DNA of 64,000 nt from Thecamonas trahens ATCC 50062 (taxonomy: Eukaryota; Protista; Apusomonadida): positions 1 to 64,000 of the forward strand of contig NW_013657670.1 of the NCBI RefSeq assembly GCF_000142905.1, given 5' to 3'. Made by a program: the position numbers and the translations under genes. The notes under the pieces were generated by a model. The model made no database searches and was not told the origin of the DNA. It saw only the letters and a list, made by a program, of their open reading frames with translations. This document shows, piece by piece, positions 1-64,000 of this stretch (the stretch's first letter is position 1; the number at the start of each line of letters is the position of its first letter).

Positions 1-453
1 CTAACCCTAACCCTAACCCTAACCCTAACCCTAACCCTAACCCTAACCCTAACCCTAACCCTAACCCTAACCCTAACCCTAACCCTAACCCTAACCCTAA
101 CCCTAACCCTAACCCTAACCCTAACCCTAACCCTAACCCTAACCCTAACCCTAACCCTAACCCTAACCCTAACCCTAACCCTAACCCTAACCCTAACCCT
201 AACCCTAACCCTAACCCTAACCCTAACCCTAACCCTAACCCTAACCCTAACCCTAACCCTAACCCTAACCCTAACCCTAACCCTAACCCTAACCCTAACC
301 CTAACCCTAACCCTAACCCTAACCCTAACCCTAACCCTAACCCTAACCCTAACCCTAACCCTAACCCTAACCCTAACCCTAACCCTAACCCTAACCCTAA
401 CCCTAACCCTAACCCTAACCCTAACCCTAACCCTAACCCTAACCCTAACCCTA
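1..453. repeat. Telomeric repeat (CCCTAA)n, about 75 units; left chromosome end
   Basis: Perfect CCCTAA array from base 1, with degenerate CCCTAG units at the junction (448-472). Confidence 0.99.
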
Positions 454-1439
454 GCTGATGCCTCAACCCTAGCCACACTCCATTTCTCCCCACCGACCAC
501 CACCCACTCCACTTGCCACTCACTGGTCCCTTGGCACCCGTACTCATCCCATCCATGACCCACATCCACTTTCCCACCCACCCCACCATATTCATCCTCC
601 ACCCTACCGTGTGCATGGCTGTTCATGGGCCTGAATTGAGTCTTTGATGCTGATCGACAATCTCCATCCCCCATTGACACTTGCCCGTGTCACACGTTTG
701 GTCGGGTCGCATGTGCGGGTTGGTTGTGACATGAATGTCATTCAACATTTTCATGATTCGCCACTCGTCACTTGTTCGATTGTTTGACATTGAGTTGATT
801 GTCATTGATCATTGTCAATTGATCATTCGATTGTCTCTGCTTCTTTTGTTGTTGGCTGTCCATGTTCCTTGTTCTTAGCTGTTCATGTTTCGACATGCTT
901 TGTTGTTACTATTGCCTGCCCTCATGTTGTGCTCTGGCTGCTTTTGCCTTTTATGCTTGACCGTAATCGACATGCATTCTCATCGATCATTGCCTTTGCT
1001 CTTGTTGTTGCTTTGTATCATTATTCGTCATGCTTCAATTGTTCTTGATTCTCCTGTTTTCATCGACCTTGACTTCCACATCCACCATCGTTCTTGCTCA
1101 CTACACTATCGATTCTCAACTTTGTTGTCGTTTGTCGTGGTCATTAGTTGTGCATGCATTTTGTGTTGATTGACCCTGTTGTGTGGTGGTCATGGTTGAT
1201 CTGCAGATCTGATCGATCAACCGCGCCCTGCCTCATCGACCTGAACGTCACCCGAGTCCATCCCATTGCCTGCCAGCCATATCCAATTCCTATTGGCGTA
1301 CTCATACGTGTGCTGTGCAAGCTATGTATGATCATTGGTTGTTGTTGTGGACGTCATTGCCTCGTTTGATGCTGGTTCCGGCTTTTCTACAATTAATTCA
1401 ACGTTCAACTCAATTAACGTCCGCCGCCTTCCCTCTGCC

Positions 1440-3520
1440 GGCCAAGTACCCGCCGCCCCTATCGCCCACACTCCACACACATCCATCAGCCGTATCATAC
1501 TAACCTTCATCAATGCTGAAGCCCAATCTCCATACCTACTACCATTTCGCCCGTCACGACCCCACGTCACGACCCCTCTCATCCCCCCGTACCATTCTCA
1601 TTACCACCCGTCACCACCAACCACCACCCGCACCCCCTACTTCACCACAATCACTATCATTCCAGCCACAATCACAACCACCTTGCCTTGGCCATCCTCA
1701 CCACCATCCCATCGCGCACTCGGCTTCCTCTTCCTCCTCCTCCTCCTCCTCTTCCCGCTCCAGCTCACCCCCATCCTCTTCCTGACACCCATACCCCTCA
1801 ACCATCACATGTCATCTTTCTGCCTATTCACCAACCAACAGCAATCTCGAGCCATCCAGCCTCGACCCTCTGCTGCCCCTGCCTCGCCGACCACCAGCCG
1901 CCAGCCGCCGCCCGCTCGCCCGATCAGGCCCACCTTCATCACCACCTAGCTCCCACCCACCATCAGCTACGCAACCCGCGTTCACGCTCAAGGTCATCAC
2001 CCGCCGCATACTATTACCAGTACAAATATCGCTGTCGTCCATACCCATCGACCTCGGCTCATTTCCGCGTCGACTTGTTTGCCTAGGTGGTTGAGCACGT
2101 CCTCGACCGCCCGACCCCGCACATGCCCCCCACCAACCTCATTGCAAGATATGGCCAATCTGATTGCACTACTACTCTACTACATGCCCACACTACCCCC
2201 TTGCACAGTCTCCAATCCACAACTGCCGTATTCCGGAATCCGAGTTCTGCCACCTGAGGCCCAAGTTGTTGTCCTGGTGTCGTTTCGATGTTGCTGACCC
2301 CCCTCCCCGGGCCCATCTCCGACCCCCACTCCCCAACCTGTCCACCCACAACCATCACACCCACACCACACGTACTCACCACCCCTGCAAACATAGCCAC
2401 CCACTCCCTGCCCGCCAATATTCACATCAGCCGACGCCAACCCGTCAACAGCATCGCTGCCGACCGCCTGCTGCTCGCCGCCGACCGCCGCCCGCCGCCG
2501 ACCGACCATCGCCGGCACCACCGAGAGCAAGCTCGCCATCGACAGGGCATTGGAGACGATGCATGGAGATAGCCAGATCATTAGCAAAGACTACCAGTGC
2601 GCCCTCCAACCCAATCCTCCCCTCCCTCCTCCGGCCTCGCATCACAGCCCTCGCCGTCCTGGTTCGCCACCCGCCCCTGCTGCCGATCATCGAGCCAGAC
2701 GACAAAGCCACCGGGCTGGCCAAGACAAGGAAGAACAAGAGAGGGCAAGTGCAAGCGATAGGCAATGCAGTGGCGGGCTAGAGTGCAGTGGTCTGCCTCC
2801 TCGTCCAATCCCAAGCCATCGTCTCCATCGACGTCCATCTCAATCCAATCCGTCCGCCCTCCTCGCCCCTTGCCGCCCAAACCCCTCCACCGTCATCACC
2901 CACACGTCACACACAGCCATCAGCCGTATCATACCCACCCACATCAATCCGCAAACCCAATCGCCATACCCAGCACCCCTCCGCCGCCACGCCACCGACG
3001 TCACGACCCCCCTCATCCCCCCTACCATTCTCATTACGTCCGATCACCCCCAACCACCACCCGCACCCCCTACTCCACCACCATCACTATCATATTAGTC
3101 ACAACCACCACCCACATGCGTTGGCCATACCCACCACCATCCCATCGCACACTCGCTTCCTCTTCCTCCTCCTCCTCCTCTCCTAGCTCCATCACATCCC
3201 CTTCCTCACCCCCGACCCCGACACGCATATCCCTCAACCATCACATTCCATACTGCCCAGTCACGAATCAACAGCAATCGCAAGCCACCCAGCCCCGATC
3301 CCGCCCCCTCAGCTGCCCCCACCTTGCCGACCACCAGCCGCCCAGCTATCGCCCGCTCGCCCGATCAGCCCACGTTCATCACCACCTAGCTCCCACCCAC
3401 TACCAGCTACGAAACCCGCGACTACATTCACGGCCATCACTCACCTCGCACCACCGTCAGTACCACCATCGCCACCATCCACTCCCCATCGTCTTCGGCT
3501 CATCCCACGCAACGACTTGT
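1440..3520. repeat. Subtelomeric diverged direct duplication (~1440-2080 vs ~2875-3520, offset ~1435-1440 bp)
   Basis: Co-linear shared blocks, e.g. CATCAGCCGTATCATAC (1484/2919), GCCGACCACCAGCCGCC (~1886/3326), TTCATCACCACCTAGCTCCCACCCAC (~1935/3375), CGACTTGTT (~2071/3513). Confidence 0.85.
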
Positions 3521-3975
3521 TGACCCCGTCTCCCGTCATCGCGGCTTACCGCTCGCTCCCCGAGCTCATCCTCGCCCTCCATGGCCCATTATCGCGACCA
3601 CACACATGCGCAGTCCCTGCAAACATGAACATCCACTGGTCTCGTGCGCATACACGCCTCATCTTATGCTATCGCCGTCACCACCTCCACCCGTAATCTC
3701 CCTCTGTCTTCACTGAAACATACCAAGGGAAACAACAAGAGTGGAGAGTTCTGTTGATTGCTGTGTCGGCCATGTCGACTATCATACCCTTGCCTTGTCA
3801 ACCTACTCATCTCCCTCTCGTTCCCTATCTTCTCAAATCCGCGGCCTGGCCATCCGGTGGCCGCCCACCTGTCGCTCAAGCCCACACGGCTGTCAAGCCT
3901 CTCCAGTCCATTCTCGACCACTACTACGCCCGCTCTAGCAGAGCGCGCGTGTGGCAAGGTATAGCTACTCGAGCT

Positions 3976-6900
3976 TTAGGTTGATGGGCCTGCAGGGTTG
4001 ACCATCTCGGCCACCAGGTTGGCCGCGCGATTAGCAACATCGGCTAATGCGCGGGACGGCGAGGTGGTGTGCCAGTTGTGGGTTTCGGCGCCGTAGTTTT
4101 CCAGGGCGTAGACGGTGGCAACATGATCGGCCTTGCGGGCGGGCGTGAGCTCGGGGTGGCGCCAGAGTCCGTACTGCTCTGCATGGTCGGGCGATAAGAA
4201 CGAAGCGTCCATGATCCTGAGCACGAGGTGCTGCGGGTCGGCCGTATCGACGTCAGCGGCGTGACGGAGCGTATTGGGCGAGATGTCGCTACAGATAAAG
4301 ACTGGAAGTAGCTTACAACGGCCTGCATCGGCTTCAGCGAGGGCAGCTTTGGCCTCTGCGATGGCCCAATGTGTGACCATCATGTGCTTGGATACCAGGA
4401 CGATGACGACACGCGAGGCGCGGACATGATCAGCAAGATCATCGGGGTACTCGCAGCGCTCACCGTCAAGCGACTTACTGTCGAGGAAGACGCAGAGTCC
4501 GCGGGCGGTGAGGTCGTCGTAAAGATCGAGGGCGGCGCCCTTGTCACCGCCGCCATGGCAAATGAACACGTCCCAACGCTTGAGGCTATGCTTTTGCTCC
4601 TCAGCTTCGATGATCTCGAGCTTGTCGACCACCGCCGTCATTCCCGGTCGTTGCGCGGGGCTAGCACTCCAGCACTTGCGAGCAAGCGCAACGTACACCT
4701 CCGATGCTCCCATGGAAGGCTCAAACTCTGGCCGTATCTCATCTTGCAACACCGCTTGCCGGATGCCCCGCTCATCGAGACCAGTACCCTTGTATGGGTA
4801 CGATCCCGCGGCCAGCTCCCACATCACAACACCAAACGAGAACACATCTGCTTCCTTCCCGTACGTGTTCTCCTTGCCTGATACCATCACTTCCGGCGCC
4901 ATCCAGCGGAACGTGCCTGCATTGGTCGTTGCCACGCCATTGCCCTTGAGCTTTGCCAGTCCAAAGTCCGCTACCTTCAGACGCATCCGTCCGCTCGCTC
5001 CGCTTAGGAGTAAGTTCGGTGACTTCATGTCGCCATGCACTACGCCTTTGCTGTGCAGATACGCCAGTCCGCGTGCAGCATCCAATGCAAGGGCTGCGGC
5101 GACCTGGGGAGGAAAACGGCCGTACCGCTCGTGGTAGTCGAAGAGCGAGCCGCGCTCCATCAGCTCAAACACAAGCGCAGGTCGCGGTCCGCTGTGATTT
5201 GTCGCAGGCATCATCGACAGCCCGAGAAACTGCACAATGTTCGGATCACGCAGCTTACCCAGCAGGACCGCTTCGTCTTTCAGTGAATGTTGCAGTGCTG
5301 ATACATCCGCCTCGGGCGCTAGCTCCTGCGTGAACAGCACCTTGACCGCCACTGGTGTCTTGGCCCGCAGGCCACGGAAGACGCGTGCGTGCGCACCATG
5401 GCCGAGCTCGTCCTCCTTGAACACCTCCAAGTCATGCATGGCAACACGCTCGTGGCTCGATGGCGCAGCAGTGGTGGGCATGTTGTTGGACTCCAGACCT
5501 GGCTGGGTGTTGGAGTACACGTAGAGCCAGGGTTCCGGTTTCGGTGGAGTGGGTGTGTCGAGGAGGAACAGCGCAACGTCGTTGCCACGCAGTGCGGCAT
5601 GCAACGGCGTCTCGCCTCCATTGTTTTCCTGATGGATTCGAGCCCTTCCCTGCGTCACCAACACTCGCGAGATATCGACATGGCCGTGAGCTGCTGCGAC
5701 GTGGAGCGCTGTGTTCCCGTTAGAATCAACCGTGTTGGCAGCAGCGCCGAATCGGAGCAGGTGGACGACTACTTCGGTGAGGCCGGCAGCAGTTGCATGC
5801 ATCAGTACTGTTTGGCCATCGTGAAACGATTCAAGTGGTGCTCCCGCGGCAATGAGGGTGCTAAGAAGATCCAAATCAGCCTTGAGGGTGGCGCCGAGAA
5901 GAGGAGCATGACCATCAACGGTGGCGGTCTGGACGGCGCGAAGGAAGTTGATGATGCGGGTGTAACCACGCATACTAGTGACGTCCAGTGGCTGAGCATC
6001 GACAAAAGCCCGTAGAGCTTGTGTACGTGTGGGGATGACCTTGGCACCACCTGCAGCCACAAGACAAATGACTACCTCCAGGTGGTTGTGTTGCGCAGCG
6101 ACGTACAACGGCGTGCCTCCGTTGTTTTTGGCCTTGTCGACTGCTGCCCTGCCTCCGTTCACCAGCCATCGCACCATATCCAGTTGACCCTTCGCGGCAG
6201 CGACATACAGCGGCGTGGCTCCGTTCTTCAAAGCCATGTCGACCGCCGCCCTGCCCTCGTACACCAGCCATTGCACTGCATCCAGACAACCCATCTCGGC
6301 AGCCATGTACAGCGGCGTGACTCCGTTGGTCAAGGTCGTGTTGACCGCCGCCTTTCCCTCGCCCACCAGCCACTCCGCAACATCCAGGTGACCGTTATGC
6401 GCAGCAATGTACAGCGGTGTGGCTCCGTTGTTCAAGTCCTTGTCGACCGCCGCCTTGCCCTCGCCCACCAGCCACTTCACAACATCCAGGTGACGGTTAT
6501 GCGCAGCGATGTACAGCGGTGTGGCTCCGTTGTTGCTAGCCTTGTCGACCTCCGCCTCGCCCTCGCTCACCAGCCACTTAACCACATCCAGATGACCGCT
6601 TCGCGCAGCTATGTACAGTGGCGTGACTCCGTTGGTCAAGGTCATGTTGACATCCGCCTTGCCCTCGCCCACCAGCCACTTCACAACATCCAGGTGACCG
6701 TTATGCGCAGCAATAAACAGCGGTGTGGCTCCGCTGTTGCTAGCCTTGTCGACCTCCGCCTCGCCCTTGCTCACCAGCCATCGCACCACATCCAGATGAC
6801 CCATCTCGGCAGCCATGTACAGCGGCGTGGCTCCGTTGTTGTCGGCCTTGCCGACATCCGCCCTGCCCTCGCCCGCCAGCCACTGAACCACTTCCAGGTG

Positions 6901-8190
6901 CCCGCTATGCGCAGCAAAAGACAACGGTGTGACTCCGTCGTCGTCGGTCTCGTCGACTGCCACCTCGGACTTCTTCACCAGCCACTGTACCAAGCCTAGG
7001 TAACCCTGCTTCGCAGCGCTGAGCAAGCACGTGGCTCCGCTGTCCTCGTCTTGGTCAACCTCCATCCCGTATGCGCTCACCAGCCACTGCACCACATCCA
7101 GGTGGCCTTTCTCCGCAGCAACGTACAGTGGTGTCCATCCGTTGTTGTTGGCTTTGTCAACCTCCGCCCGGCCCTTGCTCACCAGCCATCGCACCACATA
7201 CAGATGACCCATCTCGGCAGCCATGTACAGCGGCGTGGCTCCGTTGTTGTCGGCCTTGCCGACATCCGCCCTGCCCTCGCCCGCCAGCCACTGAACCACT
7301 TCCAGGTGCCCGCTATGCGCAGCAATAGACAACGGTGTGACTCCGTCGTCGTCGGTCTCGTCGACTGCCACCTCGGACTTCTTCACCAGCCACTGTACCA
7401 AGCCTAGGCAACCCTTCTTTGCAGCGTTGAGCAAGCACGTGGCTCCGCTGTTCTTGACTTGGTCAACCTCCGTCCCGTATGCGCTCACCAGCCACTCAAC
7501 CACATCCTTGTGGCCTTTCTGCGCAGCAATGTACAGCGGTGTGGCTCCGCTGTAGCTAGCCTTGTCGACCTCCGCCCCGCCCTCGCTCACCAGCCACTTA
7601 ACCACATCCAGATGACCGCTTCGCGCAGCTATGTACAGTGGCGTGGCTCCGTTGTTCAGGGCCTTGTCGACCGCCGCCTTGCCCTTGCCCACCAGCCACT
7701 CAACCACATCCTTGTGGCCTTTCTGCGCAGCGATGTACAGCGGTGTCCATCCCTTGTTGTTGGCTTTGTCGACATCCGCCCTACCCTCGTTCACCAGCCA
7801 CTCAACCACATCCTTGTGGCCTTTCTGCGCAGCAATGCACAGCGGTGTCCATCCCTTGTTGTTGGCTTTGTCGACATCCGCCCCACCCTTGCTCACCAGC
7901 CACTGCATCACATCCAGGTGTCCACCCCAGGCAGCAGCCATCGCCGCCGTCCACCCGTCCGTCCGCCCATCCTCCACCCCCACCACCGCACTCCCCACTA
8001 GCCACTGCACCACATTCTTCCGCCCCATCCGCGCCGCGCCCGTCAGAGCCGTGTCCTGGTACACAACCCGGTCATTGACCCCGGACACCACTTGATCCTT
8101 CACCGCCACGCCACCCTCCACCAGCTCCTGTACCCTCTCCAGGTCTCCCGCGCGGGCCGCACGCACAAGCTCCTGCACCCCGCCGCTCAT
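3976..8190 (-). CDS. Ankyrin repeat (~25) + TKL-type protein kinase + C-terminal TIR domain protein, 1404 aa
   Basis: 34-aa TPLxxAAxxGHLxVVxWLV repeats; kinase motifs GHGAHARV, VAVK, HGDMKSPN, DFG, WMAPE; TIR motifs WDVFICH..DK, GLCVFLD, SRVVIVLVS, WAIAE. Confidence 0.93.
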   Translation of the reverse strand: MSGGVQELVRAARAGDLERVQELVEGGVAVKDQVVSGVNDRVVYQDTALTGAARMGRKNVVQWLVGSAVVGVEDGRTDGWTAAMAAAWGGHLDVMQWLVSKGGADVDKANNKGWTPLCIAAQKGHKDVVEWLVNEGRADVDKANNKGWTPLYIAAQKGHKDVVEWLVGKGKAAVDKALNNGATPLYIAARSGHLDVVKWLVSEGGAEVDKASYSGATPLYIAAQKGHKDVVEWLVSAYGTEVDQVKNSGATCLLNAAKKGCLGLVQWLVKKSEVAVDETDDDGVTPLSIAAHSGHLEVVQWLAGEGRADVGKADNNGATPLYMAAEMGHLYVVRWLVSKGRAEVDKANNNGWTPLYVAAEKGHLDVVQWLVSAYGMEVDQDEDSGATCLLSAAKQGYLGLVQWLVKKSEVAVDETDDDGVTPLSFAAHSGHLEVVQWLAGEGRADVGKADNNGATPLYMAAEMGHLDVVRWLVSKGEAEVDKASNSGATPLFIAAHNGHLDVVKWLVGEGKADVNMTLTNGVTPLYIAARSGHLDVVKWLVSEGEAEVDKASNNGATPLYIAAHNRHLDVVKWLVGEGKAAVDKDLNNGATPLYIAAHNGHLDVAEWLVGEGKAAVNTTLTNGVTPLYMAAEMGCLDAVQWLVYEGRAAVDMALKNGATPLYVAAAKGQLDMVRWLVNGGRAAVDKAKNNGGTPLYVAAQHNHLEVVICLVAAGGAKVIPTRTQALRAFVDAQPLDVTSMRGYTRIINFLRAVQTATVDGHAPLLGATLKADLDLLSTLIAAGAPLESFHDGQTVLMHATAAGLTEVVVHLLRFGAAANTVDSNGNTALHVAAAHGHVDISRVLVTQGRARIHQENNGGETPLHAALRGNDVALFLLDTPTPPKPEPWLYVYSNTQPGLESNNMPTTAAPSSHERVAMHDLEVFKEDELGHGAHARVFRGLRAKTPVAVKVLFTQELAPEADVSALQHSLKDEAVLLGKLRDPNIVQFLGLSMMPATNHSGPRPALVFELMERGSLFDYHERYGRFPPQVAAALALDAARGLAYLHSKGVVHGDMKSPNLLLSGASGRMRLKVADFGLAKLKGNGVATTNAGTFRWMAPEVMVSGKENTYGKEADVFSFGVVMWELAAGSYPYKGTGLDERGIRQAVLQDEIRPEFEPSMGASEVYVALARKCWSASPAQRPGMTAVVDKLEIIEAEEQKHSLKRWDVFICHGGGDKGAALDLYDDLTARGLCVFLDSKSLDGERCEYPDDLADHVRASRVVIVLVSKHMMVTHWAIAEAKAALAEADAGRCKLLPVFICSDISPNTLRHAADVDTADPQHLVLRIMDASFLSPDHAEQYGLWRHPELTPARKADHVATVYALENYGAETHNWHTTSPSRALADVANRAANLVAEMVNPAGPST

Positions 8191-8879
8191 GTCGTCGGTC
8201 GCAATAGTGAACTTGTAGACTGCTTTGTTCTCCCTCCTCGGCTGTGCTCTTGAGAAAGGTGTACCCGCTCCCCCGCCTTTCCCCTTTTTTGTTGACCTAC
8301 GCTGTCACACTCATGCGGACGGAAGTCACACAGGAAGAAGTGTGCCGGCCTGCTCTGCTGCCAACTCGCGCTGGAAGCAGCAGCCGCAACACAGATGATA
8401 TTCACACCACAACTACCACGTCTTCCTCGATAGCCTTGACTATCGCTATCTGCTGCCAACCCAGCATCCGAGTGGTCGTCGTCGTCATCGCCATCGCCAT
8501 CGTCCCCTCCTCCACCCGACGGCTGTGCGACAACGCCATCGTCGCCGTGAGCATCTACCTCTGTCCTCGCCTCTTCCGCTTCGTGGGCTCTGCCCCGTAC
8601 ACTACGGTACAGATCTTGATACCTGCCGATGCATGACGAAACCGTATTGGCTGCGATTGGTCTGGTGCCTGGCCGATCCCCTCCAGCAAAGCGATAGGCT
8701 GCGAGGCTGCGATCTGGGCTCGCGGTGCGCGGACAAGCTTCGTCCACGCATTTAATATCTACATCGCCAAGCCCTCCCCTCCCCGCACCGCCGCCTCTGA
8801 TCACGGTGTGCCAATGTCCGCCATTAACGCAAATTGAGCGCTTCTACCCCGAGCATGTGGTGCACAGGTGTGATGGTGG

Positions 8880-9563
8880 TCAGCCTTCATTTCGCCCGTT
8901 GCGCTCCGTGTCGGCGCTCTGTGTCTGTGCCCGCACAAACGCATCGAACTCTTCCCGGCTTCTGATCCCAGCCTCCCGCAGATCAGCGACGGTGGCCAGG
9001 CCCAGATCATCGAGCGCCTGAAACGAGCTCAAGCCCAAGTCGCGCATCGACGCGTTTGTGTGGCCAAAGGCCCCGCCCACCACATAGTACGCCGGCTCGT
9101 CGTCGCCCAGCGCCACATCGTCGGCCGAGCCGACCTCTACAAACGCTGACCGCAGCGCAGCCACAATCGATCCAATCGTCCGTGGCTTTGATGGATCGTG
9201 GGCGATGAGCGTACCGAGCGCGTTCGCCTGCTCCAGCAGCACGTCGAGCTTCTCGCCCTCTACAGCAATCTCCAGGTGCTTGTACCGTGCCAGCCGCACG
9301 AGCGCTGGCCGCAGTCCCGACTGAATCGCCGAATACTCGGCAATTGCCTCCTCCCACTGCTCCTTGCCCACGGCCTTGAACTGCGGAAGCTGCAGCAGCT
9401 GCTTGTCGAGCTGTTCCTGGTGTTCCGCCACAACTCGCAGCGCCTTCTGCAACTGATGCGCGCGACGAACAAGGCGCTCGAGCTCGTGCTCCAACGTCGC
9501 CACAGACTCGTGCAAGTCGCGCATCACCGCCTGCGCTACAAACGAGGTATGCCGTGCCGACAT
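8880..9563 (-). CDS. Hypothetical protein with N-terminal coiled coil, 227 aa
   Basis: ATG-initiated ORF with heptad-like LEHELERLVRRAHQLQKALR and coding-like composition; no family recognised. Confidence 0.55.
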   Translation of the reverse strand: MSARHTSFVAQAVMRDLHESVATLEHELERLVRRAHQLQKALRVVAEHQEQLDKQLLQLPQFKAVGKEQWEEAIAEYSAIQSGLRPALVRLARYKHLEIAVEGEKLDVLLEQANALGTLIAHDPSKPRTIGSIVAALRSAFVEVGSADDVALGDDEPAYYVVGGAFGHTNASMRDLGLSSFQALDDLGLATVADLREAGIRSREEFDAFVRAQTQSADTERNGRNEG

Positions 9564-9892
9564 GATGTCCCTCTACCCTCTCTGATCCGGGTCCTCGCTG
9601 CCTCAGGTGCGCGCGCCCAAACCGGGGCAGCCGGGAGTGAGTTGTTTGTCTCCGTTTTGACTCGTCCGCCTTGGAACACTTCTTCCATACCTTCGCCATC
9701 ACCACAGCACATCAACACCGATTTCTGCTCGCGTCGCTTGTATCGCCATACATGGCCATGCCGCGGCTCGTGACAAACAAATGGCCACCCCATCCCGCCC
9801 CCCGCCCGCCGCCCTCGCCCACCCCGGTTGCCGATCCCGCCCTCGCCCTCGCCCACACCACCCCTCTCACACACCCACCCTCCTAGCCTACC

Positions 9893-11130
9893 ATGGCCAG
9901 CTCACTAGATGAGTACGACATCTCCCAGGTCGAGGGTAACACACCGTTGTCGAATGCTCAACGAGGAGTACGCACTGCCCTGCTCCTCCCCACATCCCTG
10001 ACTTGCCCTCTCCTCGCCCGCCGACAGCACACTCACACGTTGCCGTCTCGCAGATGGTTGCCACTCTCTCCGAGTACTGCAAGGACAAGGGCATGGATTT
10101 TATGCTCGAGCGCCCCTCGGACGTGCGGCTTGTACTGGAGAACCATGCCTGCAATTGGGACCTTGAGCTGGCCAAGGAGCACGTTGAGAAGCTCGACGGG
10201 TGGAACGCTGACGTTGCGCCCGGCGACATCCTCCTCGACGACGTCGCTCCCGAGCTGGAGCAGAACAAGGTGTATTGGGCCGGAACCGATGTCCACGGCC
10301 ACCCCACTCTTTGGTTCCTCCTCCGCAACCACCGCCCCAATCCCGATGGTCCGGACCGCGACGTCCGCGCCGTCATCTTTATGCTGCACCAGGGCCTGCA
10401 ACGGATGCGGCTCCCGGTCGAGAAGTTTAACCTTGTCTTTGACCTCTCCAATGCCGCCCGTGCCAACCAAGACCTCACCTTTTTCAAGCGCGTCATCTCT
10501 GCTGTCGGCTCGGCCTGGCCGGGCCGGTCCTTTAAGATCTTCATCCTCTCGCCGGGCTTCTTCACCCGCATGATCTGGAACGTCGTCAAGCCGTTTCTCC
10601 CGGCCCGCACCCTCGAGCGCATCAAGTTTGTCAAGAACCCGGACCCGGCGCTCCAGCACTGGTTTGCGCCGGACCAGCTCCTTGCCCGCTATGGAGGCTC
10701 AGTAACGAATGTCTACGACTACACCACCGCCGCCGCCACAGACTTTCCCATCGGGCTCGACCTCTCCCCGCCGCCGGCATCGCCCAAGCTCGCAGCACGC
10801 GCACCAGCGCTCGCCGTCTCGCCGTCAAATGCCTCGACATGTCTCTCGGACTGGACCGACGACTCGTGTGAGCCGCAGTCCGAGTACGACGAGCCAAGCT
10901 CGTACTCGCCGTCGCCTCCGGCCGAGCACCGCCACAGCCCCACCGCGCACGACCTCGCCGTCTCGCGCCGCCTCGAGCGCCTTGCCCACGCTACTGACAA
11001 CTCGTCGCGGGCGCTTGATGAAGCCGAGACTGAGCTTGCCGCGGTCCGCAAACGCCTGGCCGACTTTGAGCGGACCCTCGACGAGCGCGAGTCCCGGGCG
11101 GCGGACGGTGGATGCTGCTCGCTCATGTGA
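9893..11130 (+). CDS. CRAL-TRIO (Sec14-like) lipid-binding protein with coiled coil and C-terminal CaaX; probable intron 9936-10027
   Basis: YWAGTDVHGHP, FNLVFDLSN, WPGRSFKIFIL, IWNVVKPFLPARTLERIKF, QLLARYGG; GTAACA donor, CTGAC branch, ACAG acceptor (phase 1); ends GCCSLM. Confidence 0.85.
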
Positions 11131-11163
11131 TGCTCGCACAACACTATGCCATGCCTGTTTTAC

Positions 11164-12597
11164 TCACCGAGCTCCGCACCACGCCGCAAGCCGGTCCATG
11201 CCACGGACAACCTTGGGTGCCACAGCCGCCACGTCGACGTGCCCGGTTGCGGCGTATGCGTCAAGAGCGGCGGCGCCGTCAAAGTCAACAAACGCGAGCC
11301 GGAGCGAGAGCTCGTCGTGTGGGACAGAGAACGGCGCACCAGGCAGCATGGCGACGCCCGTCTCGGCCAGGATGGTGTGCGCGAGCTCGACATTGGTCGA
11401 GATGCCCTTGGCGTCAGCGAGCCACTCGCCGTGCGCGTCGTTGAACGACGGGAAGACGTAAAAGCCGCCATCAGGCTTCGGCGTCGCCATACCGGCCGCG
11501 TTGGCAGCGTCGGCCACGTAGCCGCCGACCGCCTTGAGCACCGCCCGCGAGCCCTCGAGGTACGCTGCCAGCGGCTCGGACGCCTCGCCTGGGTACGCCG
11601 CTGTCGCCGCGTACTGGATCGGCGCCGACGTCGCCGAAAACGTCTCCGACGCCACCACATGCATGGCATCGCGGAGCCACCGGAGCTCGCGCGGGAAGCA
11701 AAAGTGGCCCAGTCGCCACCCGCCGGCGCCCGCCCACTTGGACAGTCCGTCCGAGACAATGGTGCCCTCCGGGTACGCGCTCGCCAGCGACGCGTGCTGC
11801 CCGGTGTGGTGGACCTTGCCGTAGATCTCGTCCGCAAGCACAATGACGTTGTGCTTGCGGAAGACGCCCGCGAGCGCTTCCAGCTCGCTTGCCGAGTACG
11901 AGAGCCCCGTCGGGTTCGACGGGTAGTTGAGGATGAGGACCGAGGCGCGGGAGTCGGTCCCGGGCTTGCCCACAAAGTGCGCCTCGGCCACCTCGGGCGT
12001 CAGCTTCCACCCGTCAGCCCGTGCCGTCGGCACCACATCGATCGCCCGCCCAGCAATGAGACTCTGCGGAAGGTACGAGACCCACGACGCCGCCGGAATG
12101 CTGATGGTGCCCTCGATGGCTACCTGGAGATTGAACAGCAGCTCCTTCGATCCCGGGCCGACCATGATGTCCTCGGCTGCCACCGGGCGCCCGATCCGCC
12201 CGGCCATCTCGCTTGCCACGCAGGCTTGCAGTGCTGCCAGGCCCTGCACCGCCTCGTAGTCCTTCTGCGCCGCGTGCCGCTGCAGAGCCTCCACAAGCTC
12301 GCCCGGCACCGGAAACGGCGACTGGCCAAAGCCAAACCGGACCACATCCTCGCCGGCCGCCACCTTGGCCGCGCTCAGCTCGTTGATCGCCAACGTCGGC
12401 GACTTGCCCAGCCCCTGCACAGCCTTGGCAATCGGAAAGTTTGCACTCGACGTCCCGCTGCCCGCCGCCACCCCCATCAGCGCCGCATGCTCGGCCGAGC
12501 CAGCCTCTGACGCGTAGCCGCGACAGACAGCCCCCGCCACCGTGGTCGCCACAACTCCAGCATGCACGCCACGTCCAAGTCCACCAATGCGCAGCAT
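11164..12597 (-). CDS. PLP-dependent class I/II aminotransferase (aspartate aminotransferase-like), probable mitochondrial presequence
   Basis: NYPSNPTG, DEIY, SDGLSKWAGAGGWRLG (PLP lysine), PDGGFYVF; Arg/Gly-rich N-terminus ending CRGYAS. Confidence 0.9.
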   Translation of the reverse strand: MLRIGGLGRGVHAGVVATTVAGAVCRGYASEAGSAEHAALMGVAAGSGTSSANFPIAKAVQGLGKSPTLAINELSAAKVAAGEDVVRFGFGQSPFPVPGELVEALQRHAAQKDYEAVQGLAALQACVASEMAGRIGRPVAAEDIMVGPGSKELLFNLQVAIEGTISIPAASWVSYLPQSLIAGRAIDVVPTARADGWKLTPEVAEAHFVGKPGTDSRASVLILNYPSNPTGLSYSASELEALAGVFRKHNVIVLADEIYGKVHHTGQHASLASAYPEGTIVSDGLSKWAGAGGWRLGHFCFPRELRWLRDAMHVVASETFSATSAPIQYAATAAYPGEASEPLAAYLEGSRAVLKAVGGYVADAANAAGMATPKPDGGFYVFPSFNDAHGEWLADAKGISTNVELAHTILAETGVAMLPGAPFSVPHDELSLRLAFVDFDGAAALDAYAATGHVDVAAVAPKVVRGMDRLAAWCGAR

Positions 12598-12875
12598 TTT
12601 GTTCCTCTCTCTGTGCTCTCCGTCGACAAGTATACTCCTTCAAAGCCCCGCCCTCACCGCCCAGCCCCACACAGGCATGCCCACCCATCGCCACCACCAC
12701 CACCACGGCCACCACATCACCACCACCTAGCCACGTGGACTGTCCCCCACCGTTCACAAATTTTACCACTACCACCCCCCACCCCCACCCCACACACACA
12801 AACACACACCACCACACACCACACTCCCTACATGCCCCTCCACACGCACATGCACACGTCCACACCCACCTCACC

Positions 12876-14351
12876 ATGATATACAGGGTCACGGTCTTCT
12901 CCCATGTCACCCTCGGCCCGGTCCACATGACCGACCTCTTCATCCCGCCGCACGTGGCCGACGCCGTCGAGGCCCTCTCGCACATGCTTACCTCGTCGTC
13001 GTCGTCCATCGTCTCCTCGGCCTCGCCGCGCCACCACCCGCTTGGCTCGGCTGCCGCGCACGCATGGCACGCGCCGCAGCTCCTCCCGCGAGTGGCAGAC
13101 GGCAAGTGCAAGCTCGGGTTTGGCTCGGGCGAGGCCGCCGTCGTCGTCGTCACCGCCGCGTCGGGCGCGTTCCCGGCCGAGCGCTACGCCGCGCTCCTTG
13201 CCCGGGCCATCGACTCGGACCCGTCGCTCCTCGACGACAAGCCGGCGTTCTCGGCTCGAGTCGCCTTTGAGGCACTTCCGCTCCTCTATCACCTGGTACC
13301 GCAGCTCGAGGGCGAGCTGATGCGGGTCAAGCCCGAGCACGTTGAGCTCGCCGAGCTCCTCGACCGCCACATCGACGGCGAGACCTCGCTCGGCATTGTC
13401 CTGGCCCTCGCCACGGGCCTCTGCCACCGCAACTGGCGCGGCGAGGTTGTCCCTGCGCCGCCTGCTGCCATTGTTGCCCGCTATCAGGGCATCTACACCC
13501 GCGATTCTGATGGGCCGTACACGCCGCCGCCGCGGCTTGTCGCCCTCGCCGGCGCCGTCATCATGTTCCTTGTCCGCTATTCGTGGCTCCGCACGCCCAA
13601 GCGCGCCCGCCACTCGCGCGTCCTCCCGTTTGTCCGCATCTGCTCTGCCGTCCATCCGTACGATGTCCTCCGCCCGACCGCCGTCGCCTCGGGCGCCCAG
13701 CTCGCCGCCAAGCTGGTCGCTGCCGCTGCTGAGACCTCGCCGCCGGTCACTCCCCAGGCTGCCGAGCTTGTCTACGTCCTTCTCGACGGCTTTACCCCGC
13801 TCTCGGCCGCGCAGTCGGCAGCTCCTCTCCCGACCTGGCTCACCAAAGCCATCGCCACCGCCCTCCTTCACGTCGGCCTTGTCGAGCGCGCCGTTCTCAT
13901 TCCGCACGCCATCCCGGCCCTGCTGCCGGGCAGCGAGCGGGTGCACTCACTGCGTGTGCGCGCCTCATGGCTCTCGCGCCTCTGGGCCCTTGTCTCCCAC
14001 GATGCCCGCGCCGCCAGCCAGCGTGCTCTCATCGCCCGTCTCGCCACCTTTTTCGACTCGCGCTGGGCTCTCGAACACGTGGCGCTCTTCTCGGGCGTCG
14101 ATCTGGCGACGCTCGCCCCGCTCGGCTGGGACCACGGCCTCGCGTTCGAGACCCTTGCCTGGTCCCCGTCCTCGTCGCTGTTCAAGCCCGACTACACGGC
14201 GTCGCGCCCGCTTCGCTCTCGGCCGTCGCCGGCCCGCCCGCCGCCGCGCCTGCTCGCTGGCCCTCAGCATGCCGGCGATGCCGAGGCCAGCGACGGTGCC
14301 GAGACCGAGGCCACGCCGCTCCTCGCTGCCCGGCCTTCGTTCCTCTGGTAA
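12876..14351 (+). CDS. Hypothetical helical protein (start uncertain: 12876 or 12927)
   Basis: Long GC3-rich ORF after a C/A-rich leader; convergent with RIX1; no family recognised. Confidence 0.6.
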   Translation: MIYRVTVFSHVTLGPVHMTDLFIPPHVADAVEALSHMLTSSSSSIVSSASPRHHPLGSAAAHAWHAPQLLPRVADGKCKLGFGSGEAAVVVVTAASGAFPAERYAALLARAIDSDPSLLDDKPAFSARVAFEALPLLYHLVPQLEGELMRVKPEHVELAELLDRHIDGETSLGIVLALATGLCHRNWRGEVVPAPPAAIVARYQGIYTRDSDGPYTPPPRLVALAGAVIMFLVRYSWLRTPKRARHSRVLPFVRICSAVHPYDVLRPTAVASGAQLAAKLVAAAAETSPPVTPQAAELVYVLLDGFTPLSAAQSAAPLPTWLTKAIATALLHVGLVERAVLIPHAIPALLPGSERVHSLRVRASWLSRLWALVSHDARAASQRALIARLATFFDSRWALEHVALFSGVDLATLAPLGWDHGLAFETLAWSPSSSLFKPDYTASRPLRSRPSPARPPPRLLAGPQHAGDAEASDGAETEATPLLAARPSFLW

Positions 14352-14374
14352 CGTTGCGGCTGTCACGGTTTCTT

Positions 14375-16960
14375 TTACGCCTCATCGTCCGACGGCGGCG
14401 CGTCGACAAGTCCAAAGTCAGAGTCAGAGTCAGAGTCGGACATGGCCGGCGCCATCGACGCCGCCACGTTGTTCACGAGCGAGTCCGGGACGACGACGCC
14501 TGTGGTGATCGCTGCCTTTGGCACGGCGTCGACGGCCGGCGCCGCCTCGTCTCTGCCAGAGCTCACAACCGCCATCGGCTTGAGGTTGAGCGCCGGGATG
14601 GGGGCGCTCGGTGCAGCTGGCGTCGCGCTCGCCACTGGAGCTGGCGCGTCCCACACCGGCTTGGCGCGCTTGGCCGGCGGCTCGGGCTGGTGGCTCTCGG
14701 CCTCGGGCGCGAGCTCCACGGGCTCGAGCTTGCGCTTCCGCGATCCAACAGCGAGCGAGGCGAGCGGGGCGGTGTTGGCGGCAGCAGCTCCGGCGGCGGC
14801 GGCGGCGGCTGCCTCGGTGTGGACTGCGTGGTCGAGCTGAGCCTGGATTTCGCCGTGGGCGGCGGCAACGATCGGGCGCGAGGTGAGGAGCGGGACGCGC
14901 GGGTGCATGAGCGAGATGGCGAGGGCACGGCCGGCAGTGGCGGCGCGGAGGACCTCGGTCGAGGTCGTCGACGCCGACGCCAAAGTAAAGGCCTGCACGG
15001 CAAAGGCGAGCGAGGGAGAGGCGACAACCCGCGGGCGCATGAGGCAGGCGGTGAGCGCCTTGACGTACCCAGTGCGCATGACGTTAGAAATCTTAGCTGC
15101 AGGCTCCAACAGTGGGCCGATGCACGCAGCCTCGAGCGCGTCGTGGGTGGCCGACGGCAGGACGCCGCGGTAGCCGAGAGCAAGAGCCTCCAGCGCGTCG
15201 GCGGCGGCGACGGCGAGCGCCTCGGCGGCGACGGTGTGGATGGTGACGTGCGAGAGGGCGTGCGCCGGGTTGGTGGACGAGGTGGCGCCGGCAGCGCCGC
15301 CGCGCTTCCGGCGGCGACCGCCACTCAGCGTCGACGCCGTGCCCGAGGTGATGGCGGCCGGGATGAGCGCGAGGTCGGCGGTGAGGGCGGTGACGGCGGC
15401 GTCCAGGAGCGACATGGCGCCGTGCGTCGAGGCCGGCGCCACAAAGGGAAGGCGGAGGCAAAAGGCGGCAAAGACGTGGTACACAGCAGCGTGGTAGCCA
15501 GGCGATGCCGAGTGTGAGCCCGGACCCCGCTTGGCCATCACCGCCGTCCGCATGGCATCCGTGAGCGCCGAGTAGCGGGCAGACATCGCACCCATGCCCG
15601 GGAGCTCGACGAGCGTGCCCAGAAAGGCCACGACCGCCAGCTGCATGTGCGGAAGGAGGAGCGCCGCCTGCGCCGACATGAGCGACGAGGAAAACATGGC
15701 AGTGGCGAGCGCAGAGACGTCGACCGAGCCGGTCGAGCTCGACCGTGAGAGCTTGCCGACGTCGACGGCGAGGACGCGCGCGATGAGGCCGATCGACGCG
15801 TCGATAGGGAGCACAACAAGGAGCGAGGCGACGGTGCCCTTGCCGGCGCCAGCCGCCGACGACTTGAGGAGCGCAGTGAGGAGGGCGCAGAGCGAAGAGA
15901 ACCGCGCCCGAAGCGCGTCGAGCTGGGTCAGCGGGTCGAGCTTGGCGAGGACGCGGGTGCGGAAGCCGGACGAGGCGTCAGCCTGGCTCTTGGCCCGCTG
16001 CCGGGCGTGCCCGCGGCCACCGCCGCTCTCCACCTCGGCCGACATCATCCCAGTCCCGTCGGGCACCCGCGGCGCCGGCGTCTCCTCGCTCCCTCCGCCG
16101 GGCACGTGGTAGCTCGGCGGGCCGCTCGGCCCGGCCCCGCGCGGCTTGCCGACCACAATGTCGAGAACGGCGTGCGCCCAGGCAAGGACCCGGCAGTACG
16201 AGCCGGACCACGCGGCGTCCGACTTGACGATGCGAGGAAGAGCGGCGAGAATGTGGACGCCAGTTTCTGCCAGCTGAGCGTCGGGTGCATCGAGGAGGGG
16301 GAGGGCCAGCGTCTCGAGGCCGGCCACAAACGGGCGGAGCGAGACGCCGAGCACGTCTACCGCCGCCGCCACCGCGTGCGCCACTGCGCTCATCAGGCTC
16401 GCCTCCTGCATCTTGGGCGAGAGAAGGGCAGTCATGAGGCCCGAGAGATGGAACGACGACGAAGACCGCGCGTCCAGATCGCCGAGCTTAGCCTTCTTGG
16501 CCGCGTGGCCCGACAGCACGTCCTTCTTGAGCTCGGGAATGGTGGCCAGGACGCGCAGCATGAGGCCGATGGCGCCGAGCGCAGCAGCGCGGACGTTCGG
16601 CTTGGCCACCACCCGCTGCGCCACCGCCGCCAGCGCCTGCAGCCAGGCCGGATACCGCGGCGCGAGCAGAGGCCGCCAATACAGGGCCCGGGCCGGCGTG
16701 AGGGCCACAATCTCGGCCAGGATGGTGTTGAGCACATCGATGCCTGCCGCAAAGACCTTGGGCAGAGTCGACGTCACCATAGCCGTCGTCGCCTTGAGCA
16801 CCTTCTCATGTCCGCTTGTCAGCTCCTCGCTTCCCGGGTTGAGCAGCTCCCACGTGGTGAGCGTCTCGATGACCACCTCGACAGCCTCGACGGCCTCGAG
16901 CGGGCTGGCCAGGTAGCTGCTCACCATGTTGAGCATCCGCCGCGGCGCTTGGCTCGCCAT
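14375..16960 (-). CDS. RIX1: RIX1/PELP1 family pre-rRNA processing protein
   Basis: N-terminal HEAT-like RIX1 region (IPELKKDV, SLRPF, ILAALPRI, AWSG), LMHPRVP motif, acidic tail SDSDSDFGLVDAPPSDDEA. Confidence 0.75.
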   Translation of the reverse strand: MASQAPRRMLNMVSSYLASPLEAVEAVEVVIETLTTWELLNPGSEELTSGHEKVLKATTAMVTSTLPKVFAAGIDVLNTILAEIVALTPARALYWRPLLAPRYPAWLQALAAVAQRVVAKPNVRAAALGAIGLMLRVLATIPELKKDVLSGHAAKKAKLGDLDARSSSSFHLSGLMTALLSPKMQEASLMSAVAHAVAAAVDVLGVSLRPFVAGLETLALPLLDAPDAQLAETGVHILAALPRIVKSDAAWSGSYCRVLAWAHAVLDIVVGKPRGAGPSGPPSYHVPGGGSEETPAPRVPDGTGMMSAEVESGGGRGHARQRAKSQADASSGFRTRVLAKLDPLTQLDALRARFSSLCALLTALLKSSAAGAGKGTVASLLVVLPIDASIGLIARVLAVDVGKLSRSSSTGSVDVSALATAMFSSSLMSAQAALLLPHMQLAVVAFLGTLVELPGMGAMSARYSALTDAMRTAVMAKRGPGSHSASPGYHAAVYHVFAAFCLRLPFVAPASTHGAMSLLDAAVTALTADLALIPAAITSGTASTLSGGRRRKRGGAAGATSSTNPAHALSHVTIHTVAAEALAVAAADALEALALGYRGVLPSATHDALEAACIGPLLEPAAKISNVMRTGYVKALTACLMRPRVVASPSLAFAVQAFTLASASTTSTEVLRAATAGRALAISLMHPRVPLLTSRPIVAAAHGEIQAQLDHAVHTEAAAAAAAGAAAANTAPLASLAVGSRKRKLEPVELAPEAESHQPEPPAKRAKPVWDAPAPVASATPAAPSAPIPALNLKPMAVVSSGRDEAAPAVDAVPKAAITTGVVVPDSLVNNVAASMAPAMSDSDSDSDFGLVDAPPSDDEA

Positions 16961-17117
16961 CTGCTCAATGTATGAAGGCTGGACAAAGTTGAGTGTGGGT
17001 GGGCTGCGCTGCGCTGGGCGGGAGAGTGTGGGGAGAGGTGGAGGGGTAGGGGTGGGGTGGTGGTGGTGGGGGGTGTGAGAGTGATGCGGAGAGATGGAGG
17101 ATGGATGGAGTAGTGGG

Positions 17118-17323
17118 NNNNNNNNNNNNNNNNNNNNNNNNNNNNNNNNNNNNNNNNNNNNNNNNNNNNNNNNNNNNNNNNNNNNNNNNNNNNNNNNNNN
17201 NNNNNNNNNNNNNNNNNNNNNNNNNNNNNNNNNNNNNNNNNNNNNNNNNNNNNNNNNNNNNNNNNNNNNNNNNNNNNNNNNNNNNNNNNNNNNNNNNNNN
17301 NNNNNNNNNNNNNNNNNNNNNNN
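17118..17323. other. Assembly gap (206 N) flanked by G-rich tracts
   Basis: Run of N. Confidence 0.99.
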
Positions 17324-17486
17324 GGTAGTGGGTGGGGGGGGGGGGTGGGGTGAGGGGGGGGGGGAGGCAGTTTGGGCCTACATCACACTGCTGCGATCAT
17401 CGTCACACACACACACATGCGACATCAAGGCCAGGGTCACGAGGACGACTTTACATGGAAAAGACCGCCCTTCGGGCCATCACGGC

Positions 17487-17939
17487 TTAGAAGTAGCCGG
17501 GGTAGCCGCCAAACTGCTGCTGCTGCGGGTAGCCGCCAAACTGCTGCTGCTGCGGGTAGCCGCCGAACGACGGGTAGCCGAACACGGGCTGCTGGGCCTC
17601 GTAGCCCGAGCCAGCCTGCTGCTGCGGGAAGCCGCCGAACTGCTGCTGCGGGAAGCCGCCAAACTGCTGCGGGAAGCCGCCAAACTGCTGCTGCTGCGGG
17701 TAGCCGCCGAACGACGGGTAGCCGAACGCGGGCTGCTGGGCCTCGTAGCCGGAGCCAGCCTGCTGCTGCGGGAAGCCAGCGCCGTAGCCGGTGCCGAAGC
17801 CAGCGCCGTAGCCGCCAAAGCCAGAGTTGAGCGGGACGCCACCCGGGCCGAGCTCGCGGACACCGACGATCGAGTAGGTGTAGCGGCCAGGGAAGTTGGC
17901 GGCCTCAGAGGTCGAGGACCTGTAGTGGTGGCACACCAT
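17487..17939 (-). CDS. Small G/Q/F/Y/P-rich low-complexity (prion-like) protein, 150 aa
   Basis: gccATG start; FGG[FY]PQQQ repeats and an internally duplicated AGSGYEAQQP.FGYPSFGGYPQQQQ block; biased codons. Confidence 0.7.
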   Translation of the reverse strand: MVCHHYRSSTSEAANFPGRYTYSIVGVRELGPGGVPLNSGFGGYGAGFGTGYGAGFPQQQAGSGYEAQQPAFGYPSFGGYPQQQQFGGFPQQFGGFPQQQFGGFPQQQAGSGYEAQQPVFGYPSFGGYPQQQQFGGYPQQQQFGGYPGYF

Positions 17940-18391
17940 GGCGCAGAACAAGTTGTGAGTGCTGATGATGAGCCGGAAGGGGAGGAAGGGGGGGAGGGGG
18001 GGGGGGGGGGTGGGAGGAAAAGGCGGAGGTGCGCCCGCTGTGCGACCTTTTTTTGCCGCCCGACTTGCGAGGGCGAAAAAAACCGACGCCGCTGCACAAT
18101 TCCTTCTGTTGCTCACGCCCAAGCGACCAGCATCCACCCGCAGCAGCGAGCCATGGGGGTGACAGTTGGTGATGGCAGACGCAGCGAGGTGGAAAGCGAA
18201 AACTGGAGCGGTGCAGTGCTCCAAGTGTATCCCGCGCACAGTTGGTAGGACACAAGAGATGCGGCAGGGCTGGGCGCTGCTGCTGCGGGGTGTGGGCGAT
18301 GGCTGCAGCTCCCCGCGTGGGCTTGAGGCGGAGCGGTGGCAAAAAAACGACCCATGGCGGGGGGGGAGGGGCTCCTCATTGTGCACTGCGG

Positions 18392-18523
18392 CTAGGCAAC
18401 GTACTTGGAGGTCTTCTTCGACGACTTCTTCGACTTCTTCGACTTCTTCGAGGACGACTTCTCGGTCTTCTCGGCCTTCTCGACCTTGGGCTCAGTGGAG
18501 GTCTTCTTCGACTTCTTCGACAT
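18392..18523 (-). CDS. 43-aa Lys/Ser-rich microprotein (MSKKSKKTSTEPKVEKAEKTEKSSSKKSKKSKKSSKKTSKYVA)
   Basis: ATCACCATG context; Lys encoded by AAG and Glu by GAG throughout, as in coding regions. Confidence 0.55.
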   Translation of the reverse strand: MSKKSKKTSTEPKVEKAEKTEKSSSKKSKKSKKSSKKTSKYVA

Positions 18524-19152
18524 GGTGATGATGAAAGTGGGGTGTCTCCAACCGCCGCCGTCGCCGTCGCAACGTAACGTTTGATCAAATAAGCCCCAAA
18601 AACGGAGCCGAAACGACCACAAAGACCGAACAGCAATGGAAGCAACGTGAAGCACGTTCAATGTCAACAATCGATCACCATCGATCAACACCAACATACC
18701 ATGCAACATACAACGACATCGCATCATCACACATACACGTACACATACTCACACTCATACTCATGCATACACACACATGTACACATACACTCGAATCCAA
18801 TCATTCATTTCATCCTGCAGGCAGAATCCCACACTATGATCGACGTGACATAGGTAACACGAGCCAGCTTTTTGCTGATCATGCGTCGGTGCGGGCCACA
18901 CAAACAAGCGATAACCTCCTCGCCCCCCCCCCTCCTCCCCCTTCCCATCCCATCGCACACACATCACCATCAACCAGCTATGAGCAACAAATCTTTCCCC
19001 CAACTACCACCCATCGCGCCAATGCCCACTTCTTCCACTCCCCATAGCTCGTATCGCCTGCTCGCCGCCACTCACTCCTCCGCCCAACCGCCAACGCACC
19101 TCCCCCGCCCCCCCTCCCACGTCCCACGTCCCACTCCCACACTCGACCCACC

Positions 19153-22100
19153 ATGTCGTCGAACCCGTCATTATCCGGGTCGCGGTCATTGTCGCGGACC
19201 CTCTCGCGGGCGCTGCTCACAGCGTCGGCGTCAGAGCTCTCCGAGGCTGGCGTGGGTGGAAGGGCCGAGGCGCCGGCGTTGTCGGAGCGGAGCGACCGCG
19301 AGCCTGGCTACAAGCACCTTCCTCCGGACGCACTGCCTCGGGCGGCCCCGCTGGATCGGCCGTATGAGCGCCCACTGGTCTCAATGGTCGACATGGACAC
19401 GCGACTGACGCGGTCCATGGCGACGCTGGTGCCCATCCATCCGCCGTCCGACTCGCCGTCGGCGCTCGCCCATCCGCCGCTCCGCAACGATCCGGCCGGT
19501 GGTGTGCTGCATCCGCTCCCGCGCGGAGCGCTCAAGGTCAATCCGGCGCGTGGCGTTCGCATCCTCGACCGCCCACCCAAGGTCAAGAGCAAGGTCGACC
19601 GCAAGCTCCGCGCGCGGGCGGCGTCGGCGGCCTCGTCGTCGCCGCACGCCGCCGCCCTCCACGACCTTGGCGCCGACCGCGAGTCGGCCAACTCGCGACT
19701 GCTGGCCTCAATGCGGGCCCGCGATCCGCTGCGTGCGCTGGTCAAAACCTCGTCGCTTCTCGACTTTCGCCGCGGCCGCCCGCACCTCGCCCGCGACCAG
19801 GCGAGGGCACTCTCGCGCCGCATGCGCCGGAGGCATCGCGCCGTCCACGGCAAACAGACCGACGGCGAGAGCTCCGACGAGCTCTCGTCGTCGTCGGTCG
19901 GATCTTCCTCTTCTTCCTCCTCCTTGTCGTCGTCGTCGTCGGCAACCGAGGCGTCAGCTAGCGCAGCGGCGGCGGCCGAGTCGGCAGGCCTCACACTCCA
20001 CGCCGCCATTGTCCACAACATCCTCCAGCAGCTTTCCAAGGACCAGCTGGCGTACGTTCAGCAAGTTTTTGCCGCTGCGCCCGACCAGGAGCTCTCGCGG
20101 CTGGAGTTTGTGGCTACACTTGAGGTGGCGCTCAACGCGTCGCCGCACTCGGGCGTCAACACCCTCGCCTCGGAGCAGCTGCACGACGCGGTCGTTGCCG
20201 AGCTATGCGAAGTCTTCAATCGCATCGATATTGGGTCGCGTGGCGTGGTCTCCTCGACCGAGTTCCTCGACTACGTTCTGCACTCGGGCGAGTCGCACCA
20301 GGTCATCGAGAGCCTCGGCATCACTGCGTACGCCACCACGCCCGAGTTGGTCATGCCGGAGCACGACGAGCAAATCACCCGCATCCGAGGCTTCTCGGCA
20401 CTCAACCACCTTGTGACCTGCCACAAGAACGGGCTGGCGTCGGTGTGGAACCCGGCCAACGGCACGCTTGTCCGCCGGCTCCGCGGTCACGAATCGTCTG
20501 TCCTCGACGTCGATCTCGTCCCGCCGTCCGACGACGTTCAAGTCCACCGGCTCGTCACCTCGTCCGTCGACCGGACCATCATCATGTGGGACGCGACGTC
20601 GTACTCAAAGCTCTCGCAGTGGCGAACCGACACGCCGCAGACCGCGCTCGCCTGGGCTGAGCCCATCCGCAAGCTCTTCTCTGGCGGCACCGACGGCCTC
20701 GTCAAGGCCTTTGACCTCAAGACCGCTGTCGACGAGATGGAGGTCTATCCCAAAGCCCACACCAATTGGATCACCGACCTTGCGTACATTGCGCCCATCG
20801 CCTCGCTTGTCTCGGCCTCGCTCGACGGCACCGTTGTGGTCTGGGACGTCGAGCGCGCACGCAAGCGCGTTGTCTTCACCGGCCACTCCAAGGCTGTCCA
20901 CGCCGTGGCCTTTGCCGAAAAGTCCAAGCTCGTTGTCTCGGGTGGCGTCGACCGCGACCTTTTGGTGTGGAACCCGTTCATGGACTCGGTCCTTCAGCGA
21001 ATGTCTGGCCACGACAAGCCGATCCTCTCCATTATCGCCATCCCTCACTCGCACGAGGTCATTTCCGCCGACATGGCCGGCAAGATCAGGGTCTGGGACA
21101 TCCGCCGTTTCCAATGCCTGCAGACGCTTGGCGGCCGCGGCTCGCCGCACTTTGTCCGCCCTTTTGAGTGTCTCACCTACTCGCCCAAGACGGCGTCCAT
21201 CATCACCGTCGGCCGCCGGTGGCTCATCTACCCCTCGCTTGGCGAGTCGGTCGACGACTCGGCCGCCAAGTTTCCTATTTCCACCCTCATCTACAACTCG
21301 GCCTTTGACAACATCCTTGTCGTTGCCGGCACCGAGGTCACCATCTGGGACGTGGCCACCGCGCGAGCCATTGCCACCTACTCGCATTTTTCCTCCTGCG
21401 AGATTGTCCTGCTGCGGCTCTCCCGCAACCAGCGCCAGGTCATTGTGGCCAATGCTCTCGGCGTCATATCGGTCTTCAACTACTCGACCGGTGCGCTTGT
21501 CCTCTCGTTCCAGGCCTTTGCCTGTGAGCTCCTCTCCTCCGAAATCTACTTTGGCGCCGGCAAGCCGGTCGAGTCCAAATACGACCCCATCACTCCGCCC
21601 GACTCCCTGCCCGAGACCGCCGTCCTCTCGTCGGCCTTTGCGCTCGACAACGTCTGCGACCTGTACCATGTCGGCCAGGACGCACTACTCCTCACCACCA
21701 CCCAGGGTTACATCCTCGTTTACGACATTTCCACACCCGGCGCTGAGCGGGTCATGTACACCCTGCACTCGTCAAACGAGTCGCAGCAGCACGATGTCTC
21801 GGCCTCGGCCTACTGCCCGCACGTCCGCATGTTTGCTTGCGGCGGCTCGGGCCTTGCCTTTCACATCTGGAAGATGGACACGTACTCGTCGTACCACACC
21901 AAGCGCATCGAGCGCGACATTACGGCCGCCTGCTTTGCCCACAACATGGACGCGTTCATCACCGCCGACACTGGCGCCCGCATCATCGTCTACTCGCTCG
22001 GCTCCTTCAACGCGCTCTCCACCATGCAGCTCGGCGCTGAGCTCAACATCAACAGCCTCACCTACTCGGCGGCGGCCAAGGTCCTCGTCTCCACCCACCA

Positions 22101-24171
22101 GGAAGCTGTCGACGGCCCGCTCCACGCCATGTCGTGGTCGCTCATCGAAATCGCCCGTGAGCTGTGGTACGCCGTTGAGGCCGCTGAGGATGTGCGGGCA
22201 CGGCGCGCCGCCCGCGCCGCATCGCGAGCCTCCCGCGCCCTTCCGGAGCTTCCGGGTGACTCGGCAGGGGGACCGCCGCCGCCGGCCACAACCACGCCGG
22301 CATACGCGGCGCTGGTGGCTGCCGACGAGTCCGATGCTCACGCCGACCTCGCACCGGTAGTTCTCTCGCAGGCGCAGGCGTACCTCCGCGGCCTCGACGA
22401 TGAGGTGGCGCGGGTGACCGGTGTGCCCAACGAGGCTGACGACGAGGCCGAGTCGGCGGCCGAGGCGCGCGCCCGCCACGAGGCTGCCGTCCGGGCGCGG
22501 GTTCAGCGGCTCGCGCGCGGGCGCGGCTTTGGCACCGGCTCGCGAGTTGAGGGCGGCTCGTCGGCCTCCCAGTCGTCGGCGAGCAAGCTCAACCGGGCCC
22601 GCTGCCTTCGGGTCACCGACGCCCTGCCGCTGCACGAGCTCCACGGCCGCAGCACACCCGACGACTACCGGAGGGTGGTCGACGAGCGGAGACGGCGGAA
22701 GCGCGCCAGCGCCATTCGCTTTCCGCGGCACGTCTCGGGCGATCGCAACCAAGTGCTCACCAACCTCAACGCCTTTACCATGCACGTCTGGCCAGGCTCG
22801 AACGAATACGTGACGGCGGTGGCAGTGTCGGAGCCAGTCCCGGCGCTGCTATTTGGCACCCAAAGCGGGCGGGTCAAAGCCTACTCTCCTTACGGCGAAT
22901 ACTACGGCGAGCTGCTGCTCAAGGTCGCCGACCCGGTGTGGGACTTTCCGCTCGACAAGCGCGAGCTCCTGCCGAAGCTTGACGAGGATGCCCACGAGGC
23001 GGTGCTGGTGGAAAAGGTGGCCGAGCTGACGTCGCCAAGTCGACGGCTCGCATCGCCGCTGCGGGCGGTCTCGGCCCCGCCACCGCGACTTGGAGCCGGC
23101 GAGTCTGACGACGAAGGGCAGAGCGATGGCGACAGGGGAAGCGCGGACGGGAGCGATGCGACCGGCTTTGTCACGCCCGCACAGCGCGGCGGGAGCCAGC
23201 CTCCGGGAGGCGGCGCCACCCTCGATGCCCAGTATGCGAGCCACAAGTCGATGCTTGACGGCGACGACGACGACGCCATGGCGGTGGTCATGGCGCTACA
23301 GCGACCGTCGAACCGCGGGCGGCGCAAAGTCGAGTACATGAAGGAGAAGGAGCGGTACATGGGCGCGCTCTCGCCGTTCTACAACGAGCTCAAGCGCTCG
23401 AGCTACCAGCCGCAGGTTGTCCGCCCGTTCTTCCTCCCCAAGTCGTCGACCAACGTTCGCCAGGACGCCATGATCCGCGGGCGCGAGTCGATGCGCTCGA
23501 CCAACTTTTGGCGCATGCGTCGCGAGGCCGAGGCCAAGCAGCACGTCATCGAGGCAAACCCGCTGTGGAAGGAGTACATGATGGCCAAGAAGCGGCGGGC
23601 GAGCTCACGCAACCAAGTCTACGTCCCCACCTTTGACGGCCGCGCCAAACGGCTCGAGGCCGACGCCGACAAGCCGTGGCGGACAAGCAAGGCGCAGCCG
23701 ACCGAGTCGGACTTTGGCCAGGAGAAGCGGACCGAGCTCCGCAAGCTCGCCGCAGCTGATCGGAAGCGGGCACAGGCCGAGGCCGAGGCCGCCATCCGTA
23801 GCGAGGAGGCGGGACGGAAGCGGGCGGCGGTGGCCAAGGCCGCCAAGGCCGCCAAGGCTGCACAAGCGCTGCGCAAAGCGTCGGGCTCCGCCGGTCGCCT
23901 TGCCCGCCCTCTCGACGCCGAGAGCCGCTCGCAGCTCACCCGTCAGAACACGCTCAAACGTCTGCAGCGGACACTCGGCGGCAGCCTCTCGTCGCTTAAC
24001 AAGCGCGAGTCACCCGGCATGTCATCGCGCCGGCTGCAGCTCAGCGGCAGTGGCGGCGGGCAGCACTCGGTGAGGGGCAAGCGGCGTGAGCAGCGAAGCC
24101 AGAGCCAAAAGGCGTCGCGGCGCATGTCGCGCCGCGGCGCGCAGTTTGCGGCTCTCAAGAACACGCCGTAG
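19153..24171 (+). CDS. EF-hand + multi-WD40 protein (WDR49/WDR64/CFAP337-like, probably ciliary), 1672 aa
   Basis: EF-hand-like FNRIDIGSRGVVSSTEFLDY followed by many GH...WD repeats; basic coiled-coil tail. Confidence 0.82.
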   Translation: MSSNPSLSGSRSLSRTLSRALLTASASELSEAGVGGRAEAPALSERSDREPGYKHLPPDALPRAAPLDRPYERPLVSMVDMDTRLTRSMATLVPIHPPSDSPSALAHPPLRNDPAGGVLHPLPRGALKVNPARGVRILDRPPKVKSKVDRKLRARAASAASSSPHAAALHDLGADRESANSRLLASMRARDPLRALVKTSSLLDFRRGRPHLARDQARALSRRMRRRHRAVHGKQTDGESSDELSSSSVGSSSSSSSLSSSSSATEASASAAAAAESAGLTLHAAIVHNILQQLSKDQLAYVQQVFAAAPDQELSRLEFVATLEVALNASPHSGVNTLASEQLHDAVVAELCEVFNRIDIGSRGVVSSTEFLDYVLHSGESHQVIESLGITAYATTPELVMPEHDEQITRIRGFSALNHLVTCHKNGLASVWNPANGTLVRRLRGHESSVLDVDLVPPSDDVQVHRLVTSSVDRTIIMWDATSYSKLSQWRTDTPQTALAWAEPIRKLFSGGTDGLVKAFDLKTAVDEMEVYPKAHTNWITDLAYIAPIASLVSASLDGTVVVWDVERARKRVVFTGHSKAVHAVAFAEKSKLVVSGGVDRDLLVWNPFMDSVLQRMSGHDKPILSIIAIPHSHEVISADMAGKIRVWDIRRFQCLQTLGGRGSPHFVRPFECLTYSPKTASIITVGRRWLIYPSLGESVDDSAAKFPISTLIYNSAFDNILVVAGTEVTIWDVATARAIATYSHFSSCEIVLLRLSRNQRQVIVANALGVISVFNYSTGALVLSFQAFACELLSSEIYFGAGKPVESKYDPITPPDSLPETAVLSSAFALDNVCDLYHVGQDALLLTTTQGYILVYDISTPGAERVMYTLHSSNESQQHDVSASAYCPHVRMFACGGSGLAFHIWKMDTYSSYHTKRIERDITAACFAHNMDAFITADTGARIIVYSLGSFNALSTMQLGAELNINSLTYSAAAKVLVSTHQEAVDGPLHAMSWSLIEIARELWYAVEAAEDVRARRAARAASRASRALPELPGDSAGGPPPPATTTPAYAALVAADESDAHADLAPVVLSQAQAYLRGLDDEVARVTGVPNEADDEAESAAEARARHEAAVRARVQRLARGRGFGTGSRVEGGSSASQSSASKLNRARCLRVTDALPLHELHGRSTPDDYRRVVDERRRRKRASAIRFPRHVSGDRNQVLTNLNAFTMHVWPGSNEYVTAVAVSEPVPALLFGTQSGRVKAYSPYGEYYGELLLKVADPVWDFPLDKRELLPKLDEDAHEAVLVEKVAELTSPSRRLASPLRAVSAPPPRLGAGESDDEGQSDGDRGSADGSDATGFVTPAQRGGSQPPGGGATLDAQYASHKSMLDGDDDDAMAVVMALQRPSNRGRRKVEYMKEKERYMGALSPFYNELKRSSYQPQVVRPFFLPKSSTNVRQDAMIRGRESMRSTNFWRMRREAEAKQHVIEANPLWKEYMMAKKRRASSRNQVYVPTFDGRAKRLEADADKPWRTSKAQPTESDFGQEKRTELRKLAAADRKRAQAEAEAAIRSEEAGRKRAAVAKAAKAAKAAQALRKASGSAGRLARPLDAESRSQLTRQNTLKRLQRTLGGSLSSLNKRESPGMSSRRLQLSGSGGGQHSVRGKRREQRSQSQKASRRMSRRGAQFAALKNTP

Positions 24172-24214
24172 CGCGTCATCCTCCCGCTTCAACCAAGCGC
24201 GAGCTGTGTATGAT

Positions 24215-24784
24215 TTACTTGTCGCCGCTACCACCGGCCAGCTCGTAGGCGGCAACCATGGACCACTCGGAATGGACGCCGGCAGTGTCCCACAGCTCGA
24301 GGCGCGAGACGGTGAACGACTCGCCATCGTGCTTGGGCCCGATGGCCGCAGCCATGCGCTCGCGGCTCTCAAGATCGATGTCTGCGTAAACAAGCGAGAG
24401 GTGCGGCATGTAGCCGGCGTACTTGTCGACGTCGGCGACGGCAAGAGCCGTCTTGGCCGTCTCAAAGGCCGCAAGGACGTCGGCGGTGGGATCGATGCGG
24501 AGAAAGACGCAGCGGAACATCGAGTCTGGCAGAACATCGACTCCGGTGACCACCATCTCATACGGTCCAACAGCAGCTGCAATGGCCTCGCATCCACGGC
24601 GGGCATCAGCTTCGGTCACACTCTCCGGCAGTCCGCCGAGCAGAGTAACGTGCGGCGGGAACGGCGGTGTGTTGACTTCGGCCGACGCTTCCACGATGGT
24701 TGCTGCAAAGCTCGCGGCAACCGGCTCGGGCGGGACGAGCCACAGCGAGTATCCGCTGAATGCTTGACCCGTGGGGCTGGACAT
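24215..24784 (-). CDS. 2H phosphoesterase, cyclic phosphodiesterase (CPDase, plant type), 189 aa
   Basis: YSLWLVPP, PPHVTL and MPHLSL (two HxT/S motifs), FRCVFL, LELWDT..W. Confidence 0.9.
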   Translation of the reverse strand: MSSPTGQAFSGYSLWLVPPEPVAASFAATIVEASAEVNTPPFPPHVTLLGGLPESVTEADARRGCEAIAAAVGPYEMVVTGVDVLPDSMFRCVFLRIDPTADVLAAFETAKTALAVADVDKYAGYMPHLSLVYADIDLESRERMAAAIGPKHDGESFTVSRLELWDTAGVHSEWSMVAAYELAGGSGDK

Positions 24785-24930
24785 GGAGAGAGAGAGAGAG
24801 AGAGAGTGTGTGTGTGAGAGAGGTGCGGCTCTGGCCTCTGCACGCACCTGATTCTGGCTGGCGACGACTGGGGTTGTGGCTGATGGCTGTTGGCGACAGG
24901 CAGGTGTGGGGAACGATTGCTGGCGACGAC

Positions 24931-25665
24931 TGCTGGCGATGACCAACGAGACCTGATGACGATGATTGCTGGCGATGACCAACGAGACCTGATGACGATG
25001 ATTGCTGGCGATGACCGACGAGACCTGATGACGATGATTGCTGGCGATGACCAACGAGACCTGATGACGATGATTGCTGGCGATGACCGACGAGACCTGA
25101 TGACGATGATTGCTGGCGATGACCGACGAGACCTGATGACGATGATTGCTGGCGATGACCGACGAGACCTGATGACGATGATTGCTGGCGATGACCGACG
25201 AGACCTGATGACGATGATTGCTGGCGATGACCGACGAGACCTGATGACGATGATTGCTGGCGATGACCGACGAGACCTGATGACGATGATTGCTGGCGAT
25301 GACCGACGAGACCTGATGACGATGATTGCTGGCGATGACCGACGAGACCTGATGACGATGATTGCTGGCGATGACCAACGAGACCTGATGACGATGATTG
25401 CTGGCGATGACCGACGAGACCTGATGACGATGATTGCTGGCGATGACCGACGAGACCTGATGACGATGATTGCTGGCGATGACCAACGAGACCTGATGAC
25501 GATGATTGCTGGCGATGACCGACGAGACCTGATGACAATGATTGCTGGCGATGACCGACGAGACCTGATGACGATGATTGCTGGCGATGACCGACGAGAC
25601 CTGATGACGATGATTGTTGGCGATGACCGACGAGACCTGATGACGATGATTGCTGGCGATGACCA
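24931..25665. repeat. 36-bp minisatellite, ~20.4 near-perfect copies (TGCTGGCGATGACCRACGAGACCTGATGACGATGAT)
   Basis: Exact 36-nt period from 24931 to 25651 plus a partial copy; no spacers; variation mostly at one G/A site. Confidence 0.97.
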
Positions 25666-25819
25666 TACCCGACGACTGCAGCCGATGGCCACAATCACTG
25701 TCCACAGCCGGTGACCATGACCGCAGGCCGATGACCACAGGCCCGACTCCCCTCCCTCCTCCTCCCTCCCTCCCTCCCCCCCCCTACCACCACCACACAC
25801 ACTGCACTCCAAACGGACC

Positions 25820-26796
25820 ATGGCCACAGGCTACCTCTCTACATCATCTGCATCTTTGTCGGTGACAGCAGAGTCGGTCGAGTCCACCAGCTCAGTCCGC
25901 GGGCGTCGGCAGCGGCGGCGCAAGTCGAGTCGGACAGAGGCGGATGACGGCGACGGATGGATGGAGGTGCGCAAGGCGGAGGAGATGGAAGGAATGGAGA
26001 ACGTCTCGCATGTCATCATCGACAAGACAGGAACGCTGACGTCGGCTCGGAACGAGGACGAGCCGCTGCGATCGGCAAGGAGGGCGGCGAGTGCCCTTCG
26101 ATCCGGCGCCTGTGGCAGCTGCCCGTCGGTGGTGGTGTGCGAGACGGGCGATGGTTGGGCAAGCACCATGGACGCAGGGCATGCTCTGGGCTTGTGGGAT
26201 GGCCATGATCCGAGCTGGATTCGTTGGACCTCGGACGATCTGCTGGATGCCGACGCTGCCGACCACGCCGTCGCTGAGGCGACCCACTGTCGCGCCGAGG
26301 CCGACGGGCGCATGCTGCTTGCCCTCGACGCCTCAATCTTTGACGTCCTAGCTCTCCGCGCCGCTCGCAAGTCACGAAGGAGGTTTGTTCGGCTACTGAA
26401 GCCAGACGCCTCTCTCGGCTCGCCCATCGTCGTCTGCTTCAACATGCTTCCGCGCCACAAGGAGCACCTCGTCGCCCTCATCAAGCGGTTTGACCCGGAC
26501 GCCTTTGTTGCTGCCTTTGTCGCCGACCCCACCTACGGCGCGACTCTGGCCGAAGCCGCAGACCTCGCCGTCGCCGTCGATCCGCATCTCACCCAGCCAA
26601 AGATCCCGCGCCCGCCCGGGTTCGACGACACCCTCGGTGTCTCGGCGGCGGTCGTCATTCCGTCTCTTGCCGGCCTCCCGCGGTGCTCAACTACGATCCG
26701 AGACAATGGGACACAGGCTCGTCGGCTGACTCGACTCTCTCCACCTCCACCTCTTCTTACTCGCTTGCTCGCCGCAGCGGCTGCTGCTGCGGCTGA
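25820..26796 (+). CDS. Soluble P-domain-only derivative of a P4-type ATPase (flippase); probable 1-nt frameshift at ~26682 giving C-terminus ...RRSGCCCG
   Basis: VSHVIIDKTGTLT (26021), ETGDG (TGD motif), LALDAS, VVCFNMLPRHKEHLVALIK (cf. CCRVSPxQKAxVV), AEAADLAVAV; no N domain or TM helices; accATGG start after a C-tract. Confidence 0.65.
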
Positions 26797-26801
26797 GCGC
26801 G

Positions 26802-29800
26802 CTACTGCTGGCCAAAAATCTCTGTTGTCGATGGCACGTGTACCGGCTTGGGCGGGAGCGCGCCAGGAGTGGTCGTTGGTCGCGACAGCGCTGCGCCGGC
26901 AAACCCGATTGGCGGCGGCGGCTTGGGCGGAAGGGTTGTGGTGTGGACAAATAGCCGCGGCGTGGCGGCCGCCACCGGCACATCCCCCGCTGCCAGCAGC
27001 TCCTCGGCGTCGGCCACGCCGACCGAGGTCGCGTCGGACTCGGCGCCGGCGCCAAAGTCGTACGCGGCAATGTCGGCATCTAGAGCTGCGTTCACTCCGT
27101 ACGCGGCCTCGGGCGGTTTGTGCGCGTCATCGTCATCGTCGCTTCCGGAGCAGACCGCGATCACAATGCCAAGAATGATGCATGCGAGGCAGATACCGGC
27201 CACTGCCGCCACCACCGCAATGAGCGTCATGTCGATGCCTCCGCCGCTCGGCGGCGATGCATTCGCCGCCACTCGGCCCGAAACCGGCGCCACCAGCACC
27301 GTCGCACTCACGCCGCCGCGCACAGCCACAGCGCCGAGGGCGTCCGTCAGCCGCGCCACAAACCGGATCTCGCGCACGCTATCGTCCGCTGCCGCGTACC
27401 CGGCCAGCACCTCCAGCGACACGCTGCCAGGCGCGCTGCCCACCGCCGCAGAGCTGTTGAGCGTCGTGCTACTGGCCACGTCTTCGACACTGACATCAAA
27501 CGCAAGGCTTCCGGTCCCGCCGATCGCATCAACAACGCTCACCACAACACTCTCGCCCACGGTACGAACGCCCGACCCGGCAACCTCGACTCTGGCGCTT
27601 GGCTGCGGATTGATCCGCACCGCCGCCAGCGTCGCCTGCCCCTGCGAACCGAGTGCGTCGCGTACTGTCACCGCTACGTCGACTTGGCCATCAGTCTCGG
27701 TCCCGGCCACCCACGCGCTTGACCGCCAGGCCGCACCTCGCTCTGCATCGCCGGTGACCAGCACCGCGCCGTCCACCGCCACGCTCGCGGCCAGCTCGCC
27801 AGTCCCGCCGTCGACGTCTGCCACCGCTCTTAGCTGCAGGCCAGCAGTCACTGCGCCGCCAACAATGTCGACGCCGGCCACAGTCTCGAGCCGCAGGCCC
27901 GTGATGCTCACCGGTGGCGCGATCGCCGCGCCAGGCGTCACAAACGAGAGCGATTGCGCGCCGTGCGCATCCGTGACGCTCAGCGCAAGCGCAACGAGCG
28001 ACGCGCGGTTGTACAGTGGCGGCGTCGCCGCAAAGTCGTAGCTGAAAATGAAGCTCTGCGGCGCGAGCTCAACCGCGGCCGCCGAGGCAACCAACACAGT
28101 GCCTGGCGCGCTGGCGTCGACAACGTCGACCACCGCGCTCATCAGCGGCGCAATGCCGTGAATGACGCTGGCCGAGAACGTAATCGTCACGCCAGCCGTG
28201 GTGTTGGCCAAGCTCGGCACCACAACGTCCACCAGCGGGCGCGGCACGATTGTGACGACACTTGAGGCGTTGACCAGCGGTGCGGTCCAGCCCGATGCGT
28301 CGACCACTGCACTGTGGAGCGTGTAGTCACCAACAGTGCTTGGAACGGGAACGAGGACGGTGGTTTCGGCAGCAGTAATCGGCACAATCGTGACAAGTCC
28401 GCGCTCCCCGTCCAGTCTCTCCAACCAGACACTGGCGTGGTATGGCGGCTGGCCGCCCGACGCACTTGCGATGGTGACCGAGAGCGGATCAGCACCGACC
28501 GACGTTATGTTGGCACGACCCGCCGACATACTTCCGGCAATTAGTGCCGGGTAGAGCGTGAGCGGGAGGAGGAGTGGGTGCCCAAGCCCACCGAGCGCGT
28601 CACGGGCGGTGATGCTGATGTTGGCAAAGGTGACAGATGCAACCGGGAGCGGGCCGACGGCGACAACGCCATCAGGCGAAAGGACCAGGCCCGGAAACGA
28701 GAACAGGACCACGCCGGATGGAAAGCTGATAATTGCTACATCGTACGTGAACTCGCTTGGAACTCCGTGGCCTCCCGACACGCTGCCAACCGTCAGATTG
28801 AGTAGCGCGCCCGAAGTCAGCGACTGGCTCGTCATGGACATGCCCGTTGTGTCTATCGTCGGGCGGAGCGCCAGCGAGAGGACCGACGACATGTTGGCGG
28901 GAATGTCGAGGACGGCGCCAACGCTGTCGACAACACGGACGTAAAAGACAACGTTGGAGCCGAGTGCGATGACGTCGGCATCGCTAAACGTCACAGCCAG
29001 ACCGGTAGCCGGCAGCGAGGCGATGGTCGAGTACAAAGTGGTGACGTTGCCTGCGCGCGGCTCGCTGGCCTGGGCATGAGCAACAATTGTGAGCGCAAAC
29101 GGCGGCGTGCCGCCACTAAACGCAACGGTGAGTGGCGCGGGAGTGCCTGCGGTGGTGCGTGTCGTGGTCCAGGTCGCCACAACCGGGTCGGGCGTAGCGG
29201 GCCCGCCGCCAGGACTGAGCGGGCGGTTGACAACCAGATTCGTGGCTAGCGCAAACATGGGCACGCCCAGCGCATCGGCGCCGGTCACCGACACATTGTA
29301 CACCTCCGGCACGGAAAGGGTAACGTCGGCAAGGAAGATCCAGTCAGCGGCAGCGGCAATGGAGTGGTGCGAGGTCCACACTGCCTCGCCTGATGGAAGT
29401 GCGATGACAAGGGTGGCGTTGATCGGGAGCACGCCGCCTGCTGTGAGGTAGGTGGAGACCACCGTGGAGACGTTTGCAGTGGTGGTGGCCGGGGTGAGTG
29501 CGGAGAACGCCGCCGGCGGAACGAGTTGCCACGCAGGCGAGACGACTGGCGCAGCTTCGGCTCCGCGGCCGTCCGTGATCGTGACCCGGAAGGCCCAGCT
29601 GGAGTAGGGAGCCCAGTGTGACGAGGGGACGACTGCGTTGTGGACAAGATCAAGCGGCGCAGGCGTCGGGCCGGCGATGGTGTACGAGGCGGTTGCAACT
29701 GTTGAGCCGTTTGAGAGCGAAACAAGCTCGATGGCGAGGTTGGCCGATGGGGTGTCGAAGACCAGCTGCGAGACGACCAGGCTTGCATTGGCCGAGTAGG

Positions 29801-30608
29801 TCAGGAGCGGGCCGGACGCTAGCGACAAGTTGAACGATGGAGCCGGAAAGAGCTCGAGCCGGGCCGGAGCCTCGACGACGACCGAGCCGCGCTCGGTGTT
29901 GGTGATGACGACGTAGATCCTGAGGAGGGTGGGGATGGCAGCCGGATGAAGGTCTCCAGCTTCGAACGGCTCTGTGTAGAACGGGGAGATATACAACGGG
30001 TTGGTTTTGGTCGGCCCGCGGGTGCCAAGGAAGTTGGTCACTGCGTACGGCGGCGATGACTTGCGGATCTCAAAGTCGCCCGGATCAAAGGTGCCGCCGC
30101 CGGTAAAGCTCACGGAGGCGCCGATCTTCTGGCCGACAAACGCAGTAGCCGGCGCGACAGAGATGTGACCGCTTGGCCTCGGACGGACGTCAAGCTGGAG
30201 CACGTTTGACGGATCAGAGACAAGGCCCGAGTCGAGGTAGTGGACAAAGGCGAGGCAGTCGTAGACGTCCACAACTGCGGACGCGGTGACGTTGTCGGCG
30301 GACCAGACCGTAGAGCCGATGACGATGTGCGTGAGGGCAGTGACATTGCCAAGCGTCTGTCCCACGCATGTGATGTTGAACGAGCATCCGCTTGGCGCTG
30401 GACAGGTGGATGAGATGGAGACGATGAGCGGGACCTTGTCGCCGGCCGTGACCAGGCGAGAAGTCTCTGATGATGAGCTGCGAAAGGTGAGAGTGGGCAA
30501 TGTGGCGGCCACAAGCGACGACTGCGAAGAGAGCACAAGCACAATGTGCATGCCTACTGCTACCATAACCAAAGTTCTACCCACCGCACCTCTGCTCCAC
30601 CCCGCCAT
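26802..30608 (-). CDS. Large type I membrane protein with tandem beta-sandwich (PKD/Ig-like) modules, ~1270 aa
   Basis: Signal-like hydrophobic N-terminus; recurrent GGxxPY/F and VTDAxG motifs; TM IAVVAAVAGICLACIILGIVIAVC; Pro-rich tail. Confidence 0.8.
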   Translation of the reverse strand: MAGWSRGAVGRTLVMVAVGMHIVLVLSSQSSLVAATLPTLTFRSSSSETSRLVTAGDKVPLIVSISSTCPAPSGCSFNITCVGQTLGNVTALTHIVIGSTVWSADNVTASAVVDVYDCLAFVHYLDSGLVSDPSNVLQLDVRPRPSGHISVAPATAFVGQKIGASVSFTGGGTFDPGDFEIRKSSPPYAVTNFLGTRGPTKTNPLYISPFYTEPFEAGDLHPAAIPTLLRIYVVITNTERGSVVVEAPARLELFPAPSFNLSLASGPLLTYSANASLVVSQLVFDTPSANLAIELVSLSNGSTVATASYTIAGPTPAPLDLVHNAVVPSSHWAPYSSWAFRVTITDGRGAEAAPVVSPAWQLVPPAAFSALTPATTTANVSTVVSTYLTAGGVLPINATLVIALPSGEAVWTSHHSIAAAADWIFLADVTLSVPEVYNVSVTGADALGVPMFALATNLVVNRPLSPGGGPATPDPVVATWTTTRTTAGTPAPLTVAFSGGTPPFALTIVAHAQASEPRAGNVTTLYSTIASLPATGLAVTFSDADVIALGSNVVFYVRVVDSVGAVLDIPANMSSVLSLALRPTIDTTGMSMTSQSLTSGALLNLTVGSVSGGHGVPSEFTYDVAIISFPSGVVLFSFPGLVLSPDGVVAVGPLPVASVTFANISITARDALGGLGHPLLLPLTLYPALIAGSMSAGRANITSVGADPLSVTIASASGGQPPYHASVWLERLDGERGLVTIVPITAAETTVLVPVPSTVGDYTLHSAVVDASGWTAPLVNASSVVTIVPRPLVDVVVPSLANTTAGVTITFSASVIHGIAPLMSAVVDVVDASAPGTVLVASAAAVELAPQSFIFSYDFAATPPLYNRASLVALALSVTDAHGAQSLSFVTPGAAIAPPVSITGLRLETVAGVDIVGGAVTAGLQLRAVADVDGGTGELAASVAVDGAVLVTGDAERGAAWRSSAWVAGTETDGQVDVAVTVRDALGSQGQATLAAVRINPQPSARVEVAGSGVRTVGESVVVSVVDAIGGTGSLAFDVSVEDVASSTTLNSSAAVGSAPGSVSLEVLAGYAAADDSVREIRFVARLTDALGAVAVRGGVSATVLVAPVSGRVAANASPPSGGGIDMTLIAVVAAVAGICLACIILGIVIAVCSGSDDDDDAHKPPEAAYGVNAALDADIAAYDFGAGAESDATSVGVADAEELLAAGDVPVAAATPRLFVHTTTLPPKPPPPIGFAGAALSRPTTTPGALPPKPVHVPSTTEIFGQQ

Positions 30609-31011
30609 GTGTCGCTCAACTGGCGTCGAGTGCAGTGCCGCTGTGCTGCGGCTCGGTCGCCGACTCGGTCTACCGAACAACCCTTTGTCAGCCGGCTATT
30701 TGGTTCGGCTGTGGGCGGATCGCCGGGTGGTTTGCCGAGGTGCAGGGGGGGGGGGGGGAGGGGGGAACAAAGCGATTGGGTGGGGTGGGCTACAGAATCC
30801 AGTAGACGCGATGCAGCTGCTGATGTCCACATGTACGTGCATGTATGGATGCGTAGTCATGTCGTGCAGGATCGGCTGTGTGGCAGACCGCACAGCGAAT
30901 CCTTCCCCGAGGTGCCGCTCATCAATGGAGGGCGGGTGGTCGGAACGCGGCAGTTGGCCGACAACGGTCCAAGCAGGCGACGGCGGGGCGGCAAGACCGC
31001 TCTTGGGCGGG

Positions 31012-31944
31012 ATGTCACGCTTCCAGAAGTACGCACAACACCACGGGTACAACCGGTCGCCGGGTGGGCCATATGCACGGGCGACGCATGCGGGCGCGTC
31101 ACCTGTGCCGGAAGACCGGCAATGGGCGTCCGAGCTTGCGGCGTACGAGCGGTCGAGGTCGGCGCTCGGCTTCCGTCTTCCGAGCGAGACGCCGCATCGT
31201 GTGACGCATGCAGAGGTCAAGGCGGTCGAGGCTGCCTTCAATCCGCTGACCGGAAGGTACACCGATCCGGATCATGAGCTGGCCGTGCGGTCTCGGGAGC
31301 AGGCGGTGCGATCGCAGAAGGTGAGGACCTCGGGCGCTCTGGCCAAGCAGAGAGATCGGACACCGTACAACATCTTGTCCAACATTGATCACGGCGCGGC
31401 GGTAGCTTCGCCGACCGCAAGGCTCTCGCGGGCGGATCCGTATGGCCATGGCGGACAGAGCCCACCGCCGGCGGCCTTGCCCCCGCAGCACGCTGCCGGG
31501 CGGCGTTCGATCTCGGACCGATCGACGGCGCGAGTCTCGCCGCCGCGGGTGACTGCCAACCACAGCAACTACACCTACGACATTATCGGCGGCCAGCCGC
31601 TGGCGTCTGATGCCGAGCGGGTCTCGCCGCTGGTGCGGTCTGGTGCGCGACAGCCGCCACCACAGTACGGGTCCGGGAGAAGCGCGCCGGCCTCGCATCG
31701 CCATCCACCGCCGCCTCGCGCGCCTTCGCGGTCGTACAACATCCTCACCTGCGAGGAAGAGCGGTCGGCGCCGCGACGGGCTGGCCCAAGTCGCAGCCAC
31801 GACGGTAACATCGTGCTGCCGGCCAAGGGCAAGGCGCCCTTTCACACCTCGCAGTCGATTGTCGACTACAACATCATCACCGGCCGGTCGTCGTCCTCGC
31901 TTGGCACCCGCGGTGGCAAATACCGTCTGCCATACACACCGTAA
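31012..31944 (+). CDS. Hypothetical disordered protein with repeated [FY][ND][IP][IL][TSG] motifs, 310 aa
   Basis: FNPLTG, YNILSN, YDIIGG, YNILTC, YNIITG in a basic low-complexity background. Confidence 0.65.
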   Translation: MSRFQKYAQHHGYNRSPGGPYARATHAGASPVPEDRQWASELAAYERSRSALGFRLPSETPHRVTHAEVKAVEAAFNPLTGRYTDPDHELAVRSREQAVRSQKVRTSGALAKQRDRTPYNILSNIDHGAAVASPTARLSRADPYGHGGQSPPPAALPPQHAAGRRSISDRSTARVSPPRVTANHSNYTYDIIGGQPLASDAERVSPLVRSGARQPPPQYGSGRSAPASHRHPPPPRAPSRSYNILTCEEERSAPRRAGPSRSHDGNIVLPAKGKAPFHTSQSIVDYNIITGRSSSSLGTRGGKYRLPYTP

Positions 31945-32308
31945 TCGTCCGTCGACACCACGTGTTCTCACGCCTGTGGTCACGGAGAACCGCCGCCGGG
32001 CGCCCTCACGTTGTGCCCCCCCCTTAAACCCAAGCCAAGCCACCAACAGCACACAGCTCGACAGCCCACACCACAGCAGCAACAGGCACATGCCAGCCGA
32101 CATGGATGCCATCGGTTGCGATCTCGTGCCATGATGCACTCATCAAGATCCACGTCAGCGGACGTCAGCCTGAGCACGCGTCAGGCATTCGTCACCCGTC
32201 GAGTGGTGTCACGCGGTGAGGCCGACGGAAGAGGGGGTGGACGACAGGTCGTACGCAGCACACTCAACTCGCACGAGATCCTGTGTCTGTGGGAGGAGGA
32301 GGAGGAGG

Positions 32309-35292
32309 ATGTTCAAGTCTCTCAAGTCTATGTTTTCTGGAAGCAAGGGAAGGGCGAGGAAGGGAGGGTGCATGGCGGTTCGCAGGCAGGGAGCTCGGCA
32401 TCGAGCGGGCGAGGTGGCGGCTCGGGTGCGTACACGCGACCACCGCCGGACGATATGGCGGATTCAACGGATGATATGCAACCGAATCCGAATCGCCTTT
32501 TGCATTGTGGTCTGCTTCCATCCATTACGGCTGCAGCATACGCTCCGCATGCCTCGCTCATCGCGCTCGGCTCGAGAGACGGCGCCATCAAGATCCTCGG
32601 GTGTCAGGGAGTCGAGCTGGCTCTGCTGCGCCCACCCATGCCGTGTCATGTGGCGGATCTGGTCTTTGTTGCTGCTGCAGCAGTTGGTGACGACTCGGGA
32701 TCGAGCTCGGTGTCTTCGCAGCTGCTGCTGGTCGCCGCTATCGGCTCCGAGCTGGTGGTGTGGGACGTGACCTCGCCGCAGGCCTCGCCCGAGGCCAAGG
32801 CGTATCCGACGCCGGACGGTGCACCAGTCAGCGCGCTTGCTTGTGGACTTGGATCACACTTTGTGTTTACAGGCAGCGTCCGCGGCGACGTCACGGTGTT
32901 TAACTGCGCCAAGCAGCGGTTCTCGCTGTACTCGATAGCGCTGGGTGTCGGCGCGATCTCGGTCCTTGCACCGAGCCCGGTCGACGATGGCGTGCTATGT
33001 GTCGGAACCGACGACGGAGTGGCAATGGTAGTCGAGCTGGCGTCCAAGACGCCGCGGATGCTAGCGGCACCGGCTACTGCGCCGGAGCACGGGCGGGTGA
33101 CAGCGATGGCTTGGCGCCGCGACGGGAAGCGGGTCGCGGTGGCGTACGCCGGGAGCACATCCAGCGCCTTGGCCGACTTTGGGATCAAGGGCTCGGGAAA
33201 AGACGTGCGCGTGTTCCCTATCGATGATGCCCGGGTGGTGGACCTCGCGTGGATTGTGCCAGACGAGATGGAGCGCGATGCACTGATGATGCTCACGCCG
33301 CGGCCGCGCGGAGGCGAGGGAGGAAACGGCGGCGTGGTGCGGATCATCCACGGGTTCTCGGCCGCCATGCCGGACGGCGCGCTTTTTGTGACGCACGGCC
33401 ACATCGACTCGATCGACCTTGCTGCGGGAGCGAGTAAGTTGTTGCCGATTGTGGGCGGTGAGGGTGGGTCCGAAGCCGGCGACGGCACAACGAGCGCCGC
33501 CGGCGTCTGGCCGGCCTCGCCGACCGAAATGCCGACAATGGTGGTGGTGACCGGGTCGACGCCGACGGCAGCGCTGGCGGTGCTGTGCGATGTGTCGGGA
33601 GGGAGCGCTGTGGCGGGCGGGAACCAGTACCTCGAGCTGCCGCTGCCGCGGTCGCTGGCGCTTGCGGCGGGCGGTGTGACGGCAACGTACTGTCTCGAGA
33701 ACGTCCCGCTCGAGCTTGTTTCGCATCTGTACCGGACCTCGCCGCGCGGGACGTATACAAGCCCACGTGACGAGTGGCCGCTGGTGGGTGGCGCGCTGGG
33801 ACAGGGGCTGGCCGGCGAGGCGTCAGTCGGGGCGCGGCTGCTTGTCACCGGACACTCGAGCGGCGTGGTGAGCGTGTGGGACGTGACAACGCCTGCGCTT
33901 TGCGAGCTCAGCACGCTCAATGTCAACATGGCATGCCCGACGATGCCGATGGACGCGCGTGTTGTGGGCCTTGCGGCGGCATGCTCGACTGATGGCACGC
34001 TCTGCCTCGCCGTGCTCTGCGGCTCGGGCGAAATCTACCTCGTGGGCGTGTGCACGAGTCTCAGCGATGACGACGAGCCCGCGCGGCATGTGGTAGCTCG
34101 ATACACCTGCGACGGCGAGCTGAGCGAGGCCGAAGAGGTGGTCGACGTGGTGCCGGCGGATGTTGGGCTGCTTGTGCGCGGCGTGGTTTGCCCCGACGGC
34201 ACGAGCGACAACCGGTGCTCTGTGGTTGCGCTTGACACCAAAGGCGAGCATCTCGCGCTCGGGCTGCTCTCAGGCGCGGTGGTTGTCGTGGCTGTGGCAA
34301 CGCTGTCGCTTGAGGCGGTCGGGGTGGCGGCGAGCGTAGCAGAGGCACGGGCGACGGCTGTGGCGTTTGTGCGGGCGCCTGGCGACGCGCCGCTGGTGCT
34401 TGCAGCGGGAGGCTCGTCGGGCGAGGCGATTGTGTTGCCTGTTGCAGGCGAGGCGGGGGCGGTGGTGCGCTTGCCGCGGGAGGGCAAGGCATCGGGCGGG
34501 GTGACCGGCGTGCACGTGGTCGGCGACGAGGCGCGCCACCTTGCGGTAGTGTGTGAGCACGAGATACGGATGTACGCTTGGAACGAGGCCAGTACGCTGG
34601 ACCTTATCTTTACGCGGCTGGCCAAGCCGACGACCTCGCTGGTGTTTTCTGCGGTGGTCCGTGATGGCGAGCACGGCGGGGCCGGGCTTGTTGCGGTGAG
34701 CAGCAGCGGGGCGGTGTACGTGCTCTCGCTCCTTACGCTCCATCTTGTGCTCCGCGACTCGCTCGAAGCGATTGTGGAGCGACCGGTGACGCGCAGCGTG
34801 ACTGAGACCGGGCTCTGCGCCGCGGGCGACGGGCACCTGGCGGTGGTGCTCGACTCGGGCGAGCTCGTCCATGTTGGCTTGTTTGGCGAGAGGCGCGGGC
34901 TGCTGGGCCTTCCGGCGAGCGGACCGTATGTACAGGCGGCAGCGCTACCGGCGCGGCCAAAGCGCAAGGGCTTCTTCAAGTCGCTTCTGGGCGGAAAGTC
35001 CGAGTCGGGCGTGTCTCCCGAGCTCGAGGAGCTGCTCGGCCCTGTGGCGAGTGATGCGGCCACGGACGAGGCCGCGGGCGACGACGAGAGCAGGGCGGCG
35101 TCACGACCGGCAACCTCAGCCGAGGTCAAGCGGATGATGGCCGAGAACCGGAACAAGCTTGCAGAGCGCGGCGAGAAGATGGAGCAGCTCGGCGAGCAGA
35201 CGGCAGAGATGGCGGAGAACGCGCGGCAGATGGAGGCGTCAATCGCCGAGTACGTCCGCGAGCAAGAGAACAAGAAGTGGTGGCAGCTTTGA
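32309..35292 (+). CDS. STXBP5: Tomosyn/Lgl family WD40 protein with C-terminal R-SNARE motif; probable 1-nt frameshift at ~32348
   Basis: LIALGSRDGAIKILG, WPLVGG, LLVTGHSSGVVSVWD, ENRNKLAERGEKMEQLGEQTAEM, KKWWQL; best start MFKSLKSMF needs +1 nt. Confidence 0.85.
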
Positions 35293-35891
35293 GCGGCAAG
35301 CCTGAACCCTTAACGGTACGGTCGTTCAGACGCGTTGTCGCATGGTGAGGGGCTTGTTGTTGACGACCCCGAGGACCGAGAAGGAGAGCATCACAGAGCT
35401 GAACACAGCAGCCGGGCGGGAGAGCGCGAGGACGTCTTGCGACGGACGAGCTTGCCGGTCGGCGTGGCAGCGCAAGTGGTGGCACGCCATCTTGTACTGG
35501 ATTCTGGACGCCGCTCCTCATCAACACGTACGCGCTCTACGCTGACGCGAGCCCACGCCCCGCCATGACTCGCTTGGCTTTTCTCTACAACATCATCGAC
35601 GCCCACGCCGCCGACGCCGGCGCCGTCAGCTCCCTCTGCGGCGGCTGCTTGTCATCACCACATTCCCCAACAAGCCGCTCTACGACGCGACTGCCTCGCC
35701 TGCCCGAAACTCCATGGTAAGCGATCGCGGCCACAGACCTTTTGCGCCGCGCGCGGCGTCCATCTCTGCATCGCCGACTGTGTTCTGTTGTGGCAGCCAG
35801 TAACACATTGTACTACTCTTTTACAACAATTCATGGACGTTGCGACGTCTGTGGAGCGTCGCCCGGAGCGCGGCTTGCGCGATGAAAAGCC

Positions 35892-37197
35892 TTAAAGCGA
35901 CGGCAGCGCGTTGCGCGAGCCGAAGAACAGCGCCTTGTAGATGGAGCCCATGGCGTCGGGCGCGACGAGGCGCTCCACGCCCGGGATGATGTCGTCTGCT
36001 GACGCACCAGCAGCGAGAAGGGTCTCGGTCCGGGCGGCGATGCCGAGCTTCTGGAGAGCGACGCCCTGGTCGAGGAGAGGGGCAACGGCGAGCGCGTCCG
36101 AGCTCGCGGTGAGAACCTTGGCCAAGGTGCCAAAGTCGACGTCGGCGGTGAGATCGGCGTCGCCGGGATGGTCGAGGAATGAAGTGAGGACGGCATGGTC
36201 CTTGATGGCGCGGAGCGAGGCTGGGACCGGCGAGGCCCAGCCGTAGTCGATGATGGCGCCGGCAAAGGCAGGCGCCGGCGCCGCGGCGAGAACGCGGGCC
36301 AGCTCCTTGGCGGCGGCCCATGAGTCGGGCGAGATCTCGATGCCATCGCCGTCGACAACCGGCACCGAGCCGTCATCGACAACCATAGAGCAGGCGAGTG
36401 TCGGCGCGTCGGAGAGCGTCAGCGTCAGCGCGTCGCCGCTTGGGTCGAGGCCGACCAGCCGCTCGCGCCAGGCGCCGTCGACTCGCAGCAGCTGATGGAC
36501 CGGGAGCGCATCGAAGAACTCATTGGCGACGACGTAGATTGGTGCTCCGTCGGCAAAGGCGCCTTCCAGCTCGCGGACAGAGTCGTACCACGCTACAGAT
36601 GCGATGGCGGAGCGTTCCGATCCCGAGGTGGCGCGCGGACCTGACGGCGTCTCGCGCGATCCACGCTTGGCTCGCTCCCTCCGCGCGGCAGCTTCGGTCC
36701 GCGAGACCTTACCTCTGCGGGCGGAGCGGCGGCGAGAGTTTGGTTGAGCAGCAGACGCAGACGCAGCCGGAGCGTGGCGGGCACCGAGCGCTTTGGCCGC
36801 GATCCCGAGAGAAACGGCGAGGCCTCGACAAGGTGGACGTGGATCGAGTCCTGCGGGAGCTTTGCGATCTTTGCAGCAGCGCGAAGAAGATCGGAAGCCA
36901 GAGTGCCACGACCAGGACCAAGCTCGACGTAGTGAAGCACAGGCGTAGCAGCAGGAGCAGCAGTAGTCGCAGCAGGAGCGAGATGATCCGCCAGAGCGTG
37001 AATGCCGTAGACAGCGAGCGAGTCGGCAAATAGCTGAGAGACTTCGGGTGCGGTGACAAAGTCGCCGGCGGCGCCAAACACGTCCTGCTTGGCGTAGTAA
37101 CCCAGTGTAGGATGTGTGAGGCATGTTCGCATGTATGCTGCCAGAGGGAGTGGCCCTGCGAGCTTGATGGCCTTTGCAGCAGAGGGAGGAGGGCCAT
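35892..37197 (-). CDS. NDUFAF7: NDUFAF7/MidA SAM-dependent arginine methyltransferase; two apparent 1-nt frameshifts (~37173, ~36805)
   Basis: GPLPLAAYM..CLTHPTLGYY, GDFVTAPEVSQLF, VELGPGRGTL, VEASP, ANEFFDALPV, IDYG, PGDADLTADVDF, MGSIYK spread over different frames. Confidence 0.88.
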
Positions 37198-37325
37198 GGC
37201 GGCGCGTTGAGTGGCCGGCGGGGATGGGCAAAGTGGCTGGGGCGGCAGGACGTGGCGAGGGGGACAGGCAGGCGGGGTGGTGATCTGTGTTAACATCGGG
37301 GCTAGCGATGGGTGATGGAGCGCGG

Positions 37326-38291
37326 CTAGAGTCGAGCAAGCGCAACAAGAGTGACGAGGCCAGTGTTGAGCACCTCGTGGCCGCGATGGGCAAAGTTGAG
37401 GACGAGCGAGAGGGTGGCGGCAGCGAGGTCGACGTGGGCGAGGACGGCGAGGGCGGCGCCGGTGGAGACGGCCATGAGCAGGCCGTTGATGACGAGATGG
37501 ACCGACTGCGCCATGTAGCGCTTGCGGACAAGGGTCTGGAGGAAAAACTCGAGGACATAGGCGGTGTTGAGGGCGAGCCAGTAGTAGGGGAAGGCGCGAT
37601 GAGAGGCGAGGGCGAGTCCGTTCACAGCGAGCGAGACGTTGAGCCCATGGAGAAGCGCGTGCTTGTACAGCAGGTACTGGGCCTTCTTGACCCGGTACAT
37701 GACAGGAACGAGCGGCGATTCGGCTGCTGCAGCCGCATCGGTCTGGTAGTTGTCGGAGAACGAGTTGACCGGGAAGAGCGGGCGAAGGAGCCAGAGGCAG
37801 GTGATGGCAGCAAGTGCGATGAGGCGCGCGCTGAGTGGCCAAGCCGGAACAAGAGCGATGAAGACAGCCTGTGCCAGGTTGAGCAGCTGGTAGAAGACGT
37901 GCTCCACCATCTCGGCGGTGGTCACCACCGCCCGCTCCGACAACGTGCCCGAGGCGGCGTTGGCGATCCGGGCCTCGTCATGGGCGGCGGCAAAGTCTGC
38001 AGCGGCTGCTGCTGTTGTGGCACAGCCGAGGAGGCCCAACACCACGTTGTACGCCGTGGAATACTCTTTGATCATCTCCTCCTTCACCTGTGGCATCGGA
38101 GCCAGTAGCATCATCCATCCCAGACTCAGATGCATCAGCAGCGCACCGCCGAGCAGTCGGTGACGGCGGGCGTAGCGGCGGACAAACATGGAGGGATGGC
38201 GGGCGATGGCCAGGACCACAGGTGCGGCAAAGGCGAGCATGGCGTAGGGCACGCTCTTCTCGAACATGTTCCATGCCCATGTGGGTGTCAT
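37326..38291 (-). CDS. Uncharacterised polytopic membrane protein (start uncertain)
   Basis: Several hydrophobic segments; motif-like EMVEHVFYQLLN, FPVNSFSDNY, YLLYKHALLHGLN, YVLEFFLQTL. Confidence 0.7.
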   Translation of the reverse strand: MTPTWAWNMFEKSVPYAMLAFAAPVVLAIARHPSMFVRRYARRHRLLGGALLMHLSLGWMMLLAPMPQVKEEMIKEYSTAYNVVLGLLGCATTAAAAADFAAAHDEARIANAASGTLSERAVVTTAEMVEHVFYQLLNLAQAVFIALVPAWPLSARLIALAAITCLWLLRPLFPVNSFSDNYQTDAAAAAESPLVPVMYRVKKAQYLLYKHALLHGLNVSLAVNGLALASHRAFPYYWLALNTAYVLEFFLQTLVRKRYMAQSVHLVINGLLMAVSTGAALAVLAHVDLAAATLSLVLNFAHRGHEVLNTGLVTLVALARL

Positions 38292-38988
38292 GGGCAGGCT
38301 GGGGCTGGGGTGAGGTGGAGTGGGGTGGTGGGAGTGGGAGAGGGGGAGAGGGGGAGAGGGGGTGGGGGAGGGGGGGGGGGGGGGGGCGTACCGGACCTGC
38401 GTCATGCATGTGTGAGGGTCACGGTGATGGTTTGGGGGCTGCCTGTGTGTGTGTGCGAGGCAGATGTGGGGAGGGGAGAGTAGGGAGGGGGTTGTGAGAG
38501 CTTCATGGGCATCGCAATGATGATCGAGGGTCGAGATGCGCATGGACGATCCGTGCTGATGGCGGGGGTGGGTTGCGAGGCGCAGGACGTCAGGCGTGGA
38601 GCATGGAGCGCAAGAGGCCGCGACGGTGGGCGAGGAGGGCAGCGCAGCGTGCTGTGATGGCTGCGGCGACCAAGGGCAAGCCGGGAGGGAGTGCACCAGT
38701 CTACCGAGAGAGGACAAGAAGGGCGCGTGTCTGGTGACTGGATGCAGCGCGCAGCAGCAGATGAGCAGAGGGTGTTGCTCGAGAGAACGAGGGCGCACGC
38801 GGAGAAGTGGGCCAGGGCTGGCGGAGGACGGGCGAGTGGCCGGGCGAGCGCGACACGGAGCGACGGGAGGGTGTCGGTGAGGGGGGGGGGTGGAGAATGG
38901 GGATAGCGAGAGGTAGAACAAAGGTATGAAGCAGACAAGTAGATGTGGCGAGAGGTTAACATGTCGCGAAGGATGAGAATGATGTGGT

Positions 38989-39252
38989 CTAGCTCTGTTG
39001 TTGGCGTTCCAAGCGTTTGAGGTGGTAGTTGATGGTGGGCCCGTGGGTCTTCATCTTGCGCTCGACCGAGCCGACACAGGCCATGAGGGCCAACTGGGCT
39101 TGCCTACACCTCGCAGAGGAAAGCTCATTGCTCTCATAGCATGCCATGAGGGCGAGGAGCTCAGACGAGCACTCCATGGTCGAGGCAGACTTGGCAACAC
39201 GGAGCTTGAACGGCTTGGTCTTCTTGTGCAGCTTGAGCCGTCCGCGAACCAT
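38989..39252 (-). CDS. MRP10: Mitoribosomal protein mS37 (MRP10/CHCHD1), twin CX9C, 87 aa
   Basis: KLRV, CSSELLALMAC and CRQAQLALMAC, TINYHLKRL. Confidence 0.85.
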   Translation of the reverse strand: MVRGRLKLHKKTKPFKLRVAKSASTMECSSELLALMACYESNELSSARCRQAQLALMACVGSVERKMKTHGPTINYHLKRLERQQQS

Positions 39253-39637
39253 GGCTTTTGTTGGTTTGCCGAGTCGAGAGTATCGAGTGCGGGAGGCGTT
39301 GTCTTGAGGGGAGTGTTCGACCGGATGATCGTACTCGCCTGATCGTACTTGCTTGCTCGACCGTACGATCGTACTCGCCTTTGTGAGCGTGCTCAATGTC
39401 ATCGCTGTGCAAGTGTGAATTGTGTGGCGGCGTTGGCCATGGCTTGCTTCAGCTGCTTGTTCAGCGTCTGTTTCTTTGCTTGTTGTCTTGCTAGCCACGG
39501 CCGAGAGCGAGAAAGACGCACATACATGGGATGGGGGGTTTACGATGCGAGTCACCAAAGTAGGGGAAGAAGAGAGCACGGTGCAGAGGCAGAGATGAGA
39601 AGCGTGTGCGTGTGTGAGAGAGACAACAACGCCCAGA

Positions 39638-40652
39638 TCAGTAGCGGCGTTGGCTCCAGCCGCCGCGCGAGCCGCCACGGCCACGACCACGGCCGCCACC
39701 GCGACCGCGGCCACCGCCAAAGCGCGAGCCGCCGCGCCCGCCACCAAAGCGGGAGCCACCACGGCCGCGACCGCCACGGCCGCCGCGACCACGGCCGCCA
39801 CCGGCGCGCTTGGCCTTGGACTTGGGCTTCTTGGGGCCTGCGGGCTTGGGCAGGAAGCGCGAGAGCGGGAGGAGCTTCTGGGTGTCGACATACACCTTGA
39901 AGCCCGACTTGAACGAGTCAGCCTGGACGCCCTGCGCTGTCTTGACGGTAAACATGACCGAGTTAATGGCGCCGAGCACGTCGTCGATCTTGCCCACCAG
40001 CGCGTTGTTGTCAGAGTACACCATGGCGTTAAAGTAGGGGATCATGGTGTTGGTCGACTTGAACACAAGGTCGCCCTCGCACGGATGCACAAACTCACCC
40101 AGCTCTGCACTCGTACATGTTCGTCCGCCCTGGTAGTGAGTACACCGCCTGCTCACACGCCCCTGCTCGCGTCAAGGTGGATGGGCCGCCGGGATGGCAC
40201 TCGCCAGAGGGAGTGGGCGACTGGCCGAGCCCCCCGCACTCTTTGACAAACGCTACCGACCGCAATACACCACCGACAAAGCCCACACTAAAGACAAGGG
40301 AGCATGACGATATAGACTACACCCATGTAGATTATGGAGAGCATGGTACTTGTATTCGCCACGTAGGATCAGGCGGAAGACCGACGAGGCCCACCGCAAG
40401 AATATCCCTCGCCTCGGCCCGACGCACACACACCCGCTCGGCGACTCGGGGCCAACCCAGGGGGCGGGGATGGAGATGGGAGGGGGGGGGGGGAAGGGGG
40501 AGGGGGAGGGGGAGATCAGAGAAAGACGTACCAGCAACAGCCTCCGGAGGGCCCGAGTTGTAGCCACCGCCGCCACGGCCACCGCCATACGAGCGTCCAC
40601 CGCCGCGTCCACCGCGTCCGCCACGAGAGCCGCCGCGAGACCGCCACGACAT
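39638..40652 (-). CDS. GAR1: H/ACA RNP subunit GAR1; exons 40652-40532 and 40104-39638, intron 40531-40105
   Basis: RGG boxes at both ends; spliced [41 protein letters not shown]; GTACGT...TGCAG intron. Confidence 0.95.
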
Positions 40653-40767
40653 TATCAGAGAGGAGTATATACCTCTTCCAATGTCTGTCACCAGTATTAA
40701 TCGTTTGTTCACCCAACCACGCTCTCGCCATGATCCGAGCCACGCGCAAAGCCACACGTGCCTCAGC

Positions 40768-41637
40768 TTAGGGGGTACCGGCAGCGGCGGCTGCGAGAGC
40801 GGCAGCGCGCGCGGCGTGTAGCTCGGCAAGCGTGCCGGAAGCTGTGGCTGCATCGACGGTGGCGCGCCAGGCTTCAGACGAGACGCACGTCGCGATGTGG
40901 CCGCACACCGGACACGAGTCCTTGCATTGCTGCGAAGATGCACAGCTCGCACCGCAGGCGAGGCCCTCGGAGCACTGGTTGTACACGCAGTGCCGGCACG
41001 ACGGCGGATTCGACGCGCACTCGCCCGACGAGATGCACACCTGGCCACACGATGCGTTGTGCGCGCAGTGGTACGCCACGCACGACGGGCACGTCTCGGA
41101 TGCCTCACACTCGCCCGACGACGAGCAAATGGTGCCGCAGACCGGGAGTGCTGGCGGTGGCGGCGGCGGCGGAGACGATCCGGGCACGCAGCCCTTGGCC
41201 CAGTCCGAGTGGCAGGCACAACAAGTGATCGAGGTACCCGGAACGGCAGCACATGGCGCGCCAGGCTCGTTGTCGACCACGCACGCGCCATCAAAGCCGC
41301 CGCAGAAGCTCCCGCAAAGCGGATCCGGATTGACACACTGGCGGGTCACGTTGTTGCACGTTGTGCACGGGTTGCCTCCTCCGCCGACTCGGCAATCAGC
41401 ATCAATCACGCATCCAGCACCACACACTGGCTCGCAACGACCAGATCGTCCACATAGAGCACACGGATTGTCAAAGCGGTCGCCAGCGGTGCAATCTCCC
41501 GAGCTCGTGCACTCACTCCCGCACCAGTGGGTAGGCGACGAGAGCGAGGAGGAGGAGGAGGAGGTGGAGGAGGAGGGGACGACGATAACGACGACGACGA
41601 TGATGACAGCGAGGAAGAGTGAGAGTAAGACGTGCAT
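40768..41637 (-). CDS. Secreted Cys-rich protein with six C-x3-C-x5-C-xn-C-x2-C-xn-C knottin-like modules, 289 aa
   Basis: Signal peptide MHVLLSLFLAVIIVVVV; modules start CGSEC, CGAGC, CGSFC, CGTIC, CGQVC, CGASC. Confidence 0.8.
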   Translation of the reverse strand: MHVLLSLFLAVIIVVVVIVVPSSSTSSSSSSLSSPTHWCGSECTSSGDCTAGDRFDNPCALCGRSGRCEPVCGAGCVIDADCRVGGGGNPCTTCNNVTRQCVNPDPLCGSFCGGFDGACVVDNEPGAPCAAVPGTSITCCACHSDWAKGCVPGSSPPPPPPPALPVCGTICSSSGECEASETCPSCVAYHCAHNASCGQVCISSGECASNPPSCRHCVYNQCSEGLACGASCASSQQCKDSCPVCGHIATCVSSEAWRATVDAATASGTLAELHAARAAALAAAAAGTP

Positions 41638-41818
41638 GGCAGTCACAGGTTGGGGGAAGGGGAGAGGTGCTGGGTGTTGGTAGCAGAGGCCAATGACGAC
41701 GACGACGATGACGACGACGACGAAGGAAACGAGGACGACGACGACGAGGACGACGACGACAACGAGGCACGCGTGCGGTGACCCCTTCCCTTCCCCTCCC
41801 CACCCCACTCCCCCACTC

Positions 41819-42922
41819 ATGGACACGCCACCCCCTCGACCCATATCGATATACCACACAACCATATCTCCTGTCGATCACGAGCAACATGTGGCTGACG
41901 GCGTGCCGTATGTCGTCCGCGGCGGGGTGAGCTGCTGGCCAGCCGTGGCCGATGCAGACGGCGGCAGACGATGGACGGCAGACTCGCTGCTGAGCCTTGT
42001 TGATGACCCGGAGGTGACGGTCCGTGTACGATCTGCTGCTGCGGAGAGAGGCAAGTCTCTCCTTGCTGGCGATGAGTGGCTCGGCAAGCCTGTGGCCATG
42101 TCCTTTGCCACCTACGTCACAAGCCACTGGGCGGTCAACGACAGCTCGGTCTATCTCGCCTCGCTGCCCATCGTCAAGTACTTTCCGGCGCTTATGGAGA
42201 CGTACGTAGTGCCACCGCCGGCGGCGAGCCAAGGCAAGGCCGGCAATCTCTGGCTCGGCAGTGCAGGGCAGATCACGCCGGTCCACTACGACTTCTCCAC
42301 CCGCGAGCCCGGCATGGACGGCCTCCACGCCGTCGTCGCTGGCACCAAGATCTTCCGCCTCTTTGACCCAGCCGCCAACCTCGGGCGCATTCCACGCCGT
42401 CGCTCGTGGTGGCGCTGGCACCAGGGCGCCATCGACGTGCTCGACCCGGATCTGGACACCCACCCGGGCTTTGCCGAAGCTGCCTGGGACGATGTCGAGC
42501 TCGCCGCAGGCGACATGCTCTTCATTCCCAAGCTCTGGTGGCATCACGTTCGCACCACTACGCCTGCTGCCGCCGTCAACTTTTGGTTCCAGTCGCGTGC
42601 CTCGGAGGAGCTCAAGCTTACCGTCCATCGCCTCGTCATGGAGGAGCATCTCGCCTCCGCCGCCGCCATGGTCGTGCCCCGCGACCGCCTCGCCAACATA
42701 GTTGCCTTTTACGCCAAGTCGGCTCCGCCGACCGGCGACGCCCTCGATCGCTACCTTGCTGCGCCTGCCCGCGTCATGGCCCTCGACGCCTTTCTCGACA
42801 TCTTTGCCGCCATCGGCGCCGACCGCGCCGGCGCCGAGGCCGATCCAGACCTTGCCGCCCGCCTCCGTGCCCACGTCGCTACCTGGATCGACGCGCATCT
42901 GAGCGCACACCTGCTGCAGTGA
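41819..42922 (+). CDS. JmjC / cupin_8 2-oxoglutarate Fe(II) oxygenase (JMJD5/HIF1AN-like)
   Basis: NLWLG..ITPVHYD (HxD), GTKIFRLF, LAAGDMLFIPKLWWHHV, AVNFWF. Confidence 0.88.
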   Translation: MDTPPPRPISIYHTTISPVDHEQHVADGVPYVVRGGVSCWPAVADADGGRRWTADSLLSLVDDPEVTVRVRSAAAERGKSLLAGDEWLGKPVAMSFATYVTSHWAVNDSSVYLASLPIVKYFPALMETYVVPPPAASQGKAGNLWLGSAGQITPVHYDFSTREPGMDGLHAVVAGTKIFRLFDPAANLGRIPRRRSWWRWHQGAIDVLDPDLDTHPGFAEAAWDDVELAAGDMLFIPKLWWHHVRTTTPAAAVNFWFQSRASEELKLTVHRLVMEEHLASAAAMVVPRDRLANIVAFYAKSAPPTGDALDRYLAAPARVMALDAFLDIFAAIGADRAGAEADPDLAARLRAHVATWIDAHLSAHLLQ

Positions 42923-43027
42923 GCCTCTCTTCGATCGTGCCTGATCCCGCCAGCCTCCTCCCGCTTTCCAGTGCACTAATGAAATACTGAACTCGTGCCG
43001 TTTGCCTAAAGGAAATGCTATTGCATT

Positions 43028-43099
43028 GATTGCGTGGTCTAGTGGTATGATACACCGTTTGGATCGGTGTGGTCCCAGGTCCGATTCCTGGCGCAGTCC
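43028..43099 (+). tRNA. tRNA-Pro(UGG), atypical A37 and C55
   Basis: Acceptor GATTGCG/CGCAGTC plus C73; TGGTCTAGTGGTATGAT D region; CACCG-TTTGGAT-CGGTG; CCAGG-TCCGATT-CCTGG. Confidence 0.9.
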
Positions 43100-43100
43100 G

Positions 43101-43110
43101 TATTTTTTTT
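43101..43110 (+). terminator. RNA polymerase III oligo-T terminator
   Basis: TATTTTTTTT directly after the tRNA. Confidence 0.8.
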
Positions 43111-43349
43111 ACCCCATTTCAGACCCTCGGCTGTAGCCCCACTGTGTGCGGACAGGTACATGGTGGCTTGTGCCACCACAGATAAGCTGTTGACTACCTT
43201 CTATGGTGTTGTCTACGCTGATGGGTTGGATGCCTCCAGCCTGTGTTCAAATTGGAGGTGTATATTTTTTTTTCACCCCCCCTCTCTCCCCCACAACCTT
43301 CTATTCCGTCCCTCTTCCCCTCAGCCCTCCCGCACCACCTGTCTCACTC

Positions 43350-44384
43350 ATGTCGTCGAGAGACAGGCTCAAGGCGGAGCTCCTTGAGCTCCGACGGCAG
43401 GCAGCGCGTCGCGGACTCAGCCTCGCCTTGCCCACATCAACTGGACGAAGCGGAATGGTGGCTGCCTCCAACAATGCCGGCGCAGATGAGCACATCCGGG
43501 TGGCGGCTCTCCGCGAGCTCATGGACGGGCCGACCGTGGTGGCGATGCTGGAGCGGGAGAACGAGCTGCGGCTGAGCACCAGAGTGCAAGAGCTGTATGC
43601 TGCGGCTGAGCGGCGGTCCGACACGGATTGGATGGAGGTGACTCTGGAGCTGCAGAAGCAGGTGGCGACCGAGTTTGGTTACGGGCCTGATCATGATCGG
43701 CATGACGATGTGCTGGTTGTTCTTCGCCGCGCTGCTGCGATCTATCCCGAACTTCCAGAGACGGCCGCCATTCCACTGTATGTCAAGCACAACCGCGCGG
43801 GTGAGGGCCGAGTCGTTGCTGGCGAGGCCATCGTTGACGTGCCGCTCCTGCCACTGGCCGACGGCGAGATCGGGTGTCGCACGTCACTCACTGCTCTGCT
43901 GGCCGGGGCTGGCGAGCGGCCGCTGGTGGTCATTGCCGGCTCGTACTCGTGACCGCCCATCCGCGGCATGGTTCCTATGCTGCATGAAATGTACGACGGC
44001 CTGCGTGTTGAGCACGGCGAGGCTGCGCCGGCGTGGGCCTTTATCTACGTCGAGGAGGCGCACGCTCTTGACGAATGGCCGATCTCGTCGTCGCGCTACC
44101 ACCCGACTGGCGAGGTAGTGGCGGTGGCACAGGCCAAGACGGTGGACGACCGTGCAGAGGCCGCCACCCACTTTGCCGACCTGTACCAGCTCCGGCTGCC
44201 CGTCTTTCTCGACACGCTCGACAACGAGTTCCAGACCACGTACGGCGCGTGGCCGCTGCGGTTCTATGTCTTTGAGGCATCTACCCTGGGCTACAAGGCC
44301 ATGCCTGCCGAGTGTACGTACTCGATCTCTGACCTGTGGGCCGCCGCCTCGGCAGCGTGCACCCGCACGGCCAGCGCCCGCTAG
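43350..44384 (+). CDS. Iodothyronine deiodinase-like selenoprotein, 344 aa, Sec at codon 201 (TGA 43950-43952)
   Basis: RPLVVIAGSYS-U-PPI (cf. RPLVLNFGSCTUPPF), then in the same frame FIYVEEAHALDEW, FLDTLDN, YGAWPLRFYV; SECIS downstream. Confidence 0.9.
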
Positions 44385-44410
44385 GCCCTGCGCACCAGCA
44401 GGCTGCGCTC

Positions 44411-44485
44411 GTCGCCACATGACGCCTCTGTCCTCAACCGCAACGCTCTGTTGCGGCGGACATCGAGGCCGACTCCTCTCGCGAC
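44411..44485 (+). promoter_or_regulatory. Eukaryotic type II SECIS element
   Basis: Helix I GTCGC/GCGAC; core ATGA (44419-22)...GA (44471-72); helix II GCCTC-TGTCC/GGACA-tc-GAGGC; unpaired AA; ministem CCGCAAC/GTTGCGG. Confidence 0.9.
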
Positions 44486-44498
44486 GTGCTTGACCAAG

Positions 44499-45488
44499 TC
44501 AGCTCCGCTTCTTAAACCGACCGCGCTTTCCGGCAAACTTCTTCTGGCCGCTTGGCTTTGACGACGACGGCTTGGCCGGCCCATCGGGGGCGTTGGGCTT
44601 GGCGCCGGCGTCCGCGTCAGGAGCCTTGCGGGCGAGCTCGTCAAAGTCGACGAACGACTGGTTGTCCGGGATAAAGTCGCCAAGGAGAAAGGCAGCGGCG
44701 TAGACCCAGGCGGCGAGGACAGTCAGGACGGCCTGGACCGAAATGAGGTAGTAGGCGAGCGGCGCGCCGGCGGTGGTCCCCACCAGCAGCCAGAACGGGA
44801 TCCGGAGCTGCAGCAGAAGCACCTCGAGCTCGTCCTCGGCGGCGTAGTACACGCATACGAGGCGCCAGGCGACGGCCCATGCCGCGGCGGTGGCGGCAGG
44901 TGCCAGGCCGAGGATCCAGTAGAGGGCGATGGCGACGAGACCAGATCCGACCGCAAGCAAACGGGCTGAGCTGGCCGGAAATGAGGCAACCATGGTAAAG
45001 ATGGCCCACGAAGCCAGGGCAGCAAGCGCCTCTGGCGACCACCAAAAGAGAAGCGGTGGCGAGAAGAGGAGCACGCCGACAAAGACGACGCCGATCTTGT
45101 GGGACATCTCGCGGGAGGATGACGAGGTCGCGTCCGACTTGCGGAGCATGTGCTGGGCGACAAAGACGGCGACGATTTCGATGACGAGAACAGCACCTCC
45201 CAACCAAGCCCTCAAGCCCATCGAGGTCGCCGCCCATGATGTGGCCACAATGACCACAGCAATGCCCGCTAGAATGCTCCTGGCCATAAAATCCTGTCCG
45301 CGGACAAAGGCCTCGTCCTTGCCAGCCAGCTCTTCCTCGCTAGGCCCGGGCATGTTGTAGATGGCCCTCAGCACCCATGCGCCACCCAGACTCACTCCCA
45401 ATGCCAGCGCAATACTGAAGAACTTCCACAGCCCATACACCCCGCATGAGAAGACAACCAGTACCAGAGCCACCCGCTCCCACCGCAT
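44499..45488 (-). CDS. Uncharacterised multi-pass membrane protein with KKxx ER-retrieval tail, 329 aa
   Basis: About 8-10 hydrophobic segments; ends FKKRS. Confidence 0.7.
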   Translation of the reverse strand: MRWERVALVLVVFSCGVYGLWKFFSIALALGVSLGGAWVLRAIYNMPGPSEEELAGKDEAFVRGQDFMARSILAGIAVVIVATSWAATSMGLRAWLGGAVLVIEIVAVFVAQHMLRKSDATSSSSREMSHKIGVVFVGVLLFSPPLLFWWSPEALAALASWAIFTMVASFPASSARLLAVGSGLVAIALYWILGLAPAATAAAWAVAWRLVCVYYAAEDELEVLLLQLRIPFWLLVGTTAGAPLAYYLISVQAVLTVLAAWVYAAAFLLGDFIPDNQSFVDFDELARKAPDADAGAKPNAPDGPAKPSSSKPSGQKKFAGKRGRFKKRS

Positions 45489-45940
45489 CCTCGCTTCGCT
45501 TCGCCTCGCTTCGCCTCGCCTCGCCTCGCTCTGCCGAGTGGAGTGGTCCTGTCTGCAACCCCCCCCCCCCCCCCCCCCCTTCCCCCCCCTCCCCGCCACA
45601 CCGCCCAGCTGCACACAGCTAATACCTACAATATCACAGGCGATCGGTCGATGTGATGGTACTCCAAACCTATCTCCAGCCACAGTCCTCACGCCCATCA
45701 TACCCATCACTCTCACTCTCATCGCCTGCCGCATGAGATGCTCCTATCGCTCTTGCCAAGGCCGACGCCACATCACCCCCCCCCCCCTCCCTCCCCCCTC
45801 CCTCCTCCTCCCCCTCCTCCCCGGCTCTCATCAATCACGATCAAATCTCCCCTCTTTTCTTGCCCTGCAGCACACTCTCTCTGCCTCGGCTTATGACCAC
45901 ACCGCCAACAGCACAGCACCTCTCTCCCACCTCTCTCCCC

Positions 45941-47025
45941 ATGTCCACCCTTCCCTCCACCCCGGACCCAGCCAACCCCCTCAAGGTCATCATTGACACC
46001 GAGTACGTCATGTCTTTGGCCATCGTCCTTTCCCTTCATCTCATCCCACGCGCATACCACGTGACTCACGCCGACACGCACGGCCTCCCCACCGCAGCCC
46101 GGGCGTTGATGACTCGATGGCTCTCGCCCTCGCTCTTGCCTCGCCCTCGCTTGAAGTCGTTGGTGTGACCATTGTCATGGACAATCACTCGGATGTGCAT
46201 CTGCTGGCGGCAAATGCTGCCAAGGTCATGGCTCTCTGCGGACGGAGAGACATCCCCATCTACGTCGGCGCGGAGCACCCGCTGGCGGAAGAGTACCACG
46301 GCCATTCCGGCATCCACGTCCACGGACAGAATGGACTCGGTGGCACCGAGCTTGACATGACCGATGCCATTGTGCCGAGCTCGGAGATGACTGCTGCCGA
46401 GTATCTTGTGCACGCCACCGCCGGAGGCGACATCTCGCTCATCGCCCTCGGCCCGCTCACCAACGTGGCTCTGGCTATCCAGGCCGATCCCGAGTTTGCA
46501 GCCCGCATCCCGGTCTTCTCGCTCATGGGTGGGACGGTCGACGGCGTTGGCAATGCCTCACCGTCGGGCGAGGCCAACTTTATCAACGATCCCGAGGCTG
46601 CCGCCATCGTCTTCGACGCCCCGTTCCCGGCCGTCATCATGGCTGGCCTCAACGCCACCCGCCAGGTCCCACTCTCGGACTCCTTCCGGGCCGCTATCAA
46701 GGCCACGGGCTCACCCGTCGCAGACTTTGCCCACGCTGCTTCAGCCGGCTACATCGCCGCCCTTGCCGAGTGGAATGCTCTCTCCTACGTCCACGACTCT
46801 ACCGCTGTTATGGCCCTCGTTCGCCCGGACATCTTCACCTCGAAGCTCGTCGCCGTCCGCGTCGAGACCAAGGGCGAGATCACTCGCGGTACCTCGGTCG
46901 CCGACTTTTCCGGCATTCACTGGCCAGGCGCTCGCAAGAACGTCCACGTCCTCATGACTGTCGACACCCAGGCGTATTACGACCACTACGTCGCCCGCAT
47001 CGCCACCTACGCCGCGCACTCGTAG
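45941..47025 (+). CDS. Inosine/uridine-preferring nucleoside hydrolase; intron 46003-46097
   Basis: Splicing GTACGT...CCGCAG rebuilds IIDTDPGVDD; HVHGQNGLG, LGPLTNVA, MGG, EANF..DPEAA, HD. Confidence 0.95.
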
Positions 47026-47040
47026 CGTAGCGCGCTCGCT

Positions 47041-48684
47041 TTACTTGCTCTCGTCAGCCACCTGCACAAACGTCACCGTCTCCCGCAGCCACGCGCCAAA
47101 GTCAAACGGCATCTCGGTCGTGCCTGCCAGCCACTCGTGCTCGCACAGCTCGCCAGCCGACGGCCGATCGTTCGGGTCGCGCGCGAGGCACGCCGCCACA
47201 AACTCCCGAAACGGTGCTGACCACGTCTCGGCCGGCAGCCACTCGTCAATCGGCGCGTCCTGCTCGCACACACACGTCATGTGCTTGAACACCTCGTCCT
47301 CGTTAAACTCGTACGGGTACTTGCCGAGCGCACACTCGACAAGAATGAGCCCAAACGCCCACACGTCACACGCAGACGTGTACCCGTCCTTGGCCTCGGT
47401 CGAGTTGATCCGCTCTGGCGACATGTACGTAAACGTACCCACAAACGTCGACGCCTTGGCCAGCGTCTGCGCAAGCTCGCGCGAGGTGCCAAAGTCAGAA
47501 ATCTTGGCCAGTCCCTCGGACGAGAGCAGGATGTTCGCCGGCTTGAGGTCACGGTGGATGAGGTGCCGCGTGTTGTGCAGGTAGTGCAGCGCGTTGGCGC
47601 CCTGCCAGGCAATGTGCCGGATGACGTCCTCCGACAGCGCGCCCGCCGACTGGAGCACAGACTCGAGCGAGCCACAGTCCATGTACTCGAGCGCTATCGT
47701 GATGAGATCGTCCTCGCGCCAGCACCCGAGCGAATTGACCACGTACGGGCAGTTCGACTGCGCATACGTCCGAACCTCTGTAAAGAGCTCCTCCCGCTTC
47801 CGCTCCGCGTCTGGAGTCGCCGCCGTATCCAGCCGGATCACCTTGCACGCCAGGAGCAAGCCCGTCTCTTTGTGGCACATCTTCGACACTGCACCTTGTG
47901 CGCCCTCGCCGAGCTCGCAAACAAGCTCCAGGTCCTTCAGCTGCAGATCGTGTACCAGCGAAAGCATTGGGTCGCGCTCACCGCGCGACGCGTTCAGCAG
48001 CTCGCCGCCATACGTATTGATGTCAAACACGCCGTCCGTGCCCGAGTCCGACGGCCCCGGTTCCACTGCCAGCGTGAGGCCCAGTCGCCCGCGCTTCTTG
48101 CCGAGCCCACCGCTCCCGCCGCGCTTCTTGACCAGGCTCCGCCGCGCCGGCCGCTTGGGCGCACTCCGCCCGCTCCCTGGCGAGCCTACAGCCGGCGAGT
48201 TGCTACACGAGTCCAGCGACGACAACGACGCTGCCAGATTGATCACCTGGATCTGCGGCGACTCGATCGAATCGTACTGGCTCTCGCTGCCCATGCTGGT
48301 GTTGAGCGGGGTGGCGAGTCCAGCCAGCCCAAGCCCGAGGCCCTTTTTCCACGACCCTTTCTTGCCCTTTCGCCCACCGCCAGCCCCGCCATCCACACCG
48401 GGGACTCCCGCGGGCGACTCGCCCAACGCCACCGACGGCGACGATGGCGACGACGGCGAGGAGCAGCCCTGTCCTGCAGCCGACGACACGATACCCATGC
48501 CCAGTCCTTGCCCACCAGCCCCACCGCTTGCAGCCATGGTCTCACCGCCACCCACCGCCACGCTCTCGCCGTCGTCCGAATCCGAGCCCGAGGCAGAAGC
48601 CGAAGCCGAAGCCGACGACGACGACGAACCATACCGAGCCTTGCCCGTCGCCTTGGTGGCGTGCACCACAACAGGGGACGACAT
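47041..48684 (-). CDS. MAP kinase kinase (STE7/MEK family), 547 aa
   Basis: LGEGAQGAV, EYMDCGSL, HRDLKPANILL, DFG, TLAKASTFVGTFTYMSPERI; D-site-like KKRGRLGLTL. Confidence 0.92.
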   Translation of the reverse strand: MSSPVVVHATKATGKARYGSSSSSASASASASGSDSDDGESVAVGGGETMAASGGAGGQGLGMGIVSSAAGQGCSSPSSPSSPSVALGESPAGVPGVDGGAGGGRKGKKGSWKKGLGLGLAGLATPLNTSMGSESQYDSIESPQIQVINLAASLSSLDSCSNSPAVGSPGSGRSAPKRPARRSLVKKRGGSGGLGKKRGRLGLTLAVEPGPSDSGTDGVFDINTYGGELLNASRGERDPMLSLVHDLQLKDLELVCELGEGAQGAVSKMCHKETGLLLACKVIRLDTAATPDAERKREELFTEVRTYAQSNCPYVVNSLGCWREDDLITIALEYMDCGSLESVLQSAGALSEDVIRHIAWQGANALHYLHNTRHLIHRDLKPANILLSSEGLAKISDFGTSRELAQTLAKASTFVGTFTYMSPERINSTEAKDGYTSACDVWAFGLILVECALGKYPYEFNEDEVFKHMTCVCEQDAPIDEWLPAETWSAPFREFVAACLARDPNDRPSAGELCEHEWLAGTTEMPFDFGAWLRETVTFVQVADESK

Positions 48685-49002
48685 TACCGAACTCAGGGGA
48701 AGGCGGGGGGAAAGTGGGGGGGGGGGGGGGGGGGGGGAGGGGGGGGAGGAAGAGTAAGGGGGAAAGGGCGTTTTTTGGTTGGTCGAGGCTTGTCCTTGTT
48801 TGTGTACGCTCGTGCGTCACCGTCCTCGTGCGTTGTGTGTGTATGTGTGTGCGTGTGTGTGTGTGTGTGTCCACCTCCCGCCCCTCCCGCTCGCCTCTCC
48901 CCACCCGCTCGCCACGAGGCCAAACGGTGGTTCTTCTTCACGTGACCGAACAATGCACGCAATTTTCCCCCACTCCCACACCCAACCCCAGTACTGTCTA
49001 GT

Positions 49003-52000
49003 TCACTTCCGACCACCGGCCCGGCCCAGACTCCGGACTTGGTTTCGCTTGGAAGAGACAAACTCAGTCACATCGAGTCTGGCAAGAATCTCGACAACCT
49101 CGGCCATGGACGGGCGCGAGTGCGGGTCGGCACGCCAACAGCGATCGATGAGTTCGCGGATGGCGGCGCTTGGGATCTGACTAGGAGTCATCTCGGGCCG
49201 CCGCCCGTTGGAGATGCGGAAGCCGACTTCAAGTGCGTTCGAGCCGGAGAAGGCCGACTCGCGGGCAATCATCTCGAAGAGAATGGTGCCCATGACAAAG
49301 ACGTCGCCGCGGATGTTGGTCGTGTCGCCGCGAAGCGCCTCGGGCGACATGTAGGCCACCGACGGAATCATGGTCATCGTTCCCATGTTGGCCTTGATGC
49401 CGTCCATGCCAAAGTCAATGGCATGCGCCTCGCGGATGCGCGAGCCTTCAAAGACAAGCGCCACGTTGGACGGCCGCAGCGAGCCGTGTGCGATGCCGAG
49501 CGAACCGTGGAGCTTGGCAAGCGAGCTCGCCAGGAGCCGTGCCACGATGGCAACCGCCTCCGCGTCAAACACCACGTTGCGTCGCGTGCCGAGAAGCACG
49601 TCGTCGAGTGTCCCGCCTTCATAAAACGGCACAATGATCGCGTATTGGCCCTTGTCCAGACACACTGCCAGCGGGCCGACCGCTGTCTCGCTCGAGCTCA
49701 TAAGCGCCGATGCCGAGAGCTCCGCCATCCGGATCACGTCCTCCGGCCCGAGGTCCTGCCGCAGCAGCGTCTTGACCACCACTTCCTGATCGCGCCAACG
49801 CGCCCGGTGCGCGTTGGCGTACGAGCCCATCCACGTCTCGCCACCCTGCGCCACCAGCCCCACAATCTCGCTCCGCGGCACCAGCCATTCGCCGTGCCGC
49901 GACGTGCTGGCCTTCAGCGCTGCCGCCGACGGACTCGGCTTGGCCGCCCGCTGTGCGAGTGTGTCGACCACCGTCAGCTCGTCGCCGACCGTCACGTGGA
50001 AGACAGTCGTGTCCGAGACCGGCCACGGCAGCGGCCGAGCAGTCACTCCATCAAGCTGTGTCAGCTCGTTCACAATCTCGCGCTCGGCCACAAAGAGCCC
50101 CCCAGCAATCGTGTGCTCCCAAGCCAGCGACTTGGGCGTTGAAGGGAGAAGCGTCGCCGCGTACGCACGCTCTTCAGCCTCTTCCAGGCCAGAGTGCGCA
50201 AGGCCAAACAGGTCCGACCACAGGCTCCGCATCGAGTCGATGACCGGCCCACCGAGTTCGCGGTTTCCACCGCGAGTCGACGACACCACGCGCACCTCGC
50301 CGCATGTCACAAGCATCGTGACAGCCATATCCTGCGGGAGATTGAGTGCCTGACACCGCCCAAGCAGCTCCGTCAGTTGCGTTGACCGATGAACACCAAG
50401 CGTGAGCCACCCCAAGCCCCATGCGAGGACGCTCACCCCAATGTCACTCGCCAGCTCCGGCAACTGGGTGTGGAATGTACGCAGCGCCCGCCCGGTCTCG
50501 ACTGGATCGCGCAGGAGCCGCACCCGCGCATTCCGCAGCGTGCAGTGCACTGCCGTGATCTCGCCCGACGGCTCAGCTGCCGTCGTCGGGTAAACCACCG
50601 CAGAGTTGGAGTATGTGCCCGCCAGCTCGGCCTCGGCCTCATCGAGCGTCAGCCGCAGCTCCACAGAGTTCTCCCACAGCCGCGTCATGATAGGCACCAG
50701 CGGCACCAGCGACGCCGGCGTACCGGCCACATCCGGCCGCCGTCCGTCCACAATCTCCAGCGCCACCGCCAGAGCGTTTTCGCCTGCGTACAGCGTCCCG
50801 CGCGTCGCAAGTTCCCACAGCGTGATGCCGAGTGAGAACGCGTCTGACGCCGGCGTCATCGCAATCGAGCCTCGAAGGAGAACCTCGGGCGCAGCCCAGA
50901 AAATCGTGCCCACGTTCATCTGCTCGCCGTGCGCCGTTGCCCCGACCTCGGACGAGAACATGCCCGACGTGGCCGACGAGACGGCAGAGACCGTCGATGG
51001 CGTGCTTGTTCCCACCAGCGGCGCAGAGTCGGCCGGCCCGACCTTGCCTGCTCGCCGCGCCCGCGCCCGCTTCCGCCGCGCCTTGCGGTCCGCGGCAGAG
51101 AGCGAGGCATCGCCCTTGACCGACGACATGCCAAAGTCACAAATTTTTGGGCACCCAGTTGTTGTCAAACAGCACGTTGAGCGACTTAAAGTCGCCGTGG
51201 ACCACGCCAGCATGGGAGAGGTACTGCAGACCTTGCGTGATGTTGTGCGCCCACTTCAAGAGAATCGACGAGTCGAGGAAAAGGTCAGGCGAGTGCAGGA
51301 CCTCATACATCGAGCCGCGGTCCATAAACTCGGTGACCAGCGACGGCGGCTCGAGGGTGATGCCCATAAAGATGACCACGTTCGAGTGCCGCAGCCGAAG
51401 CAGCATGCTTGCTTCGTCCACAAACTCGCGGAGCTGGGCCGGGCTCATCTCCTTGGTCCGCGTCCGCTTCACCGCCACCGCCGTCGAGCGCCACTTGCCG
51501 GCATACACAGTACCGTACGAGCCGGCGCCCACCGCCTTGCCCACCGTCAGCTCTTTCTCAGGAATGACAAGGTCCGAGTCCGAGCTCAGCTTGTACGTCA
51601 CCGACTTGCGCCGGTACACAACGTAGCCAATGATCGAGGCGATGCAGCAAATGCCCAGAAAGACGGGGAGAAGAATGGCGAGCAGCCGCTTGTTGTCGGT
51701 CGACTCAGCGTTGAGCACCGCCAACGTAATCTGGTACGACGACACCATCACGTTCGAGTTGGAGAGCTCTGGCGCGGCGGCAATGGCACGCAGCTCGGTC
51801 ACACCCGACAGGGCAATGTTGACCGATCCGGTGTAGACAGGTGACGCCACGTTCGGCTGGCTTCCATCAATGGTGTAGTGGATGACCGCGCCCGGCGTGA
51901 GCGTCGTCAGCTCGACCGAGATCGGCTCGCTAAACGAGCCCGACGACGGGTTCGCCACAGGCGTCGACGCCTGTTTCAGTACCGCCGACAGCCGCACAGC

Positions 52001-53320
52001 CTCGAGCTGCGGCAGCTCGGCGTCGATCAATGCCGTCGCGTCAGCAGACGTCTTTTGCCCATATAGCGTGAAGATAAACTTCTGCCACCGTGCAAGGAGC
52101 TCCGGGTAGCCAAACGCCGCCATGCCCGACCGCTCAAACGCGTGCTCCGCTTCCAGCATAGTGTCGTACGCCAGCCGGGTCCGGCTCGACGTCATGACTT
52201 CCGTGAGCGACGGCCGAAGAGGGTAAACTCCAGACCGACCCGTGAGAACCTCCTTCTGCGTCGTCGCATTGCCGATATAGTCGAGGATGGCGCGCGAGCG
52301 ATCATGGAACGCCGACGAGATAGGCGAGGCAAAAGCCACAAAGACCGAGAGAACTCCGTTGTTGGCCTCGGTCGGCGACGCCGTCCCGCGCGTCCCGTCA
52401 TACGCAGGGAACCTGAACGCGCCTACATCGGCGTCGCTCACTCCGGCGCTCAGTACCACACCGGCGAGCGAGTCAAAGCCACAGTAAATCGCCGTAGCAT
52501 TGGGATCGAGCGCAAAGTCAAGCGCCCACGTCATCTCGAGTCCATACGTCGCAGAATCCTTGCGCGAGAGAAAGCCGGCGTCAAAGAGTGGAACGAGCTC
52601 GTCAAAGACAGCCCGGATCCGCGGGTCCTCCAACGTGATGTTGGCCATAAAGAACTGCTCGTAGAACGCGTCGCCGTGCATCCGGATCGCAAGCGAGTCA
52701 AAGTATTGTGACGTGGGAATCGAAAACAGATCCGTGCCCAAGCACTTCATGCCCGCCGCCTTGAATACCTCGCAGGCCGCAAGGAGCTCCGACCAGGTCG
52801 TCGGTGGCACGACGTCGTGGGCGGCAAAGACCGACTTGCGATAATTGCACAAATTGCCCGTCGCCATCGTCGGTACGCCGTACCGCTTTCCGTCCCTGCC
52901 CGTCACATAGTCGAGCGCCGCCGGCACCGTGTCCTCGGCAAAGCCGTGCTTCTCCCACAGGTCCGTGAGGTCGAGGAACGCGCCCGAGTCGATGAACTCC
53001 TGCTTGCCGGCCCCATTGTACAGCGGAATGATGTCCGGCGAGCCAAAGGCCTTAAGCCAATACTCGTACACCGCCTTGTCGGAGAACTCGTTGAACTCGG
53101 CTTGCAGGACGCCGACTGGATCGCCCGTCGACGATGTGTAGCCGTCAGCAAAGGCCTTGGAAACAGAGGTGAACTGCGAGGTTTGCGAGGCATAAACGAA
53201 CATTCTCAGCGCCATATCGGTGGCTGGCGTTACGTAATTGATGGTTGCTGCAGAGGTCAGGCTCGCCACAAGAGCCAACACCAGCGCCACAGAGTATACC
53301 GTTCGTACCATTGGCTTCAT
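49003..53320 (-). CDS. Receptor: signal peptide, ABC-type solute-binding domain, chitobiase/Fn3-associated domain, TM, TKL kinase, degenerate class III cyclase, pseudokinase; one extra nt at 51144-51148
   Basis: FLDLTDLW, DGKRYGVP, PPTTWSELLAAC (SBP family 1); TPGAVIHYTIDGSQP; TM; GAGSYG, VAVK, HGDFKSLN, then PKICDFG in the next frame; second kinase HGSLRPSN. Confidence 0.85.
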
Positions 53321-53947
53321 GTCGTCCTCTGAACTTGCCCGCTTGTCCGCTTTGTGCCGCTCCCCTTGTTGAGAGTGCGGTGGTTGCACTTCCCGCGCCT
53401 ACCCGGCACCTCCCACTGAGGGATCCCATTGCCAATAACGGCACGAGGATTCACGTGCTCTTACCCTCCACACAAATTTGTTAACGGCTACTATGCAGCG
53501 CCCTCCAATGTTACCAGCTCTCGTGTTTGCTTAGTGGTGCTTAGTATGAGTCGTGGAAGCAGGGCAAGTGCTGAACTCCATACATGGCTGAGAGGGCGGG
53601 TCGAGCGGAAGGTGGTGGAGCGCTGGGCAAGGAATTGTACTTATTAGCGCAATCAACCTAATTTGTGCGCTGCGACGTCGCTTCTCGCTCGCTGGGCGTC
53701 TTGGCCGCCGCGGTGGGTTGTACATGGTGCATGCTCGCTCGCCTCCACTACCATGTTCGAGTTTGAAAGCAATGTCGCGCTGGCTTGGAACACATGCGAA
53801 TGATGCGGGTCACGCTCTTAGGGCGAGCCGCAGTGCCGGGTCTCAACCGAGCCGCACGAAGCGACGTCTCCACTTGTCTCGGAGCGGCGAATTATGCGGC
53901 GAAAGGTGGCTCGTGTGCACGCAGCTGCAAGGACTGGTGCTGGTGGC

Positions 53948-55120
53948 ATGATGTGCGGATCCATGTCGAGCGTGCGCCGCGGGCTCGCTGCCCTCTTTCT
54001 TCCGCGTGGCTATCCGGCGTCCGTCTCGAGCGATTACGCGGCGTACCAGGCTTGCGACACGCTCCAGGGCCTCGCATCGTACGTGGCCGGATCACTATCA
54101 TCGCGGGCGATTCTCGCCGGCCTCGGCGTTGGATCTGCGACGGCATCTGCTGCAGGCGCGGTGTCGGTCACCCTCGTCCGCGACGCCATCGGCATGGCGG
54201 CGTCGGTCGGGTGCGCAGCGCTCGCACCGCGATCGATGGAAGCCTTTCCGCAATGGTGGCGACTGGTGGCGGATGTGCTCAACGACGCCGCACTCTTTGC
54301 CGAGCTCCTCTCGGCACTCCTGGATCCGATCTGGTTTGTGTGGCTGGTATGCGGCGCGGCGCTGATGCGGGCGGTCGTCGGCGTTGCCGGCGGAACGAGC
54401 CGGGCTGTCTTTCGTGCCCACCAGGCCCGCAACGCCAATCTCGCCGACGTCATAGCCAAGGACGGCTCACAGGAGACCTTTGTCTCACTCCTCGGCCTCC
54501 TCCTCGGCCTCCTCCTCGCCCCAGTCCTCGACCACGCATCGTCTGCGGCATGGGCTGTTTTTGCCGCCGCCACCGCCCTCCACCTCGCCGCCAACTGGGC
54601 CGCTGTCTCGTGCCTGGTCCTCGACTCGCTCAACGAGCAGCGGATGGCTGCACTGCTTGCCGCCGACACTGCTCCTGCCAATGACCATCTTCCGTCGCCT
54701 GCTCATCTTGCCGCCACTCTGCCCTTATCGCCATGGGCTGCCGCCGACGTCCCGTTTGCGCTCGGCGCTCCGCTCAGCTGTCTCGGGCCGGACGGCTCGT
54801 GCGAGATTGCCGCCTGTTGGGACGAGCTCGGCTTTATTGTTGATGCCCATGGCCACGCCGCGCTCTTTGCTGGCGTCGACGCCACAGGCTCGCTCCTGGT
54901 CAAGGCCGCATACTTTGCCGCCGCCGCCGCCCGCGACGGACGCGGTGCCGGCGACGTCGGCGATCATCTCTGGATCGCCGCCACACAGTCCCGCTGGTGT
55001 GCCTTTGCCGCTGCTGCCCATCGCGCAGGTTGGGACGTCGACCATCGTGCCGCTCTCCACCTCGGGACGGGGCCACGAGTCGCGTTCTGCCAGCCTCTCT
55101 CAACCGCCGCTACGGGGTAA
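53948..55120 (+). CDS. RUS1/DUF647 (root UVB sensitive, C16orf58-like) protein
   Basis: FLPRGYPASVSSDY, AILAGLGVG, WRLVADVLND, NLADVIAKDGSQET, LNEQR. Confidence 0.9.
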   Translation: MMCGSMSSVRRGLAALFLPRGYPASVSSDYAAYQACDTLQGLASYVAGSLSSRAILAGLGVGSATASAAGAVSVTLVRDAIGMAASVGCAALAPRSMEAFPQWWRLVADVLNDAALFAELLSALLDPIWFVWLVCGAALMRAVVGVAGGTSRAVFRAHQARNANLADVIAKDGSQETFVSLLGLLLGLLLAPVLDHASSAAWAVFAAATALHLAANWAAVSCLVLDSLNEQRMAALLAADTAPANDHLPSPAHLAATLPLSPWAAADVPFALGAPLSCLGPDGSCEIAACWDELGFIVDAHGHAALFAGVDATGSLLVKAAYFAAAAARDGRGAGDVGDHLWIAATQSRWCAFAAAAHRAGWDVDHRAALHLGTGPRVAFCQPLSTAATG

Positions 55121-55156
55121 AGGCCACACCTCTCGCCACGGGTGACGCACCCCAGC

Positions 55157-56713
55157 ATGGCTGCCACGTCTCGGTGCCAAGCTGAGACAGAGCCGCTTCT
55201 CAGCACAGAGGGCTCGCTACAAGCGTCGGCGTCTGTCACCTGCCCCGCCCAGCAGCCGCGGCCCGAGGAGCTTAGGCATGCGCCGACGCCGCGTCGCGAA
55301 CTGTCGCTGCAACTGATGCTGGCGGCACCTGTGGCCTTTACTGTACTCTGCCGCGTCGGCATGATGTTGACCGATCTGGCGGTGCTGGGCCACTTGTCGG
55401 GCTCGGCGCTGGCGGCGGCGTCGGCGGCGCTCATCTGGATGAACGTTGTGCTCTCGCCGATCTTTCGCGGCTTTGCGCCTGCGCTCAACGTGCTCTCCGC
55501 TCAGGCGCTCGGCGCCGACAACCCGGCCCTGGCTGGCCAGTGGGCGCTGATTGCAGTGCTGGCGTGCTCGGGCTATGGCGTGTGCGTCGGAGCAGCGTGG
55601 TGGTGGGGCGAGGCTGTTCTTCTCGGCATCGGCGCAGACCCGGCCATCGCCGCTGAGGCCGGCGTGTTCATGCGGTACTCGCTGCTGTGGACCGTGCCGA
55701 CCATGGGCTATGAGCTGCTGCAATCATTTTTTCGCGCCCACGAGGACGTGCTCCCGGCCATGGTGATCAACGCTGCAGGCCTCGTCTTCAACCTCGCCGC
55801 CAACGTAGTCCTCGTCCACGGCGCCGGCTCCTGGGCCGGCATGGGCTTTGTCGGCTCGCCACTCGCTACCGCCGCTTCGCGCTGGGTAGTCTTTGTCGGC
55901 TACGCAGTATACATGTGGGCAACGCGACGCGCATATCTCAAATCTGCTACGCCGGGCTTTAGCTGGGCTTGGATGAGCCGGGCGCGGCTGGTAACCTACA
56001 CGCTCGAGCAGGCGCTCCCACTCTCGCTCTCGGGCCTCATCGAGGAGCTTCAGTTCCAGGTGCTGGCCGTGATGGCGCTTGATCTCGGCGCGGTGGAGAT
56101 CGCGACCAACAACGCCATGTTTGTCCTGTTCTTCTTCCTCGACTCGGCCATGCTCGGCCTCTTCACGGCGTGCTCCATCCGGGTGGGCCGGCTGCTGGGG
56201 TGTGGTCTGCCTCAAGCGGCGCGGCGGGCAGGCGTCGTCACGTTCGGCCTCTCCATGGTTGTTGGCGGCGCTGTGAGCCTCGCGCTGTACCTCCTCCGCG
56301 CTCAGCTGGGTAAGATTGTCTCAAGCGATCCGGCTATCTGGAGTGAGGCCGAGTCGATCGCCCGGCTCCTTGCCATCTCCTACATCCTCATCGGTGTCTT
56401 CTACACCTGCATGGCTATCCTCGACGGCCAGGCGCGGCCGCTTCCGGTCGCCCTTGCCTTTTTCGTCGGCGCTTGGCTCGTCTGTATCCCGCTCGCCTAC
56501 GTCTTTGTCTTCAGAGACCACCGCGGGCTCCGCGGCATCTGGCTCTCTATGGTCATCGGCTACTCGGTCGTCACCACTATTGCCGCTGGCTTTGTGGTCA
56601 CCTCGGACTGGTCGGCTCTTGCCGACGTGGCGCGGATCCGCTCCGAGTGCAAGGTCAAGCCGGAGCCGGAGCCGGAGCTGGTAGCCGCGGCACGCGGTTC
56701 GAGCCTAGCCTGA
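55157..56713 (+). CDS. MATE family efflux transporter
   Basis: TDLAVLGHL..LAAAS, SAQALGA, MGFVGSPLAT, SIRVGRLLG, GLRGIW; about 12 TMs. Confidence 0.9.
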   Translation: MAATSRCQAETEPLLSTEGSLQASASVTCPAQQPRPEELRHAPTPRRELSLQLMLAAPVAFTVLCRVGMMLTDLAVLGHLSGSALAAASAALIWMNVVLSPIFRGFAPALNVLSAQALGADNPALAGQWALIAVLACSGYGVCVGAAWWWGEAVLLGIGADPAIAAEAGVFMRYSLLWTVPTMGYELLQSFFRAHEDVLPAMVINAAGLVFNLAANVVLVHGAGSWAGMGFVGSPLATAASRWVVFVGYAVYMWATRRAYLKSATPGFSWAWMSRARLVTYTLEQALPLSLSGLIEELQFQVLAVMALDLGAVEIATNNAMFVLFFFLDSAMLGLFTACSIRVGRLLGCGLPQAARRAGVVTFGLSMVVGGAVSLALYLLRAQLGKIVSSDPAIWSEAESIARLLAISYILIGVFYTCMAILDGQARPLPVALAFFVGAWLVCIPLAYVFVFRDHRGLRGIWLSMVIGYSVVTTIAAGFVVTSDWSALADVARIRSECKVKPEPEPELVAAARGSSLA

Positions 56714-56719
56714 GTCGCG

Positions 56720-57994
56720 CTACTGACGCTTGCCGCGACCGACGCGATGAAGGGTGGCAATGACCTGGGCGGCGGCGCTCGGCAGGCTCGCCACGTTGTA
56801 GGCGAGGCCGTGCCTCGCGGCAAAGGCGGTGATCCGCGGCGCAATGCGCGGGTAGTTGTGGCGCGGCATGGCCGGGAACAGATGATGCTCGATCTGATAG
56901 TTGAGGTGGCCGGTGAACCAGTCGGCGACCGCACCTGGGCTGAGGTTCTGGGTGGCGTCAAACTGGGCGGCGACCCACGACTTGGGCGAAGCCTGCGACC
57001 GCATCGAGACGATGCCCATGGGAAAGTGGTTCATGGCCGTGACCCAGGTGAACCACATCGACTCCAGCACACGGACCGCAAAGTAGAGGCCCGCCGCGCC
57101 CCAGAACGTGTGCCCACTCCACCCCATGTGCACGCCCCAAAACCGCGGCAGGTATGAGAGACCGAGCACAAGATCGAGCCACAGCCCACGCTTGACGCAG
57201 TCGACGATGTTAGTGATGAGAAAGACGACAGTGGTGACCAGTGGTGGGCCAAGAAGCCACCAGTACCAGCCCTGTGCAAAGGTGCCGGCCCAGCCCATCT
57301 CCTCCTCGGACATGACCTCGTCGAAGAGGAAGAGTGGCTCGTTGTGGACGTCCGGGTCGGCGTGCAGATGGTTTGGCTTGGCGTGATGTCGGTTGTGCCG
57401 TGACCGCCACCACGGCGACGACGCGCCTTTGAAGCCAGCCATCAGCACCTTGTGAGCCGCAATGTTCATCCATCGCGCCTTGAACACCGCCAAATGGCCA
57501 AAGTCGTGTTGCAGCCAGCCCGACTGGATCTGCGCCGTAGCAAGCACCGCCGCTGCCACCCAGAACAGCACCCACGACCCGCTCATTGCCGCCATCGTCG
57601 AGAGCCACACACCGCCCATCTCCATCGCCACAATAATCGCCAGCTGGAGAAGAAAGAAGCCCGGCTCGGCGTCAAACATGCCTTCAGCAGCAAGCTCTCG
57701 ACGAAGAGCGCGGAAGGAGGAGGTCACATCATCGTCGCCCTCAACCTCTACAGACTCGATTCGACGAGGCGCCATCGTTCCAATCTCAAGCGCAGGCAGC
57801 ATAGCGGTAGCCTTCCTGCCCGGATGAAATGCATCAAAGGCATCAGTGGCGTCTTGACCGAGGTAGTAGGTGAGGACCTTGCCGCCCGGATGGCGGGCAA
57901 TGAACTCGCTCACATCGTACACTCTGCCGGAGATGGCCAGCAACTTGCCGCCCTTGCGCAGCTCGTCTTGGCTGTACACACGCTCGTCCTTCAT
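56720..57994 (-). CDS. Front-end (delta-5/6/8) fatty acid desaturase with cytochrome b5 domain
   Basis: HPGG, HDFGH, HNRHH, QIEHH. Confidence 0.95.
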   Translation of the reverse strand: MKDERVYSQDELRKGGKLLAISGRVYDVSEFIARHPGGKVLTYYLGQDATDAFDAFHPGRKATAMLPALEIGTMAPRRIESVEVEGDDDVTSSFRALRRELAAEGMFDAEPGFFLLQLAIIVAMEMGGVWLSTMAAMSGSWVLFWVAAAVLATAQIQSGWLQHDFGHLAVFKARWMNIAAHKVLMAGFKGASSPWWRSRHNRHHAKPNHLHADPDVHNEPLFLFDEVMSEEEMGWAGTFAQGWYWWLLGPPLVTTVVFLITNIVDCVKRGLWLDLVLGLSYLPRFWGVHMGWSGHTFWGAAGLYFAVRVLESMWFTWVTAMNHFPMGIVSMRSQASPKSWVAAQFDATQNLSPGAVADWFTGHLNYQIEHHLFPAMPRHNYPRIAPRITAFAARHGLAYNVASLPSAAAQVIATLHRVGRGKRQ

Positions 57995-58116
57995 CTGTCT
58001 GTGGTGGAGGGGCGAGGGTGGGGGATGGTGGCGTAGAGTGGTGGGCTGGGGATGAGGTCATGCGTGTGGGCGGAGTTGCGGGGGGAGGAGGGGAGGGGAG
58101 CGTGGCAGGATTCGAG

Positions 58117-58235
58117 ATGGGCGCGATGGCAATGGCGATGGCGATGGCGATAGTGATGGCGATGGCGATGGCAATGGCAATGGCGATAGCGATAGCGTTG
58201 GCGATGATGACAGTGATGGTGATAGCGATGGCGAT
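58117..58235. repeat. Degenerate (ATGGCG)n hexamer microsatellite upstream of the desaturase
   Basis: ATGGCG/ATGGCA/ATAGCG units. Confidence 0.8.
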
Positions 58236-58547
58236 GTTGAGCTGGTGGGCCTTTGCTGCGATCAGAGCCGACTGACATTGCACTTGCATCTGCTCCGCCT
58301 ACCTTACTCCCGCTGCCTTTCACCTGCCTCACTCCTGGTCCGATCCGTATGACCGCGGGCAGGCCTTAACAAACCAGAAATAGCCAAGCTGTCCTCCTTG
58401 ATCAAGGCCATGATCCAACCCCCCCCCCCCCCCCCCCCCTCCCCCCACATTGGCCATCGGGACTGGCACACCGCAAGATCACGACCGAGGGAGCCGAGGC
58501 CCCCAGACCACGCCACACTGCACTCGCTGTGAGGAGGTGTTCAGAGC

Positions 58548-60509
58548 ATGAACTTCCAATATGCTCTTGCCACCAACATTGTAGAGCATTTGTTCTCTGA
58601 CACAGCTGTAGTACGTACCATCATTTCCCCTCTCCCGTCCACACCGCCACACCAGTCGTGTCGGGCCATGCCAGCCGTGTCGGCCATCGAAGCCACTCCC
58701 GCCAGCCCCTCCCCCCGCGCACACACACCGCTCACTCACACCACCGTCATCTCTCTCAACACAGTGCGTATATGACACGTTGGTGAAGCGGCAAGATCAG
58801 AGCCATGCTCAACTGGTGGCGACTACAAACTTGTCGTCGCCAGAGGTCTCGGCTGCTCTGGCCGACCTCATTCCCTTTCGGCTTGTCGGCGTGCGGTATC
58901 CGGACAAGGCTGCCTCGCTCGAGCCCGGCGCTCCAAAGCAGGACAAGTCGTCATCTCGCAAAAAGAAGCCCATCACTTTTCGCGCCATCACAGCCATGCC
59001 CGAGCTCCTCCTCCTCCAGCCGCGGTTCGTCGATCTGGTCCGCCGTGCCTATGGCGAGGCCGCGGCACTGGCCCTTGATGCCTGGTTCCATCTCGGCCTT
59101 GTCCACGAGTCCGAGTTCATCTCCAGCCTCGCCACCCTCGCGCCGCACCTGCCCAAGTTTGCCGACCCGGAGCTGATGGCCAAGATCGAGACTGGCTTTG
59201 CCAAGCTCCTTGGTCACAACCTCCTTGTCCACACCGGCCGCCCGATGCTCTTCACTCCGGACATGCTCCCGCGCAAACCGACCAAGTCGCAGCAGGCTGC
59301 CGCCGCCGGCTCGCGCCGGTCCAACGCCAAACCACGCAAGGGTGCCGACGAAGACACTATCAACCTCACTGGCGCCTCGGCCGGCCTCTCAGCCATGTTC
59401 AACGCTGTCATCGGCGGTAAGCGCAAGCGGTCGCCCACGCCGTCAGACTCGGACGATGACGATGACGACGCATCCGCCGCGCCGGCCCAGGCTCCTGTCA
59501 AACGCAACCGCGTGACCGAGGCCGCAGGCGGCCCGACCGGGCCCTTCCCACCCGCGTGCCCTACTCGTATGGCCCGTTCATCCAGCTCGAGGGCAAGCTT
59601 GTCGAGCCCAACTTTGACAAGCTCCTCAAGCTCCTCGAGTTTTCGCTCCTCGAGGCCCACTTTGTCGCTGTCGGCGGGCCTGTGGCCTCGTTTGTGTGGC
59701 AGGCGGCCCAGCCCGACATCACCACCATTGTGACCGAGACCAAGACGCTCAAGTTTGCGCCGCCCATTCCCAAGTCGCGCATCGACGACGTTGCGCTCGG
59801 CACATCCTACTCGGACGTCGAAGTTCGCATCGTCGAGGTCCTTGGCGACGACGGCGAGGTCGAGACCCGCCGTGAGGCCGTGCCAGTTGAGAAAACCGTC
59901 GACGCTGCGCTGGTCGAAAAGACCCTCGTTCGCCTCCAGCTCCTCGACATCCGCTTTCTCCGCCGCTCCAACGCCACCGGCCAGTACATTCTCAGCTTTG
60001 ACGCCGTCCGCAAGCACCTGCACGAGACCGCCACCCTCTCTATCATTCGCTCGCGCTACGGCCCGCTCGGCCTCCGCATCGTCTCGGTCCTCCGCGAGCA
60101 ACAGCACGCCGAAGAGACGGCACTCACCCGCCTCGCCATGGCAAAGCCCAAGGAAGTCCGCCTCTACCTCAACATGCTCATCAAGGATGGCTTTGTCGTC
60201 TGCCGTCAGGTCCCGCGCAACTCGGAGTTCTCCTCCAACAAGTCGTTTTATCTCTTTTCCTACGACCCGCGCCGGGCCCATCTCACCACCGCCGCCCTCG
60301 CCCGAAAGACCATGTCCAACATGCTCGTCCGCGCCAAGGCCGACACGGCCGCGCACGCCAAGCTCATCGACATGGTCCACGCCTTTGGCTCGCCAGACTC
60401 GCTCAATGACGAGGAGCGCGAGCGCTGGAGCGCCTTTGAGGCCAAGCGGAACAAGCTGTTTGACGCTGCGCTCTCGAACCGCCACCTGCTCATGGTCCTT
60501 GATATATGA
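58548..60509 (+). CDS. POLR3C: RNA polymerase III subunit RPC3 (RPC62/Rpc82); intron 58611-58764; apparent 1-nt frameshift at ~59540
   Basis: IVEHLF/CVYDTLVKR start; IIRSRYGPLGLRIV, AMAKPKEVRLYL, QVPR, SFYLF winged-helix motifs. Confidence 0.8.
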
Positions 60510-60538
60510 AAAGTGTAACAGCTCTCTACCCTTCCCCC

Positions 60539-61873
<1,335 letters not shown>

Positions 61874-61970
61874 TCAACCCAATCCAGCCATGCTTCTTCG
61901 CCCATCGATCAAACTCCCTATGATCGCATCTTCCTTCCTCCAATTGGCTACATCTGTCCTGTGCTCTTCA

Positions 61971-64000
61971 TCAACGACTCGGTGTGCTGTACGCCACGTG
62001 CCCAACAGCTCGGGCACGGTGCGGACAAGCGCCCGATGCCTCGACTACTAGGTCGAGTGCCTTGGCCAACTCGACTTTGGACGAGTCGCTGAACCCGCTC
62101 CAGTCGGCGATCCGCGCCATTCGACCACGTCCGAGCGCACCGAGAAAGACCCGCCACTCGTCGAGATCGGTGCTATTTGCCGACGGCCTCGCTCGCGGCG
62201 TGTTCGGAATGCCCACAATCCGGATGGTGAGGACGGCGTCGCCGGGAAAGTGCAGGCTCTGGGTCCGGATCTCGTCGCCTACCACCAGCGCCACATGCAC
62301 CGCTTGTCCGCCATTCGCCACCGCTTCGCGCATGACATGCCGCCCGTCCGCCACAGCCCGTTTCACGTTCCCGTCGCCATACCACCGGAGCGAGACGCAG
62401 ACCGAGCCATCAAGCGCCGTCAACCACACCATACCGGCATCGTCGATTACGTGAAAGCGGTACCCGTCTGCCAGCGACAACACTGCGTGCTCATCCCCCA
62501 GCACCGCCGCCAGTAGATCATCCCGCGCCCGCGCCGCAGCCACAAGGCCCACCTTGAACACATCACCGTCACCGTCGCCGCACGGAAACATGGTGCTGCC
62601 CGGCACGGCCGGACTCGTGGCAAACACCTCCGGCCACACGCCGCGGCCGGACCACGCTGCCACATCGCGGGTGAGCTCGTCCAAGTCGACACGGGCCAGT
62701 CGCGGTGAGACCACAAAGCTCGGGGCAATCTTGTCCACTGGCACTTCCACGCCCTCGCCACTCGCTACATACGCCCGCAGTTGAATTTGCACCCCGCTTG
62801 CACCGAGTGTGTGCCACCGGGTGCACACTCGCCCGCCCGCCGCGACAACATGCACCAGCCCAATCCGCCCGCTCGCCGAAACCTCGCCGCCGCCCTCGCT
62901 TCTGCGAACAAGCGAGACCCGCAACGCGCTGCCTGCCACGCCGCTCGCTCCGGCCCAGAGAGCAGCCAGTACATCTCGCCGAATCTCGAGCTCAAACGCC
63001 TCGTTGTAGCTCACCACCGGTTCGATTGGGCGCGCCACCGTCGAAAACGCAACGCCGTCGTACTCGATCACTGCATACTCTGCCGGTGCATTCTCTGGCG
63101 ACAGCTGCATTTCGGCAAGTGCCCGCTTGACGTTCAGCAACGTCACTTGGAGCCGTAGGCCTCGCTGCCGCGCCACTTTTGTCTCCTCGCCGATCGACTC
63201 GAGCTCGTTCTCCACTGCAGCCATCTTGGGTACCGCCACCTCGGCCACACTTCGTCCGCCGTAGTGTCGCACCACCTTGCGGAGCGCAGCGCGCTCGACC
63301 TCGCTCACCACGTCCTCGAGTGGCGCGGGTGGGCTCGCGCACGCGGTTATCGCCACCAGCACAAGGCCTGCTACGTGCCGGATCACCTCTTGACCGGGCT
63401 CGGCAAGCGCTGCAGGCGTAACTGTGGCCAGTGGCCGCTTGACGGTCACGCCCCGGGCCTCCAGCCGCGCGTTGACCGAGCCCAGCAGGAGTGACAGGTT
63501 GTGCAGCGAAGCCACTGCCCGCTGCCCGCGCCGAGGCACCTTGGGCGTATCCAGCGCGAGTCTCAGCCCACGTGCATACGCGGGAAACGTGCTGCAGTAC
63601 ACTCCAGCGAGCACGGCTCCGTCAGCCAGCGCCGCCAGCGCCAGCCGCTGACTTCCGGGTCTGGCGCGCGACTTTCGACGCGGCGTGAGACCAGCCACCG
63701 CCGCCGCACCCTCCGCCGCCTTCATCTGCCGCACAAACCACGCCACGAGGTGCACGTCGACGGGCGTCGCCGACCGCACCTCGGCTTGTGTTGCCATCAC
63801 CGAGTTGTCCGGATGCGAGAACGTCGCCGATAGTGTCACCGAGTTGGACAGCACCGACGAGTTCGAGACCGCGCTGGCCGCTGCAGCTGGCGACGACAGC
63901 ATCAGCACCTCTTCGGGATACTGTGGGCTAGCTTGGCACGAGTCGATGCCGTCGTCGGTAGAGTCGTCGTCGGAAGAGCTCGAAAAGACGCCGACCTCCC
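61971..64000 (-). CDS. Partial gene (5' end outside the window): HOOK-like calponin-homology segment + C2 domain
   Basis: Frame open to the window edge; LADGAVLA..NLSLLL..GLVLVAITAC; LQVTLL..YAVIEY..YNEAFEL..LRVSL..RWHTL. Confidence 0.6.
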   Translation of the reverse strand, partial: EVGVFSSSSDDDSTDDGIDSCQASPQYPEEVLMLSSPAAAASAVSNSSVLSNSVTLSATFSHPDNSVMATQAEVRSATPVDVHLVAWFVRQMKAAEGAAAVAGLTPRRKSRARPGSQRLALAALADGAVLAGVYCSTFPAYARGLRLALDTPKVPRRGQRAVASLHNLSLLLGSVNARLEARGVTVKRPLATVTPAALAEPGQEVIRHVAGLVLVAITACASPPAPLEDVVSEVERAALRKVVRHYGGRSVAEVAVPKMAAVENELESIGEETKVARQRGLRLQVTLLNVKRALAEMQLSPENAPAEYAVIEYDGVAFSTVARPIEPVVSYNEAFELEIRRDVLAALWAGASGVAGSALRVSLVRRSEGGGEVSASGRIGLVHVVAAGGRVCTRWHTLGASGVQIQLRAYVASGEGVEVPVDKIAPSFVVSPRLARVDLDELTRDVAAWSGRGVWPEVFATSPAVPGSTMFPCGDGDGDVFKVGLVAAARARDDLLAAVLGDEHAVLSLADGYRFHVIDDAGMVWLTALDGSVCVSLRWYGDGNVKRAVADGRHVMREAVANGGQAVHVALVVGDEIRTQSLHFPGDAVLTIRIVGIPNTPRARPSANSTDLDEWRVFLGALGRGRMARIADWSGFSDSSKVELAKALDLVVEASGACPHRARAVGHVAYSTPSR

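Follow-up and report, generated by a model that had tools for sequence, protein, structure and literature searches.

Among the closest described relatives of the protein analysed here are the vertebrate deiodinases Dio1-3 (PF00837; 4TR3, 9H48), which combine a peroxiredoxin-like thioredoxin fold with a deiodinase-specific insertion and carry selenocysteine (Sec) in a G-S-x-(T/S)-U-P-P motif, Sec being specified by UGA together with a SECIS element in the 3'UTR. For Dio3, a proton relay comprising Ser167, Thr169, Tyr197, Glu200, His202 and His219 has been described, in which the histidine of the Q-H-R motif (His219) takes part, while the histidine of the EEAH motif (His202) is both a relay member and the proposed contact of the thyronine 4'-OH (PMC11592359). 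Relatives of these enzymes are also known from outside the vertebrates. For Dictyostelium, a deiodinase homolog that contains Sec and has a type II SECIS has been on record since 2007 (Lobanov 2007, PMC2375036), 'DI-like' selenoproteins have been described from invertebrates, protists, bacteria and the fungus Gonapodya prolifera (Mariotti 2018, 10.1101/314781), and DIO appears among the selenoprotein abbreviations given in 'The algal selenoproteomes' (PMC7539508). What such selenoproteins do in organisms without thyroid hormones has been a standing question since 2007.

A further member of this group is predicted at positions 43350-44384 of the window, i.e., of the whole 64,000-nucleotide stretch of Thecamonas trahens DNA that was analysed. 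The locus reads as one unspliced gene for a soluble PF00837-family selenoprotein of ~344 residues and roughly 38 kDa. Its intron-less frame extends on the plus strand from ATG 43350 to an in-frame TAG (44382..44384) and is interrupted solely by TGA 43950-43952, leaving an upstream ORF piece that ends ...VVIAGSYS and a downstream one that opens PPIRGMVPML. Coding part 1 (43350..43949, plus strand, residues 1-200) comprises an N-terminal helix, a disordered linker, a conserved helical domain (43470-43769, plus strand, residues about 41-140) and the first thioredoxin-fold strands, and terminates in AGSYS. The in-frame TGA (43950..43952, plus strand), read as Sec, provides residue 201 and falls into the column of Dio3 Sec170 in the profile alignment to Dio2/Dio3. 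Coding part 2 (43953..44381, plus strand, residues 202-344) completes the deiodinase-type thioredoxin fold and contains the deiodinase-specific insertion (YVEEAHALDEWP ... AQAK), and is followed by a type II SECIS element (44410..44486, plus strand) recognized by its RNA fold and by a core common to other genes of the genome. Since GC3 amounts to 0.72 on the 5' side of the TGA and 0.82 on its 3' side, both halves look coding; just upstream of the ATG, where the stretch is pyrimidine-rich, GC3 is 0.46-0.51. Additionally, a tRNA-Pro(UGG) gene detected with Rfam at 43028-43099, 250 nt upstream of ATG 43350, leaves little space for upstream exons. The preliminary description of this DNA had proposed two ORF fragments sharing one frame with a TGA between them (GSYS-U-PPI) and had expected automated annotation to split or truncate the gene. 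The shared frame and the splitting were both borne out, the gene-caller products from this contig being two separate proteins of 165 and 138 amino acids (P0004 and P0001). An intron removing the TGA, which would have spoken against that proposal, was rejected because the relatives align colinearly through AGSYS-U-PP. Overall, the identification as a recoded deiodinase-family selenoprotein with a helical domain and a deiodinase-type fold is assigned a probability of about 0.8.

Affiliation with the deiodinase family rests on sequence profiles as well as on structure comparison. The PF00837 search suggested in the preliminary description was run on the C-terminal piece and gave T4_deiodinase with E 6.6e-12 and a score of 45.7 bits, the cut-off being 27; in the PDB, the same piece matches mouse Dio3 and Dio2, with E 1.9e-6 for Dio3 4tr3. 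Using a family profile derived from alignment A1, Dio2 and Dio3 were matched with E 1.3e-29 and 2.8e-29, respectively, over the whole catalytic core and with Sec columns aligned. In this alignment the active site AGSYS-TGA-PPI corresponds to GSCT-U-PPF and GSAT-U-PPF and conforms to the G-S-x-(T/S)-U-P-P pattern. The TGA divides the thioredoxin fold in such a way that neither piece alone forms a complete domain; the two pieces of the window protein were searched apart, and the full-length relative P0024 (43-45% identity, W at the Sec position) was used as proxy for the fold. The best PDB matches of the AlphaFold model of P0024 (pLDDT 82.8, pTM 0.73) are Dio2 and Dio3, which Foldseek retrieves with E about 1e-12 and with TM values, by target, of 0.82 and 0.75; they are followed by ResA/TlpA-type oxidoreductases and 1-Cys or atypical peroxiredoxins, the peroxiredoxins with E 1e-8 or weaker. 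On this relative, the thioredoxin/peroxiredoxin-like fold is present and the deiodinase-specific insertion can be aligned to the Dio cores; its edges, EAH.DEW ... Q.K..(E/D)R, are kept across the family. No transmembrane segment was found in the window protein, the highest 19-residue Kyte-Doolittle mean being 1.21, in agreement with the lack of a membrane anchor proposed earlier.

Residue roles were adopted from PMC11592359 and mapped via the Dio2/Dio3 profile alignment together with the family alignment, and are hence putative for the protein described here. Of the six relay positions, five are kept or conservatively replaced: Ser167 of Dio3 is retained as Ser198, Thr169 is represented by Ser200, and Tyr197, Glu200 and His202 are all kept inside the sequence YVEEAH. 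The sixth, His219, is Ala in the window protein and mostly Pro, otherwise His or Thr, in the relatives. The relay is thus incomplete, and with His219 absent the protons may take another route than in the animal enzymes. Trp207, which stacks with His202 in Dio3, and Arg260 are likewise kept. The thyronine-binding clamp formed by His202 and Arg275 is incomplete too, with His202 present and the carboxylate-clamping Arg275 replaced by Pro within a family motif YKAQP that reads YKAMP in the window protein. Furthermore, Phe258, the gate of the thyronine cleft, is exchanged for Pro, and Cys168 and Cys239, the cysteines near the Dio3 active site, have no equivalent. A semi-conserved cysteine, Cys322, lies in a motif P..C(T/N)(Y/F) three residues past the Arg275 position and could resolve oxidised selenium.

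These assignments revise the preliminary description in several respects. There, the EEAH histidine had been taken as the relay residue and the Q-H-R histidine as the substrate contact, which interchanges the roles reported in PMC11592359. As a consequence of the mapping used here, the relay can no longer be called fully kept, given that His219 is Ala in the window protein and mostly Pro in the family, and the thyronine-contact histidine, previously considered lost, is in fact present if the proposed substrate histidine (Dio3 His202) is meant. A cysteine two residues before Sec, regarded as a deiodinase constant, is not one, because Dio2 has Ala at this position of the alignment. The proposal of a non-thyronine substrate is retained on other grounds: the histidine invoked as its sign had been misassigned, and the replacement of the clamp residue Arg275 by Pro is a better one. 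Together, the missing Arg275 clamp and relay His219 suggest that the substrate would not be thyronine.

The following course of events is proposed. UGA 43950 would be recoded to Sec by the genome's own Sec machinery, with the type II SECIS of the 3'UTR as signal, giving a protein in which a helical domain (residues about 40-140) is joined to a peroxiredoxin-like thioredoxin fold in which the deiodinase-specific insertion is preserved. The selenolate of Sec201 would then attack an electrophilic atom of the substrate, a proton would be delivered by the retained Ser198/Ser200/Tyr/Glu/His network (Dio3 Ser167, Thr169, Tyr197, Glu200 and His202), and the oxidised selenium would be reduced by an external thiol or possibly by Cys322. 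The chemistry is far less certain than the identity as a selenoprotein. Reductive dehalogenation of a halogenated aromatic comes close to an even chance and is the favoured candidate, peroxide or thiol-disulfide redox chemistry is a more tentative second choice, and some other reaction appears improbable.

The competing explanation that survives best is that of a thiol- or selenol-dependent peroxidase or disulfide reductase of the 1-Cys peroxiredoxin-like type, in which the likeness to deiodinases would reflect common descent and no dehalogenation would take place. Peroxiredoxins of the AhpC/TSA type are characterized by a PxxxTxxC motif and a conserved Arg. The Ser at the third position ahead of Sec in the window protein agrees with the (T/S)xxC part of this motif, but a Pro seven residues before Sec is missing. 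In favour of this explanation, the window protein lacks the relay His219 and the clamp Arg275, some relatives carry precomputed AhpC-TSA (PF00578) or Redoxin matches, and directly behind Dio2 and Dio3 the structural neighbours of P0024 are the ResA/TlpA-type proteins and 1-Cys or atypical peroxiredoxins already mentioned. Against these points, the edges of the deiodinase-specific insertion are preserved family-wide, and Dio2 and Dio3 are well ahead of the peroxiredoxins both in structure comparison (E 1e-12 versus 1e-8 or weaker) and in the profile search (E 1e-29 versus 3e-5). On balance, a peroxidase or disulfide reductase of this kind is considered rather unlikely.

The catalytic fold of the recoded selenoprotein is preceded by a domain with no match in Pfam or the PDB. 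As anticipated in the preliminary description, the N-terminal part is a soluble helical domain (residues about 40-140), and it is conserved in 53 relatives. In the model of the N-terminal piece, a helix (residues 3-21) and a disordered linker lead into a helix bundle from about 41 to 140, after which the first thioredoxin-fold strands follow; residues 50-140 are predicted with pLDDT >90. Among 54 sequences (the window protein plus 53 relatives), R74 and Q102 are invariant, and two motifs, (M)L.RENELRLS and IPLYVK(Y/H)NRA..G, are near-invariant. Neither the N-terminal piece nor its last 50 residues gave a Pfam match, and comparison of the N-piece model by Foldseek and VIA-align returned a best E of 1.7 and a best Z of 5.2, the latter for a designed helical protein, values at noise level for helical bundles, so that the PDB search yielded no convincing match for the helical domain. 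Sources of the helical domain combined with the Sec-deiodinase fold comprise one amoebozoan transcriptome, numerous metagenome contigs and an IMG/VR contig of 341 kb, and ESM-Atlas clusters with the module bear the labels Mucoromycota, ciliates, rotifers and Nucleocytoviricota. One of these, a 619-aa Mucoromycota-labelled cluster annotated with ubiquitin and T4_deiodinase, superposes on residues 1-260 of the P0024 model (TM 0.81 by query, 247 residues aligned, rmsd 2.2), which argues that the pairing of helical and catalytic domain is conserved.

In several relatives, the helical domain is accompanied by further modules. An F-box is located directly upstream of it in P0056, P0059 and others; in locus L002, a ubiquitin-like module and a RanBP-type zinc finger lie on the same strand as the helical domain and are called as separate ORFs; and in locus L022 a ZZ-like finger shares one ORF with the helical domain, its score of 17.5 bits being below the Pfam cut-off of 21.4. 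The window gene itself contains no F-box, ubiquitin-like or zinc-finger module. By analogy, these modules suggest that the helical domain tethers the enzyme to a partner or a substrate that is itself a protein. A broader reading, according to which an undescribed module of helical domain and Sec-deiodinase is spread across eukaryotes and repeatedly combined with F-boxes, ubiquitin-like domains and zinc fingers of the ubiquitin-binding type, forming a selenium-dependent redox or dehalogenating enzyme that acts on proteins or under ubiquitin-system control and not on a hormone-like small molecule, must be regarded as doubtful. On L002 (1361-3313 of a 208 kb JGI metagenome contig), an intron-split ubiquitin-like ORF, a RanBP-type finger ORF, the helical domain and the Sec-deiodinase follow one another in a row on one strand, and TGA 2423 lies between the finger ORF and 25 more codons of the same frame, which can already be aligned to the family; L002 could represent a single gene for several domains, in which a second TGA is recoded or spliced. 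On L022 (2443-3771 of an IMG/VR UViG of 341 kb and 42% GC, filed as viral), the ORF with ZZ-like finger and helical domain is followed by a TGA at the Sec column and by the deiodinase-like domain.

The same modules could be taken as signs of a protein serving mainly as regulator or adaptor of the ubiquitin system, whose Sec would sense redox state and whose helical domain would bind a partner without turnover of any small molecule. The F-box immediately 5' of the helical domain in P0056 and P0059, the same-strand arrangement on L002, the single ORF of L022 and the 619-aa Mucoromycota cluster (TM 0.81 over residues 1-260) are all compatible with such a function, yet the window gene is devoid of any such module, the ZZ score of L022 stays below cut-off and the L002 pieces are called as separate ORFs, while the strict conservation of the catalytic residues is that expected of an enzyme. 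A purely regulatory role thus appears quite unlikely.

Reading of the TGA as selenocysteine is backed by the relatives and by the genome. All five relatives checked at the DNA level (L002, L003, L005, L006 and L007) have TGA at the identical column, as do the IMG/VR contig L022 and two paralogs of the same genome (L012 and L013). In L002, L003, L005, L006, L007 and L022, the TGA is directly followed by PP(M/L/I/F)R, and the downstream frame is kept in every relative examined. At the protein level, a word search with the N-terminal piece retrieved 33 relatives, most of them 120-240 residues long and terminating exactly in ...AGSYS or ...AGSYT; altogether, dozens of database relatives stop at exactly the Sec residue. 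A few long relatives (P0024, P0032, P0046, P0047, P0049 and P0054) instead display W at the Sec position and each continue into PF00837. For P0024, which at the DNA level is locus L005, the codon is TGA and does not encode Trp; hence its W stems from a gene caller operating with another genetic code. The genome (28.7 Mb, GC about 63%) harbours tRNA-Sec (74 bits), SepSecS (285 bits) and SelD/SPS (193 bits), so that, for these three components, an absence of Sec machinery, named beforehand as a finding that would contradict the selenoprotein, does not apply. It also contains other TGA-containing genes of selenoprotein type, namely two GPx and one Rdx (SelW/T/H-type). A general reassignment of TGA was considered as well and rejected, since 12 of the 26 long, high-GC3 ORFs within the window terminate with this codon.

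The SECIS element starts 26 nt after the TAG (27 nt in the preliminary description) and lies 469 nt downstream of UGA 43950, and all motifs and helices of a type II element are present. Helix I is formed by pairing of 44410-44415 with 44481-44486; the AUGA (44419-44422) and GA (44471-44472) flank helix II, in which 44424-33 pairs with 44458-69 over about 10 bp; and the unpaired AA (44436-44437) is followed by a 7-bp mini-stem (44438-44456). With a scanner based on a simple AUGA / fold / AA / GA motif-plus-fold search, this was the single SECIS-like element on the plus strand of 42001-46000. The scanner was used in place of a covariance model because aligning six SECIS elements with MAFFT gave no structurally meaningful result. 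Rfam scans returned only the tRNA-Pro and noise and no SECIS family for 40000-48000, and the Rfam SECIS models did not match the element in a scan of 44380-44520 with E up to 10, which is the chief technical reservation about it. In the same genome, the scanner located like elements downstream, and on the same strand, of four TGA genes, i.e., the two GPx, the Rdx and the deiodinase-like paralog on contig C45, and a core c-AUGAC ... AA ... CGA is common to all five SECIS elements examined (window 44419-44472; L012 2042-2099; L016, minus strand, 1878-1938; L018 2196-2254; L019, minus strand, 2113-2167). Analogous AUGA..AA..GA hairpins occur in the 3'UTRs of L002, L005 and L006, 17-48 nt past their stops. 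As Rfam misses the window's element, a model built from the five elements with the c-AUGAC...CGA core could be used to list the whole selenoproteome of this genome. With a conserved TGA column, a PF00837 match and a SECIS-like hairpin, the earlier assignment as a deiodinase-family selenoprotein with a 3'UTR SECIS has been confirmed in its essentials, and the narrower claim that the gene encodes a genuine selenoprotein is, taken alone, very likely as judged from these sequence features. That the locus is no selenoprotein and instead a pseudogene (by nonsense mutation or assembly error) or two separate small genes, as the two gene-caller products and the missing Rfam SECIS match might imply, is scarcely credible in view of the shared TGA column in every relative checked at the DNA level and in both paralogs, a TGA dividing one thioredoxin fold, a SECIS with the genome's own core after the stop, and the presence of tRNA-Sec, SepSecS and SelD.

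The selenoprotein gene is not singular: its subfamily is widespread, and the same genome contains two deiodinase-like paralogs, one on contig C45 (L012) and one on contig C34 (L013). In the C45 paralog, the helical domain is present in diverged form and the Sec site reads GSRS-U-PPS; the reading frame of this paralog (L012 973-2004) opens with MGMHHST, in keeping with a signal for N-myristoylation (Gly2, Ser/Thr6). The C34 paralog has the Sec site NFGSWT-U-PPFRR, and the region upstream of this site shows no alignment with the helical domain. The SECIS-like hairpin of this paralog (L013 about 1925-1985) shows UCAU(CC) where an unpaired apical AA is expected, and its terminal stop is also TGA.

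Several other genes of the window were noted in passing. A convergent ORF of 411 aa (44499-45734, minus strand) has the appearance of a membrane protein of the multi-pass type and gave no Pfam match; as the 3' end of SECIS helix I is only 12 nt away from its stop, the two 3'UTRs must overlap. A JmjC/cupin gene adjoins the deiodinase-like gene both in the window (41693-42922, plus strand, Cupin_8/JmjC_2) and on the ENA contig L005 (1-1559, minus strand, JmjC and JmjN); subfamilies and orientations differ, and the adjacency is probably a coincidence. More distant are a 1404-aa ORF (3976-8190, minus strand) combining many ankyrin repeats with a protein kinase domain and a C-terminal TIR domain, and an ORF (56720-57994, minus strand) for a cytochrome-b5-fused front-end fatty-acid desaturase.

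Compared with known systems, the protein shares with peroxiredoxins and ResA/TlpA a thioredoxin-fold core with the nucleophile at the N-terminus of helix alpha-1, but matches to these proteins are much weaker, and the window protein possesses the deiodinase insertion and neither a CxxC motif nor a resolving Cys. With vertebrate Dio1-3, it has in common the fold and its insertion, the Sec motif, the UGA and SECIS, and the residues equivalent to Dio3 Ser167, Tyr197, Glu200, His202, Trp207 and Arg260. In contrast to these enzymes, it has a helical domain of ~100 residues in place of an N-terminal membrane anchor, a longer insertion, Ala for His219, Pro for both Arg275 and Phe258, and no equivalent of Cys168 or Cys239. 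In the Mucoromycota ubiquitin + T4_deiodinase cluster, helical and deiodinase-like domains are predicted in the same mutual arrangement, whereas that protein is about 360 residues longer (619 versus 259-277 for the P0024 model) and bears an extra ubiquitin-like domain. The DI-like selenoproteins, compared by their descriptions, resemble the window protein in being Sec-containing deiodinase homologs with a type II SECIS from organisms without thyroid hormones, and within the limited literature searched their published descriptions mention no helical domain. Deiodinase-like protist selenoproteins have been known from 2007 on, and the kind of protein is thus known; for the helical-domain subfamily and its association with the ubiquitin system, a limited literature search found no published description, and novelty is claimed provisionally. 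Standard gene calling cuts the whole subfamily at the Sec codon and thereby renders it almost invisible in protein databases. With its helical domain, strictly kept catalytic residues and, in some lineages, ubiquitin modules, this soluble subfamily offers a concrete approach to the role that the deiodinase fold had ancestrally, independent of hormones.
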